Source: Gemmatales bacterium (lineage in GTDB: Bacteria > Planctomycetota > Planctomycetia > Gemmatales > HRBIN36). Taken from it: 64,000 nt of DNA. Shown one piece after another: positions 1 through 64,000 of the stretch. The notes beneath the pieces were generated by a model. It was not told where the DNA came from and did no database searches. It saw nothing but the letters and a program-made list of their open reading frames with translations. Location: the NCBI GenBank assembly GCA_041640595.1, contig JBEPZY010000002.1, positions 564,651 through 628,650 on the forward strand, written 5' to 3'. Both the position numbers and the translations under genes were made by a program. The first letter of the stretch is position 1. Each line of letters opens with the position of its first letter.

Positions 1-573
1 TTGTGTCAGGCCGTCGTGATAGTCGAAGCGGGAGAGCGTAGCGGAGCGTTGATCACCGCTCGACACGCGGCAGAGCAAGGCCGGGAAGTGTTTGTTGTGC
101 CGGGCCCGGTAGATAGCCCGACCGCAGGCGGCATCGTGCATTTATTACGCCAAGGTGCCACTCCTGTCCGGGATGCTGGCGAAATTTTGGAAATACTCCG
201 ACAAAAACCGATCGGCGATCGCCAGGGCATTTTGTTTGTCTCGGCGAGCAGCGGCTCGTCCGCCGCAACGTCTCGGAGCACGGTGGGTGTCAAACCGAAT
301 ACAGGCGCTGCTCTCACCGGCATGAGCAACACCGAACCCGCCAGTGCCCCCCAGGTTGGGGCTAGGCCGAGTCCGAATGCTTCTCTGCTCGCGGGTCTGC
401 CCGACTATGCACGGAAACTGTACGACGCTTTGACTGCGGAACCGCAGGACGCCGATGGTTTGGCCGAGAAAACCGGCCTGTCTGCTCAGGAGCTTGGTCG
501 GGCAGTGGTGCAACTCGAATTGCTCGGCTTACTGCGACGCTGGCCAGGAAACCGGCTTACTCGCTTGCCGTGA
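1..573 (+). CDS. dprA: DNA-processing protein DprA, C-terminal part (truncated by window start)
   Basis: VVIVEAGERSGALITARHAAEQGREVFVVPG motif plus a C-terminal winged helix (LELLGLL). Confidence 0.93.
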   Translation: MCQAVVIVEAGERSGALITARHAAEQGREVFVVPGPVDSPTAGGIVHLLRQGATPVRDAGEILEILRQKPIGDRQGILFVSASSGSSAATSRSTVGVKPNTGAALTGMSNTEPASAPQVGARPSPNASLLAGLPDYARKLYDALTAEPQDADGLAEKTGLSAQELGRAVVQLELLGLLRRWPGNRLTRLP

Positions 574-712
574 AGCAGGAAGCTTCACGCAACCGACTGG
601 CACGGGAAGGCTCACACAGTAACCTGCACATGGAAGCGACGGGGATTTACGATGCCGACCAGCAGGCACAGAAGACTTACGCTTCCCGCTCTGAACACGA
701 TGCAGAATTCTT

Positions 713-1924
713 ATGCCTAGCGTTGGTGCTCGCTGGCTGTTTGACGGTCTAGAGCGCGTCATCCAGGACGCTTTGCTGGTTTGGGAACAGGAGCGGATCG
801 TAGGAGTTTATCCAGGGCAACGCCGATTGGCCCAGCGCGACCTTGGCGACGCCATTCTCCTGCCCGGTCTGGTCAACGCCCACACTCACCTCGACCTCTC
901 CGCCATGCAAGCCGGGCAGTTTCCCGGTGACGCCTGGTCCTGGTTGAACCGTGTGATTGAATATCGCCGCCAGTGCTCGCCGGAAAGTGTGAGGCAAGCG
1001 GTGCAGCAAGGCATCACCGAATCACTGCGGTATGGCGTAACTCTGGTCGGCGACATTGCTGCCAGTGGCGAAGCAGTCGCTACCCTGGCCCAATCGCCGT
1101 TACGAGCGACCATCTTTTGCGAAATTCTCGGCCTGTCGAAAACTCGAGCCCGCCAATCCTGGCAGCACGCGAAAACCATCGTATCGCAAGCCGTGGTCAG
1201 TACCCAGTGTCGTTACGGATTGAGTCCGCACGCTCCCTATTCGACCCGCCGAGGTTTATTCCGACTGGCCGCGCGACAGAATCTTCCCGTGGCAGTGCAT
1301 CTGGCCGAGTTCCGCGAGGAGCAGTCGTTACTGGAATCGCGAAGCGGGCCGTTTCGCCACTGGCTCGAACAACTCGGCGTCTGGGACGCAGGCGGTCTGT
1401 GCGCTGGCTATGGGCAAATCCTGGACATGCTGCGATCGGCACCACGAGTGATTTTCATTCACCTCAACTATCCCACCGGGGAGTTACTGGAGCGACTGGC
1501 CAACTGGTCGGGCCGGGCGGGTGTCGTGTTTTGTCCGCGCACCCATGCATACTTCGGACATGCACCGCATTCCTGGCCGGAGTTACTCCGTCGCGGTATT
1601 CCCGTAGCCATCGGCACCGATAGCCGTGCTTCCAGTCCGGATTTGAGCATTTTGGGAGAACTGCGTTTTGTCTGGCAAAACTCACCGACAGTGCCCGCCT
1701 GGCAGTTGTGGCGTCTGGCCACTTCCGAAGCAGCGGCAATGCTCGGCTGGCCGGAAACCGGTGCCCTGGTTTCCGGTCGCCTTGCCGATTTTATTGCCAT
1801 TCCGCTCCATTGTCGCACTGGCGCCGACCCGTTACAAACGCTTCTGGAAACGGACACCCTTCCCAGCCTGGTGTGCATCAACGGTAGAATCATTTTCGAT
1901 GCCGCGGGAGCTGGTATCACCTAG
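713..1924 (+). CDS. Metal-dependent amidohydrolase (deaminase-like)
   Basis: LPGLVNAHTHLD, SPHAPYS, VHLAE and GTDS amidohydrolase motifs. Confidence 0.88.
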   Translation: MPSVGARWLFDGLERVIQDALLVWEQERIVGVYPGQRRLAQRDLGDAILLPGLVNAHTHLDLSAMQAGQFPGDAWSWLNRVIEYRRQCSPESVRQAVQQGITESLRYGVTLVGDIAASGEAVATLAQSPLRATIFCEILGLSKTRARQSWQHAKTIVSQAVVSTQCRYGLSPHAPYSTRRGLFRLAARQNLPVAVHLAEFREEQSLLESRSGPFRHWLEQLGVWDAGGLCAGYGQILDMLRSAPRVIFIHLNYPTGELLERLANWSGRAGVVFCPRTHAYFGHAPHSWPELLRRGIPVAIGTDSRASSPDLSILGELRFVWQNSPTVPAWQLWRLATSEAAAMLGWPETGALVSGRLADFIAIPLHCRTGADPLQTLLETDTLPSLVCINGRIIFDAAGAGIT

Positions 1925-2031
1925 GCGGAATGTCTCGCAACAGCGCCAGGCTATGCAAACGGACGTGATTGTCCCTATGATACCACGGGAAAGCTGCCTG
2001 GTTGGGCCTGGTAATTTCGGGAGTCGTAACC

Positions 2032-3375
2032 ATGACCATGAGCTTGAAAGGAAACGCTATCATCGCGCAATCGGGCGGGCCAACCGCTGTGATTAATGCC
2101 ACCGCTTATGGTATTCTGACGCAACTGCGGCAATACGATTGCGTGCGGACTATTTATGGGGCAAGCCACGGCATTTTGGGAGTGCTGCGGGAGGAATTGT
2201 TCGACTTTTCCTCCGAGTCGCCCCAGGCCATCGAAGCGCTGGCCTGGACGCCGGCAGCGGCTATCGGGTCGTGCCGCTATAAGGTGCGGGAACGCGATTA
2301 CAATCGCATTCTGGAGGTATTTGCGGCCCACGACATCCGTTATTTCTTCTACATCGGCGGTAACGATTCGGCGGACACGGCTTTGCAGGTGCACCAGCTG
2401 GCCCGAAACCGCGGTTACGATCTGCGTGTGCTGGGCGTGATGAAAACCATTGACAACGACCTGATGGAAACTGACCACTGTCCAGGCTACGGTAGCGCTG
2501 CCAAATATGTGGCAACAGCTGTGCGTGAAGCCGGACTCGATGCCGAAGCTATGTGTACGCAGCACCAGGTGGTGCTCGTCGAAACCATGGGACGGAATGC
2601 CGGCTGGTTAGCTGCTGCCGCAGGCCTGGCACGCACCACCGACGAAGAAGCACCCCATCTCATTCTGTTTCCCGAACGGCCTTTCCAGCTGGATCGTTTT
2701 CTGGGCGATCTGGAAAAGGAATTGCGCCGCCGACATGTAGTCTTTGTGGCCGTCAGCGAAGGGCTTCGCACGGAGAATGGTCAGTACCTGTCGGAAATGT
2801 TCGCGCAGCTGCTCAGGGACAGCGAAAGACCCGAGACGCAGAAAGATCATTTCGGTCACATTCAACTCGGTGGAGCCGCTGCTTATCTCCACTATCAGAT
2901 TCAGCAAAGGCTGCGAATCGCCAGCACTCGCGTTTTCACCGCCGGGCTGTACCAGGGCAAAGCAGATGACCCTGTGCGAAGCCGTTACAACCTGCCGGGC
3001 ACCCAGCAGCGAAACGCGGCACACTGGATGTCGCTTACCGACCGCGATGAGGCTATGCGATGCGGTCAGGCGGCAGTGGTTTACGCTATCGAGGGGCAGA
3101 GCGGCTACACTATTGGCCTGAAGCGGATCAGTGACGATCCTTATCGGGCAGAGCCGACGCTTATCGAACTCGGCAAGGTGGCGAACCTGACACGCCGCTT
3201 GCCCGAGAATTTCATAGACGCCAGCGGGTACTTCATCAGCGATGCTTTTCGACGTTATGCCCGGCCGCTGTTGCAGGGGCGCGTGGAGGTCCCAGAGGAT
3301 GAGTACGGTTTGCCCCGCTATGCTCGCCTGGAAAAAAGGCCAATCGCCAAGAAATTACCGCCCTGGCAGGTGTAA
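2032..3375 (+). CDS. pfp: 6-phosphofructokinase, probably PPi-dependent
   Basis: QSGGPTAVIN, GGNDS, KTIDND and ETMGRNAGWL motifs; start ATG 2032 or 2038. Confidence 0.88.
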   Translation: MTMSLKGNAIIAQSGGPTAVINATAYGILTQLRQYDCVRTIYGASHGILGVLREELFDFSSESPQAIEALAWTPAAAIGSCRYKVRERDYNRILEVFAAHDIRYFFYIGGNDSADTALQVHQLARNRGYDLRVLGVMKTIDNDLMETDHCPGYGSAAKYVATAVREAGLDAEAMCTQHQVVLVETMGRNAGWLAAAAGLARTTDEEAPHLILFPERPFQLDRFLGDLEKELRRRHVVFVAVSEGLRTENGQYLSEMFAQLLRDSERPETQKDHFGHIQLGGAAAYLHYQIQQRLRIASTRVFTAGLYQGKADDPVRSRYNLPGTQQRNAAHWMSLTDRDEAMRCGQAAVVYAIEGQSGYTIGLKRISDDPYRAEPTLIELGKVANLTRRLPENFIDASGYFISDAFRRYARPLLQGRVEVPEDEYGLPRYARLEKRPIAKKLPPWQV

Positions 3376-3564
3376 GAGACGTGCAGGCGGAAATCCTATC
3401 GCTTGCCGTTGGACCTGCATCTAACACTTTTTTTGAGCGTTTGCGATTGCATCGGGCTTGGGTAAACTCTATAGAAACACAGACGATTCCAGCATTGCGG
3501 TAAGGCCAGAGAAAGTCCTCTTTTACCAGAAGCGCCGGGCTCGCCGACTACAAAAGGAAGGTAC

Positions 3565-5040
3565 ATGAAAGAACTGCGATTTCGGCTACCGGCGAACTTG
3601 CCGTCGGCAGCACGTTCCGGGCTTCAGCACGCTTATCTGACGTATGGTGCGGAAAGTTACCCGATTCCCAGCCGTGCTGAGGTTACCGAGGGAGAACTGG
3701 TTTTGCGGACAGCGGAACGAATCGCTCCTTTCAGCGCTTGCATTCCCTGGTCGGCGATGGGCGAAGTGTGGATGTTGAGTACCACGACGTTACTTCCTTC
3801 GCCTCAACCTTACGATTTGCTCCGAGAACTGGCTCGTGGTCAGTTGTACCGGATACGTGAGGCCATCGAGGATTGGAGCGAAGTGGAACCGGAGCTGATG
3901 GCGGAATTGCGCACCCGGTTACGGCAGGGAGTAAGCGAACTGCTGCTTTCTGCCGAGCCGCATTCCGAGGCTTCTCAGGCGCTTGCAGAACATGCTCTGA
4001 TGACCGCGCTGGAACTCAGTCGGGAGTGGACGCTGAAGGTATCCCAGCGGCTCACGCCCATCCGTCAGCAACGACGACCGGTGCCGTTTTATCTGTGCTG
4101 GTCGGCTCGGACACCACCGGCCAAGGAGTATGAGCAGCTACGCGAAAGTTTCCAGGGTGTGCGGATACCGATTCCCTTCAATCCTTCCCTGCTGGAAAGC
4201 GAGGACTTCTGGCGTCAGCAGGAGCGGCTAATCGCCTGGTGGCAACAACAGGGTTGGCCTGTGTGCGTGGGGCCGCTTTTCGATTTTGCCTCCGATTCCT
4301 TTCACAAACACTGGTGGTCGGACAATCCAGCACATGGAACCGTGCTGGAGCGGGCGATCTGGTTTTTGACTCGGGCAGTGCATCGCTGGGGCGAGGCGGT
4401 GCAGGATTGGTATGTCGTCGCGTCGGCCAACTTTTTGCCTTCCGCTCGCAGTCTCGAAGACGGCCTGGCTGTTCTGGAGCAGTTGTTACGCCCGGTGCGA
4501 CGACTGCTGGCAGGCAAACGTGTCCGTCTGGGTCTGGCGCAACCCTGGGGAGAGCGAGCCGCTCGATTTCCAGAACAGCCCATACCGCTGCTTCTGGCTG
4601 ATTGGATTGCTCGTGCCGATACGGGCATCACCACCATAGACCTGGAAGTGATCTTTGGCTGCGAACCGCGTGGAACCTGGTTGCGTCCACCTGTGAGCAT
4701 CCAGCTTCTGCTGGAGCGATTTGCAGAAGTGCCCCTCGAACTGGAGATTTCTTTCGGACTACCCGCAGCGACCCAGACCGATCCACTGGCCGATCCGCCT
4801 GACCAGAACATTTTTGAACCAGCCTCGGAGTCCTGGCAAGCGGCATGGGCGGGGACATTACTTGACCTGGGATTGGCACAACCGAAAGTGCAGCGAATCA
4901 CCTGGTTGGATGCCAGCGATACCGCACCCCATCTGGTGCCGCACGGCGGTTTGTTCGATGCTCATGGGCAACCGCGACCGGTGCTGGCGGAGTTTCGCCG
5001 GCGCCGAGCTGGCATGAACCCTTCCAAAGTGCCAGCATAA
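3565..5040 (+). CDS. Planctomycete protein with a GH10-like (beta/alpha)8 C-terminal region
   Basis: RBS AGGAAGG before the ATG; C-terminal 'VQRITW...HGGLFDAHGQPRP' resembles the GH10 tail; family recalled from memory. Confidence 0.5.
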   Translation: MKELRFRLPANLPSAARSGLQHAYLTYGAESYPIPSRAEVTEGELVLRTAERIAPFSACIPWSAMGEVWMLSTTTLLPSPQPYDLLRELARGQLYRIREAIEDWSEVEPELMAELRTRLRQGVSELLLSAEPHSEASQALAEHALMTALELSREWTLKVSQRLTPIRQQRRPVPFYLCWSARTPPAKEYEQLRESFQGVRIPIPFNPSLLESEDFWRQQERLIAWWQQQGWPVCVGPLFDFASDSFHKHWWSDNPAHGTVLERAIWFLTRAVHRWGEAVQDWYVVASANFLPSARSLEDGLAVLEQLLRPVRRLLAGKRVRLGLAQPWGERAARFPEQPIPLLLADWIARADTGITTIDLEVIFGCEPRGTWLRPPVSIQLLLERFAEVPLELEISFGLPAATQTDPLADPPDQNIFEPASESWQAAWAGTLLDLGLAQPKVQRITWLDASDTAPHLVPHGGLFDAHGQPRPVLAEFRRRRAGMNPSKVPA

Positions 5041-5115
5041 TGTCACTCGGCACAACCCTCTCCATGAGGCAAAGGAAGGTCAGGAAGGCTGCTGCTTTTG
5101 GTTCAGGAGGACGCG

Positions 5116-5598
5116 ATGCGGGCGATGGCTTTCGTCCTGGCCGGGCTGCTCTCCGGTATCCTGAGCGGATTATTCGGCATTGGCGGCGGAATTTTGCTCA
5201 TCCCGATTCTGATTTACATATTCGGTTTCAATCAGCACGAAGCCCAGGGGACAACGCTGGCGGCGATGATTCCGCCTATCGGTTTGTTTGCGGCGATTGA
5301 ATACTATCGCCACGGCCAGATGCGGCTGGAGGCGGTGCCCGGGATCATCCTCGGTTTTGCCGTGGGAGCTTACCTGGGTGCCGTGTTGGCGCCGCAGATC
5401 GCGGGGGTGTGGTTGCGGCGTGGTTTCGGTTTGCTGTTATGCTATGTCGGCATAGATTTCCTTTTGACCGACCTGTTGCCGGGGCGGTTCTGGCCAGCGG
5501 CATTGGTGACCGCAGTGCTGGGCCTGGTGGCTGGGAAATGGTGGCGCCACCGCGGGTCACCTACTCCCTCAACTTCTCACACGCCACCTCAAGAGTAG
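5116..5598 (+). CDS. TauE/SafE (TSUP) family half-size membrane protein
   Basis: GLLSGILSGLFGIGGG...P and AQGTTL motifs; RBS AGGAGG before ATG 5116. Confidence 0.85.
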   Translation: MRAMAFVLAGLLSGILSGLFGIGGGILLIPILIYIFGFNQHEAQGTTLAAMIPPIGLFAAIEYYRHGQMRLEAVPGIILGFAVGAYLGAVLAPQIAGVWLRRGFGLLLCYVGIDFLLTDLLPGRFWPAALVTAVLGLVAGKWWRHRGSPTPSTSHTPPQE

Positions 5599-5660
5599 CT
5601 GGCCGCGTTTTTTCACCGTCCGCAACCGGGAGGAACTTCCGCCTCGCCCGACCGGCCAGC

Positions 5661-6698
5661 TCAATTGAATAAATCGCCCTGGGATTGGGGCGATCTTTCG
5701 CCGGGAAGCGGTCGGCCAAGATGGGCGTATGCCTTGGGCGTAGCCAGTCGGCCGCGCGGTGTCCGCACGATAAACTGCGCCCGCAGCAGATACGGTTCGA
5801 TCTCTTCCGCCAGGGTATCCTGAGCCAGATTGAGTGTGGCGCTGAGCGCTTCGACCCCTACGGGTCCACCACCGAACACGTCCAGCAACACTTCCAGGTA
5901 GCGTCGGTCCTGGCGGTCGAGTCCGGCAATATCAATTTCAGCCATTTCCAGCGCAGCGCGGGCAATGGATAAAGTAATGGCTCCTTCATGTTCGCTGGCG
6001 GCATAGTGGCGTGCCCACCAGAGTCGGGCATTGGCCAGACGGGGTGTGCCTCGACTGCGGCGGGCGATTTCCCAGGCGGCTTCTTCTTCAATGGGCGTTT
6101 GCAATTTGCGAGCATTAATGCGGATAATCTCGGCCAGCTCGTCGTCGCTGTAAAATTCGAGATGCTCGTGCATCTTGAAGCGGTCTCGTAAAGGCCCGCT
6201 GAGCATACCGCTGCGGGTGGTGGCACCGATCAGCGTGAACCGTTTCAGCGGCAAGGACACCGTTCGCGCATGCAAACCTTCGCCCAGCACCAAATCCACA
6301 CGAAAATCCTCCATCGCCGAGTAGAGGAACTCTTCGACCACGCGCGGCAAACGGTGGATTTCGTCAATGAACAGGATCGAGCCTTCTTCAGCATTGGTGA
6401 GGTAGGGCATCAGATCGGCCGGTTTCGTCAGTGCCGGGCCGGAGGTCATCTGAATCGTGGTGCCCAGTTCGTTAGGAATGACCGTAGCAAACGTGGTTTT
6501 GCCGAGGCCAGGCGGGCCATCGAACAGAATATGCGAGAGCGGCTCGCCCAGTTTTTTGCAGGCGTTGATGGCGATGCGGAGACGTTCCACCACCGCTTTC
6601 TGGCCGATGACTTCGCTCAGCCGTCTTGGGCGTAGTGCATCGTCGCGGGCTCGGGTTTCGGCATCGAGACCGCTTTTCAAGATCGGTTCGCGGGGCAT
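5661..6698 (-). CDS. ruvB: Holliday junction branch migration helicase RuvB
   Basis: LRPRRL, GPPGLGKTT, LFIDEIHRL, GATTRSG, SRGTPR and RTPRGR motifs. Confidence 0.98.
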   Translation of the reverse strand: MPREPILKSGLDAETRARDDALRPRRLSEVIGQKAVVERLRIAINACKKLGEPLSHILFDGPPGLGKTTFATVIPNELGTTIQMTSGPALTKPADLMPYLTNAEEGSILFIDEIHRLPRVVEEFLYSAMEDFRVDLVLGEGLHARTVSLPLKRFTLIGATTRSGMLSGPLRDRFKMHEHLEFYSDDELAEIIRINARKLQTPIEEEAAWEIARRSRGTPRLANARLWWARHYAASEHEGAITLSIARAALEMAEIDIAGLDRQDRRYLEVLLDVFGGGPVGVEALSATLNLAQDTLAEEIEPYLLRAQFIVRTPRGRLATPKAYAHLGRPLPGERSPQSQGDLFN

Positions 6699-6881
6699 GA
6701 GCGTGTGCCTCCTTCGGCGCTATTGTAGTGCCCGTGAGCCATGGACTGGGCAACATGATCTCCGTCGGCAATCTGGCCGGAAGCGTTGCTTTCCGTATCT
6801 TCACGCCAGAAGTGGCGGGACCAGGCCAAGCATGGCCGCTCGATTTCACCAGTTCCCGCAACAACACCAGGAGCTTCCACC

Positions 6882-8000
6882 ATGTCGAAGGCACCTGATT
6901 TTAGCCAGAGCACTTCGCGCCTGGCCTGCCGCTCCAGCCGCGAAGTGCCATTGCTGCCCGACCGATTCGATCGCCGGCGTTTCCTGGCCGCCGGTCTGGC
7001 CTTTGTGGGAGGAATGGTAATGGGACGCGATTACGGCCCCAACGCTCCACCGGTGCGCTATCCCGATCCGGACATCGTCGTGCTCGACAAACGCTTCGCC
7101 AGGTACAAGATCGGCAACACGGCCATTCAACGCCTCTGCACGGGCATGCTCTGGGCGGAAGGCCCGGCCTGGAACGGTGTCGGCAAGTATCTGGTCTGGA
7201 GCGATATTCCCAATGATCGCCAGTTCCGCTGGCTCGACGAAGACGGTCACGTCAGCGTTTTTCGCAAGCCCGCTGGTTATAGCAACGGCAACACCTTCGA
7301 CTACCAGGGCCGGCAGATTTCCTGCGAACATGGCAATCGCCGCGTGGTTCGCTATGAGTACGACGGCACGGTCACCGTCCTGGCTGACAAATTCCAGGGC
7401 AAACCCCTCAACGCTCCCAACGACGTGGTTGTTCATCCCGACGGCGGCATCTGGTTTACCGATCCCGGTTACGGCAGCCTGATGAACTACGAAGGGCACA
7501 AGGGCGAACTCCTGCTCAAGGAAGCCATCTACCGCATTGACCCGCAGACCGGCAAAATCGAAAAAATGACCGACGAAATGTACAAGCCGAACGGATTGTG
7601 CTTCTCGCCGGATTACAAGCTGCTCTACGTGGCGGAAACCGGAGCATCGCATTATGAAAAAGCGCCCCGCAACATCATGGTGTTCGAGGTCAAGGACGGA
7701 AAAAAACTCGGCAAGGGACGTGAGTTTGTCTCGATGGAAATGGACGGCAAAGCGGGTTTGGCCGACGGTATTCGCTGCGATATTGATGGCAACGTCTGGG
7801 CGTCGGCTGGCTGGGTGGGCGAGGGTTACGATGGCGTACACATTTTCGCTCCCGATGGCACGCGCATCGGTCTGATTCGCCTGCCGGAAATCTGCAGCAA
7901 TGTCTGTTTCGGCGGACCGAAACGCAACCGCTTGTTCATGACCGCCAGTCAATCGCTTTATGCCGTTTACGTAGAAACTCGGGGCGCCCATATTTGCTGA
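6882..8000 (+). CDS. SMP-30/gluconolactonase family protein with a Tat-like signal
   Basis: WAEGPAW, SNGNTFD, NAPND, PNGLCFSPD and ADGIRCD motifs; N-terminal DRRRFL; start uncertain. Confidence 0.9.
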   Translation: MSKAPDFSQSTSRLACRSSREVPLLPDRFDRRRFLAAGLAFVGGMVMGRDYGPNAPPVRYPDPDIVVLDKRFARYKIGNTAIQRLCTGMLWAEGPAWNGVGKYLVWSDIPNDRQFRWLDEDGHVSVFRKPAGYSNGNTFDYQGRQISCEHGNRRVVRYEYDGTVTVLADKFQGKPLNAPNDVVVHPDGGIWFTDPGYGSLMNYEGHKGELLLKEAIYRIDPQTGKIEKMTDEMYKPNGLCFSPDYKLLYVAETGASHYEKAPRNIMVFEVKDGKKLGKGREFVSMEMDGKAGLADGIRCDIDGNVWASAGWVGEGYDGVHIFAPDGTRIGLIRLPEICSNVCFGGPKRNRLFMTASQSLYAVYVETRGAHIC

Positions 8001-8140
8001 CCGGTCGTTATGGCGCAAGGGCAGCGGAGGTCGCTCCGGCGAATCAGCACGAATCCGCTGAGGTAGCTGGCTCCCCCGAACTTTCGGCGCTGAGCGTCTG
8101 ACTAAAATCAGCGGCTAACCGCTCCGCTATACTAATCGCT

Positions 8141-8980
8141 ATGGTCGAGAATGCCCCTATCCTGACGCTGCAACACGCCGGCCTGACGATTGAAGGCTAT
8201 TCCCGGGCCGCGGTGCAAACTTACTGGCGAATCCCCGAATTGAAGATCGGCTTCGATCTGGGTGCCCAGCCGTGGGACTTCATGAACATGCCCACCTGGC
8301 TGATTACCCATACGCACCTGGATCACGCTGCCTGTCTGCCGGTGTATATAGCCCGACGGCGAATGATGCGGATGGAACCACCAGCAATTTATTTACCCGC
8401 GGAATGCCTGGAGTGGACACAACGCTTATTGCGGGTCTGGCAGCATCTGGATCGTGGTCGGCTCACCTGTCAGCTCCATGGCGTGTCACCCGGCGACGAA
8501 ATCGAATTGACACGCGAATATGTCATCGGCGTCTTTCGCACTGCCCACACTGTCCCTTCCGTCGGATACCTGGTCTGGAATCGCCGGCACAAGCTCAAAC
8601 CCGAATATCACGGCCTGCCCGGTGAGAAAATTCGTGATCTGCGGCTCAGCGGGGTGGAAGTGACCCGCGAGGTACGCACACCAGTACTGGCCTACACCGG
8701 CGACACCAGTCCGGAAGTCTTCGACCTCTACCCAACGCTCTACGACGCCAAAATCCTGATTACCGAGCTGAGTTTCATCCTGCCCTCGCACAAAAAGGAC
8801 AAGATTCACAAGTTCGGCCACATGCATCTGGACGACTTGCTGGAACGGGCAGACCGCTTCCGCAACGAAGTGATCATCGTCGGCCACTTCAGCACTCGTT
8901 ATCATCCCCAACAGGTGCATCGCTATCTGGAAAAACGCCTGCCCGATCATTTGAAAAGCCGCATCAAAATCTGGATATAA
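8141..8980 (+). CDS. MBL-fold hydrolase, short RNase Z-like
   Basis: [21 protein letters not shown] and HFSTRY motifs. Confidence 0.82.
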
Positions 8981-9190
8981 TTGCCGTTCCGATCGTGGAA
9001 AGGAATCCGCATGTCCTTCCTGCCCACGGATGAGCCAATACCGATCTTCAGTGCAGATTCGGCACAATACCCGGCACCGTTTCCGTTCAGCGAGTTCGGG
9101 GATCAGTCACTTGCGCCTCAATCGGCTGAATCCGACTGGTGCGAAATCGCCTTCGGGCCGCTGGAACGTCTGCACACTCTGGTAACACTC

Positions 9191-10147
9191 ATGGCACGCA
9201 TGCCTCGGGAACCTTCACCTCTGATGGTCGGCCGATGTCGGCTGGGGTTGTGCTGTTTGTTTGTAGGTGTGGCGGAGGTGCGTTTCCGGACGACCACTGC
9301 GACAATCCTCAGCAAATTACCCAGCGCTGCCGCATGGCACCGCTTATGCGCTCTGGCAGAGCACAATGCGAAGATGCTGCGGTTAGCACTGGGGCATTGT
9401 CAGCGGTTGGGCATTCGTGCCTTTCGTGTCAGCAGCGATCTGCTCCCGCTGGCTACTCACGAACAATTCGCCTATCGGTTGGCCGATTTGCCTGTGCGTA
9501 CTCGCCACCATCTGGCCGCGGCTGGGCGTTTCGCTGCCGAACACGGGATTCGGCTCAGTTTCCATCCGGATCAGTTCGTGCTGCTCAACAGTCCGCGACC
9601 GGAAGTGGTGCAGGCGGCGATTCGCGACCTGGTCATGCACGCTGAGTTAGCCGAGGTGCTCGGTGCCGACGTGATCAATATCCACGCTGGCGGCGCTTAC
9701 GGGGACAAAGCAGAAGCACTGCGCCGATTAGCCCATCACATCGAACGTCTGCCCGTATCCATTCGCCGGCGTTTAACGCTGGAAAACGACGACCATATCT
9801 ACACGGTGCGCGATCTGTTGCCGATTTGCCGGAGTTTGCAGATACCGCTGGTTTACGACGTACATCATCACCGTTGCAATCCGGATGACCTGAGCGTCGA
9901 GCGGGCGACCGAATTGGCCTGGAGCACCTGGGATCGTGAGCCGATTTTCCACATTTCCAGTCCCCGCGGCGGTTGGCGAAGCCGGGATCCCGCTCGTCAT
10001 GCCGATTACATCCAACCCGCCGATTTCCCTGCCTGCTGGCAACGCCTGGCCATGACGGTTGACGTGGAGGCCAAAGCCAAGGAGAAAGCGTTATTGCGTC
10101 TTGCCCGCGCTTACCAGTCCGGATCGGAGAAGTTGCGGTCAGGCTAA
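9191..10147 (+). CDS. uvsE: UV DNA damage endonuclease UvsE
   Basis: FRVSSDL, RLSFHPDQF, LTLENDD, YDVHHH, HISS, HADYI and VEAKAKE motifs; start uncertain. Confidence 0.93.
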   Translation: MARMPREPSPLMVGRCRLGLCCLFVGVAEVRFRTTTATILSKLPSAAAWHRLCALAEHNAKMLRLALGHCQRLGIRAFRVSSDLLPLATHEQFAYRLADLPVRTRHHLAAAGRFAAEHGIRLSFHPDQFVLLNSPRPEVVQAAIRDLVMHAELAEVLGADVINIHAGGAYGDKAEALRRLAHHIERLPVSIRRRLTLENDDHIYTVRDLLPICRSLQIPLVYDVHHHRCNPDDLSVERATELAWSTWDREPIFHISSPRGGWRSRDPARHADYIQPADFPACWQRLAMTVDVEAKAKEKALLRLARAYQSGSEKLRSG

Positions 10148-10393
10148 TGGACTGGTCAGGCTCCTGGTCAGGTCGAGGCTCGCTTGTTACACTGGCAAGA
10201 GGGGAGCACCCCGACCGAGGGCAGCACATTGGCGTAAACCATGCTGCAATAACGCCGTCGGCAGGTCAATTTCTCACGATTTGAGATCGGCAGATTGGTG
10301 CAAGCGAGGCAACCGGAAGCGTTAAGGTTGACAACAGACTAACCGCCACCTGCTGGCGATAGGCGGGCGTATGGCGCGAGTGGGAAGTCGAAG

Positions 10394-11392
10394 GTGATTG
10401 CGCTGAGCCGGAAAAGCCTGCGTGTATATCGCGGGCACAGTCTGACCGAATTGCTGGTGGTGCTGGCGATCATCGGGCTGTTGCTGGCCCTGCTATTGCC
10501 GGCCGTGCAACGGGTACGGGAATCGGCGAATCGGGTACGCTGTGCCCAGCACTTGGCCCAGATCGGTCTGGCTTTCCATACCGCCCACCAGGATTATGGC
10601 GTGTTTCCCACCGGCGGAGCTGGATTTTATCGCACCTGGATAAATGGCCAACCTGCCGGGCCGATTGACCAGGATTGGAGTTGGGCTTACCAGATACTTC
10701 CGTACCTGGAGCAGGGAGCTTTGCATGCCACGCCGGGAGAGCCTCTGATCTGTTACGACACAACGCACCCATTACCGACCACGCCGATTCCGGTGTATTT
10801 CTGCCCGAGCCGACGCCGTCCCGGTCGGAAAAGTGATGGCCGAGCCGGGATTGATTATTTCGCCAATGGTGGCGTGAACGGGCCATTTGTGCCTCCGGGG
10901 CAATCCAGTAGTTACACCTCGCCTCCCTGGGGGGATTGGACTGCGAGCGGAGCGGTAATTCGTTGCGGCCCTGCCTACCCGCCGGCCTGGCGTGAGCGCC
11001 GCGGTGTCAGTCTGGAGAACGGTTTGCCAGACGGCACCAGCTGCACCTTGCTGATTTCGGAGAAAAGCTTTCATGCGGGCCTGGTGGGTCAGAGTGCCAA
11101 CTGGTACGACAACGAGTCCTATGTCGGTGCCTGGCATAACAATCACTGGCCCGATACCGTCGGCACAGCCGCTCTCGCACCGGCACAGGATACACGCACC
11201 GACCCGCCCACAGCCGATTATCCCGATGGCAGCAAGCTCTACCGCTTCGGTTCGGCACACCCCGGAAGCATGAATGCGGTGTTCGCCGATGGTTCGTTGC
11301 GGCCAATCCGGTACAGCATCCCGCTGGCCGTTTTCCAATCCCTGGCCGTGCGGGATGACGGTGCGATTGTCGCTGCCCACTGGCGGGACTAA
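10394..11392 (+). CDS. DUF1559 prepilin-type protein (N-terminal cleavage/methylation domain, H-X9-DG)
   Basis: SLTELLVVLAIIGLLLALLLPAVQRVRE, SWAYQILPYLEQ, DGTS and SAHPGSMNAVFADGS motifs. Confidence 0.93.
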   Translation: MIALSRKSLRVYRGHSLTELLVVLAIIGLLLALLLPAVQRVRESANRVRCAQHLAQIGLAFHTAHQDYGVFPTGGAGFYRTWINGQPAGPIDQDWSWAYQILPYLEQGALHATPGEPLICYDTTHPLPTTPIPVYFCPSRRRPGRKSDGRAGIDYFANGGVNGPFVPPGQSSSYTSPPWGDWTASGAVIRCGPAYPPAWRERRGVSLENGLPDGTSCTLLISEKSFHAGLVGQSANWYDNESYVGAWHNNHWPDTVGTAALAPAQDTRTDPPTADYPDGSKLYRFGSAHPGSMNAVFADGSLRPIRYSIPLAVFQSLAVRDDGAIVAAHWRD

Positions 11393-11645
11393 CGGCGTTT
11401 AATTGCAACAGCAGTTCGCCGCTTACAGTTCTGCCAGCGAAAACCCCTGCGATTTGGCCCAGTTTTATTGCAACAGCGGTTCGCTGCTTGCGCCCAGCTG
11501 GCCGAATCGGATCGTCAAGCAAGCACCGCCACCGTTCCCCACTAACGGCTCCGAAAATCTCATTGTCAGCAGGCGAATTGGTGGGTACACTGGAATTGGA
11601 CAAATTTATTTCTGGACCGGTCGCTCAGGGAACGGGTTATTCACT

Positions 11646-12329
11646 ATGGAAGCCTTCCTGAATTTCGTACGCGACCACTGGCATTTTGCGATCATCATGT
11701 TCGGCATGTCCTTCGCGGCAGTGGTGCTGCTGATCTGGCGCATCCTGCTCAACATCCACAGCAAGACGGACATGGACAAATTCCTGCCACTGTTGCAGGA
11801 GGCGTTGAACAAAGGCGGAATCGAGGCGGCCTTGAAGTTGTGCAAAGCCCAGCCCAAAAGCCAGGTGATTCCGACCCGGCTTTTTGTCGCCGGACTGGAA
11901 AACGCCAGGCAAGGCACTGCGGCGATGCGACGGGCAATGGCTGCCGCAATCGAGCTGGATATTTTGCCACGGCTCAACTTCCTGCTGCCCCCAATCCTGG
12001 CCATCGGCAAAATCGCCACCATGGTTGGTTTGCTGGGGACAGTGCTCAGCATGATCGGCACATTCCAGACGCTGGCCCAATCCAGCGAGGGTCAGGCAGC
12101 TATGTCGCATGCGACGCGGGAAATCGGCCTGGCCCTATTTGCTACCGCACTCGGTCTGCTGACGGCCATTCCGTTGGTGTTTGCTTACGTGCTGTTCAAA
12201 GCCTGGGTGCAGAATTTCGAGACGCAGATGAAAGCCCACGCCCAGAAACTCATCTTGCTCGTGCAGGCTTACAAACAGGGGAAGCCCGCTCGACCCGATG
12301 CCCGCTCGGCCACACCGACTACGGTCTAA
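11646..12329 (+). CDS. exbB: MotA/TolQ/ExbB proton channel protein
   Basis: ATMVGLLGTVLSMI and IGLALFATALGLLTAIP transmembrane motifs. Confidence 0.9.
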   Translation: MEAFLNFVRDHWHFAIIMFGMSFAAVVLLIWRILLNIHSKTDMDKFLPLLQEALNKGGIEAALKLCKAQPKSQVIPTRLFVAGLENARQGTAAMRRAMAAAIELDILPRLNFLLPPILAIGKIATMVGLLGTVLSMIGTFQTLAQSSEGQAAMSHATREIGLALFATALGLLTAIPLVFAYVLFKAWVQNFETQMKAHAQKLILLVQAYKQGKPARPDARSATPTTV

Positions 12330-12436
12330 AACGGCAATTATGTTGCATCTGGCCAGCAAGACCTGCGTAACGATTCCGGACACAAGATGCCCGATCTAGA
12401 CGCTGCGGTGTTGACGGAGCCGGAAAGGACACAACC

Positions 12437-13156
12437 ATGAGCACGGCAGCAGAAACCTGGGACCTCTGGCTGACCGCCGATCGCACGGTGTATCCAGCCG
12501 TGCCTTATAGCGTCGTCTGCGATTGGATCGTGGACGGTCGGTTGTTGCCCGAGGATCGGGCCAGGCCGTCGGGAAGCGGCTCAGCTGCCTGGTTACCGTT
12601 GCCGCGGTACGAATGGTTCGCGCCTTACTTCGCCGCCCAGGCTTCCCCGACCACCGCTGAAGATGCCGCCGAAGCTCACGAGGCTGTCGAACTTGGCCTG
12701 GACAGAAAGAAGCACGACGAAGAAGAAAGCGAAGTGGATTTGGTGCCGCTTATTGACATCAGCATGGTGCTGCTGATTTTCTTCACCATGATGCGGCTGA
12801 TGAATGCGGCTGGTGGTGGCCCATCGCGTGCAGCGATCCCCACGCCCGAAGCGGAAAACGGTTATGTCCTCGAAAAGGCCGAGATGATTTCCATCGGTCT
12901 GAACCTCGACGAGAAAACACAGTTGCTGCAATACTACGTCAACGAGGAGCCGGTTAATCCCAACACCGAGGAACAGATGCTTTACCAGCTACGCTTGCTT
13001 TTGGAAAAGCAGCCGGGCGAGCCTCGCGTCATTCTCCGCGCTCATCAGGACATTCCTACCGAGACGGTCAAAGCCATTCTGGCTCGTTTGCAGGAGCACG
13101 GGATTAAAACCATAGCCGGAGAAGTCCGCGATAAATATCGCAAGGCACAACCATGA
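12437..13156 (+). CDS. exbD: ExbD/TolR protein with N-terminal GYF_2-like domain
   Basis: VDLVPLIDISMVLLIFF TM motif with the conserved Asp; VILRAH periplasmic motif; ~100 aa Trp-patterned N-extension. Confidence 0.85.
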   Translation: MSTAAETWDLWLTADRTVYPAVPYSVVCDWIVDGRLLPEDRARPSGSGSAAWLPLPRYEWFAPYFAAQASPTTAEDAAEAHEAVELGLDRKKHDEEESEVDLVPLIDISMVLLIFFTMMRLMNAAGGGPSRAAIPTPEAENGYVLEKAEMISIGLNLDEKTQLLQYYVNEEPVNPNTEEQMLYQLRLLLEKQPGEPRVILRAHQDIPTETVKAILARLQEHGIKTIAGEVRDKYRKAQP

Positions 13157-13773
13157 CCTGGCAGGTACGTCATGCCGGTTCGCCAAGCAGCGTAACGCTT
13201 TCCACCGCCGCGCTGGTCGAAGCCCTGCGCGATGGCGTGTACGAGACCAGCGACGAAATCTTCGACCTTCAGGAACGGTGCTGGATTCCCATCGAGGAAC
13301 ATCCGGAATTCGCCGAACTGGTGGAGGAACTCGATTCCCTGGGCGAAAGTCATCACGAGGAAGAAGACGCCAGCCCGGACATGGTGCCACTCATTGATGT
13401 TTGCCAGGTGCTGCTGGTGTTTTTCATCTTGACCATGACGTATCTGGAGCTGAGCAAGGCGTTGATGCTGCCCCAGGTGCCCACGGACACGCCGGAAGCT
13501 ATTCCTCGCGTCAGTCGGCAACAGATTGCCCAGACGATGATCATCGTTCGCGCTGAGCGGCAGGCAGGGCAGGATCGCGTGTTTGTGGATGGCGAGGAAG
13601 TGCCGATCAGCGAACTGGCGAACGTATTGGCTCGCGTTGCCCGCCAGACTCGCAAAAACGAAATCCTGCTGCAAGACCGCGGCGTGAGTTGGGGCACTAC
13701 CGTCAAGATCATTGATGCCGCCACCGGGGCCAATATCCGTAAAGTCCATTTCACCGCATCCAGCGGGCCGTAA
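13153..13773 (+). CDS. exbD: Second ExbD/TolR protein with N-terminal GYF_2-like domain
   Basis: DMVPLIDVCQVLLVFF motif and DRGVSWGTTVKIIDAA; ATGA overlap with the previous gene. Confidence 0.85.
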   Translation: MTWQVRHAGSPSSVTLSTAALVEALRDGVYETSDEIFDLQERCWIPIEEHPEFAELVEELDSLGESHHEEEDASPDMVPLIDVCQVLLVFFILTMTYLELSKALMLPQVPTDTPEAIPRVSRQQIAQTMIIVRAERQAGQDRVFVDGEEVPISELANVLARVARQTRKNEILLQDRGVSWGTTVKIIDAATGANIRKVHFTASSGP

Positions 13774-14031
13774 GTAGCGTCTCGCGCTTGCACAACGGCC
13801 TGACGTCCGCCGCTGCTGCGACTGCGTGTGTTCGTGCCAACAAGGTACGCGTGTTCGCGCTGACCATATCGCCAAGTCGGTCCGTATGAACGTCGTGCAA
13901 CCGGAAGCGGCTGGTTGAGCCAATCGTAGAAAGCTGACGCCGTTGCAATTGCATTACCGACGACGGCGGGCTAGCGCGGCTTCGGTACCTCACCAGTGTA
14001 GCACGCCTCTACCGTTTGCGATTATGCTCTC

Positions 14032-14062
14032 AAACCACGGCGGGCTAACGCCCGCCGCTCCT
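14032..14062 (+). repeat. REP-like palindrome CCACGGCGGGCTAACGCCCGCCGCTC
   Basis: Perfect GC stem; related copies at 38.7-39.0 kb. Confidence 0.75.
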
Positions 14063-14476
14063 GGCAGAGCCGTTGACGGAACTCACCGCATCCCGCACAC
14101 TAAATGACGATCCCCGCCACCAACACTGGCGAGCTTACGCTTTCCTGTCTCGCCGCAGATCGCCCGCCTGGAGAACTTCGCCTGCTTGCTGAACGCCAGC
14201 ATTCCAGTGAACATTGGTGCAAAAATCGTGGCCAGGGACACGCTTCCAGTTCAGGAGAACCGCATGCCGGCAGCACTACCATCGGAGCATGAAAACGCGG
14301 CAACGGACAAACACGCAAACGCCGGGAGCGGCGTGGCTCCGCGCGAAGGAGATGGGATTCCGGATTCGTTTCCCGCTGCTTCAACTCGACCCGGCTGCCG
14401 ATGTCGGCTTCCCGGTTCGGATGCGTTTCCGCAGCCCGTTTTTCCCGTGCTCTACCGAAACGAAGATGCCAGGCGA

Positions 14477-17308
14477 ATGGCAGGTTCCGCAGTAGCATTG
14501 TGGGCCAGTGTCATCATGCTGGCACTGATTGGACTGGCCAGTTCCGCGGCGCAAAACCCCGCCAAACCGTCGCCGACACGGGAGCTGGCCGGCCACACCG
14601 AACTGGTGTATCAGCTGGCGTGGAGTCCGGATGGGCGAATGCTCGCCAGTGCCGGTTTTGACGGCAAGATACTGCTGTGGGATGTGGAAGGTGGCAAAGT
14701 GCTCCGTACCTTCGACCCGCCGGAATCATCTACCCGGACGGTGCTCGGACTGCACGTTGCGTTCAATCCGAACGGCCAACTCCTGGCGGGCAGCTATTCG
14801 ATCAATCACGTGCGGCTGTGGGATGTGCCCATCTCTTCGCCCATACGCAGCCTGGAGGGAGCCGCTGAACCGCTCTTCGCCCTGACCGTTTCGCCAGACG
14901 GAAACCGTCTCGCCGCGGCTGGGCAGGACCGAACTATTCGCATCTGGAATATCGCCGACGGCAAAGTCATTACGACGTGTGCAGGCCATACGGCAACGGT
15001 GACCGGATTGGCGTTCAGCGGCAATGGTCAGTTCCTGGCCAGTATCAGCGAAGACCAAACCTTGCGGGTCTGGAACACCGCGGATGGCAAACCGCTGGCT
15101 GTGCTCGGTGCTCATACCAGCCGCCCGAATGCGGTCGCGTTCCACGTCAACAATCAGGCGATTTACACAGCGGATGCGGAGGGCGTGCTGAAGTTGTGGA
15201 CCTGGCCAGTTCCTCCGTCGCGGATGGTTCCGGCTGCGGAAGGAGTGATCCAGGCAACGGCAGCACTGGATGGCAGCCGGGTGGTCGTAATCGGCAACGA
15301 TCGTGTTCCGCGTGTCTGGAATGCCGGTTCTGCGCAAATGGAATTCGCCTTGCCGGCACTGCCACAGACCCCGCGAGCAATCGCCTGGAGTCCGAAGGGA
15401 ACGCATCTGGCGATTGCCCTGGCCGATCGCAATTGCCGCATCTTCGATTTGTCGTCGAGGAAGGAAATCGCGGTTCACGACAAACTGCCGGCCGACATCG
15501 CCGCAATAGCCATTTCGCCTGATGGCGGGCAGCTATTGCTTGGTCTGGCCGATGGTTCAGTACATCAGCACCAGCTCGCCGATGGCAAACCGCTACGCTC
15601 CTGGCTAGCGCATCCGGGCGGTGTGCTCGCGGTGCAGTATTTGCCGAATACCCAGATCGTCAGCGTGGGTGCTGATAAGACCCTGCAACTCTGGTCTGCC
15701 GATGGCAAAAGCCAGCGGAAGATCGAAATCGCTGACACTCCGATGTCACTGGCTGTGAGCCGCGATGGTAACCGTGTAGCGGTCGGTCTGGCGAAAGCGG
15801 TGCGGTGGTGGAATCTTGCCGACGCCAAAGAAATGCCCAGCCTGACGCAACACGCCGCAGCGATCGCCACGCAATTCTCCGGCGATGGTACCCGTCTGGC
15901 GGTGGGACACGCTGACGGGCGATGTGTTGTCTGGGACCTGAACAGTGCTCGCCCGCTGCAATTTTTCTCGCTCGACGGTGCCGTGCGGCAGCTGGCATGG
16001 ATGGGTAACAATCCGACCGTGCTGGCCAGCACCGAAAAGACGGCACTGGCGGTTCTAGGTCTGGCCAATGTGCGACTGGTGCCGGCTCATGCCCAGGCGA
16101 TTCATGCGTTCGCCCTGACACCGAACCTCAGCCACGCTCTCACCGCGAGTGCCGATGGTACCGTGCGTTTCGTCAATCTCGCCAACGGTGCACTCGAACG
16201 CCAGCACGCCACGCCGCACGGCGCGGTTACCGCAATCACCATCGCTCGCAATACGGCGTACTTTGCCACCGCCGGAACCGACAAATCGCTGCGTTTCTGG
16301 AACTTTGCAGATGGCAAAGAGCTGAAAACTCTCCCAATGCCGGCGGTGGTACGTGCACTGGCGATTTCGCCGAACAATGCCGTGCTGTTGGCGGCTCTGG
16401 AAAACGGTCAGGTACAGGCTCTCGATGTTACCTGGCAACCTGGTCAGCCGCTGCCCGCTGGTTTTGCCAGCGTGTTGCAGCAATACCAGCAACCGCCCAG
16501 CACAGCTCCGGCCATCGCGTTTCATCCCACCGACAATGCGGTCTGGTTCAGCGTCAGCGGAGACAGATTGCCGCGTATCTGGCGGATTGCCTCTGTCCAG
16601 CCGGTGCGGCTTTTGCAGGGCCATGTCCAAATGGTGGACGCAGTGGCTTTCGGTCCCGATGGTCAGCAACTGGCCACGGTGAGCCACGATGGTACGCTGC
16701 GCTTCTGGGAAACTGCCAGCGGTAAGCTCTTGCGAACAGTCAACCTGGCGGTGCAACCGCAACCGCAGCCGCTCTATGCTGTCGTCTGGACACCCGATGG
16801 CAAACAGGTACTGGCGACTGGCTTGAATCGCAAAATCTGGCTGGTGGATGCGGCCAGCGGCAATATCGTCCGCGAGTTCCGTGGCTACGACGAAAAGGAA
16901 TTTCCGCGCGGTCATCGCGACAGCGTTTTCACCCTGGCGGTGTTGCCCGGAGCTTCGCAATTTCTCAGCGCTGGTGCCGACGGACAGATCAAGCTCTGGG
17001 ATATAAGCAACGGTCAGGTCGTGCACGATTTCACCGACCCCGAGGTGCCGACGAAAGGTTCTTCCTGGCCGAGAGCCCACGCCGATTTCGTGAGCCAGAT
17101 TCGTTTGTCCCCGGATGGCAAATACCTGCTCAGCGTGGGTAGCGGTGGCTGGGTCAAAATCTGGAAGCTGGAAACCCGCCAGCCGGTCTATCGGCAGCAA
17201 ATAGGCCAAACCTGTTATGCGGGGGTCTGGTCGCCGGATGCCAAACAGCTGGCGATCAGCACGCACGATGGCCGAGTGTTGCTCCTATCCACTCCGCCCT
17301 TGCCATAA
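14477..17308 (+). CDS. Large secreted WD40-repeat (multi beta-propeller) protein
   Basis: Hydrophobic signal ending ASSA/AQN; many GH...SPDG...WD/WN repeats; start 14477 chosen over the ORF-track start 14186. Confidence 0.9.
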   Translation: MAGSAVALWASVIMLALIGLASSAAQNPAKPSPTRELAGHTELVYQLAWSPDGRMLASAGFDGKILLWDVEGGKVLRTFDPPESSTRTVLGLHVAFNPNGQLLAGSYSINHVRLWDVPISSPIRSLEGAAEPLFALTVSPDGNRLAAAGQDRTIRIWNIADGKVITTCAGHTATVTGLAFSGNGQFLASISEDQTLRVWNTADGKPLAVLGAHTSRPNAVAFHVNNQAIYTADAEGVLKLWTWPVPPSRMVPAAEGVIQATAALDGSRVVVIGNDRVPRVWNAGSAQMEFALPALPQTPRAIAWSPKGTHLAIALADRNCRIFDLSSRKEIAVHDKLPADIAAIAISPDGGQLLLGLADGSVHQHQLADGKPLRSWLAHPGGVLAVQYLPNTQIVSVGADKTLQLWSADGKSQRKIEIADTPMSLAVSRDGNRVAVGLAKAVRWWNLADAKEMPSLTQHAAAIATQFSGDGTRLAVGHADGRCVVWDLNSARPLQFFSLDGAVRQLAWMGNNPTVLASTEKTALAVLGLANVRLVPAHAQAIHAFALTPNLSHALTASADGTVRFVNLANGALERQHATPHGAVTAITIARNTAYFATAGTDKSLRFWNFADGKELKTLPMPAVVRALAISPNNAVLLAALENGQVQALDVTWQPGQPLPAGFASVLQQYQQPPSTAPAIAFHPTDNAVWFSVSGDRLPRIWRIASVQPVRLLQGHVQMVDAVAFGPDGQQLATVSHDGTLRFWETASGKLLRTVNLAVQPQPQPLYAVVWTPDGKQVLATGLNRKIWLVDAASGNIVREFRGYDEKEFPRGHRDSVFTLAVLPGASQFLSAGADGQIKLWDISNGQVVHDFTDPEVPTKGSSWPRAHADFVSQIRLSPDGKYLLSVGSGGWVKIWKLETRQPVYRQQIGQTCYAGVWSPDAKQLAISTHDGRVLLLSTPPLP

Positions 17309-17482
17309 TCCATTCCGAATATCCGCTGCCTGTTTGGGCGATGGGAAATAAAATACATTGGGTGCAAATCGCAGCACGTATTGGGATGCGGTCAGGAGTG
17401 CTGAAAGACTCGGCCAGGCAACTCTTCCCAGCCGGAGCACAAACGGATGGCCCTTCCCAGATGCTGAAAGTGAGGTGTCATC

Positions 17483-17965
17483 ATGGCCACGACGGTACGC
17501 GAATTTTCGGTGTTTCTCGAAAACAAGCCCGGACGCATGGCTCAGGTTTGCACTGCCATCTCCCAGGAGAAAGTCAACATCACCGCCCTGGCCGTTACCG
17601 AACGCAAAGAACGCAGCGCACTGCGTCTGGTCACCGAGGACGCGAACAAAACCCGCCAGGTGCTCAAAAACCTCAACCTCCCTTTCGACGAACATGACGT
17701 GCTGCTGGTCGAAATGCGTAATCAGCCGGGAGCGGTTGCCCAGGTCTGTGAGGCTCTCGCTGAAGAACACATCAACATCGAGTACGCTTATTGCAGTGCC
17801 GGCGCGAAAAACGGTAAAGCGATCGGCATCTTCCGTGTCTCCAACCTGCCGAAAGCCCTGAAGGCGCTGGCAGACAATTCCGTCCGCCTCAAGCGCAAGG
17901 CTCACGGTGCCCGCGGCTGGGTCAACTCACCGCGACGCGGACCGGCTGCACCGGTGGTAGAATAG
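17483..17965 (+). CDS. Tandem ACT-domain protein
   Basis: SVFLENKPGRMA and NQPGAVAQVCEALAEEHINIEYAY; RBS GAGGTG. Confidence 0.9.
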   Translation: MATTVREFSVFLENKPGRMAQVCTAISQEKVNITALAVTERKERSALRLVTEDANKTRQVLKNLNLPFDEHDVLLVEMRNQPGAVAQVCEALAEEHINIEYAYCSAGAKNGKAIGIFRVSNLPKALKALADNSVRLKRKAHGARGWVNSPRRGPAAPVVE

Positions 17966-18076
17966 CAGGCCCGGCCTCCAGTCTCAGTTGCTGCAGGAAC
18001 CAGCGTGTCCGCGCCCTGTCGGGTTCGACGCCAGCCCGGCGCTTTGTGGAAGCTAGATGCGGGTCGCCGGCAAACG

Positions 18077-19219
18077 CTAGCCCACTTCGACCCATTGCCC
18101 GGTGCGACCACTTTCGAGAACCGCATCGCAAACCTTCTGCGTCTGCAAAGCGGTGCGGAAAGTGGGTTCGGCCAGCTCACCTTTGCCCAGAGCCGTCAGG
18201 AAGTCCGCCACCTGATGGATGAAAGTGTGTTCGTAGCCAATCTGCAAACCGGGCACCCACCACCTGTCCATGTACGGATGTTCGCCGCCGTGATCGGTCA
18301 CGTGAATCGAACGCCAGCCGCGAAGTTTGCCTTCATCGCGATGGTCGAAATAAGACAGCCGGTGCAGGTCGTGCAAATTCCAGGCAATGGAAGCATGTTC
18401 GCCATTGATCTCGAACGTGTATAGCGCTTTGTGACCGCGAGCATAGCGGGTAGATTCAAACACCGCGAGCGACCCGTTGGCAAAGCGGGCCAGAAAAGCG
18501 CAGGCGTCGTCAATCCCCACCGGTTCCACTTTGCCGGTCAGTGTGTGTTTGCGCTGTTTGACGAAAGTCTCCGTCATGGCCGAGACGCGGGTGATCGGGC
18601 CATTGAGCCATAGCGCTGTGTCAATGCAATGCGCGAGCAGATCGCCGGTCACCCCACTGCCCGCCGCCTGCACATCCAGCCGCCATAACGCTGTGCCTCC
18701 CTGCGGCACTTCGGGATTGATCGTCCAGTCCTGCAAGAACTGAGCCCGATAATGGAAAATCCGACCGAGCCGACCTTCCTCGATGAGCCGTTTCGCCAGC
18801 GTTACCGCAGGCACACGCCGGTAGTTGTACCAGACCATATTGGCCACGCCCGCTTTTTCCACGGCCTCGACCATCCGCTGCCCTTCGGCGGCGTTCATGG
18901 CCAGCGGCTTCTCGCACAACACCATCTTGCCGGCCTCGGCTGCGGCAATCGCTATCTCCGCGTGCAGGTTGTTCGGGACACAGATGTCCACCAGGTCTAT
19001 ATCCGGCCGTTCGATCAACTTCCGCCAATCGGTCTCGAGAGATTCGTAGCCCCATTGCTCGGCAAACGCTTTCAACTTTTCCACGTTCCGCGCACACGCC
19101 GCTTTCAGCACCGGTCGAAACGGCACGTCGAAAAAGTGGTTCACCTGACAGTATGCATTCGAATGCGCACGCCCCATAAAGCCGTAGCCAATCATCCCCA
19201 CATTCAGCACTTTCGCCAT
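18077..19219 (-). CDS. Gfo/Idh/MocA oxidoreductase
   Basis: GYGFMG Rossmann motif, [16 protein letters not shown]. Confidence 0.93.
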
Positions 19220-19631
19220 GTCCGCTTCTCCTGATGGCTTCCAGAAAGGCTAGATTTCGGTGCTCATGACGCACCTTCTTTTGCGGCAACGCTTCAGACG
19301 AGAATCGCCCAGCAGCGATTCCTGTTCGGTCTCCTTCCTGGCAAACATTATGGCAACTGCCAATGCGATCGGCAAAATTAACCGCCGCGACCCTTAGGCT
19401 GACGAGTGCTAATTTCCCGACCTGTGAGCGTCTCGCTCTGGCCCATAAGCAGCCATTTGTTCCTGACGTGCATTGAAATCCTGGCGATTGCTTATGCTCG
19501 CAGACTTGCCGACCAGTTCACCAGCTAATCGTACCGCGTTACCCCGACGGTTTCGCATCCGCTAAAATCTTTTCTGCCCCTGGACGAGATCCCGAATGCC
19601 CTGGTGAGGCCTTTTATGGTTTCGCGTTCAC

Positions 19632-19680
19632 AAAAAATTTTTTCGCCCCTCTTGACGCTTCCCTGGCCGCCGGATAAGCT
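19632..19680 (+). promoter_or_regulatory. Sigma70-like promoter with A/T-rich UP element
   Basis: TTGACG (19652-57), 17 bp spacer, TAAGCT (19675-80); AAAAAATTTTTT at 19632-43. Confidence 0.65.
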
Positions 19681-19782
19681 ACCTGTAGCGGGATAGAGTT
19701 GAGGAGGACAAACCGGAATAGAGTTGAGGCGCGGCGGAACCAGTACCATTTCTCAGGGGTCTTTCCAGAAAGGAGGTGTGTC

Positions 19783-19949
19783 ATGCGGAAGCTGAAGACA
19801 CACACACACACAGGGGTATTTTGCGCTCTGCTTTAGACCTGTGTGTGGGCTGGCTGCACCGTCCGGCCAGGTCTCGTCCACGTCAGCCTGAACCCGCCCG
19901 ATTGCAGTTCGACTTGTTGGAGGACAGAACCGTGAAATGGGTGCCATAG
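19783..19949 (+). pseudogene. Frameshifted and truncated planctomycete exported-protein leader containing a (CA)7 tract
   Basis: RBS AGGAGG (19771-76) and ATG 19783; stops at 19836 as written; with (CA)6 it reads ...RPARSRPRQPEPARLQFDLLEDRTVKWVP*. Confidence 0.6.
19798..19812 (+). repeat. Dinucleotide simple sequence repeat A(CA)7
   Basis: Seen directly, 15 nt after an RBS-led ATG. Confidence 0.95.
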
Positions 19950-19984
19950 GTCAAACTGCGGGGGCAGAATAGGAGGAGATCAAC

Positions 19985-20458
19985 ATGCGATATCTGGCCG
20001 TGATCCTAACTCTTGCACTAAGCATCCCGTTACTTGCTTGCCTTGGGCAGGATAGACGCACCGAACAGGAGCAAAAACTCCTTCGCCGGCTACAAGGGCT
20101 ATGGCGTTTGACGGAAGCGGCGGGGAAAAGACCCGACGGTAAAGTCGACAAGACCGCTTTCGCCAAAGGGCCAATCTGGATGATTCACAAGAACTTTCTG
20201 TACTTTCATGATGACTATGGCAATCCACGCTCCATTCGGCTCGAAATTGACGCCTCGAGCGAACCTGTCAGGGTGGACCTGATCGAGCAGCCAGACTTAG
20301 AAAAACCGGCGTTTTGTCTGCTAGGCATTCTTTCGCTGGAGAAAGACCGACTATACATATGCTATCATCATAAATTGCGCCCTCAGAGCTTCGACCTGAA
20401 GGATGAGGCTGACTTCACCCGAATGTGGATTTTCGAGAGATTCAAAGAGCAGGATTAG
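19985..20458 (+). CDS. TIGR03067-domain exported protein (copy 1)
   Basis: Signal peptide, LQGLWRL, IDASSEPVRVDL, GILSLEKDRLYICY and RPQSF; RBS GGAGGAG. Confidence 0.8.
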   Translation: MRYLAVILTLALSIPLLACLGQDRRTEQEQKLLRRLQGLWRLTEAAGKRPDGKVDKTAFAKGPIWMIHKNFLYFHDDYGNPRSIRLEIDASSEPVRVDLIEQPDLEKPAFCLLGILSLEKDRLYICYHHKLRPQSFDLKDEADFTRMWIFERFKEQD

Positions 20459-20700
20459 TTGAATGCCACACATGAGTGGGGAAAGACTGCCTGAACTGCA
20501 ATTCGATCAACAACGCGTGTTTCGAGACGTGGGCCCATCGGGATATCCCTGTCCGGTTTTAGCCGGACTTAGAAAGAGCGAGTTGTCAGGCCACGGAGGC
20601 ACTGGGACCGTCAGCCGATCAAATCGGTGAAGTCAATGCTGCTCATGAAAAGAATCAGCATTTCTGATCACCGTCGGGCCAAGTGTGGGAGGAGATAGCT

Positions 20701-21162
20701 ATGCTGACTACGTGCTGGGCCATCTGCTGGCTTGCGGAGCTGACCTTGGCGCGGTTGGATCCGATTAGGAGTAAGTACTACACAGACCTGCAATTGATGC
20801 AGGGCGAATGGGAGTTAGTAACTATGGAACCCGAGTTTCAGAAGGAGCTGTTTAAGGGGATGCGCCTGACCGTCAAGGGGAACACAATGATCAGCCGGTT
20901 CGGCAGAGGTACTTCAAAGAGAGAGATAGAGTTCCGCTTTATCCTCAGGCCGCAACTTTCGCCCAAGGGAATAGACTCCTTTGACCCCGATCAGCGCGAC
21001 TCGCCGCCAGGCGTGGCCATTTACGAAGTCACCGAACATCTCCTGATAATCCTCGACCATGCAAAGGTCGGGGAGGGTCGGCCAAAGGATTTCTCTTTTC
21101 CCGACCCAGATGACAATGATTACTACTTTTACTGCTTGATGGTCTTTCGCCGGGTGAAATGA
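20701..21162 (+). CDS. TIGR03067-domain exported protein (copy 2)
   Basis: DLQLMQGEWEL, LTVKGN, PKGID, AIYEV, RPKDF and VFRR; RBS GGAGGAG before ATG 20701. Confidence 0.82.
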   Translation: MLTTCWAICWLAELTLARLDPIRSKYYTDLQLMQGEWELVTMEPEFQKELFKGMRLTVKGNTMISRFGRGTSKREIEFRFILRPQLSPKGIDSFDPDQRDSPPGVAIYEVTEHLLIILDHAKVGEGRPKDFSFPDPDDNDYYFYCLMVFRRVK

Positions 21163-21277
21163 AGCTGCGGCCCAGGAAAGGTGATGCTGCTAAGCTGCTA
21201 CAGGGGCAGCAAGAGTTGGCAAGACACGACTGCTTGTACGAACCCTGAGCCGTGAACTAGGTGCATGCTGTAAACGC

Positions 21278-21968
21278 ATGGCAGAATCAGTAACCAGGGT
21301 CTATTCGTCGGAATTGGCCGGACCGCCTACGCGCCTCGAACTCCCGAGAGCGGGCGAAGTGGACGCCAACGGGGAAGCCGTGATTCGCGGAACGATTCAA
21401 CCGCACGGTGCCGACGAAGCTACGCAGTATTACCTGCCGCGTTTCCGTGCTTGGGATGATGCCGGCTCGAACGCGCTGTCGCCGTTCGTACAGCTCGCCG
21501 CCACGGATTTCAAAGTGAGTGACGGTGGTCTCCATACGGCCGGTCGGTACATTTCGCACGGCCTCGGACGGAGCCGTCTTGCTCAAGGAGGGAGACACGC
21601 TCAGCTTCGACGTCTGGATTGGGGGTGTTGGCGGCGGTGGCTCCATGCCTGGCTGGGACGGTAATATTCGGTGGGGAGTATTTGACGATGACCCGGGATA
21701 CGACGACCTTATCAAGGACTACTCTTCCGTAACACCCGATCTGTTGGCTCATCCGAATCCGACAGGTGCCTGGCAGGTTAATGCAGGGACTTTTACGCTT
21801 CGAGCGAGCCGCGGTGAGATTTATGGGGACGCAGGGGTCGGGTTAGGTGTCGGCTGGAAAGGCGATATTGAAGTCTATGTTCATATCTGGTGGTACTGCA
21901 ACTGTCCTTGTTGCTGGGGCGGGTACGACTACAGATCGTATATAGTTCGCGTGAGGTATGAGCCCTAG
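21278..21968 (+). pseudogene. Remnant of an extracellular beta-rich protein split by a 4-bp GTGA duplication
   Basis: ORFs 21278-21664 and 21519-21968 join in frame (..TDFKVTVVSIRP..) if one GTGA of GTGAGTGA (21515-22) is removed; no RBS or signal peptide. Confidence 0.55.
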
Positions 21969-22018
21969 AGTTAGAACTCGCTGCTTGCGATCGGTGGCAA
22001 CGGGCGGAGGGACTAAGC

Positions 22019-22495
22019 ATGAGCTCGAAAGTAAGGCTATTAGCTATTCGAGCCATCAAGATTTCGATGGTAGTCTTGCCCTTATGTCTTGTTGTTTTCG
22101 TCCTGGGAAGGGTGGAGCGATACCAGGCTATCCAAGGTAAATGGCAACTGGTCGAAGTACGCGGCAAGAGTGGCGACGAAATTTTGACGAGGCCAGGACC
22201 ACAGGGGACAGGTTTTTGGATCGTCGGCAACTGGATAAAGCCGTATGGCCACGGCTGCGAGGAGTGGGGACTGGGAGCTTTGCTGGTTTTGCACGGTAAC
22301 CCAAACGAGCAATGTTGCGACGGCCATATCGTATTCCCGCACTTGCTGGGAATCTATAGTACGCCAACCCTACTGGCTTTCGAGAACGATAAACTGCTCA
22401 TCGGCATTCGCGGGGGCGGACAACATCCGAGAACATTAGATTTGCAAAATGCGCCGGACGGCACCAGAATATGGGTACTAAAGCGTGATCGCTAG
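22019..22495 (+). CDS. Divergent TIGR03067-like protein (copy 3)
   Basis: N-terminal hydrophobic segment, IQGKWQLVE, FENDKLLI, HPRTL and WVLKR; RBS GGAGGG. Confidence 0.68.
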   Translation: MSSKVRLLAIRAIKISMVVLPLCLVVFVLGRVERYQAIQGKWQLVEVRGKSGDEILTRPGPQGTGFWIVGNWIKPYGHGCEEWGLGALLVLHGNPNEQCCDGHIVFPHLLGIYSTPTLLAFENDKLLIGIRGGGQHPRTLDLQNAPDGTRIWVLKRDR

Positions 22496-22602
22496 TAACC
22501 TTGTCGAATATAGTGCTTAGCGCAGAAGGCTTGCCTAAACTGGGCCGGGAGCGGCGGTGTTGCAGCAGCCCGGGCGGTGGGAACGGATGCGAGGGGTGGT
22601 GG

Positions 22603-23178
22603 TCACGGCTGGGCGAGGGTGGCGGCGCGTTGCTGAACGAGCTGGCTGAAGCTTTTGAATTCTGGAGAACCCGCTTGACGGAGCCATTCAAAGCCTACCG
22701 TTTCAACAGTGGTCAGGATAGCGCCAAGGCGTTCGAGTCGGCGTAAGGCGGTTTCGTGGTCTACGGCAAAACGCGAAGCCACGGCGTCAACGGGCAGATG
22801 TACCTGGAATCCCTCCGTGAGCAAATCGAGCACGGTTTGCAATACGCACACATGGGTTTCGATGCCGAGGACAACAATCTGACGACAATCCTGCTGGCGA
22901 AAGCTGGCGACGATCTGGGGCAGGGCACAACAGCTGAAGTCGAGCTTCTCGGGTCGCGTGGGCAAAAGTTCGGCCAGTTCGGAAACAGTAGGCCCGAGGC
23001 CTTTCGGATACTGTTCGGTGGCCTGCACGGGTATTTGCAGGAGCTGAGCCACCTGGAGGAGGAATCGGATATTGTTCACCAAGCGCTGGTTGTTCGGGAT
23101 CAGCCGAATTAGCTTTTCCTGGACGTCCACCACGAGCACGCCGCTACGCTTACGGTCGAGAAGAGTCGGGTGGGGCAT
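22603..23178 (-). CDS. Isochorismatase-family hydrolase
   Basis: VVDVQEKL, TEQYPKGLGPT, KLDFSC and GIETHVCVLQT motifs. Confidence 0.93.
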   Translation of the reverse strand: MPHPTLLDRKRSGVLVVDVQEKLIRLIPNNQRLVNNIRFLLQVAQLLQIPVQATEQYPKGLGPTVSELAELLPTRPEKLDFSCCALPQIVASFRQQDCRQIVVLGIETHVCVLQTVLDLLTEGFQVHLPVDAVASRFAVDHETALRRLERLGAILTTVETVGFEWLRQAGSPEFKSFSQLVQQRAATLAQP

Positions 23179-23387
23179 CGGCAGGGTTCCTGGGGCGTTG
23201 TGAGTAATGCCAGCGGTCTGGCGTGATCACAGCCGAGGAAATTCGAGCCAGAGCGGGTCAGGTGCAAAAGCTCCAGGAATGTGCTCTGGCATCCGGGACA
23301 TTCGCCCGCGTTGACCGAGGGTCAGATTTTATCGAATCGCAAATGGTTATCGAAGCGGTCTGAAGTGCGGAGAGTTCGCGGGAAGTT

Positions 23388-25826
23388 TCAGGAGCCGGCA
23401 GCATTCGGCGACGGTTGCAGTTGCTCGATAAATTGCCGCAGGTGCGACAGTTGTTGTTGCAATTGAGAGAGTTCCTGCTCGGCGGGCGGTTGCTGGGCGA
23501 AACGGTAGCGGTAATACAGTTCGGTGATGCGTACCGGTAAACGAGCCAGTTCGGAACTGGGGCAGCCGTGCTGGGAGAGCCAGCTCTGAGCGGCAGCGGC
23601 GTATTCGAGCAGAGATTGTGCGGGCGAGCGTGGCGGGAGAATGCGAGCCAGCAACTGGAGCAGTGCCTGTTGCCAGGGAGCGATGGGTCCGGCTAAGGAA
23701 GTTCGGGGAGCGTCGCGGCGGGAGCGCAATCGCCGCCAGACTACGAAGGCAGCCCCAGCCAGGGTGATGCCGCCCAGGGCCCGGCCTAACGCCCAGAGTA
23801 ATTCGCGATCGGTAACGTCGGCGAGATGCAGCTTGTCGAGCAAAGCGTTCACCGTGCCGAAAGAGCGAAAACCTTGCCCGGTACTGCCGTCCAGCACCAC
23901 GAGGTCCCACAGGTACCGTAAATCGTCGGCGAGCATTTTCCACCAGGGAGCCTGGCGATAAAGCCGAGTGCTGATAGCGGCACCGGGAGTCGGATCGAAC
24001 ATTCGCCACGAACCGCGGCGGATGGTGCCGTCAGTTTCACGTGGGCCGATCAAGGCTTCGACCCAGGCGTGGGCGTGGTAGGCACGCACTTCATGGGTTT
24101 TCCAGGTCGGGTTCCAGTCAGTCCCGCGAAAGCCGAGCACGATGCGGGCGGGGATGCGTTGCGACCGCAAGAGCAACGCCAGGGCAGAGGCATAGTGCTG
24201 ACACCAGCCCGCCTTCTTACCATCCTCGGTGACCGGCACGAGCAGGAATTCCTCGGTGGGATCGAGTTCGGGGTTTTTGCGAGTGCGGCTCAGCGTGTAA
24301 ACGAATTCGTCTGGGTTGTTGGCGAGGTAGTGCTCAAGAATTTGCGCTTTGGCGAGCACCTGGTCGGCACTTTCGCCCGGGATCGGTTCGGCAGGTAAGC
24401 GATGCCGCTGCAACACTTTGGCCGCCAGCTGGCTGATGCGTCGGCTCCAGAGCAGTTCAGCGGGAAGCTCATCCAGTCGCTGCCTCGATACACCAGGCAC
24501 AGCAAAGCTCGGCAAAACATTAGGCGGAAACAGGGGTCGGACAGACGGAGGCACTGCTACACTGCTTTCCCGGTGACTTTCGGGGACGGGCAAATGGGGA
24601 TCGTAGAGTTGTTCGTAACGCAGAAGGCGACTGCCCGCCAGCAACGCTGCCCACAGACTCGGTTCGCGTAAACGCAAAGCCACTCCTGCCAGCTCTGCAT
24701 CCGAATAGAACCAGATACCACCCGGGCGAACCAGTCCCGGATGCGGTTCTGCCAGAATCAAAGGCAGGCGCGTTCCGGTTTGTAGTTCTTCCAGTTCGCC
24801 GCTGTTTTCCAGCCAGACCGCGGAGGGGAGTTTCGTCAGGTCCACCTGAAATTGCAAACGATACTGCCCGCCCTGCAGTTGGATCGGATAGCGGAAGGGA
24901 ATGTAGGTAACGTCCGACTCCGAACTAGGTCGCCACTTTCCGTGGTCATAAACACTGCACGTCAGCACCCGTAACCGCAGATGGTCTCCTAACCAGACGC
25001 GGTTTCCCTGAGCGTCGAGAGCATCCATGCGTGCGACCAGTTCATCGCTCAGACGCAAGGAAGCTCCTGAGGTCAAATCAATGCCGGCAGATAATCCGGT
25101 CAGGTAAACCGAAGCGGTTCCGCCCGTCCACCAGGCTGGCACGCCGCGGCTGCCGATCCGCGGAACGCTCAGAAACAAAATGACTGCCAGGATCACTCCC
25201 AGCCCGGACCACCAGGCAGCGGTGGTCAATCCCGTGGACGAGAAACGCCACACTCGCGGCGATGTTCGCACGGCCGGATCGCCAGAACCGGTCTCGCTCC
25301 ACCTGTGCAAAACCACCAGAGCCCAGACCCCGCTCACCAGGTATGCCAGCAGTAGCCCGGGGAACAGCCGATAGCCGAGGTCTTCTGGCCGAGCTATCAG
25401 GGTGGCGCAAGCCAGCACCACCTGCACCAGGGCCAGAGCATGCATCATCCAGTAATCGCCGGCAGTGCGTGGCCGTAACCACTTAGCCAACAGCAGCAGC
25501 GCAAGAAGCGTTCCGCCGCGAAGAAAACCCACCCGGAGCCAGTCATCGCCAACCGCCAAACCTTCGATTTCCTGACGGTAAAATTCCGAGCCCACCCACG
25601 TCAACCACAATCCCATCAACATCAGCCCAAACAAATTCGCCAGCGTCGCGTTGAGATGCCAGCGCCTGGGGAAAAACATAAGCAGGGTCAAAACTCCCAC
25701 CAGCGTCGGGTACAGCCAGCCTGGCACGGCTGTGTCCACCACCGCCAGACAGGCCAAGGCGAATGTGAAGGTAAGCCAGTGACTCAGGAGGAAAGTCCAG
25801 TGCATGCTCGACACCAGCCGATGCAA
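23388..25826 (-). CDS. TgpA-like membrane transglutaminase-domain protein (DUF3488 + transglutaminase core)
   Basis: Multiple N-terminal TMs; GWCQHYAS, HAHAWVE and FDPTP supply the Cys-His-Asp triad. Confidence 0.9.
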   Translation of the reverse strand: MHRLVSSMHWTFLLSHWLTFTFALACLAVVDTAVPGWLYPTLVGVLTLLMFFPRRWHLNATLANLFGLMLMGLWLTWVGSEFYRQEIEGLAVGDDWLRVGFLRGGTLLALLLLAKWLRPRTAGDYWMMHALALVQVVLACATLIARPEDLGYRLFPGLLLAYLVSGVWALVVLHRWSETGSGDPAVRTSPRVWRFSSTGLTTAAWWSGLGVILAVILFLSVPRIGSRGVPAWWTGGTASVYLTGLSAGIDLTSGASLRLSDELVARMDALDAQGNRVWLGDHLRLRVLTCSVYDHGKWRPSSESDVTYIPFRYPIQLQGGQYRLQFQVDLTKLPSAVWLENSGELEELQTGTRLPLILAEPHPGLVRPGGIWFYSDAELAGVALRLREPSLWAALLAGSRLLRYEQLYDPHLPVPESHRESSVAVPPSVRPLFPPNVLPSFAVPGVSRQRLDELPAELLWSRRISQLAAKVLQRHRLPAEPIPGESADQVLAKAQILEHYLANNPDEFVYTLSRTRKNPELDPTEEFLLVPVTEDGKKAGWCQHYASALALLLRSQRIPARIVLGFRGTDWNPTWKTHEVRAYHAHAWVEALIGPRETDGTIRRGSWRMFDPTPGAAISTRLYRQAPWWKMLADDLRYLWDLVVLDGSTGQGFRSFGTVNALLDKLHLADVTDRELLWALGRALGGITLAGAAFVVWRRLRSRRDAPRTSLAGPIAPWQQALLQLLARILPPRSPAQSLLEYAAAAQSWLSQHGCPSSELARLPVRITELYYRYRFAQQPPAEQELSQLQQQLSHLRQFIEQLQPSPNAAGS

Positions 25827-25898
25827 TCGCCATCAGCCCGGGTGGATTCCGCGGACAGGGCCCTCGTCAAATCGTATCTGCGCTCGCCCGAAATCAAT

Positions 25899-27218
25899 TT
25901 ACGTCGCTCGAACCTGGTTGCCAGGGATAGGCGGATTGTACCAGCCAGCGAGGCGGGCCTGCTCAGCGGTTGTGCACAGGGCAACCGGCAAAGGCAGCTT
26001 GCTGAAATCCGGACACCTGGAGGCAGTTGTGACCCAGAGCACGGGAGCATGGCGAAAATAATACGGCAAGGCCAGACCAGGCCAGTCAGGAACTGAGCCG
26101 CCATTGCTGGTTGGGGAAGCGCCGACCGGCTGCGCATTGCCTTGCACCAGCGCCAGAGCATCGAGCAGGCGGCGCACGTCCGGCGTAGCGCTCTCGGCAA
26201 CAAAAGTACGGATTTCCTGTTCCAGTAAGACCAGAGCGATGCGACGGCCTGGCTGTTGATTCATCGCCAGGACAATGCTGGCCGCCAGGCTGATGGCTTG
26301 TTCGAGTGCCAGGTCAAAATTTGCGGCGTCGCTGGTCGTAACTGTTACCTGTGGTTGCCGGGCTTCCAGGACGAGCACCAAATCGTCGCTGGCTGGTGGT
26401 TCCATTTCACGGACCAGCAATTTGCCGGTGCGGGCGGAGCTTCGCCAGTGTACGTAGCGGGGACTGTCGCCGCTTCGGTATTCCCGCAAACCGTGGAACT
26501 CGAACTCCGCTCCGGGTAATGGTCGGTGCCAGGGTCGCGGAATGGCACTGTGGGAATGCTGCCACTCCAGGAGGGTTTGCAGATGCAGCAGGTTGACCTG
26601 ACCCACGGCGGGCCAGACGATTCGTTCCTCGCTGCATTCGTACCGGGCTTCTCGCCGACACAAGCCCAGCGGAAAACCCGTACTCACGCACAGATCCGAC
26701 CAGCGATACCGGCCCCGTCGCGGCAAAACATGCTGAACCCGTCGCACCAGGCGCTCGCCTCGGCGCAACTGCCCCACGTAATCGCACCACCGCAGTCGCA
26801 CTGACCCATCTGCGTGCCGGGCAGCCCGAATTTCCACGCGGTCTTCGAGCCGTAACCCGACCTGACGTGGTCCGGGATTTTGGATCTCCACCTCGACGAA
26901 AAATGGTTCCCCGGCCGCGATGGCTTCCGGAAGCCGTCGCGTGATTCGCAAGCGATTGAGCCCTCGCCGCAGGCCGACAATGTACAGCAAGTGCAACGCC
27001 ATCAGTCCAATCAGGAAAAAAGCAAGAAACGCCAGCAAACCGATGGAGCGATACCATCCCTGAGTCAACAGGACCGCCGCCAGCAGAATCCAGAACACTC
27101 CCTGCCAGGTGAGCCGAATGCGGCTACGGACTCGTTGCGGTTGGGCCATCCGATAGCTCCCACGGGTTCTGACTGGCGAATCGGAAAAGACTCCGGGTTG
27201 CTCTGATAAGGCCGGCAT
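25899..27218 (-). CDS. DUF58 domain protein
   Basis: FHGLREYRSGDSPRYVHWRSSARTGKLLVRE motif; true start may be 27149. Confidence 0.92.
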   Translation of the reverse strand: MPALSEQPGVFSDSPVRTRGSYRMAQPQRVRSRIRLTWQGVFWILLAAVLLTQGWYRSIGLLAFLAFFLIGLMALHLLYIVGLRRGLNRLRITRRLPEAIAAGEPFFVEVEIQNPGPRQVGLRLEDRVEIRAARHADGSVRLRWCDYVGQLRRGERLVRRVQHVLPRRGRYRWSDLCVSTGFPLGLCRREARYECSEERIVWPAVGQVNLLHLQTLLEWQHSHSAIPRPWHRPLPGAEFEFHGLREYRSGDSPRYVHWRSSARTGKLLVREMEPPASDDLVLVLEARQPQVTVTTSDAANFDLALEQAISLAASIVLAMNQQPGRRIALVLLEQEIRTFVAESATPDVRRLLDALALVQGNAQPVGASPTSNGGSVPDWPGLALPYYFRHAPVLWVTTASRCPDFSKLPLPVALCTTAEQARLAGWYNPPIPGNQVRAT

Positions 27219-27236
27219 TCGTTATCATTTCCAGGG

Positions 27237-27331
27237 CGTTGCCTTGCAGGATAAACCGCATTTACGCGCTTCGGGTCATGCGTGTTGCAGGCGGTGCAGC
27301 GCCGTTGCCTTGCAGCATAAACCGCATTTAC
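27237..27331. repeat. 29-bp direct repeat x2 (1 mismatch), 66-bp period
   Basis: CGTTGCCTTGCAG(G/C)ATAAACCGCATTTAC at 27237-65 and 27303-31. Confidence 0.9.
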
Positions 27332-28266
27332 ACCGGCACAGGTGTGGCCTCGAGAATCTCCGCGATAATGCGTTCGTTGTTCTGGAGCTGGCCATTGTAA
27401 CGGTATCCGACGGCGAAAATACGGTGGGCCAGAACCGGGATAGCCAGACGTTTGATGTCTTCGGGAATCACAAAGTCACGGTTTTCGCAGTAAGCCAGAG
27501 CCTGAGCACAGCGGTAAAGGATCAACCCGCCGCGGATGCTAACGCCCAGCTGGATATCTTCACGATTCCGTGTTGCCGTTACAATGTCGAGCAGGTAGTC
27601 GTGCAGGCTATCTTCCATGCGTACCTGACGCACTTCGGCCTGCATGGCAAGGATGTCCTCGCGGCTAACTACGGGGCGTAACGATTCCACCGGCTCACCC
27701 GCACGATGCTGGGCGAGCACCCGGCGTTCGATCTGGCGATCCGGATAGCCCAGCCGCAGCCGCAGAGCAAACCGATCGAGCTGGTTTTCCGGCAGGGGAT
27801 AGGTGCCCTGGTACTCGTAAGGGTTCTGGGTAGCGACGACCAGAAACGGCGGTTCCAGGGGATAGGTAACACCATCTACCGATACCTGCCGATCGCTCAT
27901 CGCCTCCAGCAAAGCGCTTTGCGTGCGGGGTGTGGCACGGTTAATTTCGTCGGCCAGGACAATGTTGGCGAAAATCGGCCCCGGTTTAAACACAAATTCG
28001 TTGCTCGGCGGGTGAAACACGCTGGTGCCAATCACATCGCTCGGCAGAAGGTCCGGTGTGAACTGAATGCGGTGAAATACCCCGTCAATGCTCCGGGCCA
28101 GTGCTTTGGCCAACAAGGTCTTACCCACGCCGGGCACGTCTTCGATGAGGATATGCCCTTCGGCCAGCAAGGCGACGAGCGCCAGACGGACGGTTTCCGC
28201 TTTGCCTAAAAACACGCTGTTGATGTTGTCTTCCAGCGCGCGAAGTCGTTCGTGCAATCGGGTCAT
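27328..28266 (-). CDS. moxR: MoxR family AAA+ ATPase
   Basis: EDVPGVGKT, RIQFTPDLLPSD, LADEINRATPRTQSALLEAM and ATQNP motifs. Confidence 0.96.
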   Translation of the reverse strand: MTRLHERLRALEDNINSVFLGKAETVRLALVALLAEGHILIEDVPGVGKTLLAKALARSIDGVFHRIQFTPDLLPSDVIGTSVFHPPSNEFVFKPGPIFANIVLADEINRATPRTQSALLEAMSDRQVSVDGVTYPLEPPFLVVATQNPYEYQGTYPLPENQLDRFALRLRLGYPDRQIERRVLAQHRAGEPVESLRPVVSREDILAMQAEVRQVRMEDSLHDYLLDIVTATRNREDIQLGVSIRGGLILYRCAQALAYCENRDFVIPEDIKRLAIPVLAHRIFAVGYRYNGQLQNNERIIAEILEATPVPV

Positions 28267-28431
28267 GGTTAAGGTTGGCGAAAGTCCTGGTGAATTCGTC
28301 CTGGCCGGAATTGTCCTCGCTGCTCATTCTACTCCGCCACTGGCGCCCGGGTTGCAGGCAAGCTGATTGGCTCGCGGGCTTATTCACCCGCGAGCACTCA
28401 GCGCAAGCCAATCACTGCGGGTACGGAAGGA

Positions 28432-29466
28432 CTACCGGGCCACGCGAATGACTATCTTGCCAAACATGCGACGCTGTTCCATGTATTCCTGAGCCTGTCG
28501 GGTTTGCTCCAGCGGAAAGATGGAGTCAATCACCGGCCGCAAGACTCGCCGATCCACCAGCTTGAGGCAGGTGAGCAAATCGTGTCGGCTGCCCATGTAG
28601 GCGCCGGTAACCACCAGTTGTTGCGTGAAGAAAAACCGCAAATCAAGTTCCACTTTCGGACCGGTAGTGGCACCGCAGGTTACCAGCCGACCGTTGCGTG
28701 CCAGGGATTTTAGAGCCGCTGCCCACATTGCCGAGCCGACATGCTCAAAAACAATGTCCACGCCGCGTCCGTGTGTGATTTTTCTCACCTCCGTCGCAAT
28801 GTCCTGCTGCGTGTAATCGAGAACGTAATCGGCTCCGAGTTGCTCTGCACGCCGGCACTTTTCCGCCCCACCGGCAACAGCAATCACTCGCGCCCCGGCA
28901 TATCTGGCGATTTGAACTGCTGCCACTCCCACTCCGCTGGAAGCTCCCATGACCAGCACGTCGTCTCCCGGTTGCAAACCAGCCCGCCGAAATAGCATGT
29001 TCCATGCAGTCAAAAACGTGAGCGGTACTGCCGCCCATTCTTCGAACGACCAGGCCTCGCTGATGGGAATAACATCGCAGGCTCGCGCTTTACTGAATTC
29101 GGCAAAACCACCCTGCGTCTGGTAGCCGTGAATGCGGTAGTCGGGGTCAAGGTGATCGAGACCCGCCGTGGTCCACTCACTGACACGGCGCGGCAATAAA
29201 CCTGGGGCAATAAGCACGCGCTGCCCGATGTTCAGTCCCTGGACTTTCGGCCCCAGAGCCGCCACTACCCCTGTCACTTCACATCCGCCGATGTGCGGCA
29301 TCGGTGCCACTCCCGGTAATCCCTGCCGCACCCAGAGATCGAGATGATTCAGTGCGCAGGCTCGCACTTCCACTAACACTTCGTCCTCATCGAGGCTGGG
29401 CAAAGGAACATCGCGTAGTTGCAATACCTCCGGCCCGCCATGTTGCTCGAAAATCACCGCCTTCAT
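28432..29466 (-). CDS. Zn-binding dehydrogenase / quinone oxidoreductase (MDR family)
   Basis: ALNHLDLW, GASSGVG, GRLVTCGATTG and FGKIV motifs. Confidence 0.92.
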   Translation of the reverse strand: MKAVIFEQHGGPEVLQLRDVPLPSLDEDEVLVEVRACALNHLDLWVRQGLPGVAPMPHIGGCEVTGVVAALGPKVQGLNIGQRVLIAPGLLPRRVSEWTTAGLDHLDPDYRIHGYQTQGGFAEFSKARACDVIPISEAWSFEEWAAVPLTFLTAWNMLFRRAGLQPGDDVLVMGASSGVGVAAVQIARYAGARVIAVAGGAEKCRRAEQLGADYVLDYTQQDIATEVRKITHGRGVDIVFEHVGSAMWAAALKSLARNGRLVTCGATTGPKVELDLRFFFTQQLVVTGAYMGSRHDLLTCLKLVDRRVLRPVIDSIFPLEQTRQAQEYMEQRRMFGKIVIRVAR

Positions 29467-30428
29467 GGTGTTCTCCGTTCGCATTTCGCATGGACTGAAG
29501 CCAGCCGGTTGATGAGTTGACTGGCCACGTGCCAGTCGTCCCAGCCGGCACTCTGTGCTTCGTCTATCAGGCGTTGTACCAGGTCAGCATGTTCCTGGAA
29601 GCGCTCCGCTAGGATTTCCTGAGCCAATAACAGCAATCGCTGGCGCTTTTGTTCCGGCGTATGTCGGCGTCTGGGTTGCCCGGCAAGTTGTTGTAGCAGT
29701 TCGGCCAATCCGGAGCCTTTAGCCGCACTGATGAGCAAGACCGGCTTAGCGGGGAAACCGGGCAGGTTGAGCGTTTGCCGTAATTGCTCGGCCGTGCGCG
29801 AAGCTCCCGGTAAATCCCCTTTACTCACCACAACCAGGTCCGCCACCTCAAGCAATCCCGCTTTTTCCCATTGAATCTCGTCGCCGCTTTCCGGTTGAAT
29901 CAAGAGAACCAGGCAATCCACTAAATCACGGATGGCGACGTCGCTCTGGCCAACGCCTACGGTTTCCACAAGAATCCAGTCGAAAGCGAACCGCTCTAAT
30001 AGTGCGATGCACAGGTCTAAGTTTTCGGCCAGGCCCTGTCTCCCTGGAGGAGCAGCAAGACTACGAATATAGGTCCCCGTATCATCGGGGGTGGTCGGCA
30101 TGCGAATGCGATCTCCCAGTAAGGCCCCGCCTGTTAGAGGACTGCGCGGATCGCAGGCTAGTACGGCCACGCTCTGCCCACGCTCCCGAATCAAGGGTAT
30201 AAGCTTACCAATCAAGGTGCTTTTCCCTGCTCCCGGAGCGCCGGTAATGGCTACGACAAGTGCCGAGGGAGAAACAGCGGATAAGAGCCTGTATAAGTGT
30301 GCTCGATAGTCCTGTTCGCCGGCTAAAGTTAGCAAACGTGCCAGTGCCCTTCGCTCCCCGCGACTATAAGCCTGCCACAATTCTGTTAATACAGGCGGGA
30401 TATCCGACGGGGGACTAATTGCGCTCAT
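29463..30428 (-). CDS. meaB: MeaB/ArgK-family GTPase chaperone of B12 mutases
   Basis: GAPGAGKST, DPRSPLTGGALLGDRIRM, ETVGVGQS and KGD motifs. Confidence 0.92.
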   Translation of the reverse strand: MSAISPPSDIPPVLTELWQAYSRGERRALARLLTLAGEQDYRAHLYRLLSAVSPSALVVAITGAPGAGKSTLIGKLIPLIRERGQSVAVLACDPRSPLTGGALLGDRIRMPTTPDDTGTYIRSLAAPPGRQGLAENLDLCIALLERFAFDWILVETVGVGQSDVAIRDLVDCLVLLIQPESGDEIQWEKAGLLEVADLVVVSKGDLPGASRTAEQLRQTLNLPGFPAKPVLLISAAKGSGLAELLQQLAGQPRRRHTPEQKRQRLLLLAQEILAERFQEHADLVQRLIDEAQSAGWDDWHVASQLINRLASVHAKCERRTP

Positions 30429-30846
30429 GATCGCATTCGCTCTGAAAATACTGCACAATGTCTGCCAATGCCGAACCGGGACCGAAAACTTTATCCACAC
30501 CGCATGCTAATAGCGCAGGCACATCCTCTTCCGGGATAGTTCCGCCCACGACGACACGGACATGGGTAAGCCCTTGCTGGCGGAGCAGTTCTAATACGCG
30601 GGGCACTAACACTAAGTGTGCACCGCTCAGGATACTGATACCTAGCCAGCCAGCGTCTTCCTCGGCGACGACACGGACGACACTTTCCGGACTCAGCCAC
30701 AAACCGGGGTAAATAACTTCGAAACCGGCATCGCGCAGAGCCCGCGCGACCACTTTGATACCGCGGTCGTGCCCATCCAGACCAACCTTGGCCAGGACGA
30801 TGCGTCGAGTCTGGCTCTTCAGCTTACCAGGTGGGGGGACGTTCAT
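30415..30846 (-). CDS. Cobalamin-binding small subunit of an acyl-CoA mutase
   Basis: GLDGHDRG (DxHxxG), SILSGAH and GGTIP motifs. Confidence 0.93.
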   Translation of the reverse strand: MNVPPPGKLKSQTRRIVLAKVGLDGHDRGIKVVARALRDAGFEVIYPGLWLSPESVVRVVAEEDAGWLGISILSGAHLVLVPRVLELLRQQGLTHVRVVVGGTIPEEDVPALLACGVDKVFGPGSALADIVQYFQSECDHERN

Positions 30847-32476
30847 AGCGACCAAAGACATCAGCAAGGGCTTGCATAGCTTCGCCAACACTTACCCGAG
30901 CACCGGCCGCTTCGATCAGCGCAGGCATAAGATTTTCACCTCGCTCCGCAGCCCGACGAATGGCATCTAGATGTCGCTGCACTTCCTCGTTATCACGCTG
31001 CGCCTTGATTCTTCGCAATCGCTCAATCTGCTCCGTTTCGATCGCCGGGTCGAGCCGCAAAATTTCTATGGGATGCTGCTCGGGCTCAATAAAGGCGTTG
31101 ACCCCGACGATAATCTTACGGCGAGCCTCGACCTCGCGCTGATAAGCGTAAGCGGATTCAGCAATTTCGCGGCGGAAAAATCCGTTTTCAATTCCGGCCA
31201 AGACTCCGCCCATCTCTTCGATGCGGTGAAAATACTCCTCTGCCTCTCGTTGCAATTGCCGGGTCAATGCCTCTACATAATAACTGCCACCCAGCGGGTC
31301 CACAGTGTTAGTTACGCCGGTTTCATAGGCCAGCACCTGCTGAGTGCGCAGCGCTAAGGTAGCAGCACGTTCCGTAGGCAGCGATAAGGTCTCATCTAAG
31401 CTGTTCGTGTGAAGGGATTGACAACCTCCCAGCACAGCCGCCAATGCTTGATAAGCGACGCGAATCAAGTTAACTTCCGGTTGTTGGGCTTGCAAGGTGC
31501 ACCCGGCGGTCTGGGCGTGGAAACGCAATTTCCAGGAGTTAGCGTTCTTCGCACCGTATCGCTCACGCATAGCGCGTGCCCACAGAACGCGGGCAGCCCG
31601 GTATTTCGCTACTTCCTCAAAAAGATCATTGTGGGCATTGAAAAAGAAACTCAAGCGGGGAGCGAATTCATCTATATTCAGTCCGCGCTCTAAGCTTTTT
31701 TCCACGTAATGAAAACCATCTGCCAGGGTGAAAGCCAGCTCCTGCACGGCGGTCGCACCTGCTTCGCGGATATGATACCCGCTAATCGAAACCGTATTCC
31801 ACTGCGGCACATACTTAGTGCAGAACTCGATCACATCTATCACCAGGCGTACCGAGGGTTCCGGCGGGAACACGAATTCGTTTTGGGCGTGGAATTCCTT
31901 GAGGATATCGTTTTGAATGGTGCCGCGCAGTCGCTTCCAGTCAAACCCGCGTTCGCGAGCATCGGCCAGGAAAAACGCCAGCATCACGATAGCCGGGGCA
32001 TTGATAGTCATGGATACCGATACCTGGTGCAGGTCTATACCGGCATAGAGGTCGTGGATGTCATCAATGGTATCCACAGCGACACCAAGGCGCCCGACTT
32101 CACCGCGTGCACGCGGGTCGTCACTATCCATCCCCATCAAGGTAGGGAGATCGAAAGCGGTACTCAGTCCGGTTTGGCCCTTGGCAAGGAGAAAGTGAAA
32201 GCGCTGGTTAGTCTGCCGCGCGGTACCAAAGCCCGCGAATTGCCGCATGGTCCAGAGTCGGCCACGGTACATAGAGGCGTGTACCCCGCGAGTATAGGGG
32301 TACTGTCCTGGATAACCTAATTCGCGTTCGTAATCAAAATCCGGCAAGTCCTCGGGAGTATAGAGAGCTGCAACTTCCCGGCCACTGACCGTCGTAGGTG
32401 GTTCGGGACGGTGAGGACTGCGGCGAAGTTCCTCTTCATAGGCCTGCCGGGCCGACTCATATAAAGTGGTGGGCAT
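30824..32476 (-). CDS. Acyl-CoA mutase large (substrate-binding) subunit, isobutyryl-CoA mutase-like
   Basis: YTRG...WTMRQFAGFG, GLSTAFDLPT, QNDILKEFHAQ, SISGYHIREAG and QSLHTNSLDE motifs. Confidence 0.93.
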   Translation of the reverse strand: MPTTLYESARQAYEEELRRSPHRPEPPTTVSGREVAALYTPEDLPDFDYERELGYPGQYPYTRGVHASMYRGRLWTMRQFAGFGTARQTNQRFHFLLAKGQTGLSTAFDLPTLMGMDSDDPRARGEVGRLGVAVDTIDDIHDLYAGIDLHQVSVSMTINAPAIVMLAFFLADARERGFDWKRLRGTIQNDILKEFHAQNEFVFPPEPSVRLVIDVIEFCTKYVPQWNTVSISGYHIREAGATAVQELAFTLADGFHYVEKSLERGLNIDEFAPRLSFFFNAHNDLFEEVAKYRAARVLWARAMRERYGAKNANSWKLRFHAQTAGCTLQAQQPEVNLIRVAYQALAAVLGGCQSLHTNSLDETLSLPTERAATLALRTQQVLAYETGVTNTVDPLGGSYYVEALTRQLQREAEEYFHRIEEMGGVLAGIENGFFRREIAESAYAYQREVEARRKIIVGVNAFIEPEQHPIEILRLDPAIETEQIERLRRIKAQRDNEEVQRHLDAIRRAAERGENLMPALIEAAGARVSVGEAMQALADVFGRYERPPTW

Positions 32477-32580
32477 GCTTATCTTCTCCCCTAATCAAGT
32501 GTTTCATGGCCAATTAAGCGGAATTGCGGTTGTTTGCCAGGCGGCGATCCCCGCGATAGTTGGTGCGAGTTTATATAGCT

Positions 32581-33762
32581 CTAAGTGCAAAGTTCGATAA
32601 GCATGGCGACAGCGTTGCCGCCACCCAAGCACAGAGCGGCAATACCGGTACGCAAGTTCTTGCGTTTCAAAGCATAAATCAAGGTGGTAAGCACCCGGGC
32701 ACCGGAAGCACCGATAGGATGCCCCAGAGCGATTGCTCCACCGTGAATATTGACTTTCTCCGGTGGCAACTCCAGTTCTCGGAGGCAAGCTATCATCTGA
32801 GCGGCGAAGGCCTCGTTGATTTCAAGAAGGTCTATATCTTGCAAGGAGATACCGGCTTTATTGCATACAGCGCGGATGGCGGGAACCGGAGCGATAAATA
32901 ACTCTTTCGGCTCGACACCGCTGGTCGCATAGGCGCGGATGGAAGCAAGTGGGCGCAAGTTCAGTTGACGAGCACGTTCCGAGTTGGCGACCACCAGAGC
33001 CGCGGCTCCATCGCTCAGCATGGAAGCGTTTCCGGCGGTAACCGTGCCATCGGGCTGGAAGGCTGGCTCTAACCGCTGCAGGGCCTGGAAGCTGGTATCG
33101 GGACGGATACCTTCGTCGTGCTGGAAAAGCTGTTCCTGACCGCGTGTGCGAATGGGTACGGGGACGATTTCGTCCTGGAACCAGCCATTTTGCCAGGCCT
33201 GCGCCGCCCGGCGATGGCTTTCCAGAGCGTAGGCGTCTTGCTGGGCGCGGGTGATGCCGTATTTGGAGGCGGTATATTCTGCGGCCTGGCCCATGTGCCA
33301 GTTTTCGAAGGCACAGCATAGACCGTCGCGGAGTAAGACATCCTCCGCCTGCTGGTGACCGTAACGCCAACCGCTGCGCACGCCGCGAAGCAAAAACGGG
33401 GCTTGACTCATGCTCTCCATGCCACCGGCCAGGACAATTTCAGCATCGCCAGCACGAATGGCCTGAGCGGCCAGCATGACGGCTTTGAGTCCCGAACCGC
33501 AGACCTTGTTGACGGTAAAAGCGGCGACGGCAGGTGGCAAACCGGCGCGGAGAGCGACCTGTCGCGCTGGATTTTGCCCCTGGCCCGCCTGGAGAACCTG
33601 ACCGAAGATCACCTCGTCCACCAGGGTCGGTGGTAGTTGAGCCCGGCGGAGGGCTTCCCGGGCGGTTAGAGTTGCCAATTCTACCGCCGAGTAGCTGCTC
33701 AACGCACCAAGCAACTTGCCGATCGGCGTCCGGACTGCCGACAGGATGACCGCTTCCGTCAT
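32581..33762 (-). CDS. Acetyl-CoA C-acetyltransferase (thiolase)
   Basis: NKVCGSG, NEAFA, GHPIGASG and CLGGG motifs. Confidence 0.96.
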   Translation of the reverse strand: MTEAVILSAVRTPIGKLLGALSSYSAVELATLTAREALRRAQLPPTLVDEVIFGQVLQAGQGQNPARQVALRAGLPPAVAAFTVNKVCGSGLKAVMLAAQAIRAGDAEIVLAGGMESMSQAPFLLRGVRSGWRYGHQQAEDVLLRDGLCCAFENWHMGQAAEYTASKYGITRAQQDAYALESHRRAAQAWQNGWFQDEIVPVPIRTRGQEQLFQHDEGIRPDTSFQALQRLEPAFQPDGTVTAGNASMLSDGAAALVVANSERARQLNLRPLASIRAYATSGVEPKELFIAPVPAIRAVCNKAGISLQDIDLLEINEAFAAQMIACLRELELPPEKVNIHGGAIALGHPIGASGARVLTTLIYALKRKNLRTGIAALCLGGGNAVAMLIELCT

Positions 33763-33920
33763 GATGTTTCTCCCGGCCTGGAACATGACGCTGTTAAACT
33801 CTACGCAAAAATTGGCCGAACTCCCAGGCGTCCTCGCTAGAACACTGGGGGAGTTTCATGCTCGCTAACACGTGCTCTCGCCGTCCGGCATTCGGTGGGC
33901 GAGCATGGTTGATGCAGGAG

Positions 33921-34682
33921 TTAGCGGCTCAGGTTAGGCGGTGTTTCCGCAAACTGGCGGGCGATTTGCGGCACCAGCCAGGCTTCGTTCTCCCGGCGGA
34001 CGAACGTAGCCAGCAGCCTCGCTCGTAAAACCACACCTTTTTCCAGAGCGGTATCGAAAAGTCGAAAAGACACAGTGCCCGACGGTGAAACGTGTACCCT
34101 TGTAACTTCGTCCGCGCGGGCCAGTTCCAGGTAGGACCAATCGGGCACGGCTTGCGGTCGCAACAAGGCTGCTCGGACGGCAGCATGCACGTCAGGCGTC
34201 TCGAAAGCAACGCACGAATCCAGATCGCTGACAGTCTCCAGCGCCAGGTCTGCAACCTGACCCGGGGTCAGCAGGGAAACTTCCAGCCAGAACCGGCAAG
34301 CTTCGAGGACCCAGCGTGCGTGAAGTTCGACCGGACAATCAGAGCGTGCGGGCCAGCTGGCGGTGACGCGATTTTCCTGAATGACGATTTCTGCGGTGGG
34401 TAAATCGGCAAGCTGCCAGCAGCGATCCCCAATCCGCAACTGCGACAGGCCCAGGATGGCGGGTGCTTTCCAGGCTCCGCCACTCACCGCTTGAGCCGGC
34501 TTTGCCTCGCGGTTACCTGGTTCTGGAGCAACCAGCCCTTGCGTGGCCGATGTACCGCCCGATGCGAAGGTCACTTCTGTTAACCCGCGCACCGGATGCC
34601 AGACCAACTCCCACCACGGACTGCGAACGCGGCAGGTGCGTTCTGCTTCCAGCGACCAGGACAGGTTCTGTGCTTCGGACAT
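33921..34682 (-). CDS. Hypothetical protein
   Basis: Long ORF with protein-like composition and a conserved-looking tail (LEKGVVLRARL...PPNLSR); start uncertain. Confidence 0.6.
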   Translation of the reverse strand: MSEAQNLSWSLEAERTCRVRSPWWELVWHPVRGLTEVTFASGGTSATQGLVAPEPGNREAKPAQAVSGGAWKAPAILGLSQLRIGDRCWQLADLPTAEIVIQENRVTASWPARSDCPVELHARWVLEACRFWLEVSLLTPGQVADLALETVSDLDSCVAFETPDVHAAVRAALLRPQAVPDWSYLELARADEVTRVHVSPSGTVSFRLFDTALEKGVVLRARLLATFVRRENEAWLVPQIARQFAETPPNLSR

Positions 34683-35047
34683 AATCTTAGGCGGCGTCTT
34701 CTGGGCGAAGGAGTACAGCTGTCGCTGGGCAAGAAAAGCAGACCAACTCCGGAAATCCACGCCCCGTTCTGTGTGATCGCATGCAGCTGCGACTCCAGCC
34801 TTATCCACATCGGTGCTTGTTTCCGGCGGCTAATATAGCAGCCTGCGGGAACATTTTCCGGCCGTTTCGTTTCCAGAGGGCAGAGGCTTGCCGCAAAGCG
34901 TTTACGATAACGGCACGATGACCCAAAGCCCTTTCTTGGGGGTCAGCTGGCAGAGCAGCCCTGTCGAGTTAACGTAGTGCCTATGCGAAAGCCGTGCGTC
35001 CGGCTTAGCCTTTGCTCGTGCAAAAAGGCGACCGTATTAGTGCGCGA

Positions 35048-35386
35048 TCAGGCCGGCTCAATGGTGACGGTCAAACCTTTGGAGGCGAATTGCTCGGCGT
35101 ACAGTTCGGCTCGTTCTTTATGGGTAACCAGAAGCAGGGCCACACCGTTTTTGTGGGCTTCGAGCATTCGCTGCGTGGCTTCTTCGCGGCTGAGGGCGGT
35201 CAACTCCAGAATGGTCTGCACAACGTACGCCATGTCGTGAACGTCGTCGTTGTGAAGCAAGAGTTTGTAAGGCGGCAACCGATCCACGCGACTGGCCGGC
35301 TGGTCTTGCGGCAGCGCTTGCGGTGGATGGGCCCGCGGTCGAGTGGTACCTGGTTCGCGGCGTGGCTTACGTGGCGTGTCGCTCAT
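35048..35386 (-). CDS. clpS: ATP-dependent Clp protease adaptor ClpS
   Basis: PPYKLLLHNDDVHDMAYVV and MLEAHKNGVA motifs; RBS GGAGG. Confidence 0.92.
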   Translation of the reverse strand: MSDTPRKPRREPGTTRPRAHPPQALPQDQPASRVDRLPPYKLLLHNDDVHDMAYVVQTILELTALSREEATQRMLEAHKNGVALLLVTHKERAELYAEQFASKGLTVTIEPA

Positions 35387-35640
35387 GATGACCCCTCCGG
35401 TTCGCAGCACCAAGGAAATGACCTGGCCTCCCGCCCCGCCGTTCATCCTGAAAATGCCCCTCCGTTACAGGATAACGGCCCACCCTACCAGCCGTACAAG
35501 GGGAATCCGAAAGCAGAATACAAAAAAATCGGCTCCTCGGCCGCTTTTGCCTGCATTTCGGGCAGTCTTTGCCCAGACGGCGAGATCGCATGGAGTTTGT
35601 TTGCTCCGCGGTCAGGTTAGGGAGGCAGTCTGGAAAAAGG

Positions 35641-36118
35641 GGGGAGTTGGCCTGTAAGCCGGGTTCTGTACCCCGCACCATTCCGGTCCGGCTTGGCGAG
35701 AATCCAAACCAGGCCGGAATGGTGCGAGGCGATGGTCATTCCTCTAGGCCGACGGTTACCCGTCGGCTCAAGCGGCCTACCCAGGAGTAACGCAGGCCTG
35801 CAGCGAGCCTGCCGGGGCCGGACCAGCCCTCCTCCTTTATTTGGCCTTGCTCCCGGTGGGGTTTGCCGAGCCAGTCGGTCGCCCGACTGCTGGTGCGCTC
35901 TTACCGCACCTTTTCACCCTTACCTGATCCCGGTAATTTACCGGGCCATCGGCGGTATGCTTTCTGTTGCACTTTCCCTGGCCTCGCGGCCGGTGGGCGT
36001 TACCCACCACCGTGTCCTGTGGAGCCCGGACTTTCCTCTCCCCGTTCGGTTTGCGGCTGGCGTCCCCTGGCAGCGTTGCCACCAGGCCGAACGGAGAGCG
36101 ACCATCCGGCCAACTCCC
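35641..36118 (-). ncRNA. rnpB: RNase P RNA (type A)
   Basis: Minus strand GAGGAAAGTCCGGGC, GGAAAGTGCAACAGA, GGGTGAAAAGGTGCGGTAAGAGCGCAC, GGAGCAAGGCCAA and ACAGAACCCGGCTTA; P1 GGAGTTGGCC/GGCCAACTCC. Confidence 0.97.
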
Positions 36119-36286
36119 AAAGGATTATACGCAACTGCTGTGCCCAATTTAACACTGGCGCTCGTTTTGGTGAGTCGGATCGCCAACCGGCTAAAGCACC
36201 GACCGACTGACCGGGGGTTGCCTGACGGTAGATTCGGCTCGCTGGTTACTGTGATGCTAGCCGACCTGGCTAACGCGAGTGAGCGG

Positions 36287-37333
36287 TCATTTCGGCATGA
36301 TGACGATTTTGCGATCGCCTCCGCCGTAAAGGAGTGTACTGCTCCGGGCATTGCCGAACCACGTAACCGCATACACGGCATCGCGGGGCCCGCGAATTTC
36401 TTCGGCACAAGCAAAACTCTGACCGGAATCCTTTGGGCCAATCAGCAATTTACCGATGCACACACGGTGTTCTTCACCGACCCAGGCGAGCCGGTGCCCT
36501 GGAACATCGAAAGCAATCGCGTAAACCGCTTGCCGAAACGGACCGAGCATTGCGCGTAAGTTTCCCTGCTCGACATCCCAGAGGCGAACAGTGCGGTCGT
36601 GGCTGGCGCTGGCCAGAAGCCGACCGTCGGGCGAGAATCGGCAACGGTACACGTAACTGGTATGCCCGCGGAGAATGCGCCCCTCTTTGCGCTGCCAGTT
36701 CCACAGCCGAACGGTGCGATCTTCGCTGGACGTGGCCAGCAGACCGCCGGGCGAAAAGGCAACGCCGTAAATCGCCCCGTCGTGCCCGCTCAACGTGGCC
36801 GCTTCCTTGCCCGTAGCCACCTCCCAGACGCGACAGGTGAAATCTTTTTCGCCGCCACCGGTAGCCAACCATCGGCCATCCGGCGAGAAAGCCAGCGCAT
36901 ACACGGGGCCGACGTGTCCGGTCAGGACGAAACGTTTACGCAGCGAATCAGCATTCAGAATCTCCACTTGCCCGTCGCCAATGGCGACCGCTAGCAGCTT
37001 GCCATCGGGGCTGAAGGCGGCGTCGTACACCGGGCCGTCGTAATCCAGGCGAGCCAGGCATTTCCCCCCGCGCCAGTCCCAGATGCGTGCCGTGCCATCT
37101 TCCGAAGCCGATACCAGCCGCTCGCCATCCGGAGTCAGCGCAAGAGCGTAGATGTTGTCGGTGTGGCCTTCTAAAACTCGCTCGCTGGTTTTTGCCGAAT
37201 CGGTATCCGCACCTGCTTCACATCCGACAGCCAAAAAGCTGACCCTGTAGCCGAGTGTGCCGGATAAAGCGATGACCGCAGTCGTTACCACTGCGACGGC
37301 CAGGAGCCTGAATGGACGAATTGGAGGCATCAT
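36287..37333 (-). CDS. Exported WD40-repeat protein
   Basis: N-terminal hydrophobic segment; about 7 GH...FSPDG...WD repeats. Confidence 0.92.
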   Translation of the reverse strand: MMPPIRPFRLLAVAVVTTAVIALSGTLGYRVSFLAVGCEAGADTDSAKTSERVLEGHTDNIYALALTPDGERLVSASEDGTARIWDWRGGKCLARLDYDGPVYDAAFSPDGKLLAVAIGDGQVEILNADSLRKRFVLTGHVGPVYALAFSPDGRWLATGGGEKDFTCRVWEVATGKEAATLSGHDGAIYGVAFSPGGLLATSSEDRTVRLWNWQRKEGRILRGHTSYVYRCRFSPDGRLLASASHDRTVRLWDVEQGNLRAMLGPFRQAVYAIAFDVPGHRLAWVGEEHRVCIGKLLIGPKDSGQSFACAEEIRGPRDAVYAVTWFGNARSSTLLYGGGDRKIVIMPK

Positions 37334-37600
37334 GGAAAATTGTGTCCTGCGTTTTTAGTCCGGCTGAGTGTGGCTGAGCTGAGTGCTTTTTACCGTGGAT
37401 GCGGCTGACCGATGAGCAGACAGCTAGTTGGATGGTTCGGTCGAAAGCTCGCGCAGCAGGTCAGCCCATTATATCAGACGGGTGAGAGTGGTGCACAAAT
37501 CAGACCGGCTCATTTCCGCGTAACGCTGTGGATTGCTTCTGCACTACGCGCGACGCGAACTGCTCTCGTGAGTCAGGCCAGGGTGTGCTATGGTAACAAT

Positions 37601-38590
37601 ATGCGATGGTGTCTGGTAACTGGCGGTGCTGGCTTTCTGGGCTCGCATCTGGTGGAAGCTCTGCTGGAGCGGGGTTACCGAGTCCGTGTGCTGGACGATT
37701 TCAGCAGCGGCAAAAGGGAAAACCTGGCTCCATTCCAGTCGCAAATCGAGCTGCAAGTGGGTAGTGTTACCGACGTTACCGCAGTCGAATCGGCAATACG
37801 GGGTTGCGAACTGGTCTTTCATCTGGCGGCGATCGCATCGGTGCAACGCAGCCTCGAAGACCCGTTGCAGACGCATGCGGTCTGTGCCACCGGGACGCTC
37901 CAGGTTTTGCAAGCGGCTCGCCGCTTGGGCGTGCGGAGAGTGGTGTATGCCGGCAGCAGCAGTTGTTACGGCGACCAGTCGGACAAACTGAGTGGCGAAA
38001 CTGCGACTGCCAGCCTTCGTCCGTGCCGGGAGGATGACCCGCTTCGACCGCTTTCGCCGTATGCCGCCGCCAAACTTGCCGGGGAAATGTATTGCCGGGC
38101 GTTTAGCCAGGCGTTTGGTCTGGAGACGGTGGTGCTCCGCTTTTTCAACATTTACGGGCCGCGACAGGATGCAAAAAGTCCCTATTCCGGAGTGATCGCT
38201 TTGTTTGCCAACGCGATGTTGCGGGGGCAATCGCCGACTATTTATGGAGACGGTCTGCAGTCGCGGGACTTTGTGTTCGTGGCCGATGCTGTGCAGGCAC
38301 TCCTGCTGGCCGCGGAAACCCCATCGGCACGGGGTCAGGTTTATAACATCGGCACCGGTCAGGCGACCACCGTGCTGGCACTCGTGGAGCATTTCAATCG
38401 CCTGTTGGGAACGAACATAGTTGCCCGGCACGGACCACCCCGCCCTAGCGATGTGCGTCATTCTCTGGCGGACATCACCCGTGCCCGCCGCGAACTGCGG
38501 TATCAACCCCGCACACCGCTTCCCGAAGGCCTGCGACTGACGCTGGACTGGCTGCGTGCGTGTCCCGAAGTTACTGCCCAAACACCATGA
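37601..38590 (+). CDS. NAD-dependent nucleotide-sugar epimerase/dehydratase
   Basis: TGGAGFLG, YAAAK and RFFNIYGPRQD motifs. Confidence 0.93.
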   Translation: MRWCLVTGGAGFLGSHLVEALLERGYRVRVLDDFSSGKRENLAPFQSQIELQVGSVTDVTAVESAIRGCELVFHLAAIASVQRSLEDPLQTHAVCATGTLQVLQAARRLGVRRVVYAGSSSCYGDQSDKLSGETATASLRPCREDDPLRPLSPYAAAKLAGEMYCRAFSQAFGLETVVLRFFNIYGPRQDAKSPYSGVIALFANAMLRGQSPTIYGDGLQSRDFVFVADAVQALLLAAETPSARGQVYNIGTGQATTVLALVEHFNRLLGTNIVARHGPPRPSDVRHSLADITRARRELRYQPRTPLPEGLRLTLDWLRACPEVTAQTP

Positions 38591-38736
38591 TGTCAGGCGA
38601 TCGTTGTCGCTGCAAATCCACTGACGTCGCTTCACGCAGCGCTGAGGAGTTTGTTCGCTGCCATACCCGGTTGCGAGTGCGGACGCTTGCCGGCGAGAAA
38701 AACAATTTTTGCGATGCACAAACGCACATCAGCAAA

Positions 38737-39039
38737 GAGCGGTGTTCGTCAGCCCGCCGTGGGTGTGAGTATGGTAATTGCAACGGAGTACGTTTTCGTC
38801 GAGAGCGGCGTTCGTCCGCCCGCCGTGGTTCGGGGAAGCGGACTGGACAAGGCCCTTTGGCAAAGTCGCGGGAGACTACCGGCGGTGAGCTGACGAACGC
38901 CGGTGCAGTCGCGGTAGCGAAACCACGGGGGGCTAACGCCCCCGCTCCCGACGTTCCTTATGACGTCGGTCCGCGAACATGGCCACGCTCGCCGTCGCTA
39001 TTGCGTCCAAAACCACGGGGGCTAACGCCCCCCGCTCTT
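38737..39039. repeat. Cluster of REP-like palindromes (2 reverse, 1 degenerate, 2 forward)
   Basis: Copies at 38737-62 (-), 38803-30 (-), ~38878-904 (degenerate), 38920-48 (+) and 39009-39 (+) of CCACGG(C/G)GGGC..ACG....CCGCTC. Confidence 0.82.
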
Positions 39040-39119
39040 GTGTTGCGGTGCGAGCATCTGTCGGCGAAACGCCAACATGCGCCCTGCTAGGATAATGGCG
39101 AAGACCTGAGGAATTGCCC

Positions 39120-39824
39120 ATGACCCGTGAGCGTGTGCTGGTGCTCGACCTCGACGGGACGCTGGTGGATTCGCTGCCGCACCTGTTCCGCGCTTTTCGT
39201 GAAGCGGTCGGGCCATTCGTGCGCCGACCGCCGACCGACGCCGAGATCGTGGCGACATTCGGCCCGGCCGAACGCGGTTGCCTGGAAAGGCTGCTCTCGA
39301 ATCCGGAACTGGCCTGGCCTGATTCGCTCATGCATCTGAACGAGGCCCATGCGGCATTTTTGCGACTGTACGAATCGAATCATGCACAAGGTGTGCGGCT
39401 GTTTCCGGGCATGGAACAGGTGCTGGATGCGGCGGAGCGAAACGGCTGGCGACTGGCCGTCTTTACCGGCAAGGGTCGCCCCTCGGCCCTCTTTACGCTG
39501 GAGCAACTGGGCGTGTTGCCACGCCTGGCGGCAGTGATAACCAGCGACGATGTCCCACGCCATAAGCCCGCTCCCGATGGGATTTTGGCCATCCTGCAGC
39601 AAGTCGGGATGAGTCCGCGCGAGGCACTGGTGGTTGGCGATGCCCCAGCCGACATCCAGGCTGGTCGCGCTGCCGGTTGCCCGACTGCCGCCGCTTTGTG
39701 GGGCGCTTTTTCCCGCACCGACCTGCTCGCCGCACAACCCGACTACATCCTTCACCAACCGACCGACCTGCTGCCGATCCTGCGGAAACCTGGTGGTGGT
39801 GATGGAATTATCCCCACTTTATGA
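39120..39824 (+). CDS. HAD-family phosphatase (phosphoglycolate phosphatase-like)
   Basis: DLDGTLVDS, KPAPDG and VGDAPADIQAG motifs. Confidence 0.92.
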   Translation: MTRERVLVLDLDGTLVDSLPHLFRAFREAVGPFVRRPPTDAEIVATFGPAERGCLERLLSNPELAWPDSLMHLNEAHAAFLRLYESNHAQGVRLFPGMEQVLDAAERNGWRLAVFTGKGRPSALFTLEQLGVLPRLAAVITSDDVPRHKPAPDGILAILQQVGMSPREALVVGDAPADIQAGRAAGCPTAAALWGAFSRTDLLAAQPDYILHQPTDLLPILRKPGGGDGIIPTL

Positions 39825-39976
39825 CCAGGGCAACATGATCCCGTAGTGGCGATGGAAATTCGGTGATCTGAGGTGTATCAATGTGACTGGGTACCGGCAA
39901 ATAAATTAGGCGAGCTACCGCATTGCCCTTCGCCATACCGCATGCGCTGTACCCTCTAAACCGCCACACACAGGAG

Positions 39977-40816
39977 ATGACCATGCTCAGGTTAAGCCGA
40001 ATCGGGTGCGTCGCTTTTCTCGCTGCCGCGTGCATGCTGACGACGGCCATGCTCTGGGCCGACAAGAAGAAAGACTCCAATTCTGCCGACGACAATACCG
40101 TCGCCGCCCGCGTTAAGGAAGTGGATGCGGGCAAGAACACGCTCACCGTCCTTATCGCCAGCAAGAACGGTGAAAAGCGGGTCGAAGAGAAAACCTTTAC
40201 GCTGCGTCCGCAAACACGCATTGGCTGGATCGTCGGCAAAGGGCAGGAGCCCAAACCGGGCAAGCTCTCAGAACTGCAACCGGGCGACCAGGTGATCCTG
40301 CGTCTGTCGGCAGACGCTAAAGAAGTGCAGGGGCTGGAAGCTTTACCGCCAACGCTGCATGGGACCATCCGCGCTATCGCGGCCGAGCGTCGCACCATCA
40401 CCATCGGTGCCAAAGACAAAGGCGGGCCGACCGAGCGTGAACTCATCGTCCCAGCAGACGCTAAAATCCTGCTGAGCGACGGCGTGAGCAAGAACGAAGC
40501 TCCGAAAGAAGGCAAGCTGACCGACCTCAGCGAAGGTCTATTCGTATCGGTGGCGCTGGGGCTGGATCGTAAAACGGCCCAGGTCGTCCACGCCCAGGGC
40601 CCAAGCGTTGCCGGCACCCTTCGTGGATTCGACGCCGGAACTCGCACGCTCACCATCCAGGTCAAAGAAGACGGTCAGCTGGTGGAAAAATCGTTTCGCC
40701 TGGCTGGTAACGCACGAGTGGAAGGGGAATTGACGCCGGGTGAACTGGTTCATCTGCGGCTGTCTGTGAGCGATCGCGCCACCGCTGTTGCCGTGCAGGT
40801 CGGCAAGAAGAAGTAA
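39977..40816 (+). CDS. Secreted hypothetical protein with three internal OB-like repeats
   Basis: Signal peptide; repeated 'G.(I/L/V)..(V/I)DA..(N/R)TLT(V/I)...KL.(E/D)L..G..V.L.L' units. Confidence 0.72.
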   Translation: MTMLRLSRIGCVAFLAAACMLTTAMLWADKKKDSNSADDNTVAARVKEVDAGKNTLTVLIASKNGEKRVEEKTFTLRPQTRIGWIVGKGQEPKPGKLSELQPGDQVILRLSADAKEVQGLEALPPTLHGTIRAIAAERRTITIGAKDKGGPTERELIVPADAKILLSDGVSKNEAPKEGKLTDLSEGLFVSVALGLDRKTAQVVHAQGPSVAGTLRGFDAGTRTLTIQVKEDGQLVEKSFRLAGNARVEGELTPGELVHLRLSVSDRATAVAVQVGKKK

Positions 40817-41054
40817 GCGCTCGGCCGATCCCCGCAACCGCTTACCTACCGATGACGCACCGGCGGACAGGCCATCAAGGCGGTTCCGCCTAGTCGTCAG
40901 GGCTGTAACTGCGCTTTGCCAGCACAGCAGGCCGCACCGTTACCGCCACCGCGCCGAATTTGCCACGATCCGCGCTGCATGTTGGCTTTTTCTGATCCGT
41001 TTCGTAATGTGAAGCTGAGGCAATGTTCCGGAAAAACCAAACAAGGAGCTAGCC

Positions 41055-41729
41055 ATGTCGTGCCAACCTCGGTGGTGTGTGCGTGCGATTCGGTTCGTTG
41101 CGGTGTCAGCGATTGTCCTTTTGCCAGTAGCGCTGATGCTGCTTTTGGGCCTGGCCTGGAACCGTGCCTGCGTACAGGCTCAACCGGGCACTGGCGGAAA
41201 AGGGGATTATTATCCGCTTCGTCCCGGAGCCCGCTGGGATTACCGCGTCAAAGTCGGAGATGAAGTCCAGGGAGCCATTTCGGAGGTAGTAGCAACCATT
41301 GAAACCGTCAACAATGTTCCCCTGGTCCGGCTGGAAACGCAGGTGAAAGGCAAAACCGTTAGCTCCGAGCATTTGCGGGTTACCAAGGATGGGGTCTATC
41401 GCCACCGGATCGGCGGAATAGAAATGAAGGTTCCAGTACCGGTGCTGCGCTATCCGGTAAAAGCCGATGACTCCTGGGAACAGACAACGATGGTCGGGCA
41501 GCAGACAATCAAGGGCAAGGTTACCACGCGGTTTGAGGAGGTAGAAGTGCCGTTGGGCAAATTCAAAGCTTTCGTGACGGACATCAAAGCAGAAGCGGAG
41601 GGCAAACCTATTCACTCAACAATCTGGTTCGCAGAGGGAGTTGGCAAAATTAAACAGACGCTCGACCTTGGGGCAGTGCAAGTCACGCTCGAACTGGAAA
41701 AATTCACACCAGGCAAGGTGCAACCTTGA
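41055..41729 (+). CDS. Secreted hypothetical protein
   Basis: RBS AAGGAG; signal/TM segment; YYPL..G..W.Y, EEVEVPLGKF and WFAEGVG motifs. Confidence 0.75.
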   Translation: MSCQPRWCVRAIRFVAVSAIVLLPVALMLLLGLAWNRACVQAQPGTGGKGDYYPLRPGARWDYRVKVGDEVQGAISEVVATIETVNNVPLVRLETQVKGKTVSSEHLRVTKDGVYRHRIGGIEMKVPVPVLRYPVKADDSWEQTTMVGQQTIKGKVTTRFEEVEVPLGKFKAFVTDIKAEAEGKPIHSTIWFAEGVGKIKQTLDLGAVQVTLELEKFTPGKVQP

Positions 41730-41740
41730 GGGAGAAAACT

Positions 41741-42148
41741 ATGGCATTGCGGTTTGTCACGGCGAAAGAGATGCAGGTGGAACACCTGCCCTGGGGGCCT
41801 CACGATTGGCTCTGCCGACCGGGTCTGGTGGAGGCGGAGCAATTACTGCTGGTGCGGGTGCACATGCCGCCGGGTAAAGCGCACGCTTTCCATCGCCATC
41901 CCGAGATGGAGGAAATCATTTACATCCTCGAAGGCACCGCCGAGCAGTGGGTGGATCGGGAAAAACGCATTCTGGGTCCCGGCGAAATCGCCCACATTCC
42001 CAGGGACGTGGTGCACGGTACCTACAACATCGGCCAGCAGACGCTGCGGTTCCTGGCCATCTTATCTCCCGCCAAAATCCAGGGCCCGCCTCTGATTGAC
42101 ATGAGCCAGGAAGAACCGTGGAAATCCCTGCGTCCGTATGCGGGCTGA
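41741..42148 (+). CDS. Cupin domain protein
   Basis: HAFHRHPEMEEIIYILEG and IPRDVVHG motifs. Confidence 0.92.
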   Translation: MALRFVTAKEMQVEHLPWGPHDWLCRPGLVEAEQLLLVRVHMPPGKAHAFHRHPEMEEIIYILEGTAEQWVDREKRILGPGEIAHIPRDVVHGTYNIGQQTLRFLAILSPAKIQGPPLIDMSQEEPWKSLRPYAG

Positions 42149-42325
42149 GCTCTCGTTACTTAGAAAACCTGGCCAGCACTTGGCTGGAAACCGCGATAAT
42201 TTGCCTGCGCAGGCTTGCGACGGTAACGGTGCTGCGTCGTGCTTCCGGGATGGCGAACGTAAGAGCTTACGGCGGGCCGTTTTTTACGGCGATAGACGGT
42301 CGGGAAAGCTGGTTGTCGCCGGGGA

Positions 42326-42483
42326 GTGTGAATTTGCTTCGGCAAAAACCGGTTTGGGCGGAGATGAAAGGAGCTAAAGGAGGGGTGGGCAGCGCGAATT
42401 TGTTTTGGCTAAAGCGCCATCCGCTGGGGCTTGGAACTTCAGCCGACGTTCGGCAGGCAGCGCGAAATCGCTTCGGCAAAACC
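42326..42483. repeat. Three degenerate ~25-28 bp direct repeats, 66/68-bp period
   Basis: GTGTGAATTTGCTTCGGCAAAAACC, GCGCGAATTTGTTTTGGCTAAAGC and GCGCGAAATCGCTTCGGCAAAACC. Confidence 0.65.
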
Positions 42484-42941
42484 ACGAGCCAATGCCGACC
42501 GGCTGAGTGAACATGACACCTGCGGACGCATCGCGTTGGCGAGGATGAGCGTAACCGCAGTGGAAAAGCTGTTGTTGGCCCGGTAATGCCATTGCGTTCA
42601 TCGCGGCAAGCATTGCCCATAAGGCCGCGCGGTCGTCGAAAGCTGTTGATGGCCTGGTAATACCATTGAGTTGCTGCTGGAAGGCTCGGCTGCTGATACG
42701 GTTATCGGTCGGCTCTGGTGTGACTGAGTTATCGGTCGAAACTGCGTGACCGACACTGAAACCCCGGCTGGCATTGAAGCGGGCGAGCAGTTTCGCTAAA
42801 CACAGTTGGGCGTCGCAAACGAAGCCATCCACGGCTGGCATGGGCGGTAATTGGCAGGGAATGGGAAATGCCATCCATGGGAACATCCTCGTTTGTTCCG
42901 CCACCGAGAAAGCAAAACGAAAGCTTGCTGGGAGAAGAGTA

Positions 42942-43772
42942 ATGAATCGGACAAGCATGCGGTTGCTCGAAATGGAAATGCTGGAGTCGCGTGATTTGCC
43001 GGCGGGCACGGTAACGGTTACGCAGACCGGTACCGCGTTGAGGCTGGTGGGGGATAGCCTGGCCAATAGCGTCGTCGTTACCGCCACCGGGCCAAATTCG
43101 CTGTCGCTGCGTGCAGAAAACGGCACAACCATTGTTGGCCCAACTCGCGTCACGGCAATCAGCAGAGTGTATCTCGACCTGAGGGACGGCGACGACAATG
43201 TTGTTATCGAAAGTCGGCGGCCGTTCCAGGGTTCTATCGTCGTTTCCCTGGGCAGAGGAAATGACAAGTTGGCTATCGGCTTCGGTCGCTACCACGGCTC
43301 GGTGCTGGTGATCGATGAGCAGGGAGATAACACTATTCACCTGTTCGGCGGACAGTTTTATGGTGATGTCGTGGTGAACACTGGTTCGGGCAACGATGCC
43401 GTGCATGCTTTTGCGTCGCAATTTTACCGCCGCTGGCAACTGAACACCGACGGCGGAAATGACATCGTGACTATTGCCGGGTGTCAGGCTACCGGCCCAA
43501 TCAGCGGAGATCTCGGTGCGGGCAACGATGAACTGCACATTGGTCTTTCGAGTTTACGTTCTTCTGTGCGGTTCGACATGGGAGACGGCAACGACCGAGT
43601 GAATCTGGTTTTCACGGGGTTTGCGATGGAAGGCGAGGCAGCTCAATTTATCGGTGGGCCTGGGTTCGACATCATCGAAATGACCGGGGTCTTCGGCATG
43701 GTATCCACGCAAGGTTTCGAGCGGGAAATCGGTTCGCCTTTCCTTCCGCTTTCTGGTCCTCAGAACCCCTAA
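42942..43772 (+). CDS. Planctomycete exported protein (LExR leader) with RTX-like GxGND repeats
   Basis: RLLEMEMLESRDLPA leader; repeated LGRGND, TGSGND, LGAGND and MGDGND. Confidence 0.8.
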   Translation: MNRTSMRLLEMEMLESRDLPAGTVTVTQTGTALRLVGDSLANSVVVTATGPNSLSLRAENGTTIVGPTRVTAISRVYLDLRDGDDNVVIESRRPFQGSIVVSLGRGNDKLAIGFGRYHGSVLVIDEQGDNTIHLFGGQFYGDVVVNTGSGNDAVHAFASQFYRRWQLNTDGGNDIVTIAGCQATGPISGDLGAGNDELHIGLSSLRSSVRFDMGDGNDRVNLVFTGFAMEGEAAQFIGGPGFDIIEMTGVFGMVSTQGFEREIGSPFLPLSGPQNP

Positions 43773-43834
43773 CGTCGGACTTGCAAGGTGCAGTGCATTC
43801 GCGGGAATCGTTCCCGAAAGCCGGGAAACCTGAC

Positions 43835-44287
43835 CTATGTGCCGGTTTCGAGTTCCACCGGATGCAGACCGCTGCGGTCCACAAGAAAACGCCAGCGGTA
43901 CCGGTCGGTGCGAATCAGCAGGTAAAACGCCCCGGGGCCTTTCGGGGTAACGCGGATTTCCTGGATAGTTTGCCCGGCCAGTGTAGCCAGTGCCTGATTG
44001 GCCTGGGTAAGGGCGGACTGAAGCTGCTGGCCTTGCGGCGTGAGCTGGAACAGACGCTCGGCCTGCATTTCAACGTGAGGCCCGTAAAGTTTGCGGAGTC
44101 GGCCGCCTTCCAGAGACACACTCAGCACGTGGCCGAGCGCACGTAACATCTCCTCATCGAGTTCGCCCGTTTGCACGGCCGACTGGAGGGCGTCGCAAAT
44201 CGAACGGGCCTGCGGATCGGAGATATGCCGGGCATAGGCGGCTATTTCCTGCAGCAGCGCTTGCTGTAATTCCGGGTCGGCAGACAT
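43835..44287 (-). CDS. Hypothetical protein immediately downstream of cysH
   Basis: 150-aa ORF starting 3 nt after the cysH stop on the same strand. Confidence 0.75.
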   Translation of the reverse strand: MSADPELQQALLQEIAAYARHISDPQARSICDALQSAVQTGELDEEMLRALGHVLSVSLEGGRLRKLYGPHVEMQAERLFQLTPQGQQLQSALTQANQALATLAGQTIQEIRVTPKGPGAFYLLIRTDRYRWRFLVDRSGLHPVELETGT

Positions 44288-44290
44288 GGA

Positions 44291-45109
44291 CTAATCTCGG
44301 TTGAGATTGGCAGCTTCACCGAGGATGGCCTGGACCTCGTGCTCAAATCCGCCGGTTTCAATCGGGCAGTGCATGCCGCATTCCTTTGGAGCGTTAGTTT
44401 CCCACCACCAGCGTCCGGCACGGCTATCCTCGCCGGGCTGCACCGCGCGAGTGCAGGGAGCACAGCCGATACTTTTGTAGCCCTGCTCGTAAAGTTTGTG
44501 GATTGGAACGCCGTTGTCCCGGGCGTATTGCCAGACCTCCTCTTCCGTCCAGTCGGCGAGCGGATTGAGTTTGAGGATGCCGCCGTGGTCGTGGTCAATT
44601 TCGACCTTGCGGATGTTGGCGCGGGTGGCCCACTGATCGCGGCGCAGGCCGGTAATCCAGGCGTCCAGCTGATTCAGGGCGCGGGTCAAAGGCACCACCT
44701 TCCGCACATGGCAGCACAACAACCGCAATTCCACACTTTTGCGGAACAAGTTAACACCGTGTTTGCGAATCATCTTCTCGACGTGAGCGGCTTCGGGAAA
44801 GAGCACCTCGATGGCGATGCCGTACTTGGCACGCACTTCGTCCATGAGGTCGTAAGTTTCCTGAGGCAGTCGGCCCGTGTCCACGGTGATGACCCGTACC
44901 TGCGGATTGATCCGCCAGGCCATGTCCAAAAGCACCAGCGTATCAATCTGGAAACTGGTGACGATAGCCAGGCGGGGATGGAACCGCTCGAAGGCCCACT
45001 GGAGCAGGTCTTCAGGTGGACGGTCGTCAAAATAGACGGCCCACTCACCAGCTTCCTGGTCATCCATCAGTTCGACACGCCGAGTTTGCAGTTCGCCATT
45101 TGTGCTCAC
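44291..45109 (-). CDS. cysH: Adenylyl-sulfate/PAPS reductase, Fe-S (APS) type
   Basis: DTGRLPQETY, CC..RK, WITGLRRDQ, SIGCAPCT and ECGMH motifs. Confidence 0.95.
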   Translation of the reverse strand: MSTNGELQTRRVELMDDQEAGEWAVYFDDRPPEDLLQWAFERFHPRLAIVTSFQIDTLVLLDMAWRINPQVRVITVDTGRLPQETYDLMDEVRAKYGIAIEVLFPEAAHVEKMIRKHGVNLFRKSVELRLLCCHVRKVVPLTRALNQLDAWITGLRRDQWATRANIRKVEIDHDHGGILKLNPLADWTEEEVWQYARDNGVPIHKLYEQGYKSIGCAPCTRAVQPGEDSRAGRWWWETNAPKECGMHCPIETGGFEHEVQAILGEAANLNRD

Positions 45110-45142
45110 GTACCTTTCCCTCCGGATCTCTGCTTTATGCGA

Positions 45143-46816
45143 TCACGTGAGATTAGGTGCAGAAGGTTCGCCGCGGGCGAGTCTCTGGATTTGCTCGTCG
45201 CTGAGGCGGGTGAAAAACTGTTGCAGCGTCTCGCCGTTTTGCCGTTGCACCAGCCAGGCCCGCACCAGGCGTTCGAGGGTGAATTTCAGTTCGGTGCCGG
45301 GAACGCGGCGGAGCACGGCTTTGCCGATCGCTGCCGACTGCCCCAGTCCGCCACGAAGCAGTACATCATACGCCTCGACTTTGCCCTGGGACGTGGTCAG
45401 CGTGGTGCCCTGAATGCCGATGTCCCCGACCCAGTGCTGGCCGCAGGCGTGCGGGCAACCGTCCAAGTAAATCCGCAGGTCAGCGATGGCCGGGCCAAAC
45501 TGCTGTTCCAGATGCTCGACAATTTCGACCAGTTTTGTCTTGGTTTCGCCGACGGAAAAATTGCAATGCGGTTCGCCGGTGCAGCCGATACTGTGGCCGC
45601 GAATCGGATTGACCGCCAGCGACAGACCTGCTTGCTGCTGCAACCGAGCCAGCGTTTCGTCGGTGCGCTTTTCCGGCACGTGCACCAGGATCAGGTTCTG
45701 TTCGCGGGTAAGGCGGATTTCCGCCCCGATTTCCTCCGCAATGTCCGCTATCGCCAGCATCTGCTCAGCTCGCAAAATGCCGGGAAACACGGGCACGCCG
45801 ATATAAACCTTGCCCGGCTGTTTCTGCGGATGGACGCCGAGATGGTCGGTGCGGCCTTTGGGTTGTGGATTGACCTTCAGGTCGGTGAGTTTGCGGCCGA
45901 GATGGTTTTCGATCATCTCGCGGAGCTTTTCCGGCCCGTAGTCATCCACCATGAATTTGAAGCGGGCCTTGGCGCGGGACATGCGATATTTCAGATCGTT
46001 GCTCCAGATTTCCAGAACTGCTCGCGGTACCTCCAGCGCTTCGTCGAGCGTAACGAACACGCCGAGCGGTTTGGCAATCCGCGGCACCGTGGAAAGTCCG
46101 CCGCCGACCCAGACGGCAAATCCCGGCACGCCATCCTGAATCGTTCCCACCAGAGCCACGTCGTGAATTTCCGGGGCGTTGCAATGGTATGGGCAAGCGG
46201 AAATCGTCCACTTGTGTTTGCGGGGCAGGTTGCCGTATTGCGGATTGCCGCTGAACCGGCGGTGCGCTTCCAGCACGACCGGCGTGGCGTCGAAGAGTTC
46301 CTCGGCATCAATGCCCGCTACCGGGCAGCCGGTGATATTCCGCAGCACATCGCCGCAGCCGCCTTTGGTCGTCAGGCCAGCCGCCTCCAGACGAGGAAAA
46401 ATCTGCGGCAAGTCGGCGATGCGAATCCAGTGTAGCTGAATGTCCTGCCGCGTGGTAATTTCGCCGTAACTGCGACCGAAGTCCCGCGACAGTTCGCCGA
46501 TGGCTCGTAATTTCTGCGGCGTGAGCAACCCGTTGGGCAACTTGATCCGCATCATCATGAAACCGACTTTCGGCTTGTCGTGGTAAAGCCCCCACCACTG
46601 GAAGCGCAGCATGTCCTCTTCGGGGATTTCCTCATAGGGGGTAGCGGCGAGACGGTCGAACTCGGCGGCCAGGTCATAAGGAAACTTCTCGTGCTTGATG
46701 CGTTCGACGTAATTGCGTTTGCGCACTTCTTCCCAGGTGAGCGGACGTTCTGGTCGGGAAGTTCGTGCGGGTGTCGCACCGCCAGTCACTGGGGGAACGG
46801 CAGGTGTTTCGGACAC
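45143..46816 (-). CDS. Ferredoxin-type siroheme sulfite (or nitrite) reductase
   Basis: ITTRQDIQLH, RNITGCP, LPRKHK, CTGEPHC and GCPHACG motifs; likely GTG start at 46816 after GGAG; stop could lie slightly upstream of cysH. Confidence 0.93.
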   Translation of the reverse strand: MSETPAVPPVTGGATPARTSRPERPLTWEEVRKRNYVERIKHEKFPYDLAAEFDRLAATPYEEIPEEDMLRFQWWGLYHDKPKVGFMMMRIKLPNGLLTPQKLRAIGELSRDFGRSYGEITTRQDIQLHWIRIADLPQIFPRLEAAGLTTKGGCGDVLRNITGCPVAGIDAEELFDATPVVLEAHRRFSGNPQYGNLPRKHKWTISACPYHCNAPEIHDVALVGTIQDGVPGFAVWVGGGLSTVPRIAKPLGVFVTLDEALEVPRAVLEIWSNDLKYRMSRAKARFKFMVDDYGPEKLREMIENHLGRKLTDLKVNPQPKGRTDHLGVHPQKQPGKVYIGVPVFPGILRAEQMLAIADIAEEIGAEIRLTREQNLILVHVPEKRTDETLARLQQQAGLSLAVNPIRGHSIGCTGEPHCNFSVGETKTKLVEIVEHLEQQFGPAIADLRIYLDGCPHACGQHWVGDIGIQGTTLTTSQGKVEAYDVLLRGGLGQSAAIGKAVLRRVPGTELKFTLERLVRAWLVQRQNGETLQQFFTRLSDEQIQRLARGEPSAPNLT

Positions 46817-46921
46817 AGCGATTCTCCGTTCAGAGTCGCCGCCAATTGCCGATTGGCCAGCCACACAAGGCATTATCGTCCCGAAAACCGAAACGGCCAC
46901 AGGCGAATTTCAATCCCACGT

Positions 46922-46950
46922 ATTTTAGGTAACATAGTCGTATTGGTCAA
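46922..46950 (-). promoter_or_regulatory. Sigma70-like promoter for the sulfite reductase-cysH operon
   Basis: Minus strand TTGACC, 17 bp spacer, TAAAAT. Confidence 0.65.
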
Positions 46951-47056
46951 CAATTCCCTGTCAGCGACTGGTTCATTGCTGGCGTTAGACGGGGATTTCA
47001 TCGCTCGGGCCTGCGATCTCGCGTGTACGGGCCTTTAATTCGCGGCAAAACGGTCT

Positions 47057-47458
47057 TTATGAGCCGGACTGGCCAGACGTGGTTTCGCCGGAACCCCGAT
47101 GCAACTTCAGCCAGCGTTGCACTGCCTTCTTACTCAACTGCCGCAGCGATTCTTGCAGTTGCTGAAGGGTCAGGCCGGCAATTTTGCGGGGAAGTAAAAC
47201 GTAGTCATAACCAGTCGGAATCTCCGGCTTGCACAAACGGAAGGCTTCCCGCAGTAACCTGCGAACCCGGTTGCGAACGTGTGCTTTGCCCCATCGTCGG
47301 GCTACGGACAAACCCACGCGTGCCCAGGGTAACTGGTTCGGGGCCACCAGCACCACCAGCCATTCGTCCGCTGCTGAACAACGATTCTGAAAAATTCGAT
47401 CGAAGTCGGCATCGGACCGGAGACGTTCCCGTCGGGACAGACCGTAACGCTTGGCCAT
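47057..47458 (-). CDS. rnpA: Ribonuclease P protein component
   Basis: ERLRSDADF, RVGLSV and KAHVRNRVRRLLREAFR (RNR motif). Confidence 0.95.
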   Translation of the reverse strand: MAKRYGLSRRERLRSDADFDRIFQNRCSAADEWLVVLVAPNQLPWARVGLSVARRWGKAHVRNRVRRLLREAFRLCKPEIPTGYDYVLLPRKIAGLTLQQLQESLRQLSKKAVQRWLKLHRGSGETTSGQSGS

Positions 47459-47652
47459 GGGAGAATTCGGTTGTGGCGCGGTAATTCCAGCTGGCCCACG
47501 GTCAGGCGTGTCCGCGCTTCTGGCGATAATGGCAGGCGACGTTTAGTGGTTACGGCAGGCGAAGGTTTAGCAGGTTCGCGGTTCGGTGTGCGGCAGGGCA
47601 CTGCTTTTGGCGTGATACGCAACGCTGGAAGCCGGGCTTGCCTTCCGACGCA

Positions 47653-48576
47653 CTACAGACGCATCTCCGACCGCGGATTATAGGGGTTGCGTCGGGCAAA
47701 TTCCTCGAGCAATCGTCGGCTTTCCGGGTCGAGGTGTTTCGGCAGGACAATGCGCAGTTCGACATACAGATCGCCGCGTTGACTGCTGCCAGGAATCGGA
47801 AACCCATGCCCGCGAATGCGCAGTCGCTGCCCGGACGATACTCCAGGGGGCACGGTTACCGACAGGGTCTCATCCAGTCCAGGCACATCAATTTTGCCGC
47901 CGAAGACTGCTTCCTGCAGCGAAATCGGCACCTGCACGACCAGATCGTTGCCTTCCCGGCGGAAATACGGATGCGGACGCACGCGGATTTTCAAATACAA
48001 ATCGCCGCCTTCGATACCCTGGCCCCGTAACCGCAGCGTTTGTCCGTCGGTGGTGCCCGGTGGGATATTGACGCGAAGCACAGTCGGTCCGGTGTCGGGC
48101 CGATGAACCGACAATTCGATGGGGCCGCCGCGGGCCGCCGTCACAAAATCCACCTCGATTTCCTGATGGGTATCCTGACCGGTGGGCCAGACAGTACGCC
48201 GCCGCTGACGCCGCTGGCCAGGCATGGACCCGAAGATCATTTCGAACAGGTCCGCGGCATCCACACCCTCGCCGAAAAAGGTGGTGCCTCCCGGTCCCCA
48301 GCGAAACTCGAATCCGCCAAACGGACCGGTCTGGGCCCCCGCCTGGGCGCCGGCATGTTCAAAGACCCGACCGTAACGGTCATACTGGGCGCGTTTTTTC
48401 TCGTCGCTGAGGACCTCATAGGCCTCCTGCACCTCGCGGAATTTGGCTTCCGCTTCTTTGTCGCCGGGATTACGGTCGGGGTGATACTTCATCGCCAGCT
48501 TGCGGTAGGCGCTTTTGATTTCCTCCAGCGTGGCGTTGCGGGGCACCCCGAGAATTTCGTAATAATCGCGTGGCAT
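47653..48576 (-). CDS. DnaJ-class (CbpA-like, no Zn finger) co-chaperone
   Basis: J domain with HPD, G/F region and DnaJ C-terminal domains. Confidence 0.93.
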
Positions 48577-48907
48577 GGCTCAATGAATGCCGTACAGACA
48601 CCGAAATTGGGCGAAATTGCCGTGCAGGAATTGGCCAGGTAAAGCCGCCTGGTAATTGCTAAATCGGCTGCGCACCCATTACGGCGTTACCCCGGCCGGA
48701 CCCGCACCTTCACTCGACCCGCCTGGGTTAGCCCTGCCGGTGGCGTCAATGCAACCCTGCTCGGTAGCGTAGCCGGCACAGTGTCAGCAACTGGCCGTAG
48801 GGATTTTAGCCGTCGGGCTAGAGCTAGGACAAGTAGCACGCCGTCAGATTTCGCCTGGTCTGCCACGCACACCGACCAGTGTTTGTGCCGAAAAGTGGCC
48901 GACCTGC

Positions 48908-48936
48908 TTGCAAACTCCTGCTTTGTTGTTTAGACT
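48908..48936 (+). promoter_or_regulatory. Sigma70-like promoter of putative ncRNA-1
   Basis: TTGCAA (48908-13), 17 bp spacer, TAGACT (48931-36). Confidence 0.65.
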
Positions 48937-48941
48937 GCAAT

Positions 48942-49363
48942 GGGCAGGATGACCCCGGCCTGGAATCGAAATTATCCGTGCACTGCCTCCTGGTGTGCGC
49001 GGCGCTCTTTGCGACCGGCACCGCAAATAACGGATCGCGACCCAGCAAAGTTCCGAACATCCTTGGAAACTCACGCGGCCCATCTGGAAAAACCTGCCGG
49101 GCCAGCGGTACCGGTGAGCGAAACAGCCGAGGTACCACTGAGCGAACCAGCCAACCCAGGCGTCTATCTAGCCGGTGCGAATAAAATAACGCTGCCGGCA
49201 CAGCCTGATCCGCGAAAGGCGAATCTACTCCTTCGGACATAGATCCGCCGACATACACCGTGCCGGTAAATTCTGATCGCAATCCACACGGGGTGGTGAC
49301 TGGGTCGCCCTCACGGGGAGGGTGGACCCTGCGCTGGGAGTCATCACCCCGCTTTTTCTTTTT
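48942..49363 (+). ncRNA. Putative large structured ncRNA-1 (unassigned family)
   Basis: Lies between a promoter and a terminator; 5'/3' long-range helices and many internal hairpins; no credible ORF. Confidence 0.55.
49289..49363 (+). terminator. Intrinsic terminator-like hairpin plus U tract
   Basis: CGGGGTGGTGACT (49289-301) / AGTCATCACCCCG (49339-51), inner stem, then CTTTTTCTTTTT. Confidence 0.7.
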
Positions 49364-49382
49364 GTTGCGTTACAATGGGTGC

Positions 49383-49808
49383 GGGTGCGCGAGGTCTTGA
49401 TCGAAGCCGAAACGGGCTCACCGAGATGAGCTACCCTAGTTGTAGCGGTTAGCAAGCCTCGCAAGGGTGGCACCTGTCGAACTGTTTGAAAGCGGGCCAG
49501 CCTGGTAAGTGACTGGACCGCAGCAGACTTGCGGCTCGCGTGTCACGTCGTGCTGGGGAAATTCCTCCGCCATCTCCGCTCATTGGCCTCTGCGGCGTGG
49601 GATGACAACCCACTGACAGTGGTGCATGCCCCATGCCTCGGAAAGCTGGAATTGGTCGGGATGATTGCGAACGGATCGCGGCGGACGGTGTCTCTCTTGG
49701 TGGCGGGTTTCGGTGAAGATTACTTTCGCGCCGGGCCAGTTGCAAATAAAAGAGGCGGCGGATAACTGTTTCGGTTTGGCTGAAGATTGCTTTTGCTTTC
49801 TCGCCCCC
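49383..49808 (+). ncRNA. Putative large structured ncRNA-2 (unassigned family)
   Basis: TACAAT at 49371-76; nested long-range helices (12, 9, 6 and 9 bp) whose wobbles are all + strand G-U. Confidence 0.5.
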
Positions 49809-49817
49809 AATCGCTGT

Positions 49818-50825
49818 CTAACGGTGGCTGGCATTTGTTATGGGGATTTCTAAAACCGGCTGCTGAGGGCAATCGGTGGCCACGCGGATCACGGCATTTT
49901 TCGGCACGTCGGCCTGCGCTTGCCGGCGGACAATGAGCAGATGAATCGGCTGGGGGCGATCGCTGACAGGCTCCACTTCCGTCCCTGGCGGTTTTTCGGC
50001 TATGGCCACGATCCGGAACGGCCGCAACCCTCGCAGGATCACCCGTTGCTCGGAATCAGCTCGGCCGTTTTCCACGTACACTGCCGGTGTGGCAGACACT
50101 TCGATGACAGGGCGGATTTGCCCTTCCACCAGGATCGGAAAGACCGGCAACCCTGGGTCGTTGGTGGACAACGTCAGCACGGCCAGCCAATTACCCACCG
50201 GCGCTTGTTCGTTCAGTCGAATGGCGATCTGATAGCGAGTTTCTCCGGGTCGCCGCGAAACCAGCCGGATTTGCGTCGTCAGGAACGGGTAGGGGTTATG
50301 CCCTGCGAGTATTTGCCAGTCCAGAGAACCGGAATATTCCACTTCGACGAGGCGTTCGGCAGTTTCCCCAGCTTCCAGACCGGCAAAGCGAACCATGCCC
50401 GGACGGATGACGACATCCGGTCGGCTGACCGCCCGCACCTGCAATACCTCGTACCGTGATCCTGGCTGCAACTGTAACCGCACCGCCACCACGTTTTCAC
50501 CAGCGAACTGTCGCGTGTCCATCTCCACCTCAACGTATCCGGATGCTCCCGGTTCGAGCGTCTGCGGAAGCAGTCGCACCTGCACGCTGTTGCTGCTCGT
50601 CTGCACCTGGGTGATGGTCACGGGAGCGGAAGTGGAATTTGTCCAGCGGAAGCGTTGAACCAGCAATGTTCCCATTGGCACGGGCCCGAAATCGTGCTGC
50701 GTTTTTTCAAACAGGCGGACGCTATCGGCAACGAGCAAGCCACTTCTGGCTACCAGCAAGAGCAATGCCATTACGGTCAACCATCGTGTTCCGATCATGC
50801 GTTTGTGCTCCCGTACTTCCGGCAT
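49818..50825 (-). CDS. Exported DUF1573 (Ig-like) domain protein
   Basis: Signal peptide; HDFGPV...FRWTN...LEPGASG motif; LSTNDP. Confidence 0.82.
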   Translation of the reverse strand: MPEVREHKRMIGTRWLTVMALLLLVARSGLLVADSVRLFEKTQHDFGPVPMGTLLVQRFRWTNSTSAPVTITQVQTSSNSVQVRLLPQTLEPGASGYVEVEMDTRQFAGENVVAVRLQLQPGSRYEVLQVRAVSRPDVVIRPGMVRFAGLEAGETAERLVEVEYSGSLDWQILAGHNPYPFLTTQIRLVSRRPGETRYQIAIRLNEQAPVGNWLAVLTLSTNDPGLPVFPILVEGQIRPVIEVSATPAVYVENGRADSEQRVILRGLRPFRIVAIAEKPPGTEVEPVSDRPQPIHLLIVRRQAQADVPKNAVIRVATDCPQQPVLEIPITNASHR

Positions 50826-51007
50826 AACACGATCATCGGCAAATTGGCTCGACTTTGTGCAGTCGGCTGATAGGGGTCACGCCAGGTTTGGCGGCATTGT
50901 CCCTGGCCCGGCAAATAACTAAGCTAAGCCGACCCATGAAGCCTGCCGCAAAACCAGACCCAGCGGAAAGTGCCCTGCGCTGTCGCTGACCGTCCTGGAG
51001 ATCCTCG

Positions 51008-52510
51008 ATGAGCCAAGAACATGCCAGCGCTTCCCAACCTCCATCCTCCACCGGGGTACCGGAGCCACGTCCCTTTCGCGCTGTGGACTGGCTCATCGTC
51101 ATCATCGCCGCCATCGGGTTTGCCTTTGATATTTACGAGTTGCTGATGATGCCGCTGATCGCCCGACCGGCACTGGCGGAACTGTTGCGGGTGGATCCGT
51201 ACACGGCTAGCGGTAATGCAGAAATCCTGCGCTGGACCGGCTATATCATGTGGGGCAGCGCCATCTCCGGCGGCATTTTCGGACTTTTAGGAGGATATTT
51301 GACCGATTTGTTCGGTCGCCGGCGTGTGCTGGTCTGGAGCATTCTGCTGTATGCATTCTCGGCGTTGGCGGCGGGGTTCAGCACCAGCGCGGAAATGCTG
51401 CTGGTGTTACGCTGCACGACGTTTATCGGCGTATGTGTGGAATTCGTGGCTGCGGTGGCCTGGCTGGCGGAGCTTTTCCCCAATCCTCGCCAGCGGGAAG
51501 CAGTGCTTGGATATACGCAAGCATTTTCCTCGGTGGGCGGCTTGCTGGTCACGCTGGCTTATTACCTGTGCGTGCAACTATCGTCGTGGCTGCCGGCGAT
51601 TCATGGCGAACATGCTCCGTGGCGCTACACGCTGATTTCCGGAGTAATTCCCGCCTTGCCGCTCATTGTCGTGCGACCGTTTTTGCCGGAATCGCCGGTC
51701 TGGGAAAGCAAACGCCGACTCGGTCAACTCAAACGGCCGAGTGTGGCAGAACTTTTTTCGCCACGTTTTCGCCGCACCACTCTGGTTACGACCACGTTGT
51801 TCGCCTGCAGCTACGGGGCCGCCTTCGGCGCGATTCAATTGACCCCGCAAATCGTTCCGGGACTCGTGCCAGAATTGCCGCGGCTGGCGAAACTCCGTGC
51901 CGAACTCGATCAGGCAATCCGTCAGCAGGACAAATCCCGCGAACAGCAAATCCGTGCCCAGATGGAACCGCTTTTGCGAAAACAGGAGGAAACGGTTAGC
52001 CACGTCCAGTTCGCTCAGGAGATCGGCGGATTGTGTGGCCGATTCGCACTGGCCTGGCTGGTGGTGCGGATTGTCAGCCGGCGATTGCTCCTGCGCTTGT
52101 TCGTGATTCCAGCCCTGGTGGTCTTGCCGATGCTTTATGCCTTCCCGGCGGCGGGACGCTTACCGGCATATAACCTGGAAATGCTCACCGCTGGCATTTT
52201 CCTGGCCGGGTTTCTGGTGGTTGGACAATTCAGCTTCTGGGGCAATTATCTGCCGCGGGTTTATCCAGTGTATCTGCGGGGCACGGGAGAAAGTTTCGCG
52301 GCCAATGTAGGCGGGCGAATGATTGGAACGGCAGCCAATCCGCTCAGTGCCATCGTCTTTGCCGAACTGTGGCGAAACCTCGCCACCGGTGCCACCCCGC
52401 CGCAAATCACCGCCTTTGCTGCCGCTACCACCAGCTTTGTCGTTTTTGCTCTGGCGCTGGTGCTGACGTTTTTCCTGCCCGAACCTCAAAGCGGTGCCGC
52501 CGACGATTGA
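51008..52510 (+). CDS. MFS transporter
   Basis: GYLTDLFGRRR motif A; about 12 TMs; YPVYLRGTG. Confidence 0.93.
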   Translation: MSQEHASASQPPSSTGVPEPRPFRAVDWLIVIIAAIGFAFDIYELLMMPLIARPALAELLRVDPYTASGNAEILRWTGYIMWGSAISGGIFGLLGGYLTDLFGRRRVLVWSILLYAFSALAAGFSTSAEMLLVLRCTTFIGVCVEFVAAVAWLAELFPNPRQREAVLGYTQAFSSVGGLLVTLAYYLCVQLSSWLPAIHGEHAPWRYTLISGVIPALPLIVVRPFLPESPVWESKRRLGQLKRPSVAELFSPRFRRTTLVTTTLFACSYGAAFGAIQLTPQIVPGLVPELPRLAKLRAELDQAIRQQDKSREQQIRAQMEPLLRKQEETVSHVQFAQEIGGLCGRFALAWLVVRIVSRRLLLRLFVIPALVVLPMLYAFPAAGRLPAYNLEMLTAGIFLAGFLVVGQFSFWGNYLPRVYPVYLRGTGESFAANVGGRMIGTAANPLSAIVFAELWRNLATGATPPQITAFAAATTSFVVFALALVLTFFLPEPQSGAADD

Positions 52511-52579
52511 CCCGACAATCACGCCGAAATATCCTGCTACCGTAGCAGCTATCGGAATCGTCGGCAGGAGTGCAGGATC

Positions 52580-55500
52580 ATGGTATCGCGATATGCGTCA
52601 AGCTGGCATAGTCGGTTGATGCTCCTATTGCTGTCGGCGACACTGGCGGGATTGCTGGCTCTGTGGCGGTTCGGCTCAGCGCCTTCGGCACCACCAGACC
52701 GCCCCATGCCGGCAGAAAAAGTGGTCCGTGAGCTTTCGTTGCCCAGCGGTTTCGTGGCCACTGTGTTCGCTGCTGAACCGCAGGTTCGCCAGCCCATTGC
52801 CATGACCTTCGACGATCGCGGTCGGCTCTGGGTTGTGGAAAATTTCACGTATGCCGACTACCGCACCAATTACGACCTGCGGCAGCGCGACCGGATTGTC
52901 ATTTTCGAGGACACCGACGGAGACGGGCGGAGCGATAAGCAAACCGTTTTCTGGGATCAGGGGCAGCGGGTAACCAGCGTGGCAGTGGGGTTCGGCGGCG
53001 TGTGGGTGCTGGCAGCTCCGCATTTACTGTTCATTCCTGACCGCGACGGTGATGATCGCCCCGACTCCGAGCCAATCATTCTCCTGGACGGTTGGGATTA
53101 CGGCCCGGTCCGCCATAACATCGTCAACGGTTTGAAGTGGGGTCCCGACGGCTGGCTCTACGGTCGGCATGGGATTCAGGCGACCTCTTTTGTCGGCAAA
53201 CCGGGCACCCCACGCGACCAGCGTATCGCGGTCAATTGTGCCATCTGGCGTTACCATCCCACCCGCCATGTCTTCGAGGTGGTCTGTCGCGGCACGACCA
53301 ATCCCTGGGGCTGGGACTTCAACGAATACGGCGACATGTTTTTCATCAATACGGTGATTGGCCACCTGTGGCACGCCATTCCCGGCGCCCATTACCGCCG
53401 GATGTACGGTGAAGATTTCAACCCGCATCTGTACGAGTTGATCGATCAGCATGCTGATCATTACCACTGGGACACCTCGCTGCGTTGGGATCAGACGCGC
53501 GAACCGACGGGCCGTACCGACCAGCTCGGCGGTGGGCATGCCCATAGCGGTTTGATGATTTATCTCGGCGATAACTGGCCGGAGTCCTATCGCGGTCGGT
53601 TATTCACTCTGAACCTGCATGGTCGCCGGATCAATCAGGACGTTCTGGTGCGACACGGTTCGGGGTACATTGGTCGGCATGCCGCGGACTTCTGCCATTT
53701 CCCCGACCCGTGGTTTCGCGGCATCGAATTGGTTTACGGCCCGGATGGCGGCGTTTTTGTTGCCGACTGGAGCGACACCGGGGAATGCCATGAAGATGAC
53801 GGCGTGGATCGCGAATCGGGACGCATTTACAAGCTCACCTACGGTCGGCCCAAACCGGTGGGAAAACTGGATGTATCGCGGCTGAGCGATACCGAGCTGG
53901 TCGGCTTGCTGGGCCACCGCAACGACTGGTTCGTTCGCCAGGCGTTACGAAATCTGCAGGAGCGAGCCGCTGCCGGTCGGTTGACACCGCAGACGGGCGA
54001 GTTGCTGCGGCAGCGGTTTCAGACCGAATCGCACACACCGCGACGCTTGCGTTTGCTCTGGGCACTTTACGTTACCGAACAAGCCGACGCCCGGTTTCTC
54101 AGTCAACTCCTGACTGACCCGAACGAATACCTCCGCGCCTGGGCCGTGCGTCTGCTGACCGACCGCGAACCTGTCCCGGCTGCGATTCAACAGGCCTTGC
54201 GGCAGTGTGCCGAGAAAGAGGATTCCGCATACGTGCGGCTCTACCTGACCGCTGCCCTGCAACGTCTGGATATTCCCGAACGACCGGCACTGGCCGAACC
54301 GCTTCTGGATCGCCTCGAAGCGGACGATCACAATTTGCCCCTGCTTCTCTGGTACGGTATCGAACCGGTGGTGGCGAAGTTTCCGGAGACGGCGGTATCC
54401 TGGCTGACGCGGACTAACTCAGCGAAACTCCGGCGGTTTATCGTTCGCCGTCTCGCCGCCGATTGGGAGGCCCACCAGTCGTACCTCAGCCGCGTTCTTG
54501 TCCTGGCTGCGGAGAAGGATGCGGCTTTTCAGGCGGCAGTGTTGCAGGGTCTGGAAGAAGCAATCCGCGGCTGGCAGAAAGTGCAACCGCCGCCTGCCTG
54601 GAAACAAGTGCAGGATAAGTTTCTCAGCTCGCCTCACAACGAAGTTCGCCAGCTGGCCCGGCAACTGGCAGTCGTGTTCGGCGATGGTCGCACCCATCAG
54701 CAATTGCTGCAAATCGTCAAGGACCAAAATGCCGATGGCGAAACCCGCCGCGCTGCTCTGCGGACGTTGTTGCAAAATCCGACGCCGGAAATGCGACCGG
54801 TGTTGAAAAAAATGCTCGCCGATCGCAGTCTGGCCGGGCTCGCCGCTGCCGGTTTGGCTCACTGGAACGACGACGACATTCCCCATCTGATCCTGAGGCA
54901 TTACCAGCGAATTCGTCCGGAGGAGCGGTCGCTGGCCATCCAAACACTGGTTTCGCGGCGGAACTGGGCACGCATTCTGTTGCAGGCCGTCGCGGAAGGA
55001 CGCCTGGCTGCCAGCGACATCAACGCCTACCAGGCCCGTCAGATCGCTGCCTTCGGCGATGCAGAGCTCACGAATTTGCTGCGACGTTACTGGGGCGAAA
55101 TCCGGGCCCGGCCCGAGCAAATCCAGCAACAACTGGCTGACTGGAAACAACGATTGAAGCCCGATTACCTGGCGCAAGCGGACTTGCAACGGGGCCACGC
55201 TCTATTCGTCAAACTCTGCAGCAATTGTCATCGGCTGTTCGGCGAAGGCCAGACCATCGGGCCGGATTTGACCGGCAGCCACCGCGACAACCTCGATTAT
55301 CTTCTGGAGAACTTGCTCGACCCGAGCGGGGTAGTGCCTGCCGATTTCCGCATGTCCGTCGTCGAACTCAAGGATGGCCGGGTGCTGACCGGCGTGGTGG
55401 TCCAGCAGACCGACCGCGTGTTTGTGGTGCAGACCCAGCAGGAACGTGTCCCGATCGATCGCCAGCAGGTGCAGGCCATCCAGCCCACTAACCAGTCGCT

Positions 55501-55588
55501 GATGCCCGACAATTTGCTGCAGGGTTTGAGCCTGGAGGAGGTGCGCGACCTGATCGCCTACCTCATGTCGAAAAATCCTCCCCGCTAG
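52580..55588 (+). CDS. PVC-type heme-binding CxxCH protein (membrane-bound dehydrogenase propeller + HEAT repeats + cytochrome c)
   Basis: FAAEP..QPIAMTFDDRGRLWV, WGPDGWLY, NPWG and CSNCH...GPDLT...SLMP motifs. Confidence 0.92.
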   Translation: MVSRYASSWHSRLMLLLLSATLAGLLALWRFGSAPSAPPDRPMPAEKVVRELSLPSGFVATVFAAEPQVRQPIAMTFDDRGRLWVVENFTYADYRTNYDLRQRDRIVIFEDTDGDGRSDKQTVFWDQGQRVTSVAVGFGGVWVLAAPHLLFIPDRDGDDRPDSEPIILLDGWDYGPVRHNIVNGLKWGPDGWLYGRHGIQATSFVGKPGTPRDQRIAVNCAIWRYHPTRHVFEVVCRGTTNPWGWDFNEYGDMFFINTVIGHLWHAIPGAHYRRMYGEDFNPHLYELIDQHADHYHWDTSLRWDQTREPTGRTDQLGGGHAHSGLMIYLGDNWPESYRGRLFTLNLHGRRINQDVLVRHGSGYIGRHAADFCHFPDPWFRGIELVYGPDGGVFVADWSDTGECHEDDGVDRESGRIYKLTYGRPKPVGKLDVSRLSDTELVGLLGHRNDWFVRQALRNLQERAAAGRLTPQTGELLRQRFQTESHTPRRLRLLWALYVTEQADARFLSQLLTDPNEYLRAWAVRLLTDREPVPAAIQQALRQCAEKEDSAYVRLYLTAALQRLDIPERPALAEPLLDRLEADDHNLPLLLWYGIEPVVAKFPETAVSWLTRTNSAKLRRFIVRRLAADWEAHQSYLSRVLVLAAEKDAAFQAAVLQGLEEAIRGWQKVQPPPAWKQVQDKFLSSPHNEVRQLARQLAVVFGDGRTHQQLLQIVKDQNADGETRRAALRTLLQNPTPEMRPVLKKMLADRSLAGLAAAGLAHWNDDDIPHLILRHYQRIRPEERSLAIQTLVSRRNWARILLQAVAEGRLAASDINAYQARQIAAFGDAELTNLLRRYWGEIRARPEQIQQQLADWKQRLKPDYLAQADLQRGHALFVKLCSNCHRLFGEGQTIGPDLTGSHRDNLDYLLENLLDPSGVVPADFRMSVVELKDGRVLTGVVVQQTDRVFVVQTQQERVPIDRQQVQAIQPTNQSLMPDNLLQGLSLEEVRDLIAYLMSKNPPR

Positions 55589-55613
55589 GCCAGCCGAATC
55601 CCCGCGGGTACGG

Positions 55614-55719
55614 GCACGCTGTGAACGTCACCCAAAAAGGTTTGCTGACACCTCGACAACGCATAAACCTTCACGCAGAAGCACGCGGTGAATGTCACCG
55701 AAAAGGTTTGCCGAAACAT
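55614..55719. repeat. Two degenerate ~39-bp direct repeats, 67-bp period, palindromic core
   Basis: GCACGCTGTGAACGTCACCCAAAAAGGTTTGCTGACA vs GCACGCGGTGAATGTCACCGAAAAGGTTTGCCGAAA. Confidence 0.75.
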
Positions 55720-55840
55720 CTGGCTCGCCAATGGTGAGGCTGTTTGCGTCAATCCACCGGACCTGCGATGCCGACAAAGTGACGGCTCCAGTAACAGATG
55801 GGCCGGCTGTAGGTTACCAAAACCCGGGGAGCGTTGAGGT

Positions 55841-56857
55841 TCAGGTACGCCCATCGCGATGGGGCGTCGCCGAAGGTGAGGCTTCCGGCTGCCCCTTGAA
55901 CAATCGGCGTTCCAGATGCGGATGGTATTCCGTCCAGGCTCGCTCCGGAAACCGATCCTCCCGCAGTTCGCGCAAAATCATGTGCAGGCGTGAGTCGAGA
56001 TGGTCGAGCAGATGCACGGCCATAGCTTCCGGGGTCATGGGCAGGCAAGGACTGCCGGAAGCCGGGTCACCGTGGTGGCTGACGATGATATGTTTGAGCC
56101 GGAGCAACAGTTCCTGCGGGATCGGTTCGCCGAGCAGCGTCTCTGCCTGGCGGGCTTTCTCATCGAGCAATTCCACGCCGAGCACCAGATGCCCGACCAG
56201 CTGGCCTTCGTCGCTGTAGCCGAAATGAGAAGCGTAAGTGAGTTCGCGGACTTTACCGAGATCGTGCAAGAAAATACCGGCGAGCACCAGATCACGATCC
56301 ACACCCGGATACAGGGGGCGATCGCCACCGAACAGCCGTTCGGCTGCCTCGAGCATGGTCACGACGTGTTCGAGTAACCCACCCAGGTAGGCATGATGGA
56401 CGCGGACACCAGCCGGGGCCTGCACAAATCCCTGCATGAGCGTCTCGTCCTGCAGAAACAGATTGAGCAAGGCTCGCAGATGAGGATTGCTGACCTGCAA
56501 CAACTCCCGCAGCCGATTCCAGAGCACGCTCACCTCTTGTTCCGACTGCGGCAGAAAATCGCGGGGATCGTACTGGTCGGCATTGGCTGCGTGAATCTCC
56601 GTCAGAATCAATTGCATATTGCCCTGAAAGAGCTGGGCCCGTCCGCGGACGAAGACGCATTCCCCTTCGCGGAAGGCCTGGAAATGTTCCTCCGTGGCAT
56701 TCCAGAGCCGACCGATCAAACTCCCTGAGCGGTCGCGTAATTCGACCTGCAAATATCGGCCTCCCTGGCGATTGGTGCGCAGGGCTTTGCTGGCAGCCAG
56801 ATAGACATCCTCGACGGAATCGCCGTCGTGTAATTGCCGCAGCATACGATGAGGCAT
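55841..56857 (-). CDS. yhaM: 3'-5' exoribonuclease YhaM/Cbf1 (OB + HD)
   Basis: N-terminal OB fold; HHAYLGGLLEH, LHDLGK, GH and SHHG motifs. Confidence 0.9.
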   Translation of the reverse strand: MPHRMLRQLHDGDSVEDVYLAASKALRTNRQGGRYLQVELRDRSGSLIGRLWNATEEHFQAFREGECVFVRGRAQLFQGNMQLILTEIHAANADQYDPRDFLPQSEQEVSVLWNRLRELLQVSNPHLRALLNLFLQDETLMQGFVQAPAGVRVHHAYLGGLLEHVVTMLEAAERLFGGDRPLYPGVDRDLVLAGIFLHDLGKVRELTYASHFGYSDEGQLVGHLVLGVELLDEKARQAETLLGEPIPQELLLRLKHIIVSHHGDPASGSPCLPMTPEAMAVHLLDHLDSRLHMILRELREDRFPERAWTEYHPHLERRLFKGQPEASPSATPHRDGRT

Positions 56858-57089
56858 CGTCGAAACTCCCGGCTCGTCGCCGACATTGGTGAAAGCCCGC
56901 TGAGCTGCCCGAGCGGTGGCGATCACTGCATCGCTTTTCGCTGCCGCCAGACAGCGCGGTTGTTTCCTAGTATGGCATAAAAGGGTATGCCCGGAATACC
57001 GATTCCGTTATGGGCACGAAGCATTGTATGGCCCGCTGGTCAGGGTGAACCAGCCGATAGCGGCTGCCCACATTCGGGAGTGCGAAAGC

Positions 57090-57965
57090 ATGCCATGCCA
57101 AGCGCTGGTCTGGCGAATCCGTGGCCGGGAATTTCACATTACCGACCGCCCCTTGCTTATGGGCGTGGTCAATGTGACACCAGACAGCTTTTCCGATGGT
57201 GGCCAATTCCTCGATCCCGACCGTGCGGTGGAACATGCCTGGCGGCTGGTTGAACAAGGCGCGGATCTGCTCGACATCGGTGGTGAATCCACTCGACCCG
57301 GAGCGGCACCCGTACCGCTGGACGAAGAAAGACGGCGAGTGCTACCAGTGCTGGAACGGCTGTGTGGCTCGGTGCCGGTGCCGATTTCCATTGACACGTA
57401 CAAACCGGCGCTGGCGCGGGAGGCAGTGGAGCTCGGCGTGGCCATTGTCAATGACGTTACGGGTTTGCGAGACCCGGAAATGGTGGAACTGGTGCGCGAA
57501 AGCGGTGCGGGGGCTATCGTCATGCACATGCAAGGCACGCCGCAAACCATGCAACTCAACCCGCAGTATCAGGATGTCGTCGGCGAGGTGAGGTCGTTTT
57601 TACAAGAGAGGTTGTCAAGTTTGCAATCGGCTGGTATAGGCGTGGAACAGCTGGCGATCGATCCGGGGATCGGTTTCGGCAAGCGTCTGGAACATAACCT
57701 TCGCTTGCTGGCCGAAGGCCGACAACTGGCCACCCTGAACCGGCCGATTTGCCTGGGCGTGTCCAGAAAAGGCTTCATCAACCGCGTGGCGGGAGAACCG
57801 GGGTGGGCGGAGGCGGGCGTGGGCGGGACCATCGGCACGTTGCTCTTTGCCTGGACGCAAGGAAGCGTGCATATCGCCCGCGTTCATGACGTCGCCGAGG
57901 TGCGACGGGCCTTTGCACTCTTCACGCGGTTGGAGCAACTGGCGCTGACCACCGAGCGGCAATAA
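57090..57965 (+). CDS. folP: Dihydropteroate synthase
   Basis: NVTPDSFSDGG, DIGGESTRPG, DPGIGFGK, SRK and RVHDV motifs. Confidence 0.97.
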   Translation: MPCQALVWRIRGREFHITDRPLLMGVVNVTPDSFSDGGQFLDPDRAVEHAWRLVEQGADLLDIGGESTRPGAAPVPLDEERRRVLPVLERLCGSVPVPISIDTYKPALAREAVELGVAIVNDVTGLRDPEMVELVRESGAGAIVMHMQGTPQTMQLNPQYQDVVGEVRSFLQERLSSLQSAGIGVEQLAIDPGIGFGKRLEHNLRLLAEGRQLATLNRPICLGVSRKGFINRVAGEPGWAEAGVGGTIGTLLFAWTQGSVHIARVHDVAEVRRAFALFTRLEQLALTTERQ

Positions 57966-58051
57966 CCGACCGAATCTCGCCAGCAACGACGCTCCGTGCT
58001 TTTCTAGTTCCGGAGCCGGGTCAGACAATTTTCACGCAAGCGGGGCCAGGG

Positions 58052-58849
58052 ATGGAACGGATCCGCGACCTTTTCGACGGCATGGGTATTCGCGACGTTG
58101 TGGAAATTCTCATTTTGGCCGCAATCCTGTATGCGGTGCTGCGGTTTTTGGGAAATCGTCGTGGGGCGGGACTGGTGCGAGGCCTGGCCATTGTCGTGGC
58201 AGGTACCCTGCTGGTTTTCCAGGTCATCATCATCAGTTTCGACCTGGCCGAGCTGAGTCGGTTCCTGGACTACCTGCTCAGCATTGCCCTGCTGGCGATC
58301 ATTGTGATTTTCCAGCCGGAGTTGCGGCGAGGTTTGCTCATGCTGGGGCAATACAGGTTGTTGCGGCTCTTTGCTCCGCGAAGTGTGCCGATTGCCGATC
58401 GCCTGAGCGAAGCCGCTCTGGCTCTGTCCCGCGAATACACCGGGGCGCTCATTGTCATCGAGCAGAACGTCAACCTGGAAAGTTACATCCAAACCGGAGA
58501 ACGGCTGGACGCGGAGGTGTCGCCGAAATTGCTGCGGGCCATTTTTCACAAGCGCAGTCCGCTGCACGATGGGGCGGTGATTATCGCCGAGGGTCGCATC
58601 GCCGCCGCCGGGTGTCAGTTGCCGTTAGCCGATGCCAGCCGCTCGGATGTTGGCGGCGTGCATTTCGGTATGCGCCATCGGGCAGCGCTCGGTCTGAGCG
58701 AGGAAACCGATGCCATTGTCCTGGTAGTCAGCGAAGAAACCGGGCGGATTTCGCTGGCAATCGGAGGCCAGCTTCAGGTCGTACCGCGGGAGCAATTGCT
58801 GCAACGCTTGCATGGTGTGTTGCCAGGCATGATTGCCCTGGCGGCGTGA
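58052..58849 (+). CDS. dacA: Membrane diadenylate cyclase CdaA
   Basis: Three TMs, IFQPELRR, PLHDGA and GMRHRAA motifs. Confidence 0.95.
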   Translation: MERIRDLFDGMGIRDVVEILILAAILYAVLRFLGNRRGAGLVRGLAIVVAGTLLVFQVIIISFDLAELSRFLDYLLSIALLAIIVIFQPELRRGLLMLGQYRLLRLFAPRSVPIADRLSEAALALSREYTGALIVIEQNVNLESYIQTGERLDAEVSPKLLRAIFHKRSPLHDGAVIIAEGRIAAAGCQLPLADASRSDVGGVHFGMRHRAALGLSEETDAIVLVVSEETGRISLAIGGQLQVVPREQLLQRLHGVLPGMIALAA

Positions 58850-58883
58850 GTAGCGAGTGGCCACAACGCGAGGCAGAAAAATC

Positions 58884-59963
58884 ATGGCGCTTACCCAGCT
58901 GCGAAATCGGTCAGCACCGCCGCTGGATCAGCCGACCTGGTGGCAACGGCTCAGCACACCGCTGGTGGCCCTGGGATTGGCTATGGTGCTCTGGATGTAT
59001 ATGCGCAGCCGCGATCTCGAAGTGCTCGATAACTATCCGGTGCCGGTGGAAATTACCATCGCCCCGAATCAGGCGGAGTGGTACGAACTGGAGCTGGGCG
59101 GACCGAGCGAAGTGCGTATCAGCTTTACCGGACCACCTTCACGGATCCGCGAATTGCGAGCACGATTACAGAGTGGCCAGCTACGCATTCAACGCACGGT
59201 AAGTGTTCCCGAGGAGCGTCAGGGAGACGCTCGCTATGTGGATGTGTTGCGTATTGATCCGCAGGACCTGGAGGGCCTGGCTGGTGTGCAAGCAGTGATC
59301 GCCGAAAAAACGAACCGCATCCCCATCACACTCCGCCGCATCATCGAAAAGCAGATGCCCGTGCAATTCCAGCATACCGGTGGCGAACGGGTGGAACGTG
59401 TGGTCATTGAACCGAACACCGTGACGGTACGCGGGCCGAAAGAAGTGCTCGACCGCGAAGAGGTGATTCCCACCCAGTTGTATCACGTGCCGCTCCGCCT
59501 GGCCGACCAGCAGAACCGGCCCGTGGAACAAAGCGTCAGCGTGCCGCTCAGCAGTGAACTGGGCGGGCGCCCGGTGCGAGTCAATCCCGAGCGCGTCCAG
59601 GTGCGTTTCTGGCTGCGACCCAAACGGCGGCTAGTGGAACTATCCGATGTGCCGGTACATTTTCTCGTGCCCGCAGGTTTTGCGTTTCGGCCGCAGTTCA
59701 CCAGTCCTCGCGCTGGTCTGATCTCGCTGCGAATTCTGGCGCCGGCTGCCGATCCACCTGCCGGCATCAAGGCCTACGTGGATTTCACCACGCCCGGCCG
59801 CACTTTTGTTCGCGGATTGTATCCGGAAGAAGTCATTTCTGTGCAGCTGCCACCCGGCTATGAACTGGCCCAGGAACCGCCGCGTATTTCCGTCGAACTG
59901 GTACCGCTGGAGACCGGCGTACAACCGGCTTCCGCACCGCTTCCGGCTCCGCGACTTCCCTGA
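58884..59963 (+). CDS. CdaR/YbbR-like regulator
   Basis: Single TM (ALGLAMVLWMY), beta-rich repeats (PNTVTVRGP); directly downstream of dacA. Confidence 0.8.
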   Translation: MALTQLRNRSAPPLDQPTWWQRLSTPLVALGLAMVLWMYMRSRDLEVLDNYPVPVEITIAPNQAEWYELELGGPSEVRISFTGPPSRIRELRARLQSGQLRIQRTVSVPEERQGDARYVDVLRIDPQDLEGLAGVQAVIAEKTNRIPITLRRIIEKQMPVQFQHTGGERVERVVIEPNTVTVRGPKEVLDREEVIPTQLYHVPLRLADQQNRPVEQSVSVPLSSELGGRPVRVNPERVQVRFWLRPKRRLVELSDVPVHFLVPAGFAFRPQFTSPRAGLISLRILAPAADPPAGIKAYVDFTTPGRTFVRGLYPEEVISVQLPPGYELAQEPPRISVELVPLETGVQPASAPLPAPRLP

Positions 59964-59966
59964 GCA

Positions 59967-61922
59967 CTAGCCGGGAACCATCAGCGTAAACGGCCAGACA
60001 TACGCTTGCAGCAGAGTCATGCACCCCACGATCGCCGCCAGGATGATGCTGTGCCAGACCACCGCTTTGAAAATGTCCGCCTCCCGCCCGATCTGATGCG
60101 TGGCAGCGGTGGCAACACAAATGCTCTGGGCGTCAATCATCTTGCCCATGACGCCTCCGGTACTGTTGGCGGTGCAGATCAAAACCTGCGTCTGTTCCCG
60201 GGTCAAATGGGCAAACGCTTCGGGATGGTGCGTGTAAAGCTCGTTGGCCGTGATCTTTTGCAGGCTGCCAAATAGCGCGTTGCTCCCGGCATCGGTCCCG
60301 GTCAGGAAAACGCCGAGCCAGCCCAAAATCGCCGCAAAAAACGGATACAGGATTCCCGTGCTGGCAAAGGCTACTCCCAGCGTGGCATCCATCCCGGCGT
60401 AGCGTGTCACGTAACTCAAACCAAGCATCAGGGCGATGGTCGGAATGGGAATCTTCATCTGGAAACAGGTGCGGCGAAAGACGGAGAGGATCTGCGTAGC
60501 GTTCATACGCAGCAACAGCATGGAAATACAGGCAGCCACGAAAACAGCTGTTCCCGGCGCTGTCAACCAGGCGAAATTGAACTGAGCACGTTCCGGTTTG
60601 GGAGCCAGACGCTCGGCAAGCAACAGCGTTGGTGCTAATTCCACTCCGGTGGGTGAAAGGGCAACTGGAACCAGTTGCCCCACGCTCAGCGCTGCCGCCT
60701 GTTCCGCCCGCACTAAATGCAGACGGGGATCGCGGTGCACCTGGTTGTCCAGACCAGGGATGGGGATCAGGTAGTTGGTTTGCCATTTACTGTCCGGGCC
60801 ACCGATCTTGACCGGCCCTTTGCCTTCCATTTGCCTGACAATGCCGGTCAGCATGAGCAAGACCGACATGATGGCGAACGGTGTCCAGGCGAGGGCAATT
60901 TTGCCGGCACTCAGCGGCGTGTGCTCCGGATTGGATGGATTCGAGGCAGGGGAATTACCGGCAGTATGGCCCGGCGGATCGACGCCGACCAGTGCAGCGG
61001 CCTCGCTCGCGCTGGCCAGTTTCGGCACATCGTGCCCGACCGATAAAGCTGCCGGTCGTCCCTGACCGTCGTAATGCCACTCCCGCCGTGGCTTCCAGAA
61101 CTTCAGGAAAATCGCGGTTACTATCAGCGAGAAAATCCCGCCACCAATGTCGGTCATCGGCCACATTTCTACGCCGGTCCACAGATGAAACGTCGCGAAG
61201 GTGTACTGGAACAGGGCGAAGGAAATGCCAGCGACAGCAATTGCCGGAAGCACCTCGAAGGTCTCTTTCCAGCCGCACATACACCGCACCATCCACAAAG
61301 GAATGATGCACGAAAGCAACGGTAGCTGATGCCCCGCCATGACGCTGAGCTGGTGTCCGGGCAAATCGGTCACGCCGTTGAGGACAATGATCGGCGTGCC
61401 CAGTCCGCCGTAGGCCACCGGCGAGGTATTGGCGATCAGACACAGCACCGCCGCCAGAAATGGGTCGAAACCGAGCCCGACCATAATCGCCCCGCAGATG
61501 GCCACGGGTGTTCCTCCACCTGCTGCTCCTTCCAGAAACGCGCCGAAACTAAACCCGATGAGCACTGCCTGAATGCGGGCATCGGCAGAAAGTCCGGCCA
61601 CCGATCGGCGAATGATGGCGAACTGGCCGGTTTCCACCGTGATGTTGTAAAGCAACATGGCGTTGAAGATCGTCCAGCCGACTGGCAACATGCCGAAGAG
61701 TACCCCATGAACAAAGGAAGCCAGCGCCATCGGGGCCGGCATGCCGTAAATGGTAATCGCCACCACCAGGGCCGTGATCGCCCCGCCCAGTCCGGCTTTC
61801 GGTGCCAGCCAGCGCATCGGTACCAGCAACCAGAACAGCACCAGCACCGGCAGCCCCGCAAAAAAAGTGGATAGCCAGGCGTTGTGCAATGGGTCGAGGT
61901 TCTGCTGATAAGCCAGCAACAT
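59967..61922 (-). CDS. lctP: L-lactate permease
   Basis: FGAFLEGAAGGGTP, ANTSPVAYG, GVFLTGTD..SN and GKMI motifs. Confidence 0.93.
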   Translation of the reverse strand: MLLAYQQNLDPLHNAWLSTFFAGLPVLVLFWLLVPMRWLAPKAGLGGAITALVVAITIYGMPAPMALASFVHGVLFGMLPVGWTIFNAMLLYNITVETGQFAIIRRSVAGLSADARIQAVLIGFSFGAFLEGAAGGGTPVAICGAIMVGLGFDPFLAAVLCLIANTSPVAYGGLGTPIIVLNGVTDLPGHQLSVMAGHQLPLLSCIIPLWMVRCMCGWKETFEVLPAIAVAGISFALFQYTFATFHLWTGVEMWPMTDIGGGIFSLIVTAIFLKFWKPRREWHYDGQGRPAALSVGHDVPKLASASEAAALVGVDPPGHTAGNSPASNPSNPEHTPLSAGKIALAWTPFAIMSVLLMLTGIVRQMEGKGPVKIGGPDSKWQTNYLIPIPGLDNQVHRDPRLHLVRAEQAAALSVGQLVPVALSPTGVELAPTLLLAERLAPKPERAQFNFAWLTAPGTAVFVAACISMLLLRMNATQILSVFRRTCFQMKIPIPTIALMLGLSYVTRYAGMDATLGVAFASTGILYPFFAAILGWLGVFLTGTDAGSNALFGSLQKITANELYTHHPEAFAHLTREQTQVLICTANSTGGVMGKMIDAQSICVATAATHQIGREADIFKAVVWHSIILAAIVGCMTLLQAYVWPFTLMVPG

Positions 61923-62222
61923 ACCGGCACTCCCGTTCAGGCCATAAGTTGCCGCAATCTTACGATTTTTGGGGCCAGTGCGTAGCCCCCGGTGCCGGTT
62001 TTGCTATGTTTAGCTGCCGTCGTTGCATACAAGCGGAAGGCACGCAGCTAGGCTTGAACTACGCAATTTGCCAACCAGGTCGAAAAGCTGTTCCGGCCTC
62101 GTGTTGCCGTGACCTGTGCTTGACCCGAGCATCGGGTCGAACGGACCTTTCCTGGCAGTTCATCATTGGCTTGACGAAAGCCGTGGCGGTGCGGGAAAAT
62201 TTTGAGGGCCAGGGGGCGGAAC

Positions 62223-63380
62223 ATGAAAATTCGGAAACTCATCCTGAAGAACTGGAAAAACTTTGCGACCGTCGAGGTCGAAATTCCCGACCGTCTGTTT
62301 CTCGTCGGGCCAAACGCTTCCGGCAAGTCGAATTTTTTGGATGCCTTTCGGTTCCTGCGTGATCTGGCTTCGTCGGGTGGTGGCTTGCAGGAGGCGGTGC
62401 GCCGTCGAGGGGGTGTCAGCGCGATCCGTTGTCTGGCTGCCCGGCGTGAATCGGACATCGAGCTGGGCGTCGAAATCGAGCAATCCTCGGCGGGCAAGCA
62501 ATCGTCGGAGGGCAAAAGGTGGCTCTATGAAGTCGCCTTCAATCAGGATAAACAGGGTCGGCCCATCCTGCAGAAGGAGCGTGTCTTGCAAAATGGGCAA
62601 ACGTTACTGGATCGGCCGAATAGCGAGGACCGTTCTGACCCTGAGCTGTTGACGCAGACCCATCTGGAGCAAATCCATGTCAACCGGGACTTCCGCGAGA
62701 TTGCCACTTTTTTCGCCTCCATCCGCTACCTGCACATCGTGCCTCAACTGGTTCGCGAACCGGATCGTTCAACGGCTCGGGCCAACGATCCGTTCGGTGG
62801 TGATTTTTTGGAACAACTCGCCAGGACGCCGGAAAAAACTCGGCAGGCCCGCTTGAAAAGGATTACGGCGGTGCTCCGCATAGCCGTGCCCCAACTCCAG
62901 AAGATCGAGCTATGGCGGGATACCCGCGGAACACCGCACCTGCGCGGCAAGTACAAACACTGGCGGCCCCACGGCAAGTGGCAGACTGAAGAGCAATTTT
63001 CTGACGGCACACTTCGGCTTTTGGGCTTGCTATGGGCAGTCCTCGATGAGGGAGGGCCTTTACTGCTGGAGGAGCCGGAACTGTCCTTGCATCCGGCAGT
63101 GGTGCGCATGTTGCCTCAGATGCTGGCACGTGCCCAACGCCGTTCCAATCGCCAGATATTTCTGAGTACCCACTCACCTGACCTGCTTCATGACGAAGGA
63201 ATAGGTTGGGATGAAGTGCTGCTATTCATTCCGCAAAAAGAAGGCACCGAGGTCAAGCCAGCGGCTTGCCTGGAGGATGTTTCCCCTCTGCTCGAAGGTG
63301 GACTCTCGCTGGCGGATGCCGTCCTCCCCAAGACCGCTCCTGAACGTGCCGAGCAACTCGCCTTGTTTGGAGACAGGTGA
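62223..63380 (+). CDS. ABC-type (AAA_21/AAA_15-like) ATPase
   Basis: GPNASGKSN Walker A, SDGTLR signature, LLLLEEPE Walker B, STHS H-loop. Confidence 0.9.
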   Translation: MKIRKLILKNWKNFATVEVEIPDRLFLVGPNASGKSNFLDAFRFLRDLASSGGGLQEAVRRRGGVSAIRCLAARRESDIELGVEIEQSSAGKQSSEGKRWLYEVAFNQDKQGRPILQKERVLQNGQTLLDRPNSEDRSDPELLTQTHLEQIHVNRDFREIATFFASIRYLHIVPQLVREPDRSTARANDPFGGDFLEQLARTPEKTRQARLKRITAVLRIAVPQLQKIELWRDTRGTPHLRGKYKHWRPHGKWQTEEQFSDGTLRLLGLLWAVLDEGGPLLLEEPELSLHPAVVRMLPQMLARAQRRSNRQIFLSTHSPDLLHDEGIGWDEVLLFIPQKEGTEVKPAACLEDVSPLLEGGLSLADAVLPKTAPERAEQLALFGDR

Positions 63381-63991
63381 TAATGGCATCGCCGCCGGTT
63401 ATCGCTGCTGCCGTTGAAGGAATTGTGGACGAAGCAGTCGCTCGTCGGCTCATCCGGGAGGCAGGCGGCATCCCAGGGCCGGTTTATGGTAAGAACGGCA
63501 AACAACATTTGCGCCAGAAAATCAATGGCTACAACAACGCAGCCAGATTTGCACCCTGGCTGGTGCTGGTGGACCTGGATACCGGCGCCAGCTGTGCGCC
63601 AAGTTTGCGACAAAATTGGCTGCCTGTGTCGGCTCCATGGCTCTGTTTCCGAATCGCTGTGCCTCAAGTGGAAGCCTGGCTGTTGGCGGATGCAGAGTCG
63701 TTGGCAGCTTACCTGGGCGTCGCGAAGCGAAAAATACCCGACAATCCTGAAGCCCTCTTGGACGCCAAGACGGCGATGGTGAATCTGGCACGGGATTGCC
63801 AGCGCCGCGACATTCAACAAGACATGGTGCCTCGCCCCAGCAGTGGCCGAAAGGTTGGCCCCGCTTACACTTCGAGATTGGTCGAATACGTTGAGAACCA
63901 CTGGCAACCGGCCAGGGCTGCCCAACACGCCGATAGCTTGCGAAGAGCCATCCAGTGCCTCCAGCGCCTGGTCAGCCGCTGGGATTGTTAG
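63377..63991 (+). CDS. DUF4276-like TOPRIM-fold protein
   Basis: VEGIVD, LVDLD and EAWLLAD motifs; overlaps the ATPase stop codon. Confidence 0.72.
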   Translation: MIMASPPVIAAAVEGIVDEAVARRLIREAGGIPGPVYGKNGKQHLRQKINGYNNAARFAPWLVLVDLDTGASCAPSLRQNWLPVSAPWLCFRIAVPQVEAWLLADAESLAAYLGVAKRKIPDNPEALLDAKTAMVNLARDCQRRDIQQDMVPRPSSGRKVGPAYTSRLVEYVENHWQPARAAQHADSLRRAIQCLQRLVSRWDC

Positions 63992-64000
63992 AGACTACCA

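What the first reader, a model, noticed from the sequence alone, without database searches (positions are those of the whole stretch)
48908..49363. Self-contained ~420-nt structured RNA gene of no recognisable family (ncRNA-1)
Seen: a canonical promoter (TTGCAA-17-TAGACT) and a 13-bp terminator hairpin plus U tract bracket a stretch with no credible ORF. The 5' and 3' parts form one long interrupted helix: TGGA 48961-64/TCCA 49283-86, CCG/CGG, GCAC 48980-83/GTGC 49260-63, GGTGTG 48992-97/TACACC 49254-59 and CGGCG 49000-04/CGCCG 49246-50. That helix encloses TTTGCG/CGCAAA, CGGATC 49031-36/GATCCG 49207-12, GGCCC/GGGCC, CAGCGGTACC/GGTACCACTG, CAGGC..GCCGG/CCGGC..GCCTG and ATCTA/TAGAT capped by a C-UUCG-G motif. 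ACCCCG (48952-57) can compete for the terminator's 5' arm, which could allow read-through into ncRNA-2. Established: it lacks tmRNA tRNA-like ends, the SRP helix-8 motif and RNase P motifs (rnpB is elsewhere in the window). Inference: a possibly undescribed large planctomycete ncRNA.
Basis: partly seen in the sequence, partly recalled or inferred. Interest (0 to 1): 0.8.

Follow-up and report, generated by a model that had tools for sequence, protein, structure and literature searches.

The report
Conserved hairpin sRNA with long leader
This is a real non-coding RNA gene, but the conserved, probably functional part is the 65-base hairpin first read as a mere terminator, a small RNA shared by many related planctomycetes, while the long upstream "body" is a fast-evolving add-on found only in this lineage.

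Summary
Their weighting should be reversed.

**Conserved part.** Only 49289-49364, the "terminator", is conserved. It is 92-93% identical in three congeners whose flanking dnaJ is 72-75% identical. A covariance model finds it once in the window's genome. It also finds it in 49 of 151 Gemmatales genomes and in a second family of the class. Covariation supports a 25-bp hairpin with an invariant 3' bulge, GCGCUGGG. There is no Rfam match.

**Gene layout.** In congeners a conserved CTTGCA-17-TAnAnT promoter lies about 40 nt upstream of the hairpin. In the window the same promoter lies 353 nt upstream.

**The 347-nt body.**
- It is unique in the genome.
- It looks non-coding.
- It is present in contigs of RNA libraries.
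- It is 81% identical in one metagenomic relative and unalignable in another.
- Its predicted fold is kept no better than chance, except hairpin 48976-49002.

**Verdict.** This is a new small-RNA family of unknown function, here carrying a lineage-specific 5' extension.

The parts
48908..48913 (+). -35 element TTGCAA of the sRNA promoter
   Evidence: Read. CTTGCA is invariant in the window and three congeners (alignment A3).
48931..48936 (+). -10 element TAGACT, 17 nt after the -35. The transcription start inferred from it is about 48942-48944.
   Evidence: Read. TAnAnT is invariant at the same spacing in four genomes. The earliest contig starts in three RNA libraries are 48954, 48967 and 48985. 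That is only a weak hint.
48942..49288 (+).
   Evidence: Absent from the congeners. Unique in the window's genome. 80.9% identical in metagenome locus L118 and unalignable in L116/L117. Codon log-odds and dN/dS look non-coding. Fold z = -2.44, but the fold is not kept above chance. Covered by contigs of four RNA libraries.
48976..49002 (+). Local hairpin in the leader: 8 bp plus 3 bp, with a UCCU loop. It is the only part of the body with compensatory changes.
   Evidence: Pair probability 0.97-0.99. Pairs 48977/49001 and 48981/48997 both change from C-G to G-C in L118. A strain variant 48999 G>A turns a U-G pair into U-A.
49107..49152 (+). Tandem duplication of a 22-24-nt unit.
   Evidence: the repeat finder family D1, 86% identity. 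L118 has only one copy, shown as a 24-nt gap in A5.
49289..49351 (+). Conserved sRNA hairpin. P1 pairs 49289-49301 with 49339-49351. The inner stem pairs 49302-49312 with 49318-49329. The apical loop is 49313-49317.
   Evidence: 92-93% identical in congeners and 76% in another family. Model R1 scores it 83.5 bits, single copy. 97.3-97.5% of cells are paired, and 8 of 25 and then 11 of 25 pairs change on both sides. 97 of 775 pair cells are G-U, which fits only the + strand.
49330..49338 (+). 9-nt 3' bulge UGCGCUGGG. The GCGCUGGG part plus the following AG is invariant across the family.
   Evidence: Invariant columns in 31 distinct sequences. Also kept in the members from outside the order.
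49353..49363 (+). U tract TTTTTCTTTTT, the probable 3' end.
   Evidence: Read. 23 of 31 family members have at least 5 U in the 8 nt after P1, and 8 of 31 have 4 or fewer.

Best explanation
**Anatomy.** The locus is one + strand non-coding RNA gene. A sigma-70-type promoter (48908-48936) starts transcription near 48942. The RNA ends at the hairpin plus U tract (49289-49363).

**The conserved module.** The functional part is the 3' hairpin. It has a 13-14-bp lower stem of nearly fixed sequence, an invariant single-stranded 3' bulge GCGCUGGG, and a variable, covarying upper stem. This hairpin defines a single-copy small RNA. In other genera it is about 105 nt long (my estimate from the sequences): promoter, a short variable 5' stem-loop, a short linker, the hairpin and U's.

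**What differs here.** In the window's lineage, about 300-350 nt of unrelated, fast-evolving, non-coding sequence lies between the conserved promoter and the hairpin. This gives a ~420-nt primary transcript. I infer that this leader is a tolerated or accessory 5' extension, not the working part. A shorter hairpin RNA may be released from it by processing.

**How the hairpin acts (inference, about 35-40%).** It is a specific binding site for a protein, acting as an RNP scaffold or a decoy. The reasons are below.
- Conservation covers both strands of the lower stem plus the bulge.
- The part that varies is the apical stem-loop, not the stem base.
- The hairpin stays conserved in members whose U tract is poor.

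The main alternative is a base-pairing regulator that uses the bulge and 3' strand as its seed (about 30%).
For: **Conservation is confined to 49289-49364.**
- It is 92-93% identical in 3 congeners and 76% in a genome of another family. Nothing else in the 1,241-nt spacer matches in the 60 relatives searched.
- The flanking dnaJ is 72-75% identical at the DNA level.

**The structure is supported.**
- 15 sequences: 97.3% of cells paired, 8 of 25 pairs changed on both sides, and 0 of 500 shuffles reach the covariation score. The slid controls pair in 35-61% of cells.
- 31 distinct sequences: 97.5% paired and 11 of 25 pairs changed on both sides. This alignment was fitted to the model, so it leans towards the structure.

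**Strand.** 97 of 775 pair cells are G-U. The reverse strand scores 20.9 bits against 83.5.

**Distribution.**
- Single copy in the window's genome.
- 49 of 151 genomes of the order, in 27 of 61 genera.
- In the class sample, 15 of 151, including 4 of 5 genomes of family f84 and 1 of 3 of f92, both outside the order.
- None of the other 150 genomes in the even phylum sample.

**An independent gene.**
- Neighbours differ between genera. dnaJ is adjacent only in the genus.
- Promoter-like hexamers lie 30-60 nt upstream of the hairpin in the other genomes (read by eye).
- The window's promoter is orthologous to the congeners' promoter.

**The leader looks non-coding.** Neither ORF has homologs in 267 genomes of the order.

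**RNA-library contigs.**
- Contigs cover 48954-49310 in X18, 48967-49228 in X16 and 48985-49496 in X17.
- X17 record 7 and X3 record 20 bridge the leader-hairpin boundary with more than 31 nt on each side.

**The hairpin evolves far more slowly than the leader.**
- Window against L118 shows 58 substitutions in 320 aligned leader positions.
- The hairpin has 4 differences. By the pairs, one pair of them is compensatory (49306/49325, C-G to U-A), one turns G-U into A-U, and one lies in a bulge.

**Apical part.** It varies freely in the members outside the order, while the stem base and bulge stay fixed.
Against: - No transcript ends or strand are shown. The laid runs are contigs, and RNA libraries can contain DNA. 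X3 covers all 30 bins, including the spacers.
- X17 and X3 contigs run through the U tract to 49496 and 49702. Termination there is therefore not shown.
- In X16 the hairpin is not covered although the leader is.
- The leader may not be inert. Its length class (about 347, 321 and 295 nt, the last two by my own counts) recurs in three lineages. It folds better than shuffles in the window (z -2.44) and in L118 (z -3.61 on +, -3.14 on -). In L117 it does not (z +0.14).
- One leader hairpin carries two compensatory changes.
- No partner protein, target or phenotype is known, so the functional part of the statement is inference only.
- The genome lacks detectable Hfq and ProQ/FinO at 95% completeness. 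This removes the usual sRNA chaperones and points to no replacement.
- The model search scored only about 29 candidates per genome under strict filters. Absences are therefore soft.
Confidence: 0.62

Rival explanations
1. The whole ~420-nt transcript is one conserved, highly structured RNA closed by a long interrupted 5'/3' helix. The 3' hairpin is only its terminator.
For: - Body z = -2.44 on the + strand, against -0.56 to +0.94 for the flanks.
- The L118 leader has z = -3.61.
- A long leader recurs in three lineages.
- Hairpin 48976-49002 has two compensatory pairs.
Against: - Three of the five long-range segments have pair probability 0.0.
- The body is absent from the 3 congeners and 57 other relatives.
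- Against L118, 18 of 87 aligned pairs are broken, and permuted substitutions break 18.1 on average. 2,856 of 5,000 permutations do as well or better.
- 3 compensatory pairs are seen where 0.99 are expected (370 of 5,000 permutations reach 3).
- The GGTACC helix rests on a tandem duplication that L118 lacks.
- The L117 leader has z = +0.14.
- Strain variants 49207 G>A and 49209 T>C break the CGGATC/GATCCG helix without a partner change.
Confidence: 0.08
2. Two overlapping units. The conserved hairpin sRNA has its own weak internal promoter, a TAAATT box at 49267-49272. The upstream promoter makes a separate leader RNA that merely shares the terminator.
For: - CGTGCCGGTAAATT (49258-49271) is an identical block between the window and L118, inside an 81%-identical region.
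- One congener's promoter also has TAAATT as a candidate -10 box.
- In X16 the leader is covered without the hairpin.
Against: - There is no acceptable -35. The hexamer 17 nt upstream is TCCGCC (my reading).
- The promoter scan lists nothing there.
- The orthologous promoter of the congeners aligns to 48908-48936, not to 49267.
- Contigs of two RNA libraries run continuously from the leader into the hairpin.
Confidence: 0.12
3. The body encodes a small protein, and the hairpin serves as its terminator. One candidate is the + frame 48957/48978-49184, which has a hydrophobic signal-like N-terminus. The other is the - strand frame from 49282.
For: - Both frames stay open in L118, with the + frame stop at the same place.
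- The two clear indels are 3 and 24 nt long, so both are in frame.
- The + frame begins with a hydrophobic stretch.
Against: - Codon log-odds are -0.17 and -0.21 for the + frame and -0.14 for the - frame. Both fall within the off-frame distribution (mean -0.264). Coding pieces average +0.239.
- GC by codon position is flat, unlike the genes' 0.65/0.45/0.64.
- dN/dS is 0.89 for the + frame and 0.55 for the - frame. A neighbouring - frame that contains stops scores 0.59.
- Substitutions by codon position are 13/22/23, so there is no third-position excess.
- There are no homologs in 267 genomes of the order. The best hit outside the window's genome has E = 1.3e-3 per genome and contains a stop.
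- The 24-nt indel is a tandem repeat unit.
Confidence: 0.06
4. Functional rival for the hairpin. It is a trans-acting base-pairing sRNA. The invariant bulge and the 3' strand of P1 are the seed that pairs with mRNAs. No Hfq or ProQ is needed.
For: - It has the usual anatomy of such RNAs: its own promoter, a 5' stem-loop, a terminator hairpin and a U tail.
- It has an invariant single-stranded stretch of at least 8 nt.
Against: - Seeds normally sit in accessible 5' or linker regions, and those are the variable parts here.
- Sequence conservation of both strands of P1 is not needed for a seed.
- A crude search of the window's genome for 9-mers complementary to the bulge gave 574 hits against about 204 expected from uniform composition. 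No target stood out.
Confidence: 0.3
5. The hairpin is only a well-conserved intrinsic terminator or a DNA-level site, with no function as an RNA.
For: It is followed by a U tract in most members. In 15 of 27 other loci it sits 5-106 nt from the 3' end of a convergent gene.
Against: - There is no upstream gene on the same strand to terminate. Promoter-like boxes lie directly upstream.
- Terminators do not keep an invariant 8-nt bulge and a fixed stem sequence across 27 genera and a second order.
- 8 of 31 members have 4 or fewer U's in the 8 nt after the stem yet keep the hairpin.
- The G-U pairs fit one strand only.
Confidence: 0.04

Closest known systems
Stand-alone bacterial sRNA genes ending in an intrinsic-terminator hairpin (the general class of trans-acting regulatory sRNAs)
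   Same: Own sigma-70-type promoter, a 5' stem-loop, a 3' hairpin plus U tract, and single copy. The gene lies between unrelated genes and is about 100 nt long in most carriers.
   Different: The strongest conservation is inside the terminator-like hairpin, in the stem base and an invariant bulge, and not in a 5' seed. No Hfq or ProQ is detectable. In the window the 5' part has grown to 347 nt.
Protein-binding housekeeping hairpin RNAs: small SRP RNA (RF00169) and 6S RNA (RF00013)
   Same: Single copy, with a long hairpin whose conserved asymmetric internal loop is flanked by conserved helices. The promoter is constitutive-looking. This is what the element 'works like' under my preferred inference.
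   Different: It is not a member of either family. The genome's SRP RNA is at G000:C2:143126-143222 (50.5 bits) and its 6S RNA at C4:329529-329718 (59.9 bits). The hairpin gives no Rfam match at E up to 10 apart from one noise hit. It is found in only about a third of the order, so it is not universal.
Y RNA with the Ro/Rsr protein
   Same: A stem with a conserved bulged helix and a 3' U tail. I considered this because of a resemblance I recalled, which no tool call supports.
   Different: No TROVE-domain (Rsr) gene was found in the window's genome, while the control genomes gave matches. There is no Rfam Y RNA match.
Large structured bacterial ncRNAs held in Rfam (OLE, GOLLD, ROOL, HEARO, raiA; names recalled)
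   Same: The window's transcript is about 420 nt, non-coding, and folds somewhat better than shuffles.
   Different: No match to any of the 4,227 Rfam models. The large part is not conserved, and its fold is not kept above chance.
CsrA-sequestering sRNAs (CsrB / RsmZ type)
   Same: The genome has two CsrA genes. The invariant bulge ends in a GGA.
   Different: There is only one invariant GGA, and it sits at a stem junction, not as several GGA motifs in loops. By my count the window's transcript has 9 GGA where about 7 are expected from composition. That count was made by hand and not scripted.

Membership tests
Any Rfam 15 family (4,227 covariance models) | Score at or above the family's gathering threshold | tested here: not met
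   The whole window gives only RNase P at 35639-36117. For 48500-49900 at E up to 10 the only match is drz-agam-1, 16.1 bits against 37 needed. Family members L065 and L089 give nothing or 13-17 bits against 39-49.5 needed.
Small SRP RNA (RF00169) | Match to the model; it is the genome's SRP RNA | tested here: not met
   The genome's SRP RNA is at G000:C2:143126-143222, 50.5 bits. The finding is not among the matches.
6S RNA (RF00013) | Match to the model | tested here: not met
   6S RNA lies at G000:C4:329529-329718, 59.9 bits, with no match at the finding.
tmRNA / tRNA-like RNAs | tRNA-like ends detectable by ARAGORN | tested here: not met
   0 genes in 46000-52000.
Y RNA | A Ro/Rsr (TROVE domain) protein encoded in the genome | tested here: not met
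   PF05731 gives 0 matches in the window's genome (95% complete). The control genomes Deinococcus and Bacteroides gave matches.
5S rRNA-derived or 5S-mimicking RNA | Sequence similarity to the genome's own 5S rRNA | tested here: not met
   Local alignment scores are 25.5 and 27.0 against a shuffled mean of 27.6. 342 of 500 shuffles score at least as high.
Stand-alone terminator-bearing sRNA gene (general class) | Own promoter, not part of a neighbouring operon | tested here: met
   The -35 and -10 boxes are invariant in four genomes of the genus. The flanking genes are on the other strand. Neighbours differ between genera.
Stand-alone terminator-bearing sRNA gene (general class) | 3' hairpin followed by a U tract | tested here: met
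   The window has a 13-bp P1 followed by TTTTTCTTTTT. 23 of 31 members have at least 5 U in 8 nt, and 8 of 31 have fewer.
Stand-alone terminator-bearing sRNA gene (general class) | A discrete transcript with defined ends on the + strand | tested here: inconclusive
   Contigs of four RNA libraries cover the leader, and two bridge into the hairpin. Contigs give no strand and no ends, and two run past the U tract.
Stand-alone terminator-bearing sRNA gene (general class) | Conserved complementarity to target mRNAs | tested here: inconclusive
   A 9-mer search of the window's genome was uninformative.
   Against L118 the 87 aligned pairs are 59 unchanged, 7 changed on one side, 3 compensatory and 18 broken. 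Permutations break 18.1 on average. There are no homologs in the 60 relatives searched.
Small protein gene | Codon usage like the genome's genes, purifying selection, and homologs | tested here: not met
   Codon log-odds are -0.056 to -0.21, below the coding 5th percentile of +0.037. dN/dS is 0.55-2.1. There are no homologs in 267 genomes.
CsrA-sponge sRNA | Several GGA motifs presented in loops | tested here: not met
   The conserved core has one invariant GGA, at the junction of the bulge and the stem. CsrA itself is present in two copies.

The most novel reading that the evidence does not exclude
The hairpin is the RNA ligand or subunit of an undescribed ribonucleoprotein. That RNP would be shared by a large part of Gemmatales and by at least one family of a neighbouring order. 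The fixed stem base and the GCGCUGGG bulge would form the protein-recognition site. In a hot-spring sub-clade the gene has also acquired a 300-350-nt modular 5' domain, which evolves fast but is kept in length and has begun to hold structure (hairpin 48976-49002). This would be an sRNA caught in the act of growing into a larger RNA.
Probability: 0.25. Interest if true: 0.65.

Novelty: new member of a known kind. Interest (0 to 1): 0.45.

Why it matters
I found no described regulatory RNA of Planctomycetes, in Rfam or in the two literature searches run here (only listings and abstract starts were seen).

This result gives a concrete, well-supported sRNA family: 25 covarying pairs, an invariant bulge, and presence in 49 of 151 genomes of the order. 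It comes with a covariance model (R1) that can be used for annotation.

It also gives a clear experimental handle. The hairpin can be pulled down or mutated in a cultivable carrier.

The result also shows how a reader without comparative data can invert the importance of parts. Here the 'terminator' is the gene's core and the elaborate fold is a lineage-specific add-on.

The leader ranges from about 30-55 nt to about 350 nt behind one orthologous promoter. That makes it a small natural experiment in how sRNA genes gain sequence.

Tried and rejected
- **Mobile element or MITE origin of the body.** No second copy exists in the genome; the best hit outside the locus itself has E = 0.11. There are no terminal inverted repeats.
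- **ORF homology.** Searches with the two + strand frames over 267 genomes of the order gave only hits at E of 2.4e-4 or worse per genome, mostly with internal stops. A hit that recurs in genera g7 and g14 lies in a stretch that, by eye, looks like the antisense of a long open frame (not tested further). I treat it as chance.
- **Link to the convergent SAM methyltransferase.** In 15 of 27 other loci the right-hand neighbours form one homology cluster. The 3 I scanned are Methyltransf_11 proteins. However, the methyltransferase loci of five genomes, including the window's, hold no hairpin; the best match has E = 1.3. In the window's genus the neighbour is a DUF1573 gene instead. I read this as synteny, not a demonstrated link.
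- **5S rRNA mimicry.** No similarity.
- **Y RNA.** No TROVE gene.
- **Target search with bulge-complementary 9-mers.** Uninformative.
- **Coverage gaps in RNA-library contigs.** Nothing covers 48608-48953 in X16, X17 and X18, and the hairpin is uncovered in X16. No DNA run was laid for comparison.
- **Strain variants from those contigs.** By my hand classification against the structure, about as many break predicted pairs as keep them. They show no third-codon-position excess in any open frame.
- It timed out and printed nothing. It was rerun with fewer cases.
- **Earlier notes of this scan.** The look-up by sequence returned nothing.
Full report
**1. Setting.** The finding lies in a 1,241-nt spacer (48577-49817). 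On one side is a DnaJ-type gene (47653-48576, - strand; Pfam DnaJ plus DnaJ_C). On the other is a DUF1573 gene (49818-50825, - strand). The window is G000:C2:564651-628650, from a 4.45-Mb, 42-contig genome that is 95% complete and 57.6% G+C.

**2. Checking the observation.**
- The promoter is TTGCAA (48908-13), 17 nt, then TAGACT (48931-36).
- A 13-bp inverted repeat pairs 49289-301 with 49339-351. It is followed by TTTTTCTTTTT.
- The listed complementary segments were re-found.
- Rfam gives nothing. At gathering thresholds the window holds only RNase P RNA at 35639-36117. At E up to 10 the spacer gives one noise hit, drz-agam-1, at 16.1 bits against 37 needed.
- ARAGORN finds no tRNA or tmRNA nearby.
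- The whole 422-nt RNA folds at z = -2.42 on + and -2.41 on -.
- With the hairpin removed, the 347-nt body gives z = -2.44 on + (2 of 100 shuffles as low) and -1.47 on -. Four flanking controls of equal length give -0.56, +0.94, -0.02 and -0.20.

The body is therefore modestly more foldable than chance.
- In the Boltzmann ensemble the long-range segments GCAC/GTGC, GGTGTG/TACACC and CGGCG/CGCCG have probability 0.0.
- That 5' sequence forms a local hairpin instead (48976-83/48995-49002, P 0.99).
- The main long-range contact is 49014-21/49260-67 (P 0.86).

**3. What is conserved.**
- A DNA search of 60 relatives with the whole spacer matched only query 713-788, which is window 49289-49364. Identity is 92-93% in the three genomes of the same genus and 76% in a genome of another family.
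- The adjacent dnaJ is only 72-75% identical at the DNA level in those congeners. The 'terminator' is therefore under much stronger constraint than a chaperone gene.
- The congeners keep the dnaJ ... hairpin ... DUF1573 order. Their dnaJ-to-hairpin distance is about 300 nt, against 712 nt in the window.

**4. The hairpin is a family.**
- A gapped pattern from the hairpin found 46 places in the species-representative genome collection. By inspection, 14 have the complementary arms and a U tract, and all 14 are planctomycete assemblies. The other 32 have other spacings and no arms, and are chance matches.
- Fifteen non-redundant sequences align without gaps (A1).
- On the structure I wrote from them, 97.3% of cells pair. 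The structure has 25 pairs: a 14-bp P1 and an 11-bp inner stem with one bulged base, plus a 5-nt loop and a 9-nt 3' bulge. 8 pairs change on both sides. 0 of 500 shuffles reach the covariation score. Versions with the 3' partner slid by 1-3 columns pair in only 35-61% of cells.
- A covariance model (R1) finds one copy in the window's genome, at 83.5 bits. The reverse strand scores 20.9 bits.
- R1 finds the hairpin in 49 of 151 genomes of the order, in 27 of 61 genera. Some large genera have none: 0 of 21, 0 of 14, 0 of 10 and 0 of 9.
- In a class-level sample it matches in 15 of 151 genomes. These include 4 of 5 genomes of family f84 and 1 of 3 of f92, both outside the order. Three large families have none: 0 of 19, 0 of 35 and 0 of 35.
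- An even phylum sample gave no match in 150 other genomes.
- These searches used strict filters and scored about 29 candidates per genome, so the absences are soft.
- On the 32-sequence model-fitted alignment (31 distinct rows), 97.5% of cells pair and 11 of 25 pairs change on both sides. That alignment leans towards the model.
- The invariant letters across 31 sequences are CG.GG...UG.CUGG on the 5' strand, CG in the loop, and GCGCUGGGAG.C....CC.C on the 3' side.
- The members outside the order keep the stem base and bulge while the apical stem-loop differs freely.
- 97 of 775 pair cells are G-U, which only the + strand can form.
- 23 of 31 members have at least 5 U in the 8 nt after P1. 8 have fewer and still keep the hairpin, so termination alone does not explain the conservation.
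- Two other members give no Rfam match either.

**5. Gene anatomy in relatives and in the window.**
- In other genera, promoter-like boxes (cTTGC..., about 17 nt, then TAgGTT-like) lie upstream of a short 5' stem-loop. That stem-loop varies in sequence but keeps complementary arms. A 5-8-nt linker, the hairpin and U's follow, for roughly 105 nt in total (read by eye, lengths estimated).
- In the three congeners, CTTGCA-17-TAnAnT lies 36-41 nt before P1.
- The window's promoter aligns to theirs, with both boxes invariant (A3). Its -10 box, however, ends 353 nt before P1.
- The last ~16 nt of the body resemble one congener's linker (by eye). About 300-320 nt therefore appear to have been added between the start site and the linker.
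- The neighbours show that the gene is independent. dnaJ is adjacent only in the genus.
- In 15 of 27 other loci the convergent right-hand neighbours form one homology cluster. The three I scanned are Methyltransf_11 proteins.
- The methyltransferase loci of five further genomes hold no hairpin.

**6. What the 347-nt body is.** It occurs once in the genome and has no terminal inverted repeats. It does contain a tandem 22-24-nt duplication at 49107-49152.

*Coding tests.*
- Codon log-odds are -0.056 for 48940-49242 and -0.17/-0.21 for the + frame with a hydrophobic start. They are -0.14 and -0.21 for the - strand frames.
- For comparison, coding pieces score +0.239 ± 0.12 and off-frame pieces -0.264 ± 0.125. 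The neighbouring genes score +0.34 and +0.26.
- Neither + frame has homologs in 267 genomes of the order.

*Homologs from metagenomes.* A metagenome pattern search returned four loci.
- L119 is identical to the window.
- L118 is 80.9% identical over 486 nt, including the promoter and body.
- L116 and L117 hold the same sequence as each other over the stretch printed. Their hairpin is 95.9% identical to the window's. A TTGCAG-17-TACACT box lies about 300 nt upstream of it, and the roughly 295 nt between them cannot be aligned to the window's body.
- A long leader is thus a trait of a sub-clade. Its sequence turns over much faster than the hairpin.

*Window against L118.*
- There are 58 substitutions in 320 aligned leader positions.
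- The 101 predicted pairs within the body divide into 59 unchanged, 7 changed on one side but still paired, 3 compensatory, 18 broken and 14 with a gap.
- Placing the same substitutions at random breaks 18.1 ± 2.7 pairs. 2,856 of 5,000 permutations do as well or better.
- Random placement gives 0.99 compensatory pairs. 370 of 5,000 permutations reach 3.
- Two of the three compensatory pairs (48977/49001 and 48981/48997, both C-G to G-C) lie in hairpin 48976-49002. Its loop region is identical in both sequences.
- dN/dS is 0.89 for the hydrophobic + frame and 0.55-2.1 across all six frames. Both indels are in frame (3 and 24 nt), which keeps frames open on both strands. That is two events, one of them a repeat unit, so it is not evidence for coding.
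- The L118 leader folds at z = -3.61 on + and -3.14 on -. The L117 leader folds at +0.14 and -0.84.
- By contrast the hairpin differs at four positions. By the pairs, 49306/49325 changes from C-G to U-A, 49307 turns a G-U into A-U, and 49324 is a bulged base.

**7. Expression.** Six RNA libraries from hot springs hold part of the locus, and four were laid.
- Contigs cover 48967-49228 (X16), 48985-49496 (X17) and 48954-49310 (X18). X3 covers everything.
- X17 record 7 (49237-49496) and X3 record 20 (49210-49702) bridge the leader-hairpin boundary. Both also run past the U tract.
- These are contigs. They give no strand, no ends and no proof of transcription, and X3 may contain DNA.
- That three libraries start within 12-43 nt after the predicted start site is only a weak hint. 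No DNA run was laid.
- Many strain variants lie in the body, densest at 49152-49209. The hairpin shows one, in a bulge (49324). Another lies just after P1 (49352).

**8. Mechanism.**

*Shown:* a conserved, covarying, strand-specific, single-copy hairpin behind a conserved promoter.

*Inferred:*
- The primary transcript is about 420 nt in this lineage.
- The leader is accessory.
- The hairpin is the working part.

I favour a protein-recognition role (about 35-40%). The fixed letters lie on both strands of the stem base and in the adjoining bulge. The apical part varies freely. This resembles how SRP or 6S RNA present their binding sites. A base-pairing role with the bulge as seed is the main rival (about 30%).

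The genome has no detectable Hfq or ProQ/FinO. It does have two CsrA genes. The conserved core, however, has only one GGA, at a stem junction, so a CsrA sponge is unlikely. The hairpin is not SRP RNA, 6S RNA, a Y RNA or a 5S mimic.

**9. Novelty.**
- No Rfam family matches.
- Earlier notes of this scan returned nothing.
- Two full-text searches listed nothing relevant among the titles and abstract starts shown. I read no paper. Nothing here shows that the RNA is absent from subscription literature.
- I file it as a new family within a known kind, stand-alone bacterial sRNAs. Its unusual features are conservation concentrated in the terminator-like hairpin and a leader that ranges from about 30 to about 350 nt behind one orthologous promoter.

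**10. Verdict.** It is a real RNA gene without a known family. The '420-nt structured RNA' is a conserved ~65-nt hairpin module with a lineage-specific, largely unconstrained 5' extension. Interest is moderate, at 0.45.

Noticed in passing
window 48790-48840 (- strand boxes at 48832-48827 and 48808-48803): This is a promoter-like site, TTGTCC-18-TAAAAT, on the - strand and pointing at dnaJ. It sits in a block conserved in a congener (78% over 51 nt) and nearly identical in L118 and L116 (by eye). It is probably the dnaJ promoter. If so, the 5' UTR would be about 220 nt long.
   Followed up: partly
The region is not conserved in congeners and is not alignable in L118, where the match ends at 49364. 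Contigs of two RNA libraries do run from the hairpin through the U tract, to 49496 and 49702.
   Followed up: partly
window 49152-49209: This is a hypervariable stretch among strains. RNA-library contigs show 11 variant sites here, in several combinations, while a 406-nt contig just upstream (48752-49157) is identical to the window.
   Followed up: no
loci L044, L064-L067, L069, L070, L073, L074, L076, L080, L084, L087, L089, L090, right of the hairpin: In 15 of 27 other loci a convergent gene of about 290-420 aa ends 5-106 nt after the sRNA. The three scanned are Methyltransf_11 proteins. The window's genome has its homolog elsewhere, at C11:13534-13959, with no hairpin beside it.
   Followed up: partly
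G000:C2 near 55009, 59267 and 59801 (outside the window): Three near-identical copies of a ~60-nt stretch turned up by accident in the 9-mer search. This is an unexamined repeat family.
   Followed up: no
the window's whole genome: No Hfq and no ProQ/FinO domain were found, but there are two CsrA genes, at C8:139159-139311 and C1:134504-134650. There are also two 5S rRNA genes that differ noticeably from each other.
   Followed up: no
window 49180-49189: An A-rich motif, AATAAAATAA, stands out in otherwise G+C-rich sequence. It recurs in recognisable form in the leaders of L118 and of the otherwise unalignable L116/L117 (by eye). On the - strand it forms part of a terminator-like site in the window. 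That stem is not kept in L118.
   Followed up: partly
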